Of a DNA stretch of 4,587 nucleotides, positions 1 through 4,587 are shown piece by piece. How positions within the stretch are numbered: the stretch's first letter is position 1; each line of letters begins with the position of its first letter. The stretch comes from a virus (lineage: Duplodnaviria; Heunggongvirae; Uroviricota; Caudoviricetes), in IMG/VR virus record IMGVR_UViG_2778261227_000009, positions 1 through 4,587 of that record. The stretch is one strand, 5' to 3'. The position numbers and the translations under genes were made by a program. The notes beneath the pieces were generated by a model. It saw only the letters and a list, made by a program, of their open reading frames with translations, was not told the DNA's origin and did not search any database.

Positions 1-534
1 TCACTGATCTATCCCCCAACAGGCTAATGCGCTTTCCTGGTCACGACGAATAACCTGTCCATAGCAGTTATTTGAACTTATGCGGCAATCGCGCCCACCA
101 TCTTTTATCCACCAGCGAATCGCCTCGCATGCACCTTTACGATCACCAGCATTCAGCCGCTTATAAAACGTCGACGGAAAACACTTACCGGGGCCAATGT
201 TATAGGGACAAAATGACGCGATACCCGCTTTCTGTGGTTCCGTCAGTGATACCCGGATGTTTTTCTCCACCCATGCCAGCGCCTTATCACGTTCAATGGC
301 ATTAACCTGATTGCATTTTTCCTTCGACAGTTTCATTCCCGGTATGACGGGCTTACCATCCACCATGGTGGCACCACGACAGATGGTCCAGATACCCGCA
401 CCATCACGGTATGCCGTGGTGTGGTTACCTTCCTTTTCATTCAGAAACTGGTCGAGAATATCAGGCGCGGGCGCACCGACGGCAATCAGTGCCAGAACGG
501 CAGCCGACAGGCCGTATCTGATTTTTGCGTTCAT
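1..534 (-). CDS. rrrQ: SAR endolysin: a phage lysozyme (T4-lysozyme-like muramidase) with an N-terminal signal-anchor-release domain, of the R21/RrrQ type.
   Basis: The 177-aa ORF is complete, with ATG at 532-534 and stop at 1-3. The N-terminus, YGLSAAVLALIAVGAPAP (about nt 454-513), is Gly/Ala-rich and weakly hydrophobic, as expected of a SAR domain. The catalytic triad E35 (nt 430-432), D44 and T50 has the T4-lysozyme spacing E-x8-D-x5-T. The symbol is given by analogy to K-12 Qin RrrQ. Confidence 0.9.
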   Translation of the reverse strand: MNAKIRYGLSAAVLALIAVGAPAPDILDQFLNEKEGNHTTAYRDGAGIWTICRGATMVDGKPVIPGMKLSKEKCNQVNAIERDKALAWVEKNIRVSLTEPQKAGIASFCPYNIGPGKCFPSTFYKRLNAGDRKGACEAIRWWIKDGGRDCRISSNNCYGQVIRRDQESALACWGIDQ

Positions 535-597
535 GGATATTTATCAGGATTTATCGGTTTCTGCCCACGGACAGGTTTATCTGTTCCGGTCAGTGAC

Positions 598-948
598 TTA
601 AGGTTGTGATTCCGGAGGAGTCTTCAGAGAATCAGTAATTCTTCCTGGTAGCTTTCCTTTGTAGGTTATCCACACATTCTGCGCATCTAAAATTACGGGG
701 CGCTTTTCCGGCGACTGCTCATCCCCTTCACATAACCCGGCAGCAACATCCAGGAAGACCTGTCTGATGCTCCTTCTGGCTGCTGCCTCATAAAACTCCA
801 GCGCGGCACCTTCAACACGGTCCAGCGAGATGTCCAGGTCAAAAATTTCGCCGTCAAAGCGTTTTTTGTCCCGTAACGCTAAAGTTACCGTAACTTTATT
901 CTCAAAATTGCGGATCCCTTTCACAATCAGTTCATAGTTTTGAGTCAT
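598..948 (-). CDS. ydfR: DUF1327-family protein (YdfR-like) of unknown function, embedded between the holin and endolysin genes.
   Basis: This 116-aa ORF starts at ATG 946-948 with GGGGAGAG about 9 nt upstream, and that Shine-Dalgarno-like sequence overlaps the 3' end of the holin gene. The position between holin and lysozyme mirrors the K-12 Qin arrangement essQ-ydfR-rrrQ. The family name is recalled, not searched. Confidence 0.75.
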   Translation of the reverse strand: MTQNYELIVKGIRNFENKVTVTLALRDKKRFDGEIFDLDISLDRVEGAALEFYEAAARRSIRQVFLDVAAGLCEGDEQSPEKRPVILDAQNVWITYKGKLPGRITDSLKTPPESQP

Positions 949-952
949 TGAA

Positions 953-1168
953 TTACTCTCCCCGTGCAGCCTTACGCTTGTCTTCTCTGATTTTGAAGTA
1001 CAGATTTGTCAGATAAGTCAGGAAGCCCAGAACCAGACTCCCCAGTACACCAATCGCAGCCCACTGTGAAGGACTGACCTGATCAAGCCACTGTAAAAAC
1101 CAGTAGCCAGCACTACCTGCTGAGGTGCCATAGGCGACACCCGTTGTTAACTTATCCATGGATTTCAT
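953..1168 (-). CDS. essQ: Class II holin (pinholin) of the phage 21 S21 type, 71 aa, with a dual-start motif (Met1-Lys-Ser-Met4).
   Basis: The translation [71 protein letters not shown] has two transmembrane segments and a charged C-terminus, and closely resembles S21. The ATG at 1166-1168 is preceded by GAGGTGGGG about 2 nt upstream. The longer track ORF (to 1231) starts at GTG and would run through the upstream terminator hairpin, so it is rejected. The symbol is given by analogy to K-12 Qin EssQ. Confidence 0.85.
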
Positions 1169-1203
1169 AACCCCACCTCGCAGATGCGGGTGCTGTGTAA
1201 TGG

Positions 1204-1229
1204 AAATAAAAAGGCCACCTGACGTGGCC
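1204..1229 (-). terminator. Rho-independent terminator between the methyltransferase gene and the holin gene.
   Basis: The minus-strand RNA would be GGCCAC-GUCAG-GUGGCC followed by UUUUUAUUUCC. It begins 6 nt after the methyltransferase stop codon (1236-1238) and lies about 35 nt upstream of the holin start. Confidence 0.6.
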
Positions 1230-1235
1230 ACCAGA

Positions 1236-2288
1236 TTATTTCCCCACCAGCTCGTTTATCTCTTTCACTGTCTGATTAAACCGCTCTGACTCAAGCTCAA
1301 CACCTAAGGCCCGACGCCCCAGCGCCATTGCTGCTTTTATTGTGGAACCGGATCCCATAAAGAAATCAGCAACCAGATCACCAGGTCGACTACTGGCATT
1401 GATTATTTGCCGGAGCATATCCGCCGGTTTCTCGCACGGATGTTTACCCGGGTAGAACTGAACGGGCTTATGCGTCCAGACATCGGTATAAGGCACGGAG
1501 ACTGATACGGAGAAATAGCGCCGGAGAGATTTAAACTCATCCAGCAATTCAGAATATTTGCGATTCAGTGAATCATAAGATGCCACCAGCTGGTGGTGTG
1601 GTTGTTCCAGTTGTTGTTCCTGAAACTTCTCTGCCGCTATACGGGAAAACAGTGCCTGTAACTTCCGATAGTCAGCCTCATTCGGCAACTGCCACTGACT
1701 GGCACCAAACCAGTGGGAAACCATATTTTTCTTACCTGTGGCTTCGGCAATTTGTTTTGCCGTTATACCCAGTTCGGCACGAGCATCCCTGAAATACGAT
1801 ATCAGCGGTGCCATTATGTGCTGTTTGAGTTCCCTTTCTTTTGCTGCATAGCCGTCACTTTTGCCGCGATATGGCCCCTGGTAATGTTCAGCAAACAGAA
1901 CGCGCTCTGTGGCAGGAAAATATGCGCGCAGACTTTCTTTATTACACCCATTCCAACGTCCGGACGGCTTCGCCCAGATGATATGGTTAAGCACGTTGAA
2001 ACGTTCACGCATCATGATCTCAATATCAGATGCCAGGCGATGCCCACAGAACAGGTAAAGGCTTCCGGCAGGTTTTAACACCCGCCAGAACTGGGCCAGA
2101 CAGTGGTCCAGCCACTTAAGGTAATCTTCGTCCCCTTTCCACTGATTGTCCCAGCCGTTGGGCTTCACTTTGAAGTACGGCGGATCGGTAACTATCAGGT
2201 CAATGGAATCATCAGGCAGGGACTGAATAAAATGCAGGCAATCAGCGTTGATTAAATCAACACTGTTTATTTTTACAGTATTTTTCAT
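1236..2288 (-). CDS. Solitary DNA methyltransferase of the beta-class amino-methyltransferase family (N6-adenine or N4-cytosine; N6_N4_Mtase family).
   Basis: The 350-aa protein has motif IV DPPY at residues 35-38 (nt 2175-2186, codons checked by hand), HPCEKP at residues 283-288, and the SAM-binding motif I FFMGSGST at residues 309-316 (nt 1341-1364). Motif IV lying N-terminal to motif I defines the beta class. Between the motifs is a long insert of roughly residues 140-270 containing an HTH-like stretch ([14 protein letters not shown]), which is the presumed target-recognition region. No restriction endonuclease partner is visible in the window. Confidence 0.9.
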
Positions 2289-2437
2289 GGATCAGTAAGC
2301 GTAACTCTGGTAGGCTCACTCTGCTTTTGCGCTAAAGCAGTGGGCCATGGTTCGCTTGTGACCAGTAAGCATGAGCGAATGGCTGGCAGGTGCTACCAAC
2401 ACCCACCAGCCGCCCATTTTCACAAATTAAAAGCCCT

Positions 2438-2632
2438 TCATTGCTGAAGGCGTCTGTAACAGCCGAACTGGTTATCTGCCAGCCCCGCCATAACCAGCTG
2501 GGTCAGTATTAACTGACAGCGTTCGCGTGAAAGGTATGTGTTTTGTGCTATCTCCCCGACTGTTGCCGGTTTGCCGTTTAATTCATTAAAAACAACTTTC
2601 GCCGTTTCTGTCATATCTTGCGGTTTTAGCAT
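2438..2632 (-). CDS. Small (64 aa) winged-helix DNA-binding protein resembling the PapI/FaeA family of regulators.
   Basis: The ORF starts at ATG 2630-2632 with AAGGT about 9 nt upstream. The segment GKPATVGEIAQNTYLSRERCQLILTQLVMAGLA resembles the PapI/FaeA core (G-K-x-A-x-x-x-E-I-A ... Y ... R ... L ... AG) as I recall it. No HMM search was run. Confidence 0.5.
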   Translation of the reverse strand: MLKPQDMTETAKVVFNELNGKPATVGEIAQNTYLSRERCQLILTQLVMAGLADNQFGCYRRLQQ

Positions 2633-2753
2633 GTCTTTTTACCTTCATGGTTAACATGACATACCAATAACTCTTGTCTAAAAAGCCAGCAAGATAAAAA
2701 GTCAGTATTCACGACCACCAGCGTGTTTACCGTACTGCACCAATGTTTAATTT

Positions 2754-2777
2754 ATAAAAAAACCGCGAGAACGCGGT
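2754..2777 (-). terminator. Rho-independent terminator downstream of the 176-aa ORF.
   Basis: The minus-strand RNA would be ACCGCG-UUCU-CGCGGU followed by UUUUUUAUAAAUU: a 6-bp GC-rich stem, a 4-nt loop and a U6 tract. It lies 35 nt after the ORF stop at 2813-2815. Confidence 0.6.
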
Positions 2778-2812
2778 AAGTATTGTTAAAAAAAACAGTA
2801 ATTTCACTCAAC

Positions 2813-3343
2813 TTATTTAATACATTCTTTTGCTTGCGCATAATAAATTTTATGAGTATTAGCAAGCTTAACGAAGTTATACTTAACTGCCCCTAACAGG
2901 GTTCCAACTCTTGTATGCCCTTCCATTAAATGAAGCCCTGTTGTATTACTTTTCAGCAAAGCTCGATCTATAAAAAATGGAGGTTTGCACCATGTGCCAA
3001 AATTACACCAATGCGCTTTTATTTCATCATCCATAAATACATCGCCTTTACGGGTTGTGAAATCTTCAACGACCTCATGCAAAAAATCAGGGTAAGTAGC
3101 ATTATCCCCGATAGTTAAAAAATTTTTAGTGGGAAGTTCAATCAATTTCCATTCGATTTGGTCAATATTAAGATTCCCATAAAGCTCCTGAAATCTGTCA
3201 TAACCTGCCAATCCATAATAAATCTCCTGAATTACAGGAGTGGGTGCGGCGATAGAATATTGCTCACGAAGTATTCTTTCAGCCTCAGGAGCTTTAAATA
3301 TGGGTCTTTCTGAGAAAATAGGCAAAAGATCTCGGTATAACAT
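2813..3343 (-). CDS. Hypothetical protein of 176 aa encoded by an AT-rich, compositionally foreign gene (cargo/moron). Its function is unknown.
   Basis: This is an ATG-initiated 531-nt ORF with GGGGA 7 nt upstream of the start. Manual counts give about 30% GC for 3121-3180, against about 55% for 1381-1440 in the neighbouring methyltransferase gene. The translation has no hydrophobic signal peptide or membrane segment. An intrinsic terminator follows the stop codon. I do not recognise the protein family. Confidence 0.65.
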   Translation of the reverse strand: MLYRDLLPIFSERPIFKAPEAERILREQYSIAAPTPVIQEIYYGLAGYDRFQELYGNLNIDQIEWKLIELPTKNFLTIGDNATYPDFLHEVVEDFTTRKGDVFMDDEIKAHWCNFGTWCKPPFFIDRALLKSNTTGLHLMEGHTRVGTLLGAVKYNFVKLANTHKIYYAQAKECIK

Positions 3344-3372
3344 CCATATCCCCGTGTAAGAAAAAATAATTT

Positions 3373-3392
3373 AACCCGCTCGGCGGCGGGTT
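3373..3392 (-). terminator. GC-rich stem-loop (AACCCGC / GCGGGTT, 7-bp stem) between the candidate promoter and the 176-aa ORF. It may be a tR'-like terminator or a 5'-leader hairpin.
   Basis: A perfect 7-bp inverted repeat is visible in the sequence. On the minus strand it is followed by AAATTATTTTTT, so the U-tract is not directly adjacent to the stem and terminator strength is uncertain. Confidence 0.3.
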
Positions 3393-3437
3393 CTTGGACT
3401 TATCAACGGTAGACATACAAAGCCCATCGTTGGGAAA

Positions 3438-3466
3438 ATCTTATCCATGTTTTTTGAGAAATGCAA
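3438..3466 (-). promoter_or_regulatory. Candidate sigma70 promoter immediately downstream of Q, a possible pR'-like late promoter: -35 TTGCAT, 17-nt spacer, -10 TAAGAT on the minus strand.
   Basis: The minus-strand sequence is ATGCTTGCAT TTCTCAAAAAACATGGA TAAGAT TTTCCCA, read directly. It begins about 31 nt after the Q stop codon, which is where lambdoid pR' normally lies. This is a consensus match only, with no experimental support. Confidence 0.3.
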
Positions 3467-3497
3467 GCATCATGTCGCCATCTTCGGTGAAAATCAC

Positions 3498-4250
3498 TTA
3501 TCTCGTCACCTTTCTCAATTGTGCTTCAGCGTAAGCTTCTTCCTGCCAGCACTTTGTAACCAGTTTATCAATGACATCTGCATACCCCTTGTACCACTGA
3601 TAATCCGTCAGGTTCGGTACCAGTTTCTGGACATGATGCCGCGCCAGTGTGGTCGGTAAACGGCTAAACCGATTTCCATTACAACGCCCACAAATCTTAT
3701 AAACCGGCGCGCCATGAAGCCGGGTTCTTTTTTCATCCAGGACAATACCTTTACCCTTACACCCTCTGCACGCTGTGCTGACTTCTCCCTTACCATGACA
3801 ATGCTGACATAGTTCCTTCACCCACTCTTCCTTGATAACAGATTCCCCGCTTCTGGAGTGTTTTACCACCTCGCGCAATACATCATGAAATCCAGTACCA
3901 GCACAATGCTCACAGCGAGCCTTACTTGCCGCAGACCTGGAATAATCAGCAAATGCAAAATTCACAAGGTAAGGGATGATCTGTAACCGGGTTTCTTCAC
4001 TCAATTTATTCAATGTCGGGTTATCCAGTGCCATCGCGTAATTGAGCAGACCTTCAATCGCAAACTGAGGATCCTGAACACCAACTTTTGCCAGAAATAA
4101 GGCAAAACCCAGTGGTGCTTTCGACTGCACCATCCCCTGCGCAGCCATCACATCCGTAATCGTTAAACCACCAGAGCCTGTCGCCGGTGCGTCATCGCTC
4201 AATTTTGGAGATTTTGGGGAGTAATATTTTGGTAAGGCTTCAAGGTTCAT
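3498..4250 (-). CDS. quuQ: Late-gene antiterminator Q (QuuQ-like, about 250 aa) with four CxxCxGxG zinc-finger-like repeats.
   Basis: The protein is Cys/His-rich with four DnaJ-like repeats (CEHCAGTG, CQHCHGKG, CRGCKGKG, CGRCNGNR). It sits immediately upstream of the cargo and lysis genes, as Q does in lambdoid phages. The track ORF (3498..4292) begins with a GTG codon and would overlap the upstream gene by 29 nt. The first ATG, at 4248-4250 (MNLEALPKYY...), is preceded by GTGGAGAACGAGC as a Shine-Dalgarno-like sequence and leaves a 13-nt gap to the upstream stop. The symbol is given by analogy to K-12 Qin. Confidence 0.7.
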   Translation of the reverse strand: MNLEALPKYYSPKSPKLSDDAPATGSGGLTITDVMAAQGMVQSKAPLGFALFLAKVGVQDPQFAIEGLLNYAMALDNPTLNKLSEETRLQIIPYLVNFAFADYSRSAASKARCEHCAGTGFHDVLREVVKHSRSGESVIKEEWVKELCQHCHGKGEVSTACRGCKGKGIVLDEKRTRLHGAPVYKICGRCNGNRFSRLPTTLARHHVQKLVPNLTDYQWYKGYADVIDKLVTKCWQEEAYAEAQLRKVTR

Positions 4251-4263
4251 GCTCGTTCTCCAC

Positions 4264-4587
4264 TTACGCCAGTACGCCAATTGCCAGCGCACGATCGATA
4301 AAACGAAATATCAGCTCCAGCTGAGAGCCATACTTCTCTTCAAATGCCACGGTATCCGCATGCAGCTCGTCGTGATGCTTTCTGCACAAAGGCAACACAA
4401 AGAGGTCATGCGCTTTTGTACCCATTCCCCCCTGACCGTGGCCTATCAGGTGGTGGGGATCATCAGCAGGTTTTCCACAACATGCACACGGCTGTGTCTT
4501 AACCCAGCGTGTGTACTTTTCATTAACCCAGCGGCGACGTTTTGGGCGTAACATAAAAGACTCCGGCGACTCCGGATCCACTTTCAG
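4264..4587 (-). CDS. C-terminal part of a phage nin-region protein with an HNH-like Cys/His motif (DUF968 / YdfU-like). The 5' end is truncated by the window edge.
   Basis: The reading frame is open to the window edge, with no stop between 4582 and 4587, and the apparent first codon at 4579-4581 is GTG, so the gene most likely starts upstream of the window. The translation contains PCACCGKPADDPHHLIGHGQGGMGTKAHD...LPLCRKHHDELH, a zinc-ribbon/HNH-like motif. The stop is at 4264-4266, 13 nt upstream of the Q start. Naming the family DUF968 is from memory and has moderate reliability. Confidence 0.65.
   Translation of the reverse strand: MKVDPESPESFMLRPKRRRWVNEKYTRWVKTQPCACCGKPADDPHHLIGHGQGGMGTKAHDLFVLPLCRKHHDELHADTVAFEEKYGSQLELIFRFIDRALAIGVLA

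Follow-up and report, generated by a model that had tools for sequence, protein, structure and literature searches.

We found that the 116-aa open reading frame at positions 598-948 (minus strand) of the window, a 4,587-nt stretch of viral DNA analysed over its whole length, is by its sequence a member of the YdfR (DUF1327) family from a lambdoid prophage of Escherichia, located between the holin and the endolysin of the lysis cassette. In the reading that we tentatively favour, its product lies outside the core lysis machinery and is an accessory protein, expressed late, with host RNase E and/or RNA as binding partners. The DUF1327/YdfR assignment made in the original prediction held: Pfam family PF07041 matched residues 1-112 with 144.3 bits against a cut-off of 25 (E 1.4e-42), and the ORF also matched PHROGs 2091, 406, 1085, 2735 and 34145, all of them without known function. 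Every gene of the window is encoded on the minus strand, and three of them are consecutive, namely the holin (953-1168), DUF1327 (598-948) and the lysozyme (1-534). A chromosomal prophage of E. coli C311 carries a gene 100% identical to the window DUF1327 gene. The genes of that locus are labelled ‘class II holin family protein’, ‘YdfR family protein’ and ‘lysozyme’ in RefSeq, and the Rz and terminase genes come after the lysozyme.

The two flanking genes were also as predicted: on the evidence of Pfam, hydropathy and the annotation of the 434 record, one encodes an S21-type (pin)holin and the other a lysozyme whose N-terminus is SAR-like. The holin (71 aa, minus strand, class II, pinholin type; PF04971, E 3e-35; phrog_20/9876 ‘holin’) has dual starts (M-K-S-M, with M1 at 1166-1168 and M4 at 1157-1159) and a hydropathy peak at residues 36-54, and its first transmembrane segment, judged by eye from the sequence rather than computed, is weakly hydrophobic and rich in Gly, Ala and Ser; the label ‘pinholin’ appears reasonable by homology. 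The lysozyme (177 aa, minus strand, Qin/933W R type; PF00959, E 4e-24; phrog_7 endolysin) shows the motif E-x8-D-x5-T, read directly from the translation, and residues 9-27 (LSAAVLALIAVGAPAPDIL, nt 454-510) form an Ala/Gly-rich, hydrophobic stretch with a Kyte-Doolittle value of 1.87. By homology, this N-terminus would be consistent with a signal-anchor-release (SAR) endolysin. Upstream of the three genes lies a Q-type antiterminator (3498-4292, minus strand; PF03589, E 2e-53), named ‘antitermination protein ydfT’ by RefSeq in the identical C311 locus; by gene order, it controls the late transcript of S, DUF1327 and R from upstream. Between the methyltransferase stop and the holin start, a terminator-like hairpin with a T-run (GGCCACGTCAGGTGGCC, 1213-1229, minus strand) is found at a position equivalent to that of an annotated terminator in phage Ayreon; from the gene anatomy, we infer that it puts the lysis genes under Q-dependent read-through.

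The holin-DUF1327-lysozyme arrangement is already known and has long been annotated in the Qin prophage of K-12 MG1655, where essQ-ydfR-rrrQ-rzpQ/rzoQ lie downstream of ydfT (Q). Similar to the window, Qin combines an S21-type holin (essQ), ydfR and a 177-aa lysozyme (rrrQ) with a Shine-Dalgarno (SD) sequence inside the holin gene at the junction. K-12 YdfR (b1555, P76160, PF07041, RefSeq ‘YdfR family protein’) is 81% identical to the window protein over residues 1-74 (60/74 identical, 71/74 or 96% similar, no gaps). However, it ends in an unrelated 29-aa C-terminal tail (VESYLQHQYSFKIENPANKHERPHHKYI/L) and its stop overlaps rrrQ (gap -4), whereas the window protein carries a ‘PEKRPVILDAQNVWITYKGKLPGRIT..ESQP’ module and is separated from R by a 63-nt gap. 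The same gene order was found in H-19B, BP-4795, YYZ-2008, mEp460 and Stx1a/Stx2c phages, with 78-95% DNA identity to the window region. The tail variants of these phages differ (mEp460, 104 aa; Stx phages, 112-114 aa; Stx1_499, up to 263 aa), some phages of the H-19B/BP-4795/mEp460/Stx group carry an additional convergent ORF, unlike the window, and the 1998 record of H-19B leaves the DUF1327 ORF unannotated.

The earlier statement that S and R are usually adjacent agrees with the cassettes compared, as R comes directly after S in 933W, 434, Ayreon and IdasGreatGrand. In the latter three, a 165-aa R overlaps the S stop, and in 933W a 177-aa R begins 4 nt past it. The phage 21 type, 434 and 933W cassettes share their holin family with the window, and 933W additionally shares the R family and the S-terminal SD with its 4-nt spacer, but R directly follows S in all of them; DUF1327 is therefore not needed for a complete cassette. 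The gene is also optional by number: in the phage collection, an S21-type holin was present in 438 records and a DUF1327 homologue in 101, such that about 77% of the S21-type-holin records are without the gene, both figures being separate counts of which no intersection was taken. The 101 records include H-19B, BP-4795, YYZ-2008, mEp460 and many Stx1a- and Stx2c-converting phages. Among complete E. coli genomes, 4349 of 5426 contained DUF1327-homologous DNA, at up to 10 places per genome and 8616 places in total. The family as a whole is small, with 296-358 clusters among 5.8 billion proteins and 65 representatives at 50% identity among 1.84 billion, and a scan of one genome per species returned it only from Escherichia, Shigella and two MAG contigs. 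Near-identical E. coli prophage lysis cassettes were seen on contigs labelled as a Veillonella parvula MAG and a Bacillota MAG (L014 and L016), and a protein labelled Enterococcus faecalis (P0071) likewise comes from a near-identical E. coli prophage cassette; these labels most likely reflect binning or assembly contamination.

We confirmed that the ribosome-binding site of DUF1327 overlaps the 3' end of the holin gene. The SD sequence GGGGAGAG (956-963, minus strand) lies within holin codons 69-71 and is followed by the holin stop TAA (953-955), a 4-nt spacer (949-952) and the DUF1327 ATG (946-948); its computed duplex with the anti-SD amounts to -8.5 kcal/mol. With so strong an SD within the end of the holin gene, DUF1327 would be made together with the holin. 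Overall, 97 loci were inspected (80 from IMG/VR, 8 from species-representative genomes, and nine, L001-L009, from phage and E. coli collections plus contig look-ups), and the position relative to the holin was evaluated only where upstream sequence was present. In 89 of about 93 evaluable loci, a count to which the 80 IMG/VR loci do not contribute independently, being near-identical to the query in the N-domain, the SD element and its spacing were identical and DUF1327 started 219-220 nt past the start and 3-4 nt past the stop of an S21-type holin. One further locus had a holin remnant upstream of DUF1327. The element GGGGAGAG-TAA-N4-ATG serves R in 933W and DUF1327 in the window, and any gene that comes after S would thus inherit the S-embedded SD. 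Holin-DUF1327 fusion ORFs that match both PF04971 and PF07041 also occur in the databases (P0016, P0032, P0040, P0105 and P0113; e.g. ‘...RKAARESNSMTQ...’). One changed base at the GGAGAGTAATTCAATG junction would be enough to create them, and either sequencing error or natural read-through may lie behind them.

The DUF1327 protein is modular and consists of a conserved N-domain with swappable C-terminal tails. Residues 1-75 form the N-domain, which is conserved across the family (alignments A1 and A2) and was modelled by AF2 from a 40-sequence alignment as three strands and a long helix (beta-beta-beta-alpha), with a pLDDT per 10-residue block of 60-83 over residues 1-70 (66-83 for residues 1-60) and below 50 from residue 69. 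Past residue ~75 the tails are unrelated to one another: the 29-aa tail of K-12, ‘PEKRP..TPP’ followed by ESQP (window) or KW, and coiled-coil modules of ~60 aa. In the window protein, residues ~80-113 make up the second module (PEKRPVILDAQNVWITYKGKLPGRITDSLKTPP), which precedes the tail ESQP. Across the family the length ranges from 72 to 287 aa, the longest forms having 263-287 aa. With a pI of 5.2, a highest 19-residue hydropathy of 0.69 and no hydrophobic segment, the window protein is a predicted soluble, acidic, cytoplasmic protein of ~13 kDa.

The DUF1327 coding sequence is under purifying selection, with a median pairwise dN/dS of 0.30 in the N-domain (holin, 0.087; lysozyme, 0.057). 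A chance ORF or a decaying pseudogene was considered and ruled out by dN/dS, by conservation and by Pfam-level matches at 31-39% identity in other contexts. Evolution faster than that of the neighbouring genes, the swappable tails and the up to 10 copies per genome are in the style of a host-interaction gene. Neither a profile search of PDB sequences nor NCBIfam gave a match to the DUF1327 protein, and the PADLOC-DB defence models (E <= 0.1) matched neither the window protein nor three longer variants. A 3128-aa G2F-repeat protein (P0160) with six N-domain matches (~32% identity, E 7.6e-9) was judged to be a repeat or compositional artefact.

Four members above the Pfam threshold sit outside the slot between S and R. 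P0175 (31% identity) is flanked by minor-tail and tail-L genes and P0170 (39% identity) by tail-I-like and J-like genes (tail clusters, loci L006 and L007), P0158 is encoded directly 3' of an Rz gene (L008), and the member at L116 is found among DUF6645, KilA-N, metallopeptidase and DUF2280 genes, where a search within 3 kb found no recognisable lysis gene. The N-domain is conserved at the protein level down to 31-39% identity in these other genomic contexts. As distant members occur outside the lysis slot, the linkage of the family to lysis is positional and not obligatory. A lack of linkage to lysis genes in other genomes, which the original prediction had named as counting against it, was accordingly found for the distant members (tail clusters, post-Rz and L116) and not for the close relatives, which are holin-adjacent. 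Co-occurrence with holin and endolysin is likewise not obligatory, given 101 vs 438 phage records (separate counts) and the members in tail clusters.

That the function of the gene was not established, as had been stated, matches the literature: ydfR was counted as uncharacterised in the 2024 y-ome survey (PMC11551758), and the first clue is the RNase E binding reported in 2026 (PMC13232886). The sole substantive study of YdfR (Göpel et al., RNA Biol 2026; PMC13232886) used RNase G as the bait of a BACTH screen, from which residues 1-72 were isolated three times; this fragment gave stronger two-hybrid signals with RNase E constructs than with RNase G. The full-length protein gave a positive signal with Rne1-597, Rne1-598 was eluted together with Strep-YdfR, and the Strep-YdfR eluate contained ~330 ng/ul of DNase-resistant nucleic acid, compared to <=11 ng/ul in the controls (PMC13232886). 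Few transcripts were altered by YdfR overproduction (PMC13232886), which argues against a global effect on RNase E. These data concern the K-12 allele and come from two-hybrid assays and in vivo co-purification, and not from nuclease-treated binding in vitro (PMC13232886); the contact with RNase E could thus be RNA-bridged, and a contaminating RNA-binding protein in the eluate could not be excluded by the authors (PMC13232886). Göpel et al. draw no tie to the lysis cassette and call the neighbours genes of unknown function (PMC13232886). Overall, the binding of RNase E and RNase G and the co-purification of RNA point away from the lysis machinery.

These findings, together with the anatomy of the cassette, suggest how an accessory protein directed at RNase E and/or RNA would work. 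Its gene would be expressed from the Q-dependent late transcript, to which ribosomes would be brought by the strong SD in the last three holin codons. The N-domain (~75 aa, three strands and a helix) would, by homology, be the working module, as the corresponding K-12 region, to which it is 81% identical, appears to contact the N-terminal, catalytic half of RNase E and also, though less strongly, RNase G. If the window allele does the same, it may adjust how certain transcripts are processed or degraded late in infection, and it would be no structural part of the pinholin/SAR-endolysin/spanin machinery. A place outside the core lysis machinery is argued for because the gene is optional with the S21-type holin and because members are found in tail, post-Rz and non-lysis loci. 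Protein regulators and phage effectors of RNase E include RapZ, RraA and RraB as well as T7 gp0.7, phiKZ Dip and T4 Srd. The window protein has no sequence or fold homology to any of these six. The likeness to RapZ is one of behaviour, YdfR binding the catalytic half of RNase E and pulling down RNA (PMC13232886, in which RapZ and RraA also feature). None of the fold and sequence comparisons separated the competing functional readings.

An alternative explanation, possible but in our view rather unlikely, is that the gene is a mobile accessory ‘moron’ with a function unrelated to lysis or RNase E (for example in counter-defence, in the exclusion of superinfecting phages or as half of a two-gene module), which occupies the space between S and R as a recombination hot spot via the conserved flanks. 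The site is a recombination slot between two highly conserved genes: R begins 307 to 1303 nt past the DUF1327 start, with both flanking genes conserved, and the space between S and R behaves like a hot spot for insertions. In many cassette types, a small convergent ORF comes right after DUF1327, sometimes overlapping its 3' end (L010, 4311-4589; L002, 3458-3718; L007, 5282-5506; L008, 768-1328; all minus strand). These ORFs belong to different PHROGs (2411, 2572, 6806 and 18578, all of unknown function), and a single shared partner family was rejected, there being no cross-matches except for the L004/L006 pair. The 72-aa form of DUF1327 (phage Evi) was paired with a convergent phrog_25324 ORF of ~98-100 aa in 14/14 loci and in three contexts, i.e. 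the slot between S and R, between tail genes M and L, and at a locus without recognisable lysis genes; the partners of Evi and of the tail-cluster locus are 61% identical. From its recurrence, this pair looks like a mobile two-gene module. Its sites are L004 3001-3540, L006 449-1001 and L105-L116. The tiny size of the family, its near confinement to Escherichia and Shigella and a dN/dS above that of its neighbours also fit a moron. However, no PADLOC model was matched, the 116-aa type of the window has no convergent partner ORF, and the gene shows late-operon orientation with a strong coupled SD, whereas classic lysogenic-conversion morons are on the opposite strand with their own promoter. 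The moron explanation moreover overlaps the favoured one, as RNase E binding could itself be a host-directed function.

T4 RIII and P1 LydB are cytoplasmic antiholin cofactors or holin modulators, and DUF1327 resembles them as a small soluble protein encoded beside or expressed with the holin. By this analogy, it might regulate lysis timing from the cytoplasm: bound to the cytoplasmic part of the pinholin (its C-terminal tail) or of the SAR endolysin (its N-terminus), it would make triggering later or sharper. We consider this unlikely. In its close relatives, DUF1327 starts 3-4 nt past the S21-type holin and uses the holin-internal SD (89 of ~93 evaluable loci), the same 177-aa lysozyme type is always next, the stop of K-12 ydfR overlaps the rrrQ start, and R is without an SD in DUF1327 cassettes. 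The Keio deletion of ydfR was positive in a CPRG screen for envelope leakiness, as was ydfU of the same prophage (PMC3879167, supplement files 2 and 5); ydfR is absent from the main text of that study. We suspect that in this mutant the kan cassette has a polar effect on rrrQ, the SAR endolysin gene downstream, but the phenotype could alternatively reflect a real loss of a lysis brake. Literature matches to essQ and rrrQ were mostly unrelated acronyms. The absolute tie of all close relatives to the S21-type holin and the Keio leakiness would also fit a lysis-related role. However, hydropathy gave the window protein no membrane or periplasmic segment of the kind typical of RI, S21-71 and releasin, and Pfam and PHROG searches placed it in none of the lysis-regulator families (S21-71, T4 RI/RIII, P1 LydB and Mu releasin) and found no sequence relationship to RIII or LydB. 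In addition, cassettes of the same holin type are complete without DUF1327 in ~77% of phage records (separate counts), so that its own holin family can do without it, a single N-domain allele (100% identical) occurs with holins 79% and 96% identical to that of the window, and other members are encoded in tail clusters and further non-lysis contexts.

The start of R differs between cassettes with and without the gene. In the window, a 63-nt spacer (535-597, minus strand) separates the DUF1327 stop from the R start, and comparison of leaders across loci defined its final 22 nt, CGATAAATCCTGATAAATATCC (535-556, minus strand), as an R leader without an SD. This leader is kept in most cassette types, and only the last ~10 nt are common to the K-12 type; counterparts were seen at L099 2700-2723 and L098 5058-5080. 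The anti-SD duplex for R was +0.3 kcal/mol in the window vs -8.5 kcal/mol in 933W, and +0.3 to +1.1 kcal/mol in all DUF1327 cassettes. Where DUF1327 is present, R is displaced behind this conserved SD-less leader, and the DUF1327 cassette may change the holin:endolysin expression ratio. RNA folding of the 63-nt spacer was no better than that of shuffles (z 0.16), an Rfam search of the window at E <= 1 matched no family, and a search for a terminator between DUF1327 and R found none.

Since the endolysin is without an SD in YdfR cassettes, YdfR could control late or lysis mRNA post-transcriptionally. Its N-domain would target RNase E/G with exchangeable tails and would, for example, protect the S-ydfR-R message or direct its cleavage, such that host RNA decay is linked to lysis timing, and the short form with its phrog_25324 partner would be a mobile two-gene version; taken together, we regard this proposal as quite doubtful. 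Improbable, finally, is a cis effect in which the insert serves as translational insulation: R would lose the strong SD embedded in S, endolysin would drop relative to holin, and the protein would matter little. This would fit the one GGGGAGAG-TAA-N4-ATG element serving R in 933W and DUF1327 in the window, the weak R duplexes and the SD-less leader of which ~10 nt extend to the K-12 type, but sits poorly with purifying selection on the coding sequence (dN/dS 0.30) and with N-domain conservation at the protein level to 31-39% identity elsewhere, for which a pure spacer has no need, and the leader conservation may just mark a recombination boundary.

The DUF1327 gene is present in ~80% of complete E. 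coli genomes, often in multiple copies, and in many Shiga-toxin phage lysis regions. If the RNase E/RNA-binding reading is true and RNA decay is modulated late in induction, the protein would represent a novel type of host-takeover factor in temperate phages; late-gene expression and lysis timing could be influenced and, with stx on the late transcript of Stx phages, toxin expression could change as well. Otherwise, the gene would be another accessory gene in a recombination hot spot. New here are the S-terminal SD common to these cassettes with the SD-less R leader, the modular tails, the non-lysis contexts of distant homologues with the co-travelling partner ORF, and the connection of the lysis-cassette position to the 2026 RNase E data.

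The remainder of the window holds further accessory genes. A DUF968/HNH gene (4264-4581, minus strand) is cut by the window end, and a terminator-like hairpin follows Q at 3373-3392. Just downstream of Q, an AT-rich ORF of 176 aa (2813-3343, minus strand; phrog_8867, no Pfam match) is contained in an AT-rich island (2550-3400; GC 0.36-0.37 vs ~0.49 elsewhere) and flanked by the hairpin at 3373-3392 and a second terminator-like hairpin at 2762-2777; from this composition and setting, it looks like a separate moron. A TrmB-like ORF (64 aa, 2438-2632, minus strand; phrog_331) and an N6/N4 DNA methyltransferase gene (350 aa, 1236-2288, minus strand) occupy the part of the late transcript from Q to the holin, a layout common to mEp460 and Ayreon.

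Follow-up and report, generated by a model that had tools for sequence, protein, structure and literature searches.

All genes in the window, i.e. the whole 4,587-nt stretch of Caudoviricetes DNA that was analysed, lie on the minus strand. The late-gene antiterminator Q (3498..4250, 250 aa; ydfT/antitermination protein in RefSeq) was identified by Pfam (Antiterm PF03589, E=1.7e-53) and by its matches to lambda Q structures in the PDB (7ubm, E=1.2e-38; 4mo1, E=1.2e-25). It is lambda-Q-like with an inserted CxxC zinc-ribbon segment, DnaJ_CXXCXGXG-like in Pfam. Downstream is a lysis cassette of three genes assigned from Pfam and RefSeq, namely an S21-type class II holin (953..1168; Phage_holin_2_1) whose start, MKSM, is a dual-start motif, then YdfR/DUF1327 (598-948) and a lysozyme (1-534; Phage_lysozyme). 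A preliminary description of this DNA had placed about 2.3 kb and three ORFs between Q and the holin, and this was confirmed. The gap is 2,329 bp (1169-3497) and contains ORFs of 176 aa (2813-3343), 64 aa (2438-2632) and 350 aa (an N6_N4 methyltransferase, 1236-2288), together with three hairpin-plus-T sites.

The predicted late promoter and terminators

Next to Q lies a predicted late promoter, pR' (3438..3466, minus strand), with a -35 hexamer TTGCAT (3466-3461), a 17-nt spacer and a -10 hexamer TAAGAT (3443-3438). Six nucleotides past the -10 hexamer is AACGATGGG (3423..3431, minus strand), a -10-like promoter-proximal pause element that is part of the Q-loading site. Elements of this type have a role in sigma70-dependent pausing in lambda. 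The positions of pR' are invariant in an alignment with loci from Kosakonia, Mangrovibacter and Buttiauxella, whose Q is only ~70% identical, and the 9-mer is invariant in six aligned loci. The layout matches that of lambda pR' (read from NC_001416), the 9-mer and its spacing being identical: TTGCAT-17-TAAGAT-6-AACGATGGG in the window, compared to TTGACT-17-TAAATT-6-AACGATGGG in lambda. With a Q homologue directly upstream (PF03589; lambda Q in the PDB), Q and promoter are organised as in a lambdoid Q-dependent late unit. Across the whole window, a generic promoter scan called no sigma-70-like promoter on the minus strand; the same scan also missed pR', because its weak -35 hexamer matches the consensus at only 3/6 positions.

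The likeness to the late-operon leader of lambda (Q, pR', qut/pause, tR', 6S RNA) includes a hairpin terminator ~40-70 nt downstream, with the lysis genes beyond it on the same strand. The counterpart of that leader in Stx phages is the short pR'-tR' RNA StxS (PMC7547250). The window differs from lambda in the zinc-ribbon segment of Q, in a tR' whose U-tract is broken by a cassette junction, and in what precedes the holin: 2.3 kb containing three ORFs and two further terminators, compared to ~0.7 kb and no established gene in lambda.

A consensus scan for terminators found 16 sites, against 4.9 +/- 2.5 in shuffled sequences, and the three stem-loops of the preliminary description are real, being the top three minus-strand sites in that scan. 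The first (3361..3392), located by the scan, folding, alignment and BLAST breakpoints, is a tR'-type hairpin, AACCCGC-CGCCGA-GCGGGUU (3392-3373; dG -11.7 kcal/mol, z -2.35), followed by AAAUUAUUUUUU, in which the proximal U-tract is degraded and AAAUUA stands in its place. Its T-tract score, a crude proxy for terminator strength, is 0.9-2.4, whereas in phage SfV this hairpin scores 4.1-5.0. The second, t2 (2755..2777; stem 2777-2762), reads ACCGCG-UUCU-CGCGGU then U7 (dG -9.7, z -3.2, T-tract score 4.6); no canonical terminator lies closer to pR' on its downstream side. The third, t3 (1204..1229; stem 1229-1213), reads GGCCAC-GUCAG-GUGGCC then U5AUUU (dG -12.2, z -2.3, T-tract score 4.65) and lies between the methylase and holin genes, where a terminator is also annotated in SfV and Ayreon. 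This second slot holds nothing but t3 in the window; in other prophages it holds tRNAs, nanS-p or DUF6645.

Q readthrough of terminators is standard lambdoid biology. As three sense-strand terminator-like sites lie between pR' and the lysis genes, and no promoter was found, the earlier proposal that the lysis genes need Q-mediated readthrough may be kept as the natural reading of this sequence.

A single-gene cassette at tR'

That morons gather in the Q-to-S region is textbook knowledge, and the description of this hotspot as variable held good: K-12 Qin, 2H10 and Tritos all carry other contents. K-12 Qin has the same types of Q, holin, YdfR and lysozyme around cspB/cspF/ynfU/ynfS, without a methylase, and the slots of 2H10 and Tritos resemble it (csp-type contents, methylase absent). 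This difference from K-12 Qin despite shared Q and lysis genes, together with the terminators flanking the genes and the presence of at least 80% of the whole window in 170 genomes, would suit the interpretation first put forward, in which the three genes are one terminator-insulated cargo module, swapped whole into the hotspot and with its own expression in the lysogen. We consider that very unlikely. Pairwise BLAST puts breakpoints inside the interval, at 3373, which is the exact end of homology to cassette-free phages, and at ~2743-2766; only the 176-aa ORF and its terminator therefore make up the variable cassette (2743..3372, minus strand), as delimited by BLAST against SfV, mEp460, Ayreon and ETEC1718, by the junctions and by composition. 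The comparison across related prophages that had been proposed for setting the insert bounds was run, and it returned 3372..~2743 rather than 2.3 kb. The GC fraction of the cassette is 0.345-0.425 in 200-nt windows, compared to roughly 0.44-0.54 in the rest of the stretch. Among 5,426 complete E. coli genomes it was found in 90, with one copy in each, and the winged-helix (64-aa) gene and methylase are 25-fold more frequent (2,283/5,426) and found behind at least four Q families, so that "swapped accessory" does not describe that pair. The absence of a minus-strand promoter in the scan and the lysogen silence of M.EcoGII relatives also count against a single, independently expressed module, a reading that the mosaic analysis already contradicts. 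By these comparisons the 2.3-kb interval is two nested pieces: an insert of one gene, which is rare, and a late-operon methylase module, which is very common.

Other occupants of the slot taken by the cassette (slot 1) are diverse. SfV has the order Q-terminator-wHTH-methylase-terminator-S with slot 1 empty; mEp460 and Ayreon have unrelated ORFs of 138 and 141 aa, ETEC1718 a different Q and an opposite-strand ORF, and Nissle a ClpP-like protease. Among 60 loci with Q upstream, 37 have an empty slot 1 (<=375 nt) and 23 a filled one.

The 176-aa ORF (2813..3343, minus strand) belongs to an uncharacterised family whose C-terminal part is a putative ParB/sulfiredoxin-like domain with an invariant motif, EGHTR.G.L.G; the protein has a putative ParB/sulfiredoxin-like fold. 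Residues E141-G142-H143-T144-R145, a GxxR-type nucleotide-binding loop, are invariant in 17 homologues. A Pfam search gave no ParBc or Srx match. Set against the ParB N-terminal/sulfiredoxin superfamily (ParB, KorB, PadC, Srx, SbnI and the DUF262/GmrSD N-domains), the protein differs in its novel N-terminal helical half and in having no HTH or dimerisation domain. Its ATG (3343) is 17 nt from the end of the tR' T-run (3361) and 29 nt from the hairpin stem (3373). Homologues in Salmonella and Hafnia come after a promoter-like site and before the first canonical terminator; the site, recognised from consensus matches only, falls at the 3' end of a Q that is unrelated (PF06323).

The definition of a moron reportedly goes back to Juhala and Hendrix in 2000. 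Like the morons of lambdoid phages, the cassette is a single gene of deviant composition, present or absent between collinear phages, and it has its own terminator (2777-2755) within cassette-specific sequence. It differs from classic morons in having no detectable promoter, the scan finding no minus-strand promoter-like site in the cassette, and in lying at or inside tR' and not after it; moreover, homologues of its gene come first after Q behind unrelated Q families in other genera. The Q-pR' site where it sits, downstream of pR', is a known moron hotspot (PMC4104026). The suggestion that the cargo is expressed independently in the lysogen may thus survive for this gene by way of pR' and a weak tR', given the degraded U-tract, and not by way of a promoter of its own.

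The methylase module

The 350-aa protein (1236..2288, minus strand; Pfam N6_N4_Mtase, E=1.3e-42, spanning residues 29-341) is an orphan beta-class N6-adenine DNA methyltransferase of the M.EcoGII family. The beta-class order is a DPPY near the N-terminus, a central TRD and an FxGxG SAM motif near the C-terminus; in agreement with it, the protein has DPPY at 35-38 and FMGSGS at 310-315. Aligned end to end with M.EcoGII (EGT69837.1), 282/349 residues are identical (81%) and 91% are positives, the reference being an OCR copy from Supplementary Table S1 of PMC11551740 in which a few residues may be wrong. On this evidence it is a putative non-specific adenine methylase of M.EcoGII type, with the qualification that 81% identity is no proof of non-specific activity. 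Its 90%-identity cluster has 4,060 members. The annotation of 28.6 kb around the window lists no restriction endonuclease.

M.EcoGI and M.EcoGII are unexpressed in the lysogen and deleterious if expressed (PMC5778455; PMC12707154). The prophage context and motif order of these enzymes from E. coli O104:H4 C227-11 (Murray et al. 2018, PMC5778455) are shared by the window, and an O104:H4 locus whose methylase is 94% identical to M.EcoGII has the same order of Q, small ORF, leader and methylase. The differences are that the window methylase belongs to a different allele cluster and that slot 2, empty in the window, holds tRNAs and nanS-p in O104:H4. The position of the methylase genes on a Q-dependent late transcript, behind terminators, would account for the lysogen silence of M.EcoGI and M.EcoGII.

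The module of winged-helix gene, 141-nt leader and methylase is found not only in the 2,283 E. coli genomes mentioned above but also across Enterobacterales, behind several unrelated Q types and ahead of several lysis cassettes. Q is upstream in 60 of 78 species-level loci and lysis genes are downstream in 55, and the module is nearly always embedded in, and co-oriented with, the late operon. Judged by this distribution, the winged-helix gene and methylase are a near-core late-leader module.

The 64-aa gene (2438..2632, minus strand; phrog_331) encodes a minimal winged-helix protein, modelled by AlphaFold2 with pLDDT 90.6 as H1-H2-H3 and a beta-wing. A weak non-consensus promoter may lie upstream of it (2633-2742). 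The label "PapI-like" that the gene had been given found no backing. The only Pfam match is to TrmB (E=0.005, below the cutoff), not to PapI/FaeA (FaeA, PF04703); a PDB sequence search at E<=10 gave YraP and RpoD only; and the top 50 Foldseek matches to the model are generic wH domains, led by those of O-methyltransferases, MarR/OhrR, IclR and SelB, without PapI. As modelled, the protein is a generic winged helix, and kinship with PapI could not be demonstrated. Some relatives match DprA_WH (PF17782) instead. A homologous small ORF is present in 50 of the 78 species loci (55 by tblastn), which makes the gene, as far as its distribution tells, a frequent yet dispensable partner of the methylase.

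Two regulatory schemes for the pair were weighed against the late-operon reading. In one, a sequence-specific epigenetic methylase and a PapI-like cofactor would act in the lysogen in the manner of Dam/PapI phase variation, as the adjacency of a small winged-helix gene to an adenine methylase and the GATC overlapping the methylase ribosome-binding region might suggest. With PapI/FaeA missing from the Pfam, PDB (E<=10) and top 50 Foldseek matches, with 81% identity to a characterised non-specific enzyme that is itself silent in lysogens, and with the locus being a late operon, this scheme is extremely improbable. In the other, the two genes form a self-regulated unit similar to C-protein R-M control: both are transcribed from a weak promoter ahead of the 64-aa gene, whose product represses or times that promoter, and Q readthrough is incidental. 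Just ahead of the small gene, 120 nt (2633-2742) are conserved even in relatives ~80% identical over this stretch, helix 3 (RCQLILTQL) is highly conserved, which suggests a conserved nucleic-acid target, and the two genes occur together in 50-55 of the 78 loci. Against it, 2633-2742 has no sigma-70 consensus (the best hexamers by eye match ~3/6 each), about a quarter of loci have the leader and methylase directly behind Q-pR'-tR' or other genes without the small gene, and the module is nearly always within the late operon in the same orientation. We regard self-regulation as unlikely, and prefer transcription within the late operon.

A structured RNA leader

The methylase mRNA has a structured 141-nt leader (2289..2429, minus strand), a three-way junction (P1 UGGGC/GCCCA, P2 of 12 bp, P3 UUCGCU/AGCGAA) followed by hairpins P4 and P5 and then UGAUC(C/U)AUG. 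In a MAFFT-only alignment, compensatory changes occur in 27/37 pairs, and 85% of cells pair compared to <=49% in slid controls. The covariance model scores 160.8 bits over 2280-2429 of the window, a match that takes in 9 nt of the coding sequence. It gives one match per locus, always abutting the methylase ATG, and in IMG/VR an intact methylase follows 116 of 117 true instances. When the whole window was searched with cmscan, under permissive filters, against 4,227 families of Rfam 15, there was no match at E<=1. By its pattern of base changes, the leader is a covariation-supported conserved structured RNA that is absent from Rfam. The start codon region is unpaired in the modelled fold, which gives no sign of simple occlusion. 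Most likely the leader is a cis-acting element that affects translation or mRNA stability, limiting or timing methylase synthesis.

The arrangement recalls com-mom of phage Mu, where a late, lysogen-silent, toxic DNA-modifying enzyme likewise has a small ORF and structured leader directly ahead of it; a review pairs Mom with M.EcoGII (PMC12707154). By analogy, the 64-aa protein would bind the leader RNA and be needed to activate translation of the toxic methylase. The methylase has only UGAUC and no canonical Shine-Dalgarno sequence, most Enterobacteriaceae-type loci keep a fixed distance of 147-153 nt from stop to ATG, and some winged helices bind RNA, SelB being among the structural matches. 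There is, however, no sequence or fold relation to com-mom. Mu Com is a zinc finger; the small protein here is a winged helix with two Cys and no Com-type zinc finger, dispensable in ~1/4 to 1/3 of loci, and the leader is kept without the small gene in ~23-28 of the 78. The start codon is not occluded in the modelled leader, and transcription is predicted to depend on Q antitermination rather than on C/Dam/OxyR control. Such a switch thus seems improbable, somewhat more so than self-regulation, and action of the leader in cis remains the preferred interpretation.

Discussion

We think it probable that the interval is the leader of a Q-dependent late operon carrying two independent layers, with expression predicted from the sequence and its homologues. 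In this scheme pR' (3466-3438) and the pause/Q-loading element (3431-3423) would fire just downstream of Q. In the lysogen, pR' transcripts would end at the first efficient terminators; upon induction, Q-modified RNA polymerase would pass all three and reach the lysis and morphogenesis genes. The first layer would be the single-gene cassette (3372..~2743), placed at tR' with its own strong terminator. Its insertion appears to have replaced the tR' U-tract, so that the 176-aa gene probably falls within the Q-independent pR' transcript, with some product in the lysogen. The second layer would be the optional 64-aa gene, the 141-nt leader and the M.EcoGII-family methylase. Because terminators precede it and no promoter belonging to it could be detected, the toxic methylase would be silent in the lysogen and, to judge from its position, made only late in lytic growth. 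Progeny phage DNA could then be methylated ahead of packaging, making host restriction less effective, a putative anti-restriction role for the enzyme.

In the form that the preliminary description gave it, the finding is an ordinary one; it is the dissection that yields the useful results. That these amount jointly to a new class of cis-regulatory RNA for M.EcoGII-family methylases and a pR'-exploiting 176-aa family is a tentative view, which we put slightly below even. The leader may be dedicated to M.EcoGII-family methylases; prophages in ~40% of E. coli genomes have it, as do others across Enterobacterales, and it could gate or autoregulate synthesis of the toxic enzyme, with SAM/SAH, the methylase or the winged-helix protein as the signal that it senses. 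The ParB/Srx-like 176-aa family appears, from its placement upstream of the first effective terminator, to exploit an always-on late promoter.

M.EcoGI and M.EcoGII are widely used biotechnology enzymes, and their silence in the lysogen now has a concrete candidate explanation. A strongly covarying leader that accompanies every intact member of one methylase family, and is missing from Rfam, occurs in one of the best-studied organisms, and with it the control of a toxic non-specific nucleic-acid methylase becomes directly testable. Just ahead of the lysis genes, the methylase would have the right timing and place to methylate progeny DNA against restriction. The gene between pR' and the first working terminator suggests lysogenic expression and bears on the wiring of accessory and toxin genes in the same hotspot; if this is true, such placement would be a new, promoterless route to expression of a phage accessory gene in the lysogen.

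Gene order and the limits of the variable cassette

The window is 99.8% identical to a lambdoid prophage of E. coli strain C311, and the minus strand carries all of its genes. In transcript order, the C-terminus of a DUF968 protein is followed by Q (3498-4250; Pfam Antiterm PF03589, lambda-Q structures 7ubm/4mo1), a 176-aa ORF (2813-3343), a 64-aa ORF (2438-2632), a 350-aa N6_N4 DNA methyltransferase (1236-2288), an S21-type dual-start holin (953-1168), YdfR/DUF1327 (598-948) and a lysozyme (1-534). As in Qin, the holin and the SAR-type lysozyme are separated by the DUF1327/YdfR gene. A frameshifted 'phage N-6-adenine-methyltransferase' pseudogene is found in the early region of the same prophage (L001, a larger stretch of it, 18799-19456), so the late M.EcoGII-type gene is not its sole methylase locus. 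The gap between Q and the holin is exactly 1169-3497, as the preliminary description had it, and the three stem-loops described there are the three top minus-strand terminator-like sites in our scan, tR' (3392-3361), t2 (2777-2755) and t3 (1229-1204). Each folds better than shuffled sequence, and the scan returned 16 terminator-like sites in the window against 4.9 +/- 2.5 expected.

The three genes of this gap had been described as a single swapped insert. Comparison of the interval across related prophages, with homology blocks taken from pairwise BLAST and junction sequences, gave a smaller unit. Homology with mEp460 and Ayreon runs up to 2766 and resumes from 3373, and the position between Q/tR' and the methylase (slot 1) is filled there by unrelated ORFs of 138 and 141 aa. 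SfV is homologous over 1174-2738 and 3373-4587, with the blocks 19 bp apart in SfV and slot 1 empty. ETEC1718, which has a different, 121-aa Q, matches over 952-2766 and 4256-4587 and carries a 148-aa ORF on the opposite strand; O104:H4 matches over 1267-2769 at 79.5% with slot 1 empty, and Nissle has a ClpP-like SDH protease and a 68-aa ORF. Apart from the protease, none of this alternative cargo has a Pfam family, and none of it has a PADLOC match. True similarity downstream restarts at about 2742 (GGTGCAGTAC). With breakpoints at 3373 and ~2742, the insert boundaries are 3372 and ~2743, and the cassette comprises only the 176-aa ORF and its own terminator (2777-2755). Its GC fraction is 0.345-0.425 in 200-nt windows, against roughly 0.44-0.54 in the rest of the window. 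Cassette DNA occurs in 90 of 5,426 complete E. coli genomes, and DNA of the winged-helix (64-aa) and methylase genes in 2,283 of them, with up to eight copies per genome.

A second variable position (slot 2) lies between the methylase and the holin. In the window it contains only a terminator, in strain CH4804 two small ORFs, and in O104:H4 and O157:H7 tRNAs with nanS-p or DUF6645. K-12 Qin has Q, holin, YdfR and lysozyme types like those of the window, but cspB/cspF/ynfU/ynfS and no methylase. The stretch of ~110 nt between t2 and the start of the 64-aa ORF (2633-2742, minus strand, containing TTGCTGGCTTTTTAGACAAGAGTTATTGGTATGTCATGTTAACC) is kept in O104:H4 and O157:H7, which are ~80% identical here, and partly in Nissle. 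It has no consensus promoter; hairpins are predicted in it, and one of these pairs with sequence around the start of the small ORF.

The putative late promoter and first terminator-like hairpin

Just past the Q stop codon, the minus strand carries TTGCAT (3466-3461), 17 nt, TAAGAT (3443-3438), 6 nt and AACGATGGG (3431-3423). The lambda pR' (NC_001416) consists of TTGACT, 17 nt, TAAATT, 6 nt and AACGATGGG, ie the spacing is the same and the pause 9-mer identical. The promoter and pause positions are unchanged in Kosakonia, Mangrovibacter and Buttiauxella loci despite Q proteins that are only ~70% identical, which argues that this non-coding stretch is under strong constraint. We read 3466-3423 as a putative pR' with a sigma70-dependent pause and Q-loading element, roles of AACGATGGG that we take to carry over from established lambda work. 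A promoter scan of the whole window found no further sigma-70-like sites on the minus strand. The promoter and the tR' hairpin (3361-3432, minus strand) would together give a short leader RNA of ~60-70 nt, in the position of lambda 6S RNA and the Stx-phage sRNA StxS; an Rfam search of the window matched it to no known RNA family.

The cassette junction falls at the exact base of the tR' stem, and the U-tract has been swapped out with it: the window reads GCGGGUU-AAAUUAUUUUUU where SfV and mEp460 have GCGGGUUUUUUUGUG. For tR', GCGGGUUAAAUUAUUUUUU in the window corresponds to GCGGGUUUUUUUGUG in SfV (locus L006, 3069-3104). The T-tract scores (d'Aubenton-Carafa-type with approximate weights, and therefore rough) were 0.9-2.4 for tR' in the window, 4.1-5.0 for that of SfV and 4.6 for t2 and t3. 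The slot-1 cassettes of mEp460 and Ayreon are each flanked by a pair of almost identical tR' hairpins (AACCCGCC..GAGCGGGTTTTTT). Together with the junction at the tR' stem in the window, this pattern points to terminators as joints at which modules recombine.

The 176-aa ORF

The 176-aa protein belongs to no Pfam, NCBIfam or PADLOC family and is a member of phrog_8867, where no function is assigned. A word-based search found only 23 relatives, those with a named source all from Enterobacterales, while a profile search gave 346 representatives, mostly of 165-185 aa. Ten longer relatives carry no Pfam domain and so offered no fusion clues. Further matches, ranked after the leading ones, were SbnI, BrxU, KorB, SerK, Osa and SspE, and the family's invariant E-G-H-T-R loop fits the GxxR/GCHR nucleotide loop of the ParB/sulfiredoxin-like superfamily, in which we place the protein with moderate confidence. 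An anti-phage defence role was considered for the three proteins of the interval and for the alternative slot-1 cargo, and was rejected, since PADLOC returned nothing beyond generic type II/orphan methylase models, and these for the methylase only.

The gene's location is markedly constant: homologues of about 50% identity are the first gene after Q in Salmonella (locus L094, 4001-4525) and Hafnia (loci L097-L099, 4001-4534), where Q is from a different, unrelated family (PF06323). In both genera the homologue lacks a canonical terminator on its upstream side, where a promoter-like site overlaps the 3' end of Q, and has a canonical terminator or hairpin on its downstream side. In the window the T-run ends (3361) only 17 nt ahead of the ATG, which leaves no room in the cassette for a promoter, and the scan found no such site. 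The 176-aa ORF could be made in lysogens off pR', without a promoter of its own; we give an even chance to the family being on the portion of the pR' transcript that does not depend on Q. The proposal that the swapped cargo is expressed in the lysogen fails for two of the three genes, and would survive in part for this one by a different route, needing no promoter of its own.

The methylase module

The methyltransferase shares 81% identity over its full length with M.EcoGII (reference sequence from Supplementary Table S1 of PMC11551740) and has its motifs in the beta-class order DPPY ... TRD ... FxGxG. The O104:H4 homologue (locus L007) shares 94% identity with M.EcoGII; the gene order there is antiterminator, 65-aa ORF, leader, methylase, tRNAs. 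One genome per species was scanned, giving 80 loci from Escherichia to Providencia, Proteus, Morganella, Yersinia, Photorhabdus and Xenorhabdus, of which 78 were analysed. A recognisable same-strand Q, detected with five queries that fell into four best-matching types, lies upstream in 60/78; a same-strand holin or lysozyme lies downstream in 55, and 42 loci have both. Of the 60 Q-bearing loci, 37 have an empty slot 1 (<=375 nt) and 23 a filled one (628-2,242 nt); slot 2 is shorter than 200 nt in 20/55. In Yersinia phage PY54 the methylase stands ahead of annotated lysis proteins, and in Aeromonas phage PhAER-1 it precedes hypothetical proteins with homologues that elsewhere stand where the holin does. 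The methylase module is a general feature of late leaders in lambdoid phages.

The 64-aa ORF is an optional part of the module. A homologous small ORF is present in 50/78 loci, or 55 by tblastn matches; elsewhere the leader and methylase follow other genes or come directly after Q-pR'-tR' (Kosakonia locus L027, Hafnia locus L068). The AlphaFold2 model, for which homologues were taken from the database, is a minimal winged helix, H1-H2-H3 and a beta-hairpin, with a pLDDT of 90.6. Both the N-terminus (MLKQQDMTETA) and helix 3 (RCQLILTQL) are conserved. Foldseek found generic winged-helix domains (O-methyltransferase N-domains, OhrR/MarR, IclR, SelB, Z-alpha) at TM-scores of 0.6-0.8, none at E<0.001, and the single Pfam match, TrmB, was sub-threshold. 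The gene had been called PapI-like; since no FaeA/PapI appeared in Pfam, the PDB sequence search or the Foldseek top 50, that label has no support beyond the fold class. Lambda orf-64, of equal length, is unrelated in sequence and was rejected as a homologue.

M.EcoGI and M.EcoGII are unexpressed in the lysogen, and constitutive expression is deleterious (Murray et al., PMC5778455). The position of the locus would supply the mechanism of that silence, with the gene behind terminators on a Q-dependent late transcript and directly ahead of the lysis genes. A methylase made late would counter host restriction. In eight Xenorhabdus loci from several species (L070, L075, L077, L079, L084, L086, L087, L088) there is an in-frame stop at methylase codon 3 ('ME*PVNL...') and a shortened leader variant; the stop may reflect a wrongly assigned start, a pseudogene state common to these loci, or recoding.

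A structured leader ahead of the methylase

Between the 64-aa stop codon and the methylase ATG lie 149 nt that are better conserved than the adjoining coding sequence, even in PY54. The leader (2289-2429) had no match in Rfam 15 at E<=1; its single-sequence fold has a dG of -58.7 and a z of -2.4. Fifty-eight leaders were aligned, and five helices were assigned by hand before the model was tested. P1 (UGGGC/GCCCA) closes a three-way junction. P2 has 12 bp whose sequence is free to vary, eg GGCUGGUGGGUG/CACCUGCCAGCC, GAUCGGAGAGCG/CACUCUUCCGAUC and GGCAGAAGAGUG/CACUGCUUCUGCC. P3 is UUCGCU/AGCGAA, and the hairpins P4 and P5 are followed by UGAUC(U/C)AUG. On the MAFFT alignment 81.8% of cells were paired, against 31-49% in slid controls, with 83 double-change cells against 26.9 +/- 4.4 in shuffles (the observed value being reached in 0/500) and compensatory changes in 18 of 37 pairs. 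The model-fitted alignment of 74 matches, which leans towards the model, gave 85% paired cells (<=49% in slid controls), 145 double-change cells (38 +/- 4.7 in shuffles) and compensatory changes in 27/37 pairs. Of the five helices, RNAalifold alone recovered just P2 from the MAFFT alignment, together with an alternative long-range helix. Pseudoknot pairing of the P3 loop (GGUCA) with the UGAUC ribosome-binding region had no covariation support, because loci without GAUC still have GGUCAC. Occlusion of the start codon by 'CCAUGG', present in the long-context MFE fold of the window, was also rejected, as that segment is unconserved.

Across 646 kb the covariance model matched each locus exactly once, each time on the strand of the methylase and abutting its ATG, ie the leader adjoins the methylase in 74 loci without exception. 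Among the matches is PhAER-1, a sequence outside the training set, at 35 bits (E=4e-6). IMG/VR, scanned independently with a pattern, yielded 121 matches, 119 with enough downstream sequence for analysis, and a methylase ORF began at a fixed 65-67 nt after the motif in 116 of these. Of the remainder, two had no covariance-model match and are not real motifs, and one preceded a truncated methylase, giving 116/117 true instances. One IMG/VR contig (L159) has two full leader copies on the same strand (284-434 and 3269-3419), ~3 kb apart, and presumably two methylase copies.

A canonical Shine-Dalgarno sequence is missing ahead of the methylase, where there is just UGAUC(C), complementary to GGAUCA of the 16S rRNA 3' end. 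The GATC (Dam site) in UGAUC(U/C)AUG (window 2289-2296; alignment A3, columns 158-165) is conserved at the methylase start in almost all Enterobacteriaceae, Providencia and Morganella loci. Its meaning may lie at the DNA or the RNA level, between which the sequences do not discriminate. We favour a role for the leader in cis control of translation or stability of the mRNA for a toxic enzyme. Candidate ligands are SAM/SAH, the winged-helix protein, or the methylase itself, because enzymes of the M.EcoGII type bind and methylate RNA (PMC5778455). The leader is new relative to Rfam 15. Among the 10,006 viral candidate RNAs catalogued in 2023 (PMC10690425), four unnamed ones are given as 'upstream of DNA N-6-adenine-methyltransferase', and one of these may be the same element.

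The interval thus appears, from its sequence, to be a layered late-operon leader: pR' and its pause element, a single-gene cassette at tR', the leader and M.EcoGII-type methylase module, a terminator and the lysis genes. The hotspot idea of the preliminary description holds, and Q readthrough is the natural reading, as the slots vary among phages and all three terminators are on the sense strand of the pR' transcript; both are already textbook knowledge for the Q-pR' moron hotspot (PMC4104026). Expression of the 176-aa ORF in the lysogen, which we consider evenly balanced, would if true partly rescue the idea of lysogen-expressed cargo, for one gene only. The new parts are the structured methylase leader and, possibly, a gene placed inside the pR' leader transcript.

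Follow-up and report, generated by a model that had tools for sequence, protein, structure and literature searches.

A conserved, covarying RNA leader lies between the genes for a predicted winged-helix protein and a predicted M.EcoGII-family adenine methyltransferase in lambdoid and related prophages

The window, by which we mean the whole 4,587-nt stretch of viral DNA that was analysed, contains ORFs for a DUF968 protein, the late antiterminator Q, a 176-aa orphan protein, a small winged-helix protein, a DNA methyltransferase, a holin, a DUF1327 protein and an endolysin. The small winged-helix gene and the methyltransferase gene form a conserved prophage cassette on the minus strand, with a 149-bp spacer (2289-2437) between the two genes. 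The cassette follows Q and is followed by the holin and endolysin genes. By the sequence and its ORF list, every feature listed in the original prediction, including the 64-aa and 350-aa ORFs, is present where it was reported (Table 1).

Table 1. Features of the cassette and its surroundings, in the direction of transcription
Feature	Position	Strand	Evidence or remark
Late antiterminator Q	3498..4250	minus	PF03589 2.3e-53; phrog_127 1.2e-108; 99% identical to SfV Q
Candidate late promoter pR' and first terminator	3373..3466	minus	just downstream of Q; same arrangement in SfV
Intrinsic-terminator-like hairpin with T7 tract, upstream of cassette	2762..2777	minus	terminator scan
Conserved non-coding stretch upstream of small gene (CTTGCTGG...GACAAGAGTTATTGGTATGTCA...AAGGTAAAAAGAC ATG)	2633..2705	minus	carries small-gene Shine-Dalgarno
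64-aa stand-alone winged-helix protein (predicted), PHROG 331 (function unknown)	2438..2632	minus	AF2 and Foldseek
Hairpin across small-gene stop codon, then U-rich tract	2435..2450	minus	terminator-like match; possible weak terminator or attenuator
Conserved structured RNA leader, non-coding, no Shine-Dalgarno	2289..2437	minus	conservation, MFE, covariation
Long hairpin P1 and P1ext (AUGGGC GGCUGGUGGGUG ... CACCUGCCAGCC AUUC GCUCAU)	2371..2417	minus	pairing across 81 variants
Hairpin P2 (UUCGCUCAU ... ACAAGCGAA)	2351..2379	minus	covariation
Hairpin P3, holding the palindrome 2321-2340	2313..2346	minus	covariation
GCUUACUGAUCC, -12 to -1 of methyltransferase AUG, with GATC and one 8-bp repeat copy	2289..2300	minus	RNAalifold
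Solitary beta-class N6-adenine DNA methyltransferase (predicted), M.EcoGI/M.EcoGII family, 350 aa	1236..2288	minus	PF01555, M.EcoGII identity, PADLOC
Intrinsic-terminator-like hairpin right after methyltransferase stop	1213..1229	minus	terminator scan

The methyltransferase matched PF01555 over residues 29-341 (1.3e-42) and the PADLOC model MTase_II (8.6e-153). Its motifs follow the beta-class order, with VTDPPYF near residue 35 and FMGSGST near residue 310, and its nearest solved relatives are the beta-class enzymes RsrI, MboIIA and CcrM. The ORF list and a profile search revealed no restriction endonuclease gene in the window, and SfV, Ayreon and mEp460 likewise have no cognate endonuclease gene adjoining the methyltransferase. 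The earlier description of a solitary beta-class amino-methyltransferase is supported. Alignment to M.EcoGII gave 282 identical residues of 349 with 2 gaps (81% over the full length), using a reference that was machine-read from the PMC11551740 supplement and contains small errors. M.EcoGII and M.EcoGI, prophage orphans of E. coli O104:H4 C227-11, have the same organization: both are beta-class enzymes of ~350 aa with an N-terminal DPPY motif, a C-terminal FxGxG motif and no partner endonuclease. M.EcoGII is prophage-borne, non-specific, unexpressed in the lysogen and harmful if constitutively expressed (Murray et al. 2018, PMC5778455). REBASE-based predictions label homologues with 92-93% similarity 'nonspecific' (PMC6602927). 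Non-specificity was demonstrated for M.EcoGII itself, whereas the window enzyme is an 81% homologue known from its sequence. We conclude that the 350-aa protein is, by sequence, an M.EcoGII-family adenine methyltransferase, and we carry over its presumed lack of specificity from the M.EcoGII literature.

The two genes travel together across a broad set of phages. The pair is carried by 2164 of 5426 complete E. coli genomes (~40%), and the cassette is also found in SfV, mEp460, cdtI, phiP27, 1720a-02 and the Stx2a/2c/2d phages, and further in phages of Klebsiella, Citrobacter, Hafnia and Morganella. Phages of four Enterobacterales families are represented, and the spacing stays within 138-167 nt despite ~50% protein divergence. 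The order of small gene and then methyltransferase is kept in Hafnia, Morganella and Mixta phages. The original prediction treated the genes as a two-gene module. The methyltransferase lay 150-167 nt downstream in 17/17 species genomes found via the small gene, and the small gene lay 152-155 nt from the methyltransferase in 98 of the 99 loci with enough upstream sequence, so the pairing was upheld from both sides.

Some loci depart from this arrangement. Four have the leader and methyltransferase without the small gene. One of these (L166) reads Q, pR', terminator, leader, methyltransferase; L161 and L177 have other upstream sequence; and L104 is a deletion variant in which only the 3' end of the small gene is left. 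Three loci keep the small gene and the P1 element of the leader, followed by an AraC-like gene and nanS-p. In a prophage of Erwinia endophytica, a methyltransferase with 78% identity lacks both the leader and the small gene. The leader and small gene of the window also occur at loci whose enzymes share ~95-97% identity with M.EcoGII. M.EcoGII is treated as an isolated orphan gene in PMC5778455, where the upstream winged-helix gene and leader are not described and the word 'upstream' is absent from the text, and our literature search found no paper describing either element.

The cassette has the setting of lambdoid late-operon cargo. It lies on one strand between Q, pR' and a terminator on one side and the lysis genes on the other, and it is bracketed by terminators. 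Q likely starts at the ATG at 4250, the mechanical ORF reaching 4292. The candidate pR' consists of a -35 element, TTGCAT (3461-3466), a 17-nt spacer and a -10 element, TAAGAT (3438-3443), with a terminator at 3373-3392; this putative promoter was assigned by its position, and a consensus promoter scan did not call the site. Terminator-like hairpins were found on the minus strand at 3392-3373, 2777-2762, 2450-2435 and 1229-1213, and both SfV and Ayreon have annotated terminators at positions equivalent to the hairpins that flank the cassette. Between 900 and 3600, a range that includes the spacer and the sequence upstream of the small gene, the coding strand showed no sigma-70-like promoter. 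The stretch before the small gene is conserved across E. coli lineages and recognizable in Mixta, Hafnia and Morganella. We rejected its TTGCTG-N17-TAYNNG box as a promoter, the final T of the -10 being absent in all lineages.

Read-through by Q-modified RNA polymerase is established for lambdoid phages. Given the terminator hairpins on both sides of the cassette and its place between Q and the lysis genes, we infer that transcription of the methyltransferase would require read-through from pR' by this modified polymerase. Such Q dependence would confine expression of the methyltransferase to late lytic growth and keep it off in the lysogen. The interval between Q and the small gene carries variable cargo, and the region is a known mosaic cargo site. 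In the Stx2a phage Stx2a_1447, the cassette lies on the same strand directly upstream of tRNA genes and stx2AB; no tRNA genes were found in the window. PADLOC returned no defence or anti-defence match for the small protein, the 176-aa protein or the DUF1327 protein.

The 64-aa protein was modelled by AF2 with an H1-H2-H3-beta-hairpin layout, with a pLDDT of 87 for the best model and 55-66 for the other four. Foldseek matched it to the winged-helix domains of MarR/OhrR, IclR and O-methyltransferase proteins at E about 1e-3. The predicted fold agrees with the winged-helix call made earlier. Profile matches to TrmB, DprA_WH and MarR_2 were all sub-threshold, and no significant sequence relatives were found among solved structures. 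NCBI names some family members 'TrmB family transcriptional regulator'. The family has 61 representatives among 1.84 billion proteins. Its helix 3 (RCQLILTQLVMAGL) is nearly invariant and the remainder of the protein diverges. The protein has a near-neutral charge by hand count from the sequence, no recognizable dimerisation domain and no Com-like zinc finger; family members have two conserved Cys at most, and the Morganella protein has one.

The original prediction placed the small protein in the PapI/FaeA family, and the HMM check set beforehand failed. The FaeA profile (PF04703) gave no match to the 64-aa protein at E<=10, compared with 5.5e-32 for the PapI control, and no match to three other alleles at E<=1. 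Aligning the family profile to PapI with hhalign gave a probability of 1.4%. The PapI structure 2HTJ was missing from the PDB profile matches at E<=10, and PapI was not among the 50 best Foldseek matches. We therefore rejected PapI/FaeA identity. A stand-alone winged helix of ~60-80 aa is shared with PapI, but the fold is generic and undiagnostic of that family.

The central result of this work is that the 149-nt spacer contains a conserved, covarying RNA leader that is more conserved than either flanking gene. Mean pairwise nucleotide identity was 85.6% in the leader, compared with 77.4% and 72.8% in the flanking genes and 56% and 48% at their third codon positions. The 187-nt stretch 2274-2460, which contains the leader, had an MFE z-score of -3.67, and a covariance model of the leader found the Hafnia and Morganella leaders with ~95 bits. 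Rfam 15 gave no match at E<=1 in the whole window and no leader match at E<=10 across 2250-2800. The only weak Rfam match was isrK (14 bits), on the upstream terminator. As predicted, a Shine-Dalgarno sequence is missing: the sequence before the methyltransferase start (minus strand ...GCTTACTGATCC ATG) has no purine-rich element, and the same is true of 81/81 leaders.

The short motifs that the original prediction had singled out in the spacer fared unevenly. The palindrome CTGCTTTTGCGCTAAAGCAG (2321-2340) is present with 7 perfect arm pairs; its innermost pair is a T/T mismatch, and it forms part of the covarying RNA hairpin P3. The 8-bp repeat CAGTAAGC does occur at 2293-2300 and 2363-2370, but the upstream copy is lineage-specific and lies in a variable loop, and we rejected it as a conserved direct repeat. 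By our own estimate, ~0.15 chance 8-mer repeat pairs are expected in 149 bp. The GATC at 2290-2293 is present and conserved beside the ATG, but the window has no excess of GATC (16 observed vs 14.3 expected), this copy is the only one within 2289-2964, and it is part of a covarying RNA helix. Taken singly, these small features are weak. The GATC and palindrome rise above chance because conservation of the palindrome (helix P3) and of the block GCTTAyTGATC beside the ATG extends over 78-81 distinct leader variants.

We examined pairing and covariation helix by helix. Among the 81 variants, P1 was 99% paired and P1ext, whose strands lie at 2371-2376 and 2412-2417, was 99.6% paired, with changes that were wobble or one-sided (e.g., UG44/UA35/GC1). 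The 5' strand of this long hairpin falls in an invariant 22-nt block, which also includes a Chi octamer (2403-2410) and the start codon (AUG) of a mini-ORF that is not conserved. In Hafnia, a U-G to G-C change keeps the P1 hairpin, and Chi is lost. A leader peptide was considered and rejected: the mini-ORF that begins with the invariant AUG is 7 to 45 codons long depending on the variant, and two variants have no stop codon before the alignment ends, so that nothing beyond MGGWWVL is conserved. P2, with strands at 2351-2359 and 2371-2379, excludes P1ext and part of the start-site helix. Its pair 45:69 (alignment A2) was UA36/CG28/AU11/UG2 with zero unpaired, five P2 pairs were changed on both sides in alignment A3, and P2 mismatches are replaced by C-G or G-C pairs in Hafnia, Morganella and the L204 locus. 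In P3, pair 83:105 was CG41/UA21 and pair 87:103 was CG35/UG15/UA13; because of its G-U pairs, P3 fits sense-strand RNA and not a DNA palindrome.

The sequence immediately before the methyltransferase AUG, GCUUACUGAUCC, is the 3' strand of a long-range start-site helix whose partner, GGUCACAAGC, lies at 2354-2363. Pairing in this helix (RNAalifold 58-68:125-136) was 95-97%, and 3-4 of its pairs had changes on both sides. Morganella retains the helix in a different sequence; in Hafnia no such helix is evident. Upstream, the hairpin across the small-gene stop codon shows compensatory changes between lineages (CCUUC/GAAGG, CCUCC/GGAGG and CUGCC/GGCGG). In L166, the locus without the small gene described above, the Q-proximal terminator takes the place of this hairpin directly before the leader.

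In the shuffle control, 9 leader pairs were changed on both sides vs 3.3 in shuffles, and 0/500 shuffles reached 9; the shuffles ignore phylogeny, and the relatives share ancestry. Sliding the pairing partners destroyed the leader pairing. P1ext and the start-site helix were 95-100% paired, and both covary. The unconstrained MFE structure alternates between two conformers in different lineages. Our comparison of the conformers uses unconstrained MFEs only, since forcing the imperfect P3 pairs penalised both conformers and made the enforced-helix energies uninformative. The many G-U pairs favor a sense-strand RNA. These results indicate that the spacer, as read from aligned sequences, behaves as a folded sense-strand RNA and not as an operator.

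On balance, we favor a model in which the pair is a late, Q-dependent cassette of lambdoid and related Enterobacterales phages, comprising an M.EcoGII-type methylase, an RNA leader that gates its translation and a winged-helix accessory regulator. We hold this model to be somewhat probable. Late in infection, the methyltransferase would broadly methylate progeny DNA and so protect it against restriction. The ~130-nt leader, and not a promoter or operator, would gate translation of the toxic enzyme. P1/P1ext, P2, P3 and the start-site helix may form two mutually exclusive conformers, in one of which the start-site helix would pair the 12 nt before the AUG that lacks a Shine-Dalgarno sequence. 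The 64-aa protein, a frequent yet dispensable partner, would most likely be an accessory regulator of the cassette. It could act on the leader in trans, in parallel with Com of Mu com-mom and of FluMu com-hin1523. Alternatively, the effect could be in cis, with translation of the small gene bringing ribosomes to the leader. The original prediction had offered an anti-restriction methylase with its own regulator as one option, and our model comes close to it.

We compared the cassette to known systems that control DNA modification. In Mu com-mom, DNA modification is late, lysogen-silent and toxic, the start region is structured, and transcription comes from a Dam/OxyR/C-regulated promoter. The window cassette resembles this design in having a small gene directly upstream of an enzyme that is probably toxic, late and broadly anti-restrictive. 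It also shares a start region predicted to lie in RNA secondary structure and silence in the lysogen, the latter taken from work on M.EcoGII. This structure may be open to remodelling: the covarying helix pairs positions -12 to -1, and its upstream strand can form P2 instead. The helix is not evident in Hafnia. Mu-like prophages have a com-like gene followed by a non-specific adenine methyltransferase (Hin1523, Nma1821, Hia5; Drozdz et al. 2012, PMC3299994). Unlike Hia5, Hin1523 and Nme1821, which were aligned with Dam and DpnII methyltransferases (Figure 1 legend, PMC3299994), the window enzyme is beta-class. The small upstream gene is present in both systems, but Com, which activates translation by binding RNA, is a 4-Cys zinc finger and the non-homologous 64-aa protein is a predicted winged helix. 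Transcription of the window cassette would also depend on Q antitermination and not on a Dam/OxyR/C-regulated promoter.

Two further comparisons involve DNA-binding regulators. C proteins of restriction-modification systems are Xre-type helix-turn-helix dimers that act at C-boxes in promoters and time the modification or restriction gene. The window locus resembles them in encoding a small DNA-binding-type protein just upstream of a DNA-modification gene; it differs in having a winged helix and no endonuclease, promoter or C-box-like repeat. PapI and FaeA, which regulate fimbrial phase variation, act upstream of a fimbrial operon at a region where two Dam GATC sites lie inside Lrp sites. Like them, the 64-aa protein is small, stand-alone and predicted to be a winged helix, and adenine methylation is a common theme, but it has no sequence-family relationship to PapI/FaeA. 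The window locus, with one GATC in 2289-2964 and no paired sites, lies beside Q, holin and endolysin genes in a late operon and not at a fimbrial switch.

Among the alternatives to the late-cassette model, the one that survives best, though we think it somewhat unlikely, is that the two genes are independent and adjacent by descent or modular exchange. The leader would then be a cis element of the methyltransferase alone (for translation, stability or an RNase III site), and the winged-helix protein would be unrelated. Independence fits the loci in which each gene is found without the other, including those where the small gene precedes the AraC-like gene and nanS-p, and it fits the mosaic cargo site with its varying cargo between Q and the small gene. 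It is also consistent with the small-protein alleles: because alleles only ~50% identical to each other precede identical leaders, there is no allele-specific co-variation of protein and leader. The persistence of gene order and spacing in four Enterobacterales families despite this degree of protein divergence argues against independence. So do the near-invariance of helix 3 amid divergence and the single leader-less homologue, which also has no small gene.

A stronger version of leader control, which we regard as unlikely, is that the leader is an undescribed riboregulator. A conformer that sequesters the start would alternate with a P2 conformer that frees it, and the 64-aa protein would be the dedicated effector. 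This effector might bind the RNA and activate translation, which would make it a functional counterpart of Mu Com without homology to it, or it might sense methylation state and provide feedback on the non-specific methylase. In a variant of this scheme, ribosomes from the small gene would re-initiate at the invariant AUG inside P1 and drive the switch.

It is quite doubtful that the winged-helix protein controls transcription by conventional DNA binding, at its own upstream box as a repressor or autoregulator or at host genes, with the leader independent of it. The fold and the weak HMM matches, which point to DNA-binding families (TrmB, MarR and IclR), and the NCBI naming suggest such a role, as does the conserved box upstream of the small gene, part of which (CAGAGTTA) recurs before the methyltransferase start. 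Against it, every family match fell below curated thresholds, the protein has no recognizable dimerisation domain, no promoter-like site was detected as a target, and no palindromic operator is evident except P3, which behaves as RNA.

It is very improbable that the spacer is conserved as a DNA-level element, either a site bound by a protein or a linker for recombination that carries Chi and marks a mosaic boundary. Chi does lie within the invariant block and is strongly over-represented and co-oriented in the cassette region and in mEp460, and mosaic breakpoints fall at or beside P1. Yet Hafnia loses Chi and keeps the hairpin, conservation extends over ~130 nt, and there are multiple covarying pairs, with many G-U pairs that are sensible only in sense-strand RNA. 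Finally, the main proposal of the original prediction, a heritable ON/OFF switch coupled to the methyltransferase in which a PapI/FaeA-type factor would work together with Dam and Lrp at the spacer GATC, is scarcely credible: the small winged helix, the adjacent adenine methyltransferase and the conserved GATC abutting the start codon are in its favor, but it is largely refuted by the HMM result, by a lone, unenriched GATC that is explained as part of a covarying RNA helix in a folded spacer, by the absence of a detected sigma-70-like promoter in that spacer, by the sequence-non-specific enzyme family and by the phage late-operon setting.

The late-cassette model bears on an enzyme of practical interest. 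M.EcoGII is a widely used reagent for m6A footprinting of accessible DNA and chromatin. To our knowledge, its natural regulation and its role in phage biology have not been described. The enzyme has also been engineered for RNA methylation (PMC11551740). If the leader gates translation of a toxic, non-specific methylase, it would explain the silence of the enzyme in lysogens and would add a candidate class of cis-regulatory RNA that is absent from Rfam. Joint control of a lethal DNA-modification enzyme by a small gene and an RNA structure would then make the cassette a second instance of the com-mom design, not homologous to the first. Should the methylase indeed hypermethylate progeny DNA, the cassette would also be relevant to the passage of Stx and other lambdoid phages across restriction barriers.

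All real genes of the window lie on the minus strand and are transcribed in the order of the table; the window is the late regulatory and lysis region of a lambdoid prophage. Within it, a small gene for a 64-aa protein, a folded leader and an M.EcoGII-type methylase make up a conserved late-operon cassette. The gene pair is matched best by E. coli chromosomes (up to 99.4% identity); phages mEp460, SfV, Ayreon and cdtI and Stx2c phages match at ~89-97%. The mechanical holin ORF (GTG at 1231) overlaps a terminator hairpin (1213-1229). Because the Pfam match begins at residue 26 of this ORF, the true holin start is probably the methionine of MKSMDK near 1168.

Features of the window, with genes in transcription order
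Feature	Position	Strand	Remarks
DUF968/HNH gene	4581..4264	-	
Antiterminator Q	4250/4292..3498	-	PF03589, 2.3e-53
Terminator-like hairpin after candidate pR'	3392-3373	coding	
176-aa orphan ORF	3343..2813	-	
Terminator-like hairpin before small gene	2777-2762	coding	
Small gene (64 aa)	2632..2438	-	
Terminator-like hairpin across small-gene stop codon	2450-2435	coding	
P1 + P1ext, long hairpin	2371-2417	-	RNAalifold, pair counts
P2, further hairpin	2351-2379	-	cleanest covariation of leader
Long-range helix, GGUCACAAGC with GCUUACUGAUCC	2354-2363 / 2289-2300	-	RNAalifold, pair counts
P3, contains palindrome	2313-2346	-	RNAalifold, pair counts
Methyltransferase (350 aa)	2288..1236	-	
Terminator-like hairpin right after methyltransferase	1229-1213	coding	
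Phage-21-type holin, mechanical ORF	953-1231	-	PF04971
DUF1327 gene	598-948	-	between holin and endolysin, as in mEp460
Endolysin	534..1	-	
Chi	109-116, 1244-1251, 1583-1590, 2403-2410, 2715-2722	-	
Chi	1589-1596	+	

The original prediction had treated the two genes as a module, and comparison of loci bears this out. Both ORFs and the 149-bp spacer between them were recovered as described. Searching with the small gene led to 17 species-level genomes, and each has the methyltransferase 150-167 nt downstream of it. Among 99 loci found through either gene and having enough upstream sequence, 98 carry the small winged-helix gene 152-155 nt upstream of the methyltransferase. The pair occurs in 2164 of 5426 complete E. 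coli genomes. The common order of Q, small gene, 138-153-nt spacer, methyltransferase and, further downstream, lysis genes is kept in Hafnia phage yong2, Morganella phage IME1369_02 and a Mixta prophage, whose small proteins are only 45-53% identical to that of the window. The small gene is also found in phiP27, 1720a-02 and Stx2c/2d phages.

Some loci break the link between the two genes. In four, the leader and methyltransferase are present but the small gene is missing or incomplete: L166 is arranged Q-pR'-terminator-leader-methyltransferase, L161 and L177 have other sequence upstream of the leader, and L104 is a deletion variant in which just the 3' end of the small gene remains. Conversely, three IMG/VR contigs (L117, L155 and L181) retain the small gene and the P1 hairpin of the leader, with the methyltransferase replaced by an AraC-like regulator and a NanS-p esterase (nanS-p) before the holin; the recombination breakpoint falls just past P1. 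An Erwinia prophage lacks both small gene and leader but encodes a 78%-identical methyltransferase.

The methyltransferase matches PF01555 (1.3e-42), has the beta-class motif order (DPPY at about residue 35, FMGSGST at about residue 310), and its closest relatives of solved structure are beta-class enzymes. Over its full length it is 81% identical to M.EcoGII, for which we used a machine-read reference with a few errors from the SUPREM paper supplement (PMC11551740). M.EcoGII is a prophage-borne enzyme that methylates adenine whatever the sequence context; it is unexpressed in the lysogen, and its constitutive expression harms cells (Murray et al., PMC5778455). The same study noted that prophages of E. 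coli and phages of enterobacteria, 1720a-02 among them, carry a large family of such enzymes (PMC5778455), and this type of modification is described in the literature as blocking many restriction enzymes. Given this family and the 81% identity, we count the window enzyme, by sequence, as a member of this known family. No endonuclease gene lies near the methyltransferase, so its description as solitary was correct. Besides its late M.EcoGII-type enzyme, mEp460 has a second adenine methyltransferase in the early/nin region (35775-36428), annotated 'DNA N-6-adenine-methyltransferase' with the SfV DNA adenine methyltransferase NP_599073 cited as similar.

The 64-aa protein had been called PapI/FaeA-like, and this reading fails on HMM search, the criterion set with the original prediction. 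The FaeA/PapI profile gave no match to it even at E<=10, while a control PapI sequence, verified against PDB entry 2HTJ, scored 5.5e-32. Three further alleles gave no score against FaeA, the family profile aligned to PapI with 1.4% probability, and PapI was absent from the PDB profile matches. The FaeA null, this probability and the PDB result together rule out a PapI/FaeA identity. Pfam returned only sub-threshold winged-helix matches (TrmB, 0.0054; DprA_WH; MarR_2). The best AlphaFold model (pLDDT 87) has the classic H1-H2-H3-wing layout; the other four reached pLDDT 55-66, so the model needs caution. Foldseek matches the model best to winged-helix domains of MarR/OhrR, IclR and O-methyltransferase proteins (E ~1e-3), and the protein is best described as a predicted winged helix. 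It falls in PHROG 331, and its family has 61 representatives among 1.84 billion proteins, the named members coming from Enterobacterales genera. At least three alleles, ~50% identical to one another, share the N-terminus and a nearly invariant helix 3 (RCQLILTQLVMAGL) and diverge elsewhere.

The spacer motifs were found as originally listed: a GATC at 2290-2293, an 8-bp repeat (CAGTAAGC) at 2293-2300 and 2363-2370, a palindrome at 2321-2340 (seven perfect pairs and a T/T mismatch), and no Shine-Dalgarno sequence before the methyltransferase. By themselves these motifs are statistically unremarkable, and their meaning comes from the comparison of related loci. GATC occurs 16 times in the window against 14.3 expected, and we estimate that ~0.15 8-mer repeats would arise by chance in 149 bp. 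Conservation does not extend to the upstream repeat copy, which lies within a variable loop.

Over 15 species-level loci, mean identity is 85.6% for the leader, 77.4% for the small gene and 72.8% for the methyltransferase, with third codon positions at 56.5% and 48.1% in the two genes. The leader, present once in the window, contains an invariant 22-nt block, AAATGGGCGGCTGGTGGGTGTT. We aligned 78 distinct variants (A2) and, after building a covariance model, 81 (A3), including those from Mixta, Hafnia and Morganella; the model detects the Hafnia and Morganella leaders at ~95 bits (E ~1e-24). The predicted helices are supported by RNAalifold and explicit pair counts. One P2 pair is UA in 36 variants, CG in 28, AU in 11, UG in 2 and unpaired in none, and Hafnia, Morganella and L204 have C-G and G-C at two P2 positions that are otherwise mismatched. 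In A3, nine pairs changed on both sides against 3.3 in shuffles (0/500 shuffles match), and sliding the partners one to three columns lowered pairing from 89% to 21-42%. The stretch 2274-2460 (187 nt), which contains the leader, folds better than its shuffles (z = -3.67, 0/200). G-U pairs are numerous, for example 44 U-G at one P1 position; the leader thus fits a folded sense-strand RNA, and neither a DNA palindrome nor an antisense RNA would fit.

The 12 nt just before the AUG (GCUUACUGAUCC) include the GATC and one repeat copy, and they form one side of the predicted long-range helix. P2 is mutually exclusive with P1ext and this helix because they share nucleotides, and the unconstrained MFE structure is either conformer, according to lineage and flanks. 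The P1 5' strand (2396-2417, minus) is invariant and its 3' strand variable. The former reads AUG followed by GGC GGC UGG UGG GUG UU (MGGWWVL, with tandem Trp codons). The ORF from this AUG varies from 7 to 45 codons, and two variants have no stop codon for it within the aligned stretch; we therefore rejected a conserved leader peptide. Its stop codon overlaps the methyltransferase start in 22/81 variants. Ribosomes at the invariant AUG would melt P1ext.

A scan of the coding strand between 900 and 3600 found no sigma-70-like promoter. Just after Q, TTGCAT, 17 nt and TAAGAT (3466-3438) form a plausible late promoter pR' that is conserved in SfV. SfV and Ayreon have annotated terminators at places equivalent to the hairpins of the table. 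The stop-codon hairpin shows compensatory changes between lineages and makes a better terminator at locus L008 of E. albertii, which encodes a methyltransferase ~95% identical to M.EcoGII. In lambdoid phages only Q-modified polymerase reads through such terminators, and the methylase would therefore stay off in lysogens, which would match the report on M.EcoGII. In phage Stx2a_1447 (3501-6531), the small gene, leader and methyltransferase lie directly upstream of ileZ-argN-argO and stx2AB on the same strand, so one late transcript would carry both the cassette and the toxin genes.

Ahead of the small gene (2633-2705, minus) there is another conserved non-coding element, TTGCTG-N17-TAYNNG with an invariant CAGAGTTA. 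It can be traced from E. coli as far as Hafnia and Morganella (including L222, L223, L225 and L226), and its box is not a good sigma-70 promoter. One part of it, CAGAGTTAC, recurs in E. coli-type leaders, ~22 nt upstream of the methyltransferase ATG.

Chi sites (GCTGGTGG) are far more frequent than expected in the window and in mEp460, and most of them share one orientation. The window holds 6 sites against 0.2 expected (0/200 shuffles reach 6), five of them on the late-operon sense strand. The whole mEp460 genome has 16 on the late-gene strand and 4 on the other (~1 expected per strand); of those 16, the last 11.4 kb holds 11 and the 22-kb structural-gene block none. RecBCD reads Chi in this orientation when it enters at the cos-proximal right end, which suggests that co-oriented Chi protects the phage from this enzyme.

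A Dam-type epigenetic switch, as first proposed, is contradicted by the presence of just one GATC in 2289-2964, by an enzyme family without sequence specificity and by a spacer that behaves as RNA. The idea of a methylase with its own regulator came close to the mark; a strict requirement for the winged-helix protein is argued against by sequence comparison, because a few loci dispense with the small gene and its alleles show no allele-specific co-variation with the leader. The protein may act on the leader or on DNA, or only its translation may bring ribosomes beside the leader. We propose that the cassette would be expressed late and Q-dependently, that the enzyme would hypermethylate progeny DNA as a broad anti-restriction measure, and that alternative leader helices may gate translation from a start site that lacks a Shine-Dalgarno sequence and would otherwise be paired.

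The closest known design is com-mom of Mu, a likeness that is functional only: Com is a zinc finger, whereas the 64-aa protein is a predicted winged helix. Nearer still are Mu-like prophages whose non-specific adenine methylase (Hin1523, Nma1821, Hia5; PMC3299994) has a com-like gene in front of it. Rfam contains no match to the leader, and we found no mention of the small gene-leader cassette in the M.EcoGII literature. The enzyme was already known; the cassette architecture, above all the structured leader, appears undescribed. If the proposed gating holds, the cassette would be a late-expressed, post-transcriptionally controlled phage DNA-modification gene.

Follow-up and report, generated by a model that had tools for sequence, protein, structure and literature searches.

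Two questions are raised by this locus, which lies in a window of 4,587 nucleotides from a caudoviricete virus record: what is a solitary DNA methyltransferase doing between the antiterminator gene and the lysis genes of a lambdoid prophage, and how would an enzyme of this kind be kept under control? The reading that we favour, with a probability of about 0.8, is that this is a prophage-borne, non-specific methyltransferase of the M.EcoGI/M.EcoGII type that would act on any adenine in essentially any context, would be produced late in a Q-dependent manner and would confer broad protection from restriction on the progeny DNA. How the gene is controlled is a matter for a more tentative proposal, which involves a structured element upstream of its start.

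A methyltransferase of the M.EcoGI/M.EcoGII family

The open reading frame listing places the gene at positions 1236..2288 on the minus strand, with an ATG start and a product of 350 aa. Inspection of the sequence revealed an in-frame TGA two codons 5' of the ATG, so the frame cannot be extended. The product matches Pfam N6_N4_Mtase (PF01555) with E=1.3e-42 and 146.7 bits (cutoff 26.7), over residues 29-341 and over positions 1-220 of the 221 in the profile. The catalytic motif IV, DPPY (residues 35-38, 2175..2186), is N-terminal, the target-recognition domain (TRD) is central and the AdoMet-binding motif I, FFMGSGST (FxGxG; residues 309-316, 1341..1364), is C-terminal and preceded by a conserved HPCEKP motif (residues 283-288, 1425..1442; all on the minus strand), which is the order of the beta class. 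All three motifs are invariant among 43 aligned orthologues of 76-93% identity that include the window protein, as seen at D35, P36, P37 and Y38, at H283, P284, C285, E286 and K287, and at F309, F310, G312, S313, G314 and S315. By motifs and homology, the gene product is an intact beta-class N6/N4 DNA methyltransferase, as a preliminary description of this DNA had stated with the same frame and motifs, and the inactivating substitutions in motif IV or motif I for which that description had suggested looking are absent from the orthologues.

The closest characterised homologues are the N6-adenine methyltransferases M.EcoGI and M.EcoGII of E. coli O104:H4 C227-11 (Fang et al., 2012; Murray et al., 2018, PMC5778455). 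The window enzyme is 81% identical over 349 aa to M.EcoGII, whose sequence was machine-read from Supplementary Table S1 of PMC11551740, and 82% identical (285/348, no gaps) to the 349-aa methyltransferase of an E. coli O104:H4 genome. The latter is probably M.EcoGI, since it is itself 94% identical to the machine-read M.EcoGII sequence. The likeness extends to the length (349-350 aa, without internal gaps), to DPPY, FxGxG and a predicted helix-turn-helix (HTH) TRD with charged linkers, and to a position in a lambdoid prophage directly downstream of Q. The differences amount to about 65 substitutions, about 16 of them in the TRD (about 20% of its residues), and the window allele is known from its sequence alone. 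Relative to the O104:H4 enzyme, identity is 79.5% in the TRD and 72% and 68% in the two linkers. Genes encoding proteins of 99-100% identity are present in mEp460 (gp53), SfV (orf48) and Ayreon ('putative DNA methylase'), where they are known from annotation only; a megablast search matched 422 phage records, and about every second complete E. coli genome carries a member of the family. The methyltransferase, judged by these identities, is thus a member of a known prophage family and in itself adds nothing new, being another allele of a characterised family that is annotated in several sequenced phages.

The window enzyme is also 89% identical to Anc291 and 71% identical to SUPREM (Anc284), which, rather than natural genes, are synthetic reconstructions of ancestors of the M.EcoGII clade; both are dimeric, have been shown to methylate DNA and RNA and act on RNA largely without sequence preference (PMC11551740). 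EcoGII is sold as a reagent and widely used for chromatin footprinting, and a natural variant so close to Anc291, the more active reconstructed ancestor, has modest practical value.

The central part of the protein had been described as a large insert carrying an HTH-like stretch. The HTH itself is upheld, at about residues 176-195 (1704-1763, minus strand). However, the region around it is no insert: it is the normal TRD of the family, which the published model of M.EcoGII (residues 160-237) depicts as a bundle of four helices that includes an HTH and is connected through charged linkers (PMC11551740), and which by the limits of that model occupies residues 160-237 here (1578..1811, minus strand). 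Sequence matches in the PDB (M.RsrI, M.MboIIA, CcrM and others) are confined to about residues 9-154 and 269-347, and the middle region therefore has no solved relative by sequence. M.RsrI, M1.MboII, CcrM and M.PvuII share the catalytic Rossmann core and the motif order, with E=1e-6 to 1e-24 at both ends, but they lack any sequence match over the central 120-150 residues or so and recognise defined sites, mostly as members of restriction-modification (R-M) pairs or, in CcrM, for cell-cycle control. An AlphaFold2 model built from the 43 orthologues shows the expected helices (146-173, 177-184, 190-194 and 204-223), although with only moderate pLDDT: the mean is 65, and residues 99-159 and 251-285 fall below 50. 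This poor quality is attributable to the shallow alignment, which spans 76-93% identity. The model was accordingly kept out of fold searches, and the published model of the homologue was used for the domain architecture.

Few substitutions can suffice to alter the specificity of a methyltransferase. The specificity had been held to be unreadable from the sequence, yet the window enzyme is colinear with M.EcoGI and M.EcoGII through the TRD and both linkers, and these two enzymes have been shown experimentally to methylate all A residues in any context. Together with the identity to the tested ancestor Anc291, this argues for the same relaxed specificity here. Homologues in O111 STEC strains, at about 93% similarity, have also been classed as 'nonspecific' in the literature, and those strains yielded no further methylated motif. 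The non-specific activity, the silence in lysogens and the toxicity upon constitutive expression all come from experiments on homologues.

Position in the late operon and expected role

The gene order in the window is DUF968, Q, terminator, a moron, terminator, a 64-aa ORF, the methyltransferase, terminator, S21 holin, DUF1327 and lysozyme. Pfam matches to Q, the holin, DUF1327 and the lysozyme around the gene mark a lambdoid prophage setting and bear out the phage origin that had been assumed. The antiterminator Q (3498..4250, minus strand; PF03589, E=2.3e-53) probably starts at Met15 of the listed 264-aa ORF, which yields the 250 aa annotated in mEp460 and SfV. Three intrinsic terminators are predicted between Q and the methyltransferase: a tR'-like one downstream of Q (3373..3392), at a place where terminators are annotated in SfV and Ayreon, a strong hairpin after the 176-aa moron ORF that was found by a terminator scan (2762..2777), and a weak hairpin where the 64-aa ORF ends (2435..2450) with six pairs, three of them G-C, followed by GCTTTTAATT. 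A further terminator-like hairpin with a T-run follows right after the methyltransferase stop codon (1213..1229; all on the minus strand) and corresponds to an annotated terminator in SfV and Ayreon. A generic promoter scan of the window called no promoter of its own for the methyltransferase.

The order of Q, methyltransferase and lysis genes recurs in mEp460, SfV, Ayreon, ETEC H10407 and most of 160 related loci, in which Q, the small ORF and lysis genes are the neighbours of the gene. The copy in ETEC H10407, at 5091400-5092452, is 99% identical; in all, related loci number 211 in genomes and more than 588 in viruses. The SfV, mEp460 and Ayreon genes share a location flanked by Q and the lysis genes, a small ORF on the upstream side and a terminator after the gene. 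In mEp460 and Ayreon, however, the small ORF is of the other allelic type, with about 51% identity, and the moron that follows Q is a different one. In the O104:H4 genome a 65-aa ORF and the upstream element are likewise present, but the gene is followed by tRNA genes, as in Stx phages, whereas in the window the holin follows directly and a tRNA scan found none.

The lysogen does not express M.EcoGI or M.EcoGII, and the O111 homologues are likewise silent. Constitutive expression of M.EcoGI and M.EcoGII does harm, and many restriction enzymes are blocked by them; the literature gives no mechanism for their silence. Because the window gene lies between Q and the holin and behind three terminators, its expression is most likely restricted to the late phase of lytic growth, a Q dependence to which the gene order and the predicted terminators point. 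The gene would stay silent in the lysogen, with transcription reaching it only when RNA polymerase that has been modified by Q continues from pR' through the terminators in the late lytic phase. The enzyme, as a homodimer, would bind nucleic acid through its HTH-containing TRD and charged linkers without reading the sequence, so that replicating and packaged progeny DNA would become heavily methylated and thereby withstand the many restriction enzymes of types I, II and III whose action m6A blocks. It would thus act as a single-gene anti-restriction device that is independent of specificity. Such protection need not be universal, since DNA rich in m6A could also become more vulnerable to methylation-dependent (type IV) nucleases. 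Of the two roles that the preliminary description had offered, protection from host restriction is the most likely one, while it is unlikely that the enzyme modulates host genes in the lysogen, since the homologues are silent there and the gene sits behind three terminators.

It is conceivable that the enzyme is instead a sequence-specific orphan that, like CcrM, Dam or M.PflMI, regulates host or prophage genes epigenetically in the lysogen. Site specificity is usual among beta-class enzymes with HTH-type TRDs, M.PflMI belongs to the same REBASE sequence cluster and is site-specific (PMC11551740), and about a fifth of the TRD residues differ from M.EcoGI and M.EcoGII. However, the window enzyme is 81-82% identical to and colinear with two non-specific enzymes and 89% identical to a tested ancestor, it retains the charged linker that M.PflMI lacks (PMC11551740), its gene is placed in a late operon behind three terminators, with no predicted promoter of its own, and the homologues are silent in lysogens; we thus regard this scenario as unlikely. 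Less likely still is that RNA is the main substrate in vivo, with m6A being added to transcripts of the phage or the host at a late stage of infection and methylation of DNA being secondary. M.EcoGII and the reconstructed ancestors do methylate single-stranded RNA and DNA:RNA hybrids in vitro, but the initial velocities entered for M.EcoGII in Supplementary Table S3 (V0 11.12 versus 0.12) make it about 90-fold faster on DNA. Moreover, SUPREM carries E179, which favours RNA methylation and whose replacement by Q lowered RNA methylation 3.4-fold, whereas the window enzyme has Q179, and the location of the gene just ahead of the lysis and packaging genes fits modification of virion DNA.

That the gene is the modification half of an R-M or other defence system, with the 176-aa ORF or the DUF968/HNH protein as its partner, is highly improbable. 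The methyltransferase does match the PADLOC Type II methyltransferase model PDLC03265 (E=9e-153), DUF968 bears an HNH-like nuclease signature (PF16784, E=5e-7) and the 176-aa ORF has no known function, with no family match in Pfam, PHROGs, NCBIfam or PADLOC and no PDB relative even at E<=10. The 176-aa ORF was nevertheless rejected as a restriction partner, as it accompanies the methyltransferase in only 5 of 80 viral loci and in none of 80 genome loci. It was matched in a single phage record, at 49% identity, and its composition is foreign, with a GC content of 36-37% against 47-51% for the methyltransferase; it has its own terminator (2777-2762), after which the 64-aa ORF follows, in line with the earlier account of its composition and separation. 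DUF968 belongs to the early-right region ahead of Q, at a variable distance, and a non-specific methylase is no usual cognate for a site-specific nuclease. Apart from the early-region DUF968/HNH protein, no ORF of the window has an endonuclease family match in Pfam, PHROGs, NCBIfam or PADLOC. In a type II R-M system a cognate endonuclease gene adjoins the methyltransferase gene; none does so here, and the methyltransferase is solitary, as first described.

A winged-helix gene and a structured element upstream

Two conserved features precede the methyltransferase. The 64-aa ORF (2438..2632, minus strand; phrog_331, E=9e-33) is on the same strand and ends 100-200 nt before the methyltransferase start, and it is shared by the majority of the viral loci and by at least 53 of the 80 genome loci. 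Its AlphaFold2 model (pLDDT 85.9) has an H1-S1-H2-H3-wing topology. The gene had been called PapI-like, but neither Pfam (E<=10) nor the best 50 Foldseek matches include PapI or FaeA. At that threshold, Pfam yields only TrmB, DprA_WH, MarR_2 and Rrf2, all under their cutoffs, and the top 50 Foldseek matches are winged-helix domains of O-methyltransferases, IclR, MarR/OhrR and SelB; the product is a generic winged-helix protein. Since two divergent alleles of this ORF (92-100% or about 51% identity) precede near-identical methyltransferases, a mosaic junction lies close by.

Between this ORF and the methyltransferase lies a conserved, structured and apparently undescribed element (2318..2428), a candidate cis-antisense RNA of about 100 nt on the plus strand. 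It comprises a 5' hairpin (about 2323-2340), a three-way junction with a closing helix (2340-2345/2412-2417), a 10-bp helix (2350-2359/2371-2380) and a hairpin (2381-2411), and a U-run (2417-2420). The covariance model R1 scores 116 bits at the window element and finds it in 58 loci, all of them methyltransferase loci from many Enterobacterales genera with the element directly upstream of the gene; sequence similarity detects it in about half of complete E. coli genomes. In the R1 alignment, base pairing is kept in 98.5% of cells, and 12 of the 26 pairs have changed on both sides. An extended -10-like motif, TGnTAGGCT (2308..2316, plus strand), is conserved just ahead of the element, the TG in 43 of 46 sequences and hexamer positions 1, 2 and 6 (T, A and T) in all 46, and could serve as the promoter of the candidate RNA, although the generic promoter scan made no call there. 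Rfam has no match at E<=1 on either strand of the whole window; with lax filters on 181 nt the best match reached 16 bits, against a gathering score of 55. The conserved 15-mers of the element do not occur in the full-text literature that was searched.

Several known or conceivable identities were set aside. AgvB, AsxR and EcOnc03 are 51-60 nt long, unrelated in sequence and located downstream of moron coding sequences, the Pas sRNAs are limited to Escherichia and Shigella and located elsewhere, and StxS is the pR' leader RNA. A leader peptide joined to the methyltransferase start by an overlapping ATGA was also rejected: some loci do have a 40-55-aa ORF ending at the methyltransferase start, but indels disrupt that frame elsewhere, including in the window. 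A pseudoknot between the hairpin loop UGGUAG and a downstream CUACCA can form in the window, yet the other sequences show no covariation between the loop and its partner.

On which strand the element is read decides what it may be. Our first reading, a structured 5' UTR of the methyltransferase mRNA, was set aside, as A.C mismatches outnumber G.U pairs on that strand and the reverse-strand consensus is far better; with it went a riboswitch-like alternation between UGGGC:GCCCA pairing and an extended hairpin. Calculated over identical columns, the plus strand gives a consensus energy of -31.0 kcal/mol and the methyltransferase strand one of -16.6 kcal/mol; taken singly, 41 of the 46 sequences also fold better on the plus strand. 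The 10-bp helix is 98.8-98.9% paired on the opposite strand only, because many of its pairs are G.U there and A.C mismatches on the methyltransferase strand, and these wobble pairs point to a candidate antisense RNA. The chance that the element is something else, either a cis-acting 5' UTR structure for processing or translational control or simply a recombination linker at a module boundary, is nonetheless only just short of even. The element is always found next to the methyltransferase start and on one side of it, which is what a 5' UTR would do, one outer pair (A2 columns 105:140) occurs as GC, AU and GU, which fits the sense strand better, and the candidate RNA is a prediction from sequence alone for which the generic scan called no promoter. 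The two 64-aa alleles before near-identical methyltransferases place a mosaic junction nearby. Compensatory changes speak against a linker that acts purely at the DNA level. The folding energies and the strand-restricted helix favour the antisense RNA over a 5' UTR.

If the element is an antisense RNA, the winged-helix protein, the opposite-strand RNA and the methyltransferase may form a three-part cassette. In it, the RNA, possibly aided by the winged-helix protein, would prevent production of the toxic enzyme in the lysogen or set the time of its lytic expression, and the RNA would constitute a new family. We consider this possible rather than probable. Antisense RNAs are known to control toxic and R-M genes, as in the hok/sok type I toxin-antitoxin pair and through the intragenic reverse promoters and antisense RNA of EcoRI. 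These systems and the present one would have in common a harmful gene with a conserved structured RNA from the opposite strand in its 5' region; the predicted RNA differs in that it does not overlap the start codon, and it has no sequence or Rfam similarity to known antisense RNAs. What could matter about this locus is therefore the control of a promiscuous, harmful enzyme, for which the terminators, the winged-helix partner and the covarying opposite-strand element make up a concrete and testable hypothesis. Should it be true, the cassette would be akin to type I toxin-antitoxin systems or to antisense-regulated R-M genes, and M.EcoGII-type methyltransferase genes would be part of a conserved cassette instead of lone genes.

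The element itself points to a candidate new RNA family across many Enterobacterales genera. In the shorter leaders of Photorhabdus and Xenorhabdus loci, where R1 gave no detection, the long hairpin and its 5' flank are, by eye, the only parts in common.

Kinship and specificity of the methyltransferase

The 350-aa methyltransferase is, with a probability of about 0.8, a non-specific enzyme of the M.EcoGII type. Its ORF (1236-2288, minus strand) and motif order (DPPY at residues 35-38, HPCEKP at 283-288, FFMGSGST at 309-316) are exactly as the preliminary description had them. Pfam N6_N4_Mtase matches residues 29-341 (E=1.3e-42), and an in-frame stop lies two codons 5' of the ATG. Inactivating substitutions in orthologues, named beforehand as one refuting observation, were not found, the motif residues being invariant in 43/43. 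The interpretation offered with that description holds in part. The methyltransferase had been credited with a large insert carrying a helix-turn-helix (HTH); the HTH is present, but the insert is not unusual. PDB relatives (M.RsrI, M.MboIIA, CcrM and others) align only to the two ends of the protein (about 9-154 and 269-347), which is the normal beta-class layout with the target-recognition domain (TRD) between motif IV and motif I. In the published AlphaFold model of M.EcoGII, the Rossmann core comprises residues 1-134 and 260-349, and the TRD is a four-helix bundle with an HTH (residues 160-237) and long charged linkers, the latter missing from the site-specific relative M.PflMI (PMC11551740). 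Since that model puts an HTH-bearing TRD there, the insert is taken as the ordinary TRD of the family. Our AlphaFold model of the methyltransferase has helices at 146-173, 177-184, 190-194, 204-223 and 231-255, at low confidence (mean pLDDT 65).

M.EcoGII, encoded by a prophage of E. coli O104:H4, is a beta-class enzyme of 349 aa that methylates adenine in any context in dsDNA and ssDNA, and RNA more weakly; it is unexpressed in the lysogen and harmful under constitutive expression, and its paralogue M.EcoGI has 333/349 residues in common with it (PMC5778455). The window enzyme is 81% identical over the full length to M.EcoGII, in a copy machine-read from Supplementary Table S1 of PMC11551740 with a few obvious reading errors. 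An O104:H4 locus (L164) was brought in to make the comparison independent of this copy; its 349-aa methyltransferase is probably M.EcoGI, since it matches the machine-read M.EcoGII at 94% identity. The L164 and window enzymes align gap-free at 82% identity (285/348); the N-terminal core stands at 89%, the C-terminal core at 80%, the TRD at 79.5% and the two linkers at 72% and 68%. Anc291, a reconstructed ancestor of the M.EcoGII clade, is nearer to the window enzyme than M.EcoGII (89% identity); made and tested, it outperformed M.EcoGII 2.4-fold on DNA and methylated RNA with no discernible motif (PMC11551740). The specificity, previously held to be unreadable from the sequence, can thus be inferred from kinship with M.EcoGI and M.EcoGII as any adenine.

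It seems unlikely that the enzyme is instead a site-specific epigenetic regulator. The RNA activity of M.EcoGII and Anc291 would suit a primarily RNA-directed enzyme, which appears improbable as well, RNA being the weaker substrate of M.EcoGII. Nor is half of a hidden restriction-modification pair a likely reading. One neighbour to consider is the AT-rich 176-aa ORF (3343-2813, minus strand), which has no match in Pfam, NCBIfam, PADLOC or PDB, is assigned to phrog_8867, has a lone, distant phage relative (49% identity) and stands beside the methyltransferase in 5/80 viral loci and 0/80 genome loci. The enzyme therefore stays solitary, as first described, and the differing composition noted for the 176-aa ORF also holds (36-37% GC, foreign). 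This ORF is an unrelated moron, an accessory prophage gene, sitting between tR' and its own terminator in the slot that toxin genes occupy in Stx phages.

The methyltransferase is of an already known kind and its gene is already annotated, because a 99-100% identical protein is called DNA methylase or methyltransferase in mEp460 (gp53), SfV (orf48) and Ayreon, the family is widespread, and methylome papers already give such homologues the label "nonspecific", reporting no further methylated motif that could be assigned to them in those strains. Its 90% protein cluster (P0001) has 4060 member sequences. The gene was found by megablast in 1266/5426 complete E. coli genomes, and the family by the more sensitive blastn in 2741/5426, at 4634 places. 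Relatives of 63-93% identity lie in prophage late regions across Enterobacterales, in genera including Salmonella, Klebsiella, Citrobacter, Enterobacter, Providencia, Morganella, Yersinia, Photorhabdus and Xenorhabdus. In three protein entries (P0011, P0052, P0119) the methyltransferase (99-100% identity, 80-85% query coverage) is fused to N-terminal domains that have no relation to it (PF03245; PF26078/PF26079; PF06316/PF13505); such entries probably reflect errors in gene calling or assembly, not genuine fusions.

Gene order and probable late transcription

The window spans the region of an E. coli lambdoid (pro)phage that governs late-gene expression and lysis; all of its genes are on the minus strand. 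Transcription order begins with a DUF968/HNH protein of which the window edge leaves the C-terminal part (4581-4264; PF16784, an HNH-like nuclease signature, E=5e-7), and antiterminator Q (probably 4250-3498; PF03589, E=2e-53), followed by a predicted tR'-like terminator hairpin (3392-3373). After the 176-aa ORF come a second predicted terminator hairpin (2777-2762), a 64-aa ORF (2632-2438), a spacer of 149 nt, the methyltransferase ORF and a third predicted hairpin (1229-1213); an S21-type holin, a DUF1327 protein and a lysozyme are last. The DUF968 ORF (4264-4581) overlaps the listed GTG start of Q (ORF 3498-4292) by 29 nt, and the ATG at 4250 is the counterpart of the annotated Q start in relatives. 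The GTG start of the listed 92-aa holin ORF (953-1231, minus strand) falls within the methyltransferase terminator; the true start is probably 1168, which gives a 71-aa protein (MKSMDKL...) with Met1 and Met4 as dual starts, as is typical of phage 21 S, and the mEp460 annotation is of the long form. The holin directly follows the methyltransferase in the window, unlike in the O104:H4 prophage (L164:5231-5480, FDAARGOS_348), where tRNA-Ile, tRNA-Arg and tRNA-Arg follow and, further on, a SASA-family esterase gene; that is a Stx-phage layout, with no stx genes annotated there.

Q and three intrinsic-terminator-like hairpins precede the methyltransferase gene. The window has 16 terminator-like sites where 4.9 are expected, a 3-fold excess, and a generic scan of it predicted no promoter on the methyltransferase strand. 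In lambda, pR' transcripts end at tR' in the lysogen and only Q-modified polymerase reads through all terminators. By analogy, pR' transcription would be halted at tR' in the lysogen, leaving the methyltransferase off, and Q-modified polymerase would pass all terminators so that the gene is transcribed late. Such read-through fits the reported lysogen silence and toxicity of M.EcoGI/M.EcoGII. Late expression would lead to massive adenine methylation of progeny DNA, a shield against restriction independent of its specificity, as proposed by Murray et al. (PMC5778455). Anti-restriction is the most likely role, although we hold the late-expression and anti-restriction steps somewhat less firmly than the enzyme's type.

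The winged-helix gene and the structured element upstream

Homologues of the 64-aa ORF occur in most viral loci and at least 53/80 genome loci, on the methyltransferase strand and ending 100-200 nt 5' of its start. They extend to Photorhabdus, Xenorhabdus, Providencia and Morganella, genera in which methyltransferase identity is down to 63-66%. The ORF is a conserved partner of the methyltransferase across Enterobacterales, not an incidental neighbour. The alleles that precede near-identical methyltransferases fall into two widely diverged types, with 92-100% or about 51% identity to the window copy, and there is therefore a mosaic junction between the two genes. The ORF belongs to phrog_331 and is named "TrmB family transcriptional regulator" by NCBI. 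AlphaFold models it confidently as a canonical winged helix (pLDDT 85.9; H1-S1-H2-H3-wing). The PapI-like label suggested earlier finds no support: Pfam (sub-threshold TrmB, DprA_WH and MarR_2 only) and Foldseek (best E-value 9e-4; O-methyltransferase N-terminal domains, IclR, MarR/OhrR, RNA-binding SelB domains) yield generic winged-helix matches.

Between the two genes (2289-2437) lies a conserved structured element (core 2318-2428, plus strand). The spacer keeps 84-92% nucleotide identity in genera whose methyltransferases are 77-83% identical, thus outconserving coding sequence, and the element is kept even where the small ORF is missing. It is non-coding, because indels break every frame. 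A profile search found it in 143/165 sequences, always immediately next to the methyltransferase start, and turned up a single extra copy, a partial one; its frequency in E. coli genomes (2690) is similar to that of the methyltransferase family (2741). Its covariance model, R1, recovers it in 58 loci (43-128 bits), 57 of them beyond the window (e.g. L096:3862-3971, L164:3993-4102).

Covariation is clear in the alignment. On the methyltransferase strand, one helix has 24 A.C mismatches versus 5 G.U, and over identical columns the consensus fold reaches -31.0 kcal/mol on the plus strand versus -16.6 on the methyltransferase strand, 41/46 sequences folding better on the former; our reading therefore moved to the strand opposite the methyltransferase. 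There, 97.7% of cells are paired and 13/29 pairs show double-sided changes, values reached by 0/500 column shuffles, and sliding the partner by 1-3 columns drops pairing to 32-59%. The R1 alignment, which is fitted to the model, shows 98.5% pairing and 12/26 covarying pairs. On the plus strand the fold combines a 5' hairpin (about 2323-2340) with a three-way junction and has a short U-run (2417-2420). The junction is made up of a closing helix (GUGGGC/GCCCAU), a 10-bp helix and a long hairpin (2381-2411). The 10-bp helix is 98.9% paired, with G.U, G-C and A-U interchanging (pair 88:106: UG n=36, CG n=7, UA n=3).

Upstream of the element, TGnTAGGCT (2308-2316, plus strand) looks like an extended -10 promoter, with its TG kept in 43/46 sequences and the hexamer's T, A and T in 46/46; the generic scan made no call there. 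The element is thus a candidate cis-antisense RNA to the methyltransferase leader, with complementarity over about -35 to -132; it could silence or time a toxic methyltransferase. It is possible that it acts on the sense strand, where it folds less stably, or on both. No Rfam entry matched in a covariance-model search, its conserved 15-mers were not found in the full-text literature searched, and the known prophage sRNAs compared are different. In Photorhabdus and Xenorhabdus the leader is shorter and different: these loci (L136-L163) retain the small winged-helix ORF, and about 80-100 nt 5' of the methyltransferase start they have a covarying hairpin with GUGAAAUGG as its flank; the rest of the element is absent. 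With a U-run after it on the methyltransferase strand, this hairpin resembles the small ORF's terminator. That the winged-helix ORF and the antisense-strand element form an upstream cassette with the methyltransferase is a tentative proposal, which we regard as somewhat doubtful; the pair is the one thing here worth follow-up, the methyltransferase itself being of low interest.

The methyltransferase start region (2286-2300, minus strand) has no Shine-Dalgarno sequence. The start carries YUGAUCUAUG, a motif kept from E. coli through to Providencia and Yersinia that includes a Dam site (GATC); its UGAUC is the complement of GAUCA near the 16S rRNA 3' end. On the opposite strand, the same motif is where the -35 of the candidate antisense promoter would fall.

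Follow-up and report, generated by a model that had tools for sequence, protein, structure and literature searches.

The 154-nt interval between the Q antiterminator gene and a 176-amino-acid open reading frame (ORF) is very probably a late promoter and Q-utilization region (PR'/qut) of the lambda type, a reading that draws on comparison of the locus with its relatives. Taken as a whole, the locus is best explained, with reasonable but far from complete confidence, by a genuine PR'/qut, a relic of the terminator tR', and a gene for a ParB/Srx-like protein carried on the PR' transcript, the last of which we infer from the arrangement of the elements. The window, by which we mean the whole 4,587-nt stretch that was analyzed, corresponds to the part of a lambdoid prophage that leads from Q to the lysis genes, and its minus strand is the coding strand of every gene. 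In gene order, its main features are as follows.

4581-4264, minus strand: DUF968/HNH-like gene, first in gene order
3498..4250, minus strand: Q antiterminator gene, 250 aa, assigned from matches to PF03589 and PDB 7UBM
3497-3344, minus strand: the 154-nt interval studied here, between Q and the 176-aa ORF
2813..3343, minus strand: 176-aa ORF, AT-rich cargo with a predicted ParB/Srx-like fold
2756..2777 (stem 2777-2762), minus strand: intrinsic terminator ACCGCG-ttct-CGCGGT followed by a T-run, assigned from its fold and scores
3' of terminator 2777-2762, minus strand: 64-aa ORF, then an N6/N4 DNA methylase gene
1229-1213, minus strand: canonical terminator GGCCAC-gtcag-GTGGCC followed by T5, in the gap between the methylase and holin genes and also annotated in the record of phage SfV
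3' of terminator 1229-1213, minus strand: P21-type holin gene, DUF1327 gene, and SAR-type lysozyme gene

An 861-nt stretch around the interval is 100% identical to E. coli strain C311, and parts of this 861-nt query are present in approximately 1,500 of 5,426 complete E. coli genomes. Two terminators, 2777-2762 and 1229-1213, lie between PR' and the late genes; with the second of these present, late transcription must pass at least two terminators after the 176-aa ORF. A scan of the whole window against Rfam at E values of up to 10 returned nothing but one spurious long noncoding RNA match, and a search for tRNA and tmRNA genes found none.

On its profile and structure matches, Q is a member of the Q-lambda family. 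It matches Pfam family PF03589 with an E value of 1.8e-53, and phmmer matches it to the Q-lambda structure PDB 7UBM (E = 1.7e-38) over residues 1-120 and 160-250; PF03589 corresponds to the Q-lambda family, PF06323 to Q82, and PF06530 to Q21 (PMC9388147). Compared to Q-lambda, approximately 40 residues are extra (residues 121-159, window 3774-3890, minus strand). They add a second CXXC pair of the CXXCXGXG type to the zinc-ribbon arm, which brings the total to four CXXC motifs and constitutes a zinc-finger pair that lambda does not have. The extra region matches the DnaJ-like family DnaJ_CXXCXGXG with an E value of 3e-7, which is below the Pfam threshold. An 82-type assignment of Q and PR' was considered and rejected, as Q belongs to PF03589 and the 82 pause element (extended -10-like, with GCC at +15 to +17) is absent.

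The elements assigned within the interval, from the end of Q to the start of the ORF, are as follows.

3500-3498, minus strand: Q stop codon TAA
3461..3466, minus strand: -35 hexamer TTGCAT of the putative PR', 31 nt 3' of the Q stop codon and in register with TTGACT of lambda
3444..3460, minus strand: 17-bp spacer TTCTCAAAAAACATGGA, candidate Q-binding element (QBE) by position and conservation
3438..3443, minus strand: -10 hexamer TAAGAT of the putative PR', with T-12, A-11, and T-7 invariant in 63/63 sequences, including TAAATT of lambda
3423..3431, minus strand: predicted +1 (A at 3431) and sigma70-dependent pause element, a 9-mer identical to that of lambda
3404..3431, minus strand: conserved start of the transcript (+1 to +28), which, judging by fold and pairing, may form a 5'-terminal RNA hairpin
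3373..3392, minus strand: hairpin AACCCGC-cgccga-GCGGGTT (+40 to +59), counterpart by homology of the tR' stem in relatives
3359..3372, minus strand: junction AAATTATTTTTTCT replacing the T-run of relatives, left edge of the cassette, assigned from T-tail and terminator scores
3349..3353, minus strand: Shine-Dalgarno sequence GGGGA, separated by 5 nt from the ATG at 3343

An earlier note, made from the sequence alone, had placed a TTGCAT-N17-TAAGAT promoter match 31 nt past the Q stop codon and a perfect 7-bp stem-loop approximately 45 nt further on. Both are borne out: the promoter occupies 3466-3438 of the minus strand with a spacer of 17 nt, and the stem-loop occupies 3392-3373, 45 nt past the -10 hexamer. 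By itself, the promoter match is at chance level. It agrees with the consensus at 3/6 plus 4/6, or 7/12, positions, which falls below the cutoff of 9/12 used in our promoter scan, and 82 sites of 7/12 quality were observed in the window compared to 97 +/- 12 in shuffled sequences. Since a 7/12 match is unremarkable alone, the case for the promoter rests on homology, and it is the strict register with the lambda PR' across relatives that lifts the match above chance. Aligned without gaps, lambda reads TTGACT-N17-TAAATT-TGACTC-AACGATGGG and the window reads TTGCAT-N17-TAAGAT-TTTCCC-AACGATGGG.

The comparison drew on 100 loci encoding the Q family (17 genomes, 80 viral contigs, and 3 phage records) plus lambda (L101), and it covered 63 distinct promoter sequences with Q proteins that are 35 to 100% identical to the Q of the window. 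Eight positions are invariant among these 63 distinct relatives (T-12, A-11, T-7, A+2, A+5, T+6, G+8, and G+9), and the T, T, and G of the -35 hexamer are kept in 61, 62, and 60 of the 63, respectively; most of these relatives are closely related and the counts are not independent, with other genera and lambda also included. Among the invariant positions are contacts of sigma70 region 2 in the -10 element and in the -10-like pause element, namely, T-12, A-11, T-7, A+2, and T+6.

Two other features lie near the promoter. A block 5' of the -35 hexamer, GATGGCGACAT at 3471-3481 (minus strand), is conserved with GATGGCAACAT of lambda and sits approximately 10 bp nearer to the -35 hexamer than the lambda block does. 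The plus strand carries a promoter-like site at 3410-3439 (TAGACA-N18-GAAAAT, in which a TG precedes the second hexamer) that points toward the 3' end of Q, antisense to PR'. This site was rejected as an antisense promoter, with 3 such sites found compared to 6.4 expected and with a -10 region that varies among relatives.

The pause element AACGATGGG at 3431-3423, which the earlier note does not mention, begins 6 nt after the -10 hexamer, the same distance as in lambda. It comprises AACGAT (+1 to +6) followed by GGG (+7 to +9). Its first A aligns with position 44587 of lambda (L101), which we take to be the start of the 6S RNA, and homology with lambda accordingly puts +1 at window position 3431. 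In lambda, the GGG is a discriminator-like element of the pause (PMC5001585), and we assign the parts of the pause element the roles that have been described for them (PMC5001585 and PMC9388147). The predicted pause at +16/+17 falls at window positions 3416/3415.

The initial transcribed region, CTTTGTATGTCTACCGTT, is conserved even at loci where Q is only 40% identical and can pair with AACGATGGG. We tentatively propose a 5'-terminal RNA hairpin in which +1 to +10 pair with +18 to +27, with -1/+28 as a further pair if transcription includes the base that precedes +1. It folds at -7.7 kcal/mol, and 95% of cells are paired compared to 31 to 49% in slid controls; the changes among relatives are mostly one-sided and the covariation is modest, with one G-C to A-U change in L069. 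A similar hairpin can be formed by +3 to +24 of lambda (-6.8 kcal/mol), and our guess is that such a structure might protect the 5' end. The z-score for folding of the whole leader is only -1.67 and gives no evidence of structured RNA beyond the two hairpins. A leader peptide starting from the ATG at +16 (3416) was rejected, as many relatives have GTG or ATA there. One locus, L042 (IMG/VR 2565956633_000004), is a natural recombinant in the region approximately 60 to 160 nt past the Q stop codon: window-type Q and promoter extend up to AACGATGGG and then continue directly into the lambda 6S RNA sequence. In this recombinant, the shared 9-mer appears to have served as a crossover point between otherwise different late leaders.

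The QBE of Q-lambda sits between the -35 and -10 elements (PMC4914094), and the spacer of the window shows the pattern that would be expected of a QBE, making it a candidate for this function. Loci with a Q of at least 64% identity retain its motif TTCAAAAA..TGG, and those with a Q of 35 to 44% identity have another sequence in its place, so that the spacer covaries with Q divergence and the transcribed region does not. In L019, for example, with a Q of 44% identity, the spacer matches at 8/17 positions, yet +1 to +28 match at 27/28 positions. Overall, the locus resembles the lambda Q cassette in its Q family, its -35/N17/-10/N6 geometry, its AACGATGGG element, and its lysis genes downstream in the same orientation. 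In contrast to lambda, its -35 hexamer is weaker (TTGCAT), its spacer, and hence the candidate QBE, has a different sequence, and the TTGACT -35-like element that lambda carries just 5' of the pause element is missing. The extra residues of Q fall in the zinc-ribbon arm, which touches the QBE in lambda, and the extra CXXC region could explain the different spacer sequence.

The hairpin at 3392-3373 is a G+C-rich stem-loop of 7 perfect pairs, 5 of which are G-C, with a folding energy of -10.6 kcal/mol. The homology shared with 36 phages and over 1,400 E. coli genomes extends from Q across the hairpin and stops exactly at 3373. The records of phage SfV and of Ayreon annotate the hairpin as a putative rho-independent terminator. 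Among relatives there are 27 distinct versions of the stem-loop, and nearly all of them keep the pairing; examples include CCCGCC..GCGGG, CCTCGC-TTCG-GCGGGG, ACCGCC..GCGGT, and CCTCGC..GCGAGG. Almost all of approximately 60 relatives combine a paired stem with a run of five to nine T (four in one relative) and a positive score; one exception is L058, for which the hairpin search misfired. Terminator scores in relatives range from +2 to +39 and T-tail scores from 3.8 to 5.5; the terminator score is a re-implementation in the style of d'Aubenton-Carafa with ViennaRNA energies and is reliable for relative comparison only. Hairpins were detected in each sequence separately, and covariation counts from the MAFFT alignment are blurred by loop-length differences between groups. 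The paired stems, T-runs, and positive scores point to a genuine tR' at approximately +60 in these relatives, compared to +194 in lambda.

The window departs from its relatives at the last base of this hairpin. In SfV, mEp460, Ayreon, and the Stx2c-converting phages with the same Q, the Q-PR'-hairpin module is 91 to 94% identical to that of the window, as measured in the intergenic region up to the last base of the hairpin; these phages carry GCGGGTTTTTT(T), whereas the window carries GCGGGTTAAATTATTTTTT and then the 176-aa cassette. The native tail 3' of the hairpin begins TTAAATTA. After GCGGG the window reads TTAAATTATTTTTT, with no U-tract, a point that is absent from the earlier note, and the terminator scan picked up the hairpin through a lenient tail window on this sequence. 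The T-tail score of 2.37 and the terminator score of -25.6 are both outside the ranges of relatives, and only the three sequences bearing the ORF score negative in this comparison. Two U's adjoin the stem and are able to pair with two A's at the stem base, and the tail is UUAAAUUAUUUUUU; three or more U's adjoining the hairpin are a reported requirement of E. coli RNA polymerase (PMC3993855).

The same junction is found in 90/90 complete E. coli genomes carrying the ORF (at least 95.8% identity) and in 13/13 E. coli-type viral contigs carrying it. In one sublineage (L118-L120, with an ORF that is 93% identical), the stem additionally carries a C-to-A mismatch, as would fit with relaxed constraint. 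Given the lost U-tract, the hairpin of the window should probably not be called tR' but a weak terminator or the relic of one. The earlier note had described the position and layout expected of a lambdoid late promoter, Q-utilization site, and tR'. That description holds for the late promoter/qut region and for a hairpin homologous to the tR' of relatives, but probably not for a working tR' in the window, where the hairpin lacks a U-tract.

The cassette has a GC content of 0.36 to 0.37, compared to 0.47 to 0.51 in its flanks, and homology to cargo-less relatives resumes within approximately 12 nt after terminator 2777-2762. This terminator has a stem of -9.2 kcal/mol, a T-tail score of 4.6 to 5.05, and a terminator score of +22 to +27, and it is probably what in effect gates the lysis genes. 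The 29 nt between the hairpin and the ATG contain no promoter-like site. Searches of Pfam, NCBIfam, and PADLOC with the 176-aa ORF gave no match. Its structure was modeled with confidence, and the best structural matches are all of the ParB/Srx fold (PadC, sulfiredoxin, pNOB8 ParB-N, KorB, and DUF262/GmrSD); an EGHTR motif is invariant in the ORF.

The first downstream gene had been described as foreign and not a lysis gene. It is indeed an AT-rich, non-lysis ORF, but its family is habitually found right after Q/PR' in phages whose Q belongs to an unrelated family, and it is not an arbitrary arrival. Nor is a non-lysis gene after tR' a departure, as had been supposed, for it is normal in this phage group: approximately a dozen different sequences, as judged by eye rather than by systematic clustering, abut the hairpin, and a 64-aa ORF and a DNA methylase gene precede the holin gene in relatives.

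These elements suggest the following sequence of events, the first part of which is drawn by homology. RNA polymerase with sigma70 would start at PR', with +1 at 3431, and would pause at approximately +16/+17 when sigma region 2 re-binds the -10-like AACGAT plus GGG. Q, sitting on the spacer of PR', would load at the pause and yield a terminator-resistant polymerase able to transcribe the methylase, holin, and endolysin genes. The ancestral tR' stem would survive as the hairpin at +40 to +59, with the U-tract having given way to the AT-rich 176-aa cassette when the latter became attached immediately 3' of GCGGGTT. The hairpin would now be weak or dead, with the terminator of the cassette at 2777-2762 gating the lysis genes in its place, and the short PR' transcript of approximately 60 nt in relatives would have become an mRNA of approximately 675 nt.

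PR' is constitutive in lambda, and lysogens of Stx phages make a short PR' transcript, StxS (PMC7547250). On this basis, a lysogen would be expected to produce the ParB/Srx-like protein in the absence of Q, from a late promoter that would likewise be constitutive, and to make more of it with Q after induction. The suggestion, made earlier, that the cargo captured constitutive or late-promoter-driven expression would fit this picture and would be strengthened by the missing U-tract. The start site, the pause, termination, and Q dependence are all predicted here. We consider it about an even bet that the terminator is crippled and the ORF expressed without Q. The tail UUAAAUUAUUUUUU is all A/U and would form a weak RNA:DNA hybrid, by which partial termination may still occur.

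The strongest competing explanation is a working tR', in which the hairpin ends most PR' transcripts, perhaps aided by NusA, so that the ORF would be the first Q-dependent late gene and the later terminator a second barrier. Such a tR' would have a perfect stem that is stable at -10.6 kcal/mol and is followed by 14 nt of A/U with a distal run of six U, and Klebsiella-type homologues of the ORF do sit behind an intact terminator. However, the two U's adjoining the stem are fewer than the reported minimum of three, and the T-tail score of 2.37 is outside the range of all 60 relatives. In addition, L118-L120 tolerate a stem mismatch, and in the Salmonella and Hafnia lineages, the ORF is preceded by a degenerate terminator or by none. 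We regard a working tR' as unlikely, albeit one to be reckoned with.

That the hairpin is neither a terminator nor a neutral relic but was kept for a role in the 5' untranslated region of the ORF, such as mRNA stabilization or control of translation, appears improbable. In its favor, 90/90 E. coli genomes have the hairpin at a distance of 29 nt from the ATG, and the window-specific AAGTCCAAG can pair alternatively with +6 to +12, as it does in the minimum-energy fold. However, these copies are at least 95.8% identical, and retention may reflect recent ancestry only; the variant in L118-L120 weakens the stem, and the hairpin does not overlap the Shine-Dalgarno site. That the promoter hexamers and the hairpin are functionless chance features of an intergenic region, as the commonness of 7/12 matches (82 sites in the window versus 97 expected) might suggest, is so improbable as to be effectively refuted by the comparative data, given the strict lambda PR' register with an identical pause element, the invariance of sigma-contact positions at loci with Q only 35 to 100% identical, and the compensatory variation of the hairpin.

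A relic tR' followed by cargo on the PR' transcript would have an independent parallel in related loci. The ORF family is small, with 23 matches that are restricted to Enterobacterales. Homologues in Salmonella, Klebsiella, and Hafnia are 49 to 53% identical and are always the first gene after a Q gene, and the Q at these loci belongs to the Q82 family (PF06323), which is unrelated to the Q-lambda family. The PR' of the Salmonella loci reads TTGCAA-N17-TATATT, with TGATATCAT at +7 to +14, GCC at +15 to +17, and U at +25, and these elements match the published description of the 82 PR' (PMC5001585 for the 82 pause element). The terminator 5' of the ORF is intact in the Klebsiella-type loci (score of +14 to +23), degenerate in Salmonella (10 loci), and absent in Hafnia. 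A clear terminator 3' of the ORF is present in the E. coli, Salmonella, and Klebsiella (L105/L134) types, and the downstream hairpins of Hafnia-type loci, L132, L133, and L135 score below zero. The Klebsiella-type ORF, sitting behind an intact terminator, indicates that the ORF family can be present without need for terminator loss.

We tentatively suggest, at somewhat less than even odds, that the ParB/Srx-like family is a recurrent "pre-terminator" cargo of the constitutive short PR' transcript in two unrelated Q families, with the proximal terminator erased or degraded and the gate moved behind the gene. If this is true, lysogens would acquire a gene that has no promoter of its own but is expressed independently of Q, and more strongly upon induction. 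The 82-type cassettes of Salmonella, Klebsiella, and Hafnia are like the window in that the same cargo family comes first after Q/PR' and a terminator then follows, and they differ in their PF06323 Q proteins and in their pause element, TGATATCAT-GCC at +7 to +17.

The lambda 6S RNA and StxS (PMC7547250) are short, stable transcripts of constitutive late promoters that end at the first terminator, and StxS is in addition an Hfq-binding RNA. Relatives of the window would similarly give an RNA of approximately 60 to 65 nt with a terminator hairpin and a U-tail. The leader studied here differs from both in that it has no sequence similarity to them and no Rfam match, and, with the U-tail that such an RNA needs missing from the window, it would instead be the 5' untranslated region of a coding mRNA. 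The cassette also invites comparison to the morons of lambdoid phages, which reportedly (Hendrix, Juhala, and colleagues) consist of a gene with its own promoter and terminator. It resembles morons in its distinct composition, its presence/absence polymorphism, and its own terminator. Unlike them, it has no room for a promoter of its own (29 nt) and so would depend on PR'.

The PR'/qut assignment is in itself routine, and the hairpin is already partly annotated in the SfV record; the terminator-erasing junction and the Q-linked cargo family are a modest novelty. The assignment extends the lambda-type pause element AACGATGGG to many E. coli and Shigella prophages, including Stx2c-converting phages. 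Deletion of the U-tract of tR' together with a new terminator behind the gene would allow expression in the lysogen of a cargo that has no promoter of its own, and, if true, this would be a simple route for turning an always-on late promoter into a lysogenic expression signal. The ParB/Srx-like protein, the gene for which is present in 90 complete E. coli genomes, including that of IHE3034, would then be a likely lysogen-expressed function.

Several observations on the distribution of the module were made alongside this analysis. The Q-PR'-tR' module also occurs in fifteen Stx2c-converting phages (LC7278xx records), with an intergenic region that is 92% identical, and toxin expression in these phages is presumably under a lambda-type cassette. 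The tR' hairpins of L135 and L133, both Q82-family loci, are almost identical to that of SfV (L001), with AAACCCGCCGATGAGCGGGTTTTTT in the 82-type L135 hairpin compared to GAACCCGCCGCTGAGCGGGTTTTTTT in the SfV-type hairpin, and the terminator may be a shared recombination linker that moves cargo between phages. Finally, a contig labeled as part of a Veillonella parvula metagenome-assembled genome (L006; JAGZPX010000007.1) carries an Escherichia-type Q/PR' module with a Q that is 94% identical and is probably misbinned.

Follow-up and report, generated by a model that had tools for sequence, protein, structure and literature searches.

A lambdoid-prophage Q antiterminator of the Q-lambda family with four cysteine motifs, probably two tandem zinc sites and a predicted extra hairpin at the body-arm junction

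The 4,587-nt stretch of Caudoviricetes DNA analysed here (IMG/VR record IMGVR_UViG_2778261227_000009, positions 1 to 4,587; hereafter the window, meaning the whole stretch) encodes a Q-like antiterminator in which four cysteine repeats of the kind found in DnaJ zinc fingers follow one another. Does such a protein form a structural class of Q of its own, as a preliminary description had suggested, or does it belong to a known Q family, and what could the additional motifs contribute? The gene occupies positions 3498..4250 on the minus strand and encodes 250 amino acids plus a stop codon, with an ATG start. An alternative start, the GTG at 4292 proposed by the ORF finder, was ruled out because the ATG at 4250 agrees with the RefSeq annotation and its Met1 is conserved in all homologues. 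The protein matched the Pfam family PF03589 (Antitermination protein Q, Q-lambda family) with 179.1 bits against a cut-off of 26.7 (E=1.8e-53) and PHROG 127 ('anti-termination protein Q-like') from end to end with 364 bits. A phmmer search of the PDB sequences retrieved lambda Q (7UBM, 4MO1, 7UBJ), with an E-value of 1.7e-38 for 7ubm_Q. Neither the Q21 (PF06530) nor the Q82 (PF06323) Pfam family was matched by the protein, and in NCBIfam no Q-specific model was matched, the DnaJ and anti-TRAP matches lying far below threshold. The assumption that the protein is a Q antiterminator is thus borne out by homology (PF03589 at 179 bits and lambda Q at E=1.7e-38).

The genomic context agrees with this assignment. 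The whole window is 100% identical to a lambdoid prophage in E. coli C311, where the gene is called ydfT, is annotated 'antitermination protein' and has a DUF968 gene on one side and methylase and lysis genes on the other. With YdfT of K-12 MG1655 (b1559, Qin prophage) the protein shares 94% identity. Identity is 98.8% with SfV Q, 98-99% with the pair SfV and mEp460 Q, and 97-99% with the group formed by the Q proteins of SfV, mEp460, Salmonella phage 118970_sal3 and Stx2c-converting phages. At approximately 90% nucleotide identity or better, the gene is present in 2468 of 5426 complete E. coli genomes (~45%), and every one of the 3896 sequences in the cluster of the protein is named antitermination protein. 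Altogether, these results identify the protein as a long-form member of the Q-lambda family and as the Q, or late-gene transcription antiterminator, of a lambdoid prophage. Its subgroup is that of E. coli K-12 YdfT/QuuQ and phage SfV Q, with phi80 Q more distant. At the level of the gene there is little new in this, since YdfT/QuuQ-type Q proteins are already annotated in thousands of genomes.

Translation of the minus strand of 3675-3914 gives CEHCAGTGFHDVLREVVKHSRSGESVIKEEWVKELCQHCHGKGEVSTACRGCKGKGIVLDEKRTRLHGAPVYKICGRCNG, which corresponds to residues 113-192 (C113-G192) of the 250. The four repeats, with the sequences first reported for them, were confirmed by this translation and extend over residues 113-194: motif 1 (m1, CEHCAGTG, residues 113-120, 3891..3914), motif 2 (m2, CQHCHGKG, residues 148-155, 3786..3809), motif 3 (m3, CRGCKGKG, residues 161-168, 3747..3770) and motif 4 (m4, CGRCNGNR, residues 187-194, 3669..3692), all on the minus strand. 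The motifs first placed at 3675-3914 are therefore real, but the fourth runs 6 nt past the end of that span and ends in R. The four-repeat pattern of DnaJ is present as 3 exact CxxCxGxG motifs and 1 CxxCxGxR; at the last position of m4, R occurs in 20 of 71 homologues and G in the other 51. In this homologue alignment (71 sequences, 34-98% identity), the cysteines of m1 are found in 70 sequences and those of m2, m3 and m4 in all 71, so that the repeats proved to be conserved in orthologues, with each of the 8 cysteines present in 70-71 of the 71 sequences. The fifth-position glycine of each motif (the G after C-x-x-C-x) is kept in 69-71 of them. When the sequence was shuffled 200,000 times preserving its composition, 4 or more CxxC appeared 17 times and even one full CxxCxGxG only 312 times. 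Because such shuffles are rare and the cysteines are kept across the 71 homologues, the motif pattern is not a product of chance. At the knuckles and base of the extra ribbon (m1 and m2, see below), the conserved residues are C113, C116, G118, E142, C148, C151, G153, K154 and S158, Lys154 in m2 being at least 90% conserved.

To place the motifs within the protein, we compared it with lambda Q. Qlambda has an arm (residues 114-152), which is a zinc ribbon with one Zn2+, and a helical body made up of residues 61-113 and 153-207, a helix-turn-helix being assigned to the C-terminal region; together with NusA, the N-terminus of the protein refolds to form a nozzle within the RNA-exit channel (Yin et al. 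2022, PMC9388147). The same work bears out the preliminary description in attributing a single Cys4 cluster to lambda Q, with 2 motifs (C118, C121, C144, C147) and one Zn2+ (Yin et al. 2022, PMC9388147). The phmmer match to lambda Q falls into 2 collinear pieces, query residues 1-120 with lambda residues 1-125 and query residues 160-250 with lambda residues 117-207, and leaves query residues 121-159 unmatched. In the alignments, lambda C118, C121, C144 and C147 correspond to C161, C164, C187 and C190, which makes m3 the equivalent of lambda C118/C121 and m4 that of C144/C147. The 18-amino acid segment between m3 and m4 is homologous to that of lambda (lambda E134 is R177 in the window protein), and residues 169-186 (3693..3746, minus strand) are predicted to form the strand-helix-strand of the lambda-type arm (strand 169-171, helix 173-179, strand 184-186). 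Residues 195-250 (3501..3668, minus strand) correspond to lambda residues 153-207, the C-terminal Q body with the helix-turn-helix, with 40% identity and predicted helices at 201-210 and 216-249. The region best conserved with lambda Q is formed by the N-terminal residues 1-44 (4119..4250, minus strand; 57% identity to lambda residues 1-44), which are equivalent to the Qlambda segment that refolds into the nozzle.

Structure prediction led to the same family. An AF2 model built from the 71-sequence alignment was confident (pLDDT 86, pTM 0.71), and a Foldseek search of the PDB with this model returned 8 significant matches, all of them Qlambda chains. The best match was 7UBN_Q, from the NusA-engaged loading complex (E=4e-15, target-normalised TM 0.75), which is the engaged state in which the N-terminal segment of lambda Q is folded. 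The Qlambda fold, a helical body with a zinc-ribbon arm, is thus found in the model. No Q21 structure was among the PDB fold matches, and a search of the BFVD viral structures with the full model gave no hit at all at E<=0.001, only local matches to small DnaJ-CR-like phage proteins. The comparison with Q-family structures that had been proposed for this protein therefore matched it to Qlambda only, with 7ubn_Q on top. A distinct structural class of Q was an overreach: the protein is a member of the Q-lambda family, and four motifs are the usual form of that family.

Because the four repeats had drawn attention to DnaJ, we analyzed how far this resemblance goes. The DnaJ cysteine-rich domain profile PF00684 scored 31.0 bits on the window protein, under its gathering cut-off of 32.7, and covered m2-m4 only. 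The same profile scored 23.1 bits on lambda Q, 24.0 on phi80 Q and similarly on other family members, which indicates that the DnaJ resemblance is a property of the arm of the whole family. PF00684 is already listed for these proteins, at a looser threshold, in the precomputed table of the protein database. When the cysteine module was searched in isolation, its fold neighbours besides lambda Q were only the DnaJ CR domain (PF00684; 1EXK), anti-TRAP and BSD2. A chaperone or thiol-redox function of the module, apart from transcription, is extremely improbable: the motif resemblance to the DnaJ, anti-TRAP and BSD2 domains is all that speaks for it, whereas the protein has neither a J domain nor a DnaJ C-terminal domain (DnaJ_bact in NCBIfam scores 27 bits, its cut-off being 377), the module lies within the Qlambda arm, and the gene stands at the canonical Q position upstream of pR'. 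The DnaJ likeness is therefore one of motifs only. Of the DnaJ-type two-zinc pattern that had been read from the sequence, the part that stands is that the protein carries 2 more motifs than lambda Q and probably 2 zinc sites; the DnaJ analogy itself went too far.

How the motifs share the zinc ions follows from where the extra pair sits. Residues 121-147 (3810..3890, minus strand) are predicted to form a long β-hairpin between m1 and m2. This antiparallel hairpin (strands 121-131 and 137-147) appeared both in the full-length AF2 model and in a model of the module only, AF2 predicting without zinc in both cases, and at m3-m4 the model reproduces the lambda arm (strand, helix 173-179, strand). 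Since the two ends of a hairpin meet, m1 and m2 would lie side by side. Natural variation points the same way. Across the family, m1 and m2 are separated by as little as a few residues or by as many as about 60 amino acids (27-50 in alignment A2), the m3-m4 segment is constant in length, and adjacent motif pairs are gained and lost together. The short homologue P0176 and the long homologue P0157 are 88% identical in their N-terminal and 75% in their C-terminal flanks; in P0176 the distinctive CRCNGTG m3 is retained and 69 residues, from just before m1 to just before m3, are missing. Conversely, P0270, which is N-terminally truncated and may be a pseudogene, keeps m1 and m2 and has lost the cysteines of m3 and m4. 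From models and sequences, the four motifs most likely bind 2 zinc ions in tandem, m1 with m2 and m3 with m4. The m3-m4 pair would then be the lambda arm, and the m1-m2 pair would most likely pin the base of a separately removable β-hairpin (residues 113-155). In DnaJ, the arrangement is nested instead, repeats 1+4 and 2+3 each sharing a zinc ion, as in the 1EXK structure. If the four motifs of Q were a genuine DnaJ-type domain, m1 would pair with m4 and m2 with m3 in a V-shaped two-zinc module replacing the lambda arm. We consider this very unlikely, since a single V-shaped domain with nested coordination is not what the models and the natural variants indicate, indirect as both are.

Joining these lines, the best explanation of the locus is a lambdoid-prophage Q that acts by a lambda-type mechanism and has 2 tandem zinc sites and an extra hairpin at the body-arm junction, to which we assign a probability of roughly 0.7.

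We then analyzed how the four-motif architecture is distributed in the family. In a multiple alignment, the Q proteins of lambda, P22 and Serratia phage BZS1 have 2 cysteine motifs and lack m1 and m2, and the window protein and the Q proteins of SF6, Erwinia phage 49, mEp237, YeP1 and a Klebsiella phage contain an insertion of 44-70 amino acids with 2 more motifs. Among 1.84 billion representative proteins, the family is matched by only 212 representatives of 50%-identity clusters. Of the 40 full-length representatives that were kept, 31 had four motifs and 9 had two, in a census biased by the use of a long-form query. Among sequenced phage isolates, long and short forms were about even in a sample of 40 rows taken from across the ranked list of 250 matching records. 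The PHROG 127 profile has 253 positions, the length of the long form. Together with the 31 of 40 representatives, this indicates that, measured by sequence diversity, most of the family has the four-motif architecture. That it is the usual form of the family is already known, in so far as automated domain annotation has flagged it.

In a crude midpoint-rooted neighbour-joining tree without support values, two-motif forms appeared at 4 or more separate places among a majority of four-motif forms. This distribution suggests an ancestral long form from which the ribbon disappeared several times, plausibly through recombination of m1 with the similar m3. The opposite order, with the short lambda form ancestral and the ribbon a one-off insertion, was set aside as less parsimonious with this crude tree, given the scattered short forms and the close long/short pair. 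Because lambda-like two-motif forms work without it, the ribbon is not essential for Q function or its core mechanism, and its suggested repeated loss speaks for a modest contribution at most. The ribbon could accordingly be a stable, functionally near-neutral ancestral decoration without a specific partner, which recombination between m1 and m3 can delete. The two-motif forms in at least 4 places of the tree, the function of lambda and P22 without a ribbon, the closely related P0157/P0176 pair and a hypervariable hairpin tip all fit such a decoration, which we regard as a possible but doubtful explanation: the 4 extra cysteines, the glycines, E142, K154 and S158 are conserved down to 34% identity, and most of the diversity is of the four-motif form (31 of 40 full-length representatives). 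This conservation of the extra cysteines, glycines and flanking residues, together with the dominance of the four-motif form, indicates purifying selection on the module.

The DNA downstream of the gene shows where the protein is expected to act. Directly after the Q stop codon and on the same strand lies a promoter cassette with the -35 hexamer TTGCAT of a late promoter pR' (3461..3466, minus strand), identical in sequence and position to the annotated -35 of phi80 pR', a 17-bp spacer (TTCTCAAAAAACATGGA, 3444..3460, minus strand) and the -10 hexamer TAAGAT (3438..3443, minus strand). By its position, the spacer is the expected Q-binding element (QBE): in lambda the QBE is part of the pR' region (Yin et al. 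2022, PMC9388147), and in the phi80 record a Q site is annotated within the equivalent spacer, 12 of whose 17 bases match that of the window. Six nucleotides after the -10, a sigma-dependent pause element, AACGAT followed by GGG (AACGATGGG; 3426..3431, minus strand), is identical in sequence and spacing to that of lambda and P22 pR'. The first intrinsic terminator after pR', equivalent to tR', was found by terminator scan and RNA folding at 3362..3392 (minus strand) as a 7-bp GC-rich stem with a T-run; this hairpin is an annotated terminator in SfV and is conserved in K-12 Qin. A second, canonical intrinsic terminator (ACCGCGTTCTCGCGG followed by a T-run) was found by the scan at 2762..2777 (minus strand). 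Beyond it are the late lysis genes (1..1171, minus strand), presumed targets of antitermination, which Pfam and the annotation of the identical prophage define as a holin (953-1171), DUF1327/YdfR (598-948) and a lysozyme (1-534). The whole pR'-pause-terminator cassette is conserved in SfV and K-12 Qin, with a nearly identical spacer. The segment from the terminator to the lysis genes differs from both, the window having a 176-amino acid ORF, a 64-amino acid ORF and a DNA methylase there. An Rfam scan of the whole window at E<=1 returned nothing, so the short pR' transcript has no match among described RNA families.

This promoter layout is common to long- and short-form phages. Its geometry (-35, spacer, -10 and pause) is the same as in lambda and P22, and the spacer is 17 bp in all the cases counted (window, lambda, P22, BZS1 and phi80), which include both forms; compared with lambda, the spacer sequence of the QBE differs and the AACGAT pause is identical. 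Because the layout is shared and the N-terminal 44 residues are the best conserved part of the protein, a core mechanism like that of Qlambda is expected, consisting of QBE binding, loading at the sigma-dependent pause, nozzle formation and read-through of terminators. By analogy with the Q-lambda structures, Q would bind the promoter-spacer site through its C-terminal helix-turn-helix body and the zinc-ribbon arm formed by m3 and m4. It would then load onto the RNA polymerase at the sigma-dependent pause, whereupon its conserved N-terminus would refold into a nozzle in the RNA-exit channel. The polymerase would in this way read through the terminators into the methylase and lysis genes, and the terminator at 2762..2777 is a second one that the Q-modified polymerase would also have to pass.

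The place of the extra ribbon within this scheme can be described from lambda. In the Qlambda loading complex, zinc-ribbon residues 110-112, 117 and 122-126 contact the zinc-binding domain (ZBD) of beta', and residues near the zinc ligands contact QBE positions 11-13 (Yin et al. 2022, PMC9388147). Lambda S110-A112 map to S106-A108, before m1, and lambda H122-R126 to K165-I169, after m3. The insertion point, between lambda residues 117 and 118, thus falls inside the surface that contacts the beta' ZBD, and from its position between these contact residues the extra ribbon would emerge from that interface. At the body-arm junction, the zinc-pinned hairpin would accordingly be inserted between residues equivalent to those that touch the beta' zinc-binding domain in Q-lambda. 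Of the roles considered for the ribbon, we tentatively favour that of an accessory brace through which, during loading, the contact with the beta' zinc-binding domain or with the upstream DNA is enlarged or reshaped, a reading that is possible rather than probable.

This proposal is drawn, by analogy, from the place of the insertion in the lambda sequence.

The hairpin itself combines a conserved base with a tip that is hypervariable in length and sequence, its mean column conservation of 0.48 being the lowest of any region, and its net charge is -1 in the window protein (family median +1, range -3 to +5). This charge and the hypervariable tip could equally mean that the hairpin has no specific partner.

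The position of the insertion also raises the possibility that the ribbon is a DNA-recognition finger that reads part of the Q-binding site or the DNA next to it and determines promoter specificity where several prophages share a host. The insertion adjoins the residues near the zinc ligands that contact QBE positions 11-13 in Qlambda, the spacers differ between Q subgroups with a constant pause element, the hairpin is hypervariable, as specificity determinants often are, and Lys154 in m2 is conserved at 90% or more. Yet the hairpin is not basic, given the charges above, and the same 17-bp spacer geometry occurs in the long and short forms counted. Moreover, a spacer of the TTTCCCGAA type is common to Erwinia phage 49, mEp237 and a Klebsiella phage, whose inserts measure 53, 74 and 71 amino acids, and spacer similarity tracks the overall phylogeny (window and phi80) rather than the hairpin type. 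A DNA-recognition finger is therefore quite unlikely. Somewhat less so, but still unlikely, is that the extra hairpin is a second functional arm and that long-form Q loads in a mechanistically different way from Qlambda. Such an arm might reach the beta' zinc-binding domain, sigma region 4 or upstream DNA as a further contact, or might stand in for NusA in part.

These possibilities matter because every solved structure of the Q-lambda family is that of the two-motif lambda protein, and most of the sequence diversity of the family carries a second conserved ribbon. The carriers include the Q proteins of K-12 Qin, SfV, phi80 and some Stx2c-converting phages. Should the ribbon contribute to loading, the lambda structures would describe most members only incompletely, among them Q proteins encoded in Shiga-toxin phage genomes, and if the hairpin were indeed a second arm, four-motif proteins, the majority architecture, would load by a route not visible in lambda. 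In the literature that could be searched, we found no account of a second zinc site in Q proteins and no experiment on a YdfT/QuuQ-type Q.

Compared with known systems, the window protein is essentially the same protein as K-12 YdfT/QuuQ (b1559) and the Q proteins of SfV, mEp460 and Stx2c phages, from which it differs by point substitutions only and which carry all four motifs. The Q of phi80 (gp17, 269 amino acids) is also a four-motif long form (CDCCDGGG, CKPCNGKG, CRCHGKG and CDRCGGRG). It is approximately 40% identical to the window Q and falls in the same clade of the neighbour-joining tree, but its insert segment has 71 amino acids against 52 in the window Q, and its motif 3 is CxC where the window Q has CxxC. 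The DNA-binding regions of phi80 Q were reportedly the subject of a genetic study, attributed to Guo and Roberts 2004 in Yin 2022. With the cysteine-rich domain of DnaJ/Hsp40, anti-TRAP and BSD2, the window protein shares the CxxCxGxG signature and possibly small zinc-knuckle β-hairpin units. It has no sequence or fold relationship to the Q21 (PF06530) and Q82 (PF06323) families, which serve the same function from the same place in lambdoid genomes (Yin et al. 2022, PMC9388147). Lambda Q (PDB 4MO1, 7UBJ-7UBN; PF03589), by contrast, belongs to the same family, with approximately 35-43% overall identity, and has the same fold, N-terminal segment, helical body and helix-turn-helix region. What distinguishes the window protein from it are approximately 43 extra residues (113-155, plus a 5-amino acid spacer), 2 more cysteine motifs and a predicted β-hairpin.

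The cysteine motifs of the Q-type antiterminator of the window (CDS 3498-4250, minus strand) vary across alignments A1, A2, and A4 of Q homologues. Motif 3 reads CxC (CRCxGxG) instead of CxxC in many homologues, both long forms with four cysteine motifs and short forms with two, and carriers of this version include SF6, YeP1, phi80, BZS1, and many representatives. In the same alignments, motif 1 reads CxCC in many long forms. Such CxC and CxCC knuckle spacings are unusual for a zinc ribbon ligand pair. In the representative protein P0270, motifs 1 and 2, the extra ribbon of the long forms, are kept, whereas motifs 3 and 4 no longer have their cysteines; the first approximately 35 residues are also missing. 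P0270 may be the product of a gene in decay or a form relying on the "extra" ribbon alone. At the place of λ Q E134, the Q protein of the window has a native arginine, R177 (codon 3720-3722, minus strand); the E134K substitution gives λ Q a higher affinity for DNA (Yin 2022, PMC9388147).

The first terminator after the predicted late promoter pR' (3362-3392, minus strand) consists of a stem followed by AAA and then a T-run (GGGTTAAATTATTTTTT), whereas in the SfV and K-12 Qin terminators the T-rich tail directly abuts the same stem. Sequence comparison showed that the similarity of the window to SfV and K-12 ends precisely at the end of this stem, which suggests that this point is a mosaic recombination junction. 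The junction may make the first terminator weaker. The fold z-score of the short pR' transcript was only -1.7.

Past pR' and this terminator, the first gene is a 176-aa ORF (2813-3343, minus strand) that occupies a moron-prone slot, with Q on one side and the lysis genes on the other. A strong terminator (2777-2762, minus strand) lies just after this ORF. Searches of Pfam and NCBIfam returned no match for the 176-aa ORF, and its sole match was PHROG 8867, of unknown function (E=8e-96). Its product contains the sequence LMEGHTRVG, which we take to resemble the ParB/Srx-type DGHHR motif. A 64-aa ORF (2438-2632, minus strand; terminator-like hairpin at 2450-2435, minus strand) matches PHROG 331 and gives a TrmB-like match below threshold, and its RefSeq name is "TrmB family transcriptional regulator". 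This ORF and an N6/N4 DNA methyltransferase gene (1236-2288, minus strand; PF01555, E=1e-42) are situated between Q and the holin and would therefore be under Q control.

Upstream of Q lies a DUF968/HNH-like YdfU homologue (4264-4581, minus strand) that is cut by the window end and is complete in the C311 prophage (990 nt, L001 12767-13756). A DUF968/YdfU-family gene likewise precedes Q in K-12 Qin, Yersinia phage YeP1, and Serratia phage BZS1, although in BZS1 a RusA gene intervenes between the two. From the Q stop codon to the -35 (3467-3497, minus strand), the window contains GATGGCGACATGATG. Similar sequences occupy the corresponding interval elsewhere (approximately 1224-1265 in locus L002 and 1135-1160 in locus L009): λ and P22 carry GGATGGCAACAT...CATGAT, and BZS1 carries AAGATGGCGGCATG. 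No such sequence is present in phi80, SF6, mEp237, YeP1, or the Klebsiella phage.
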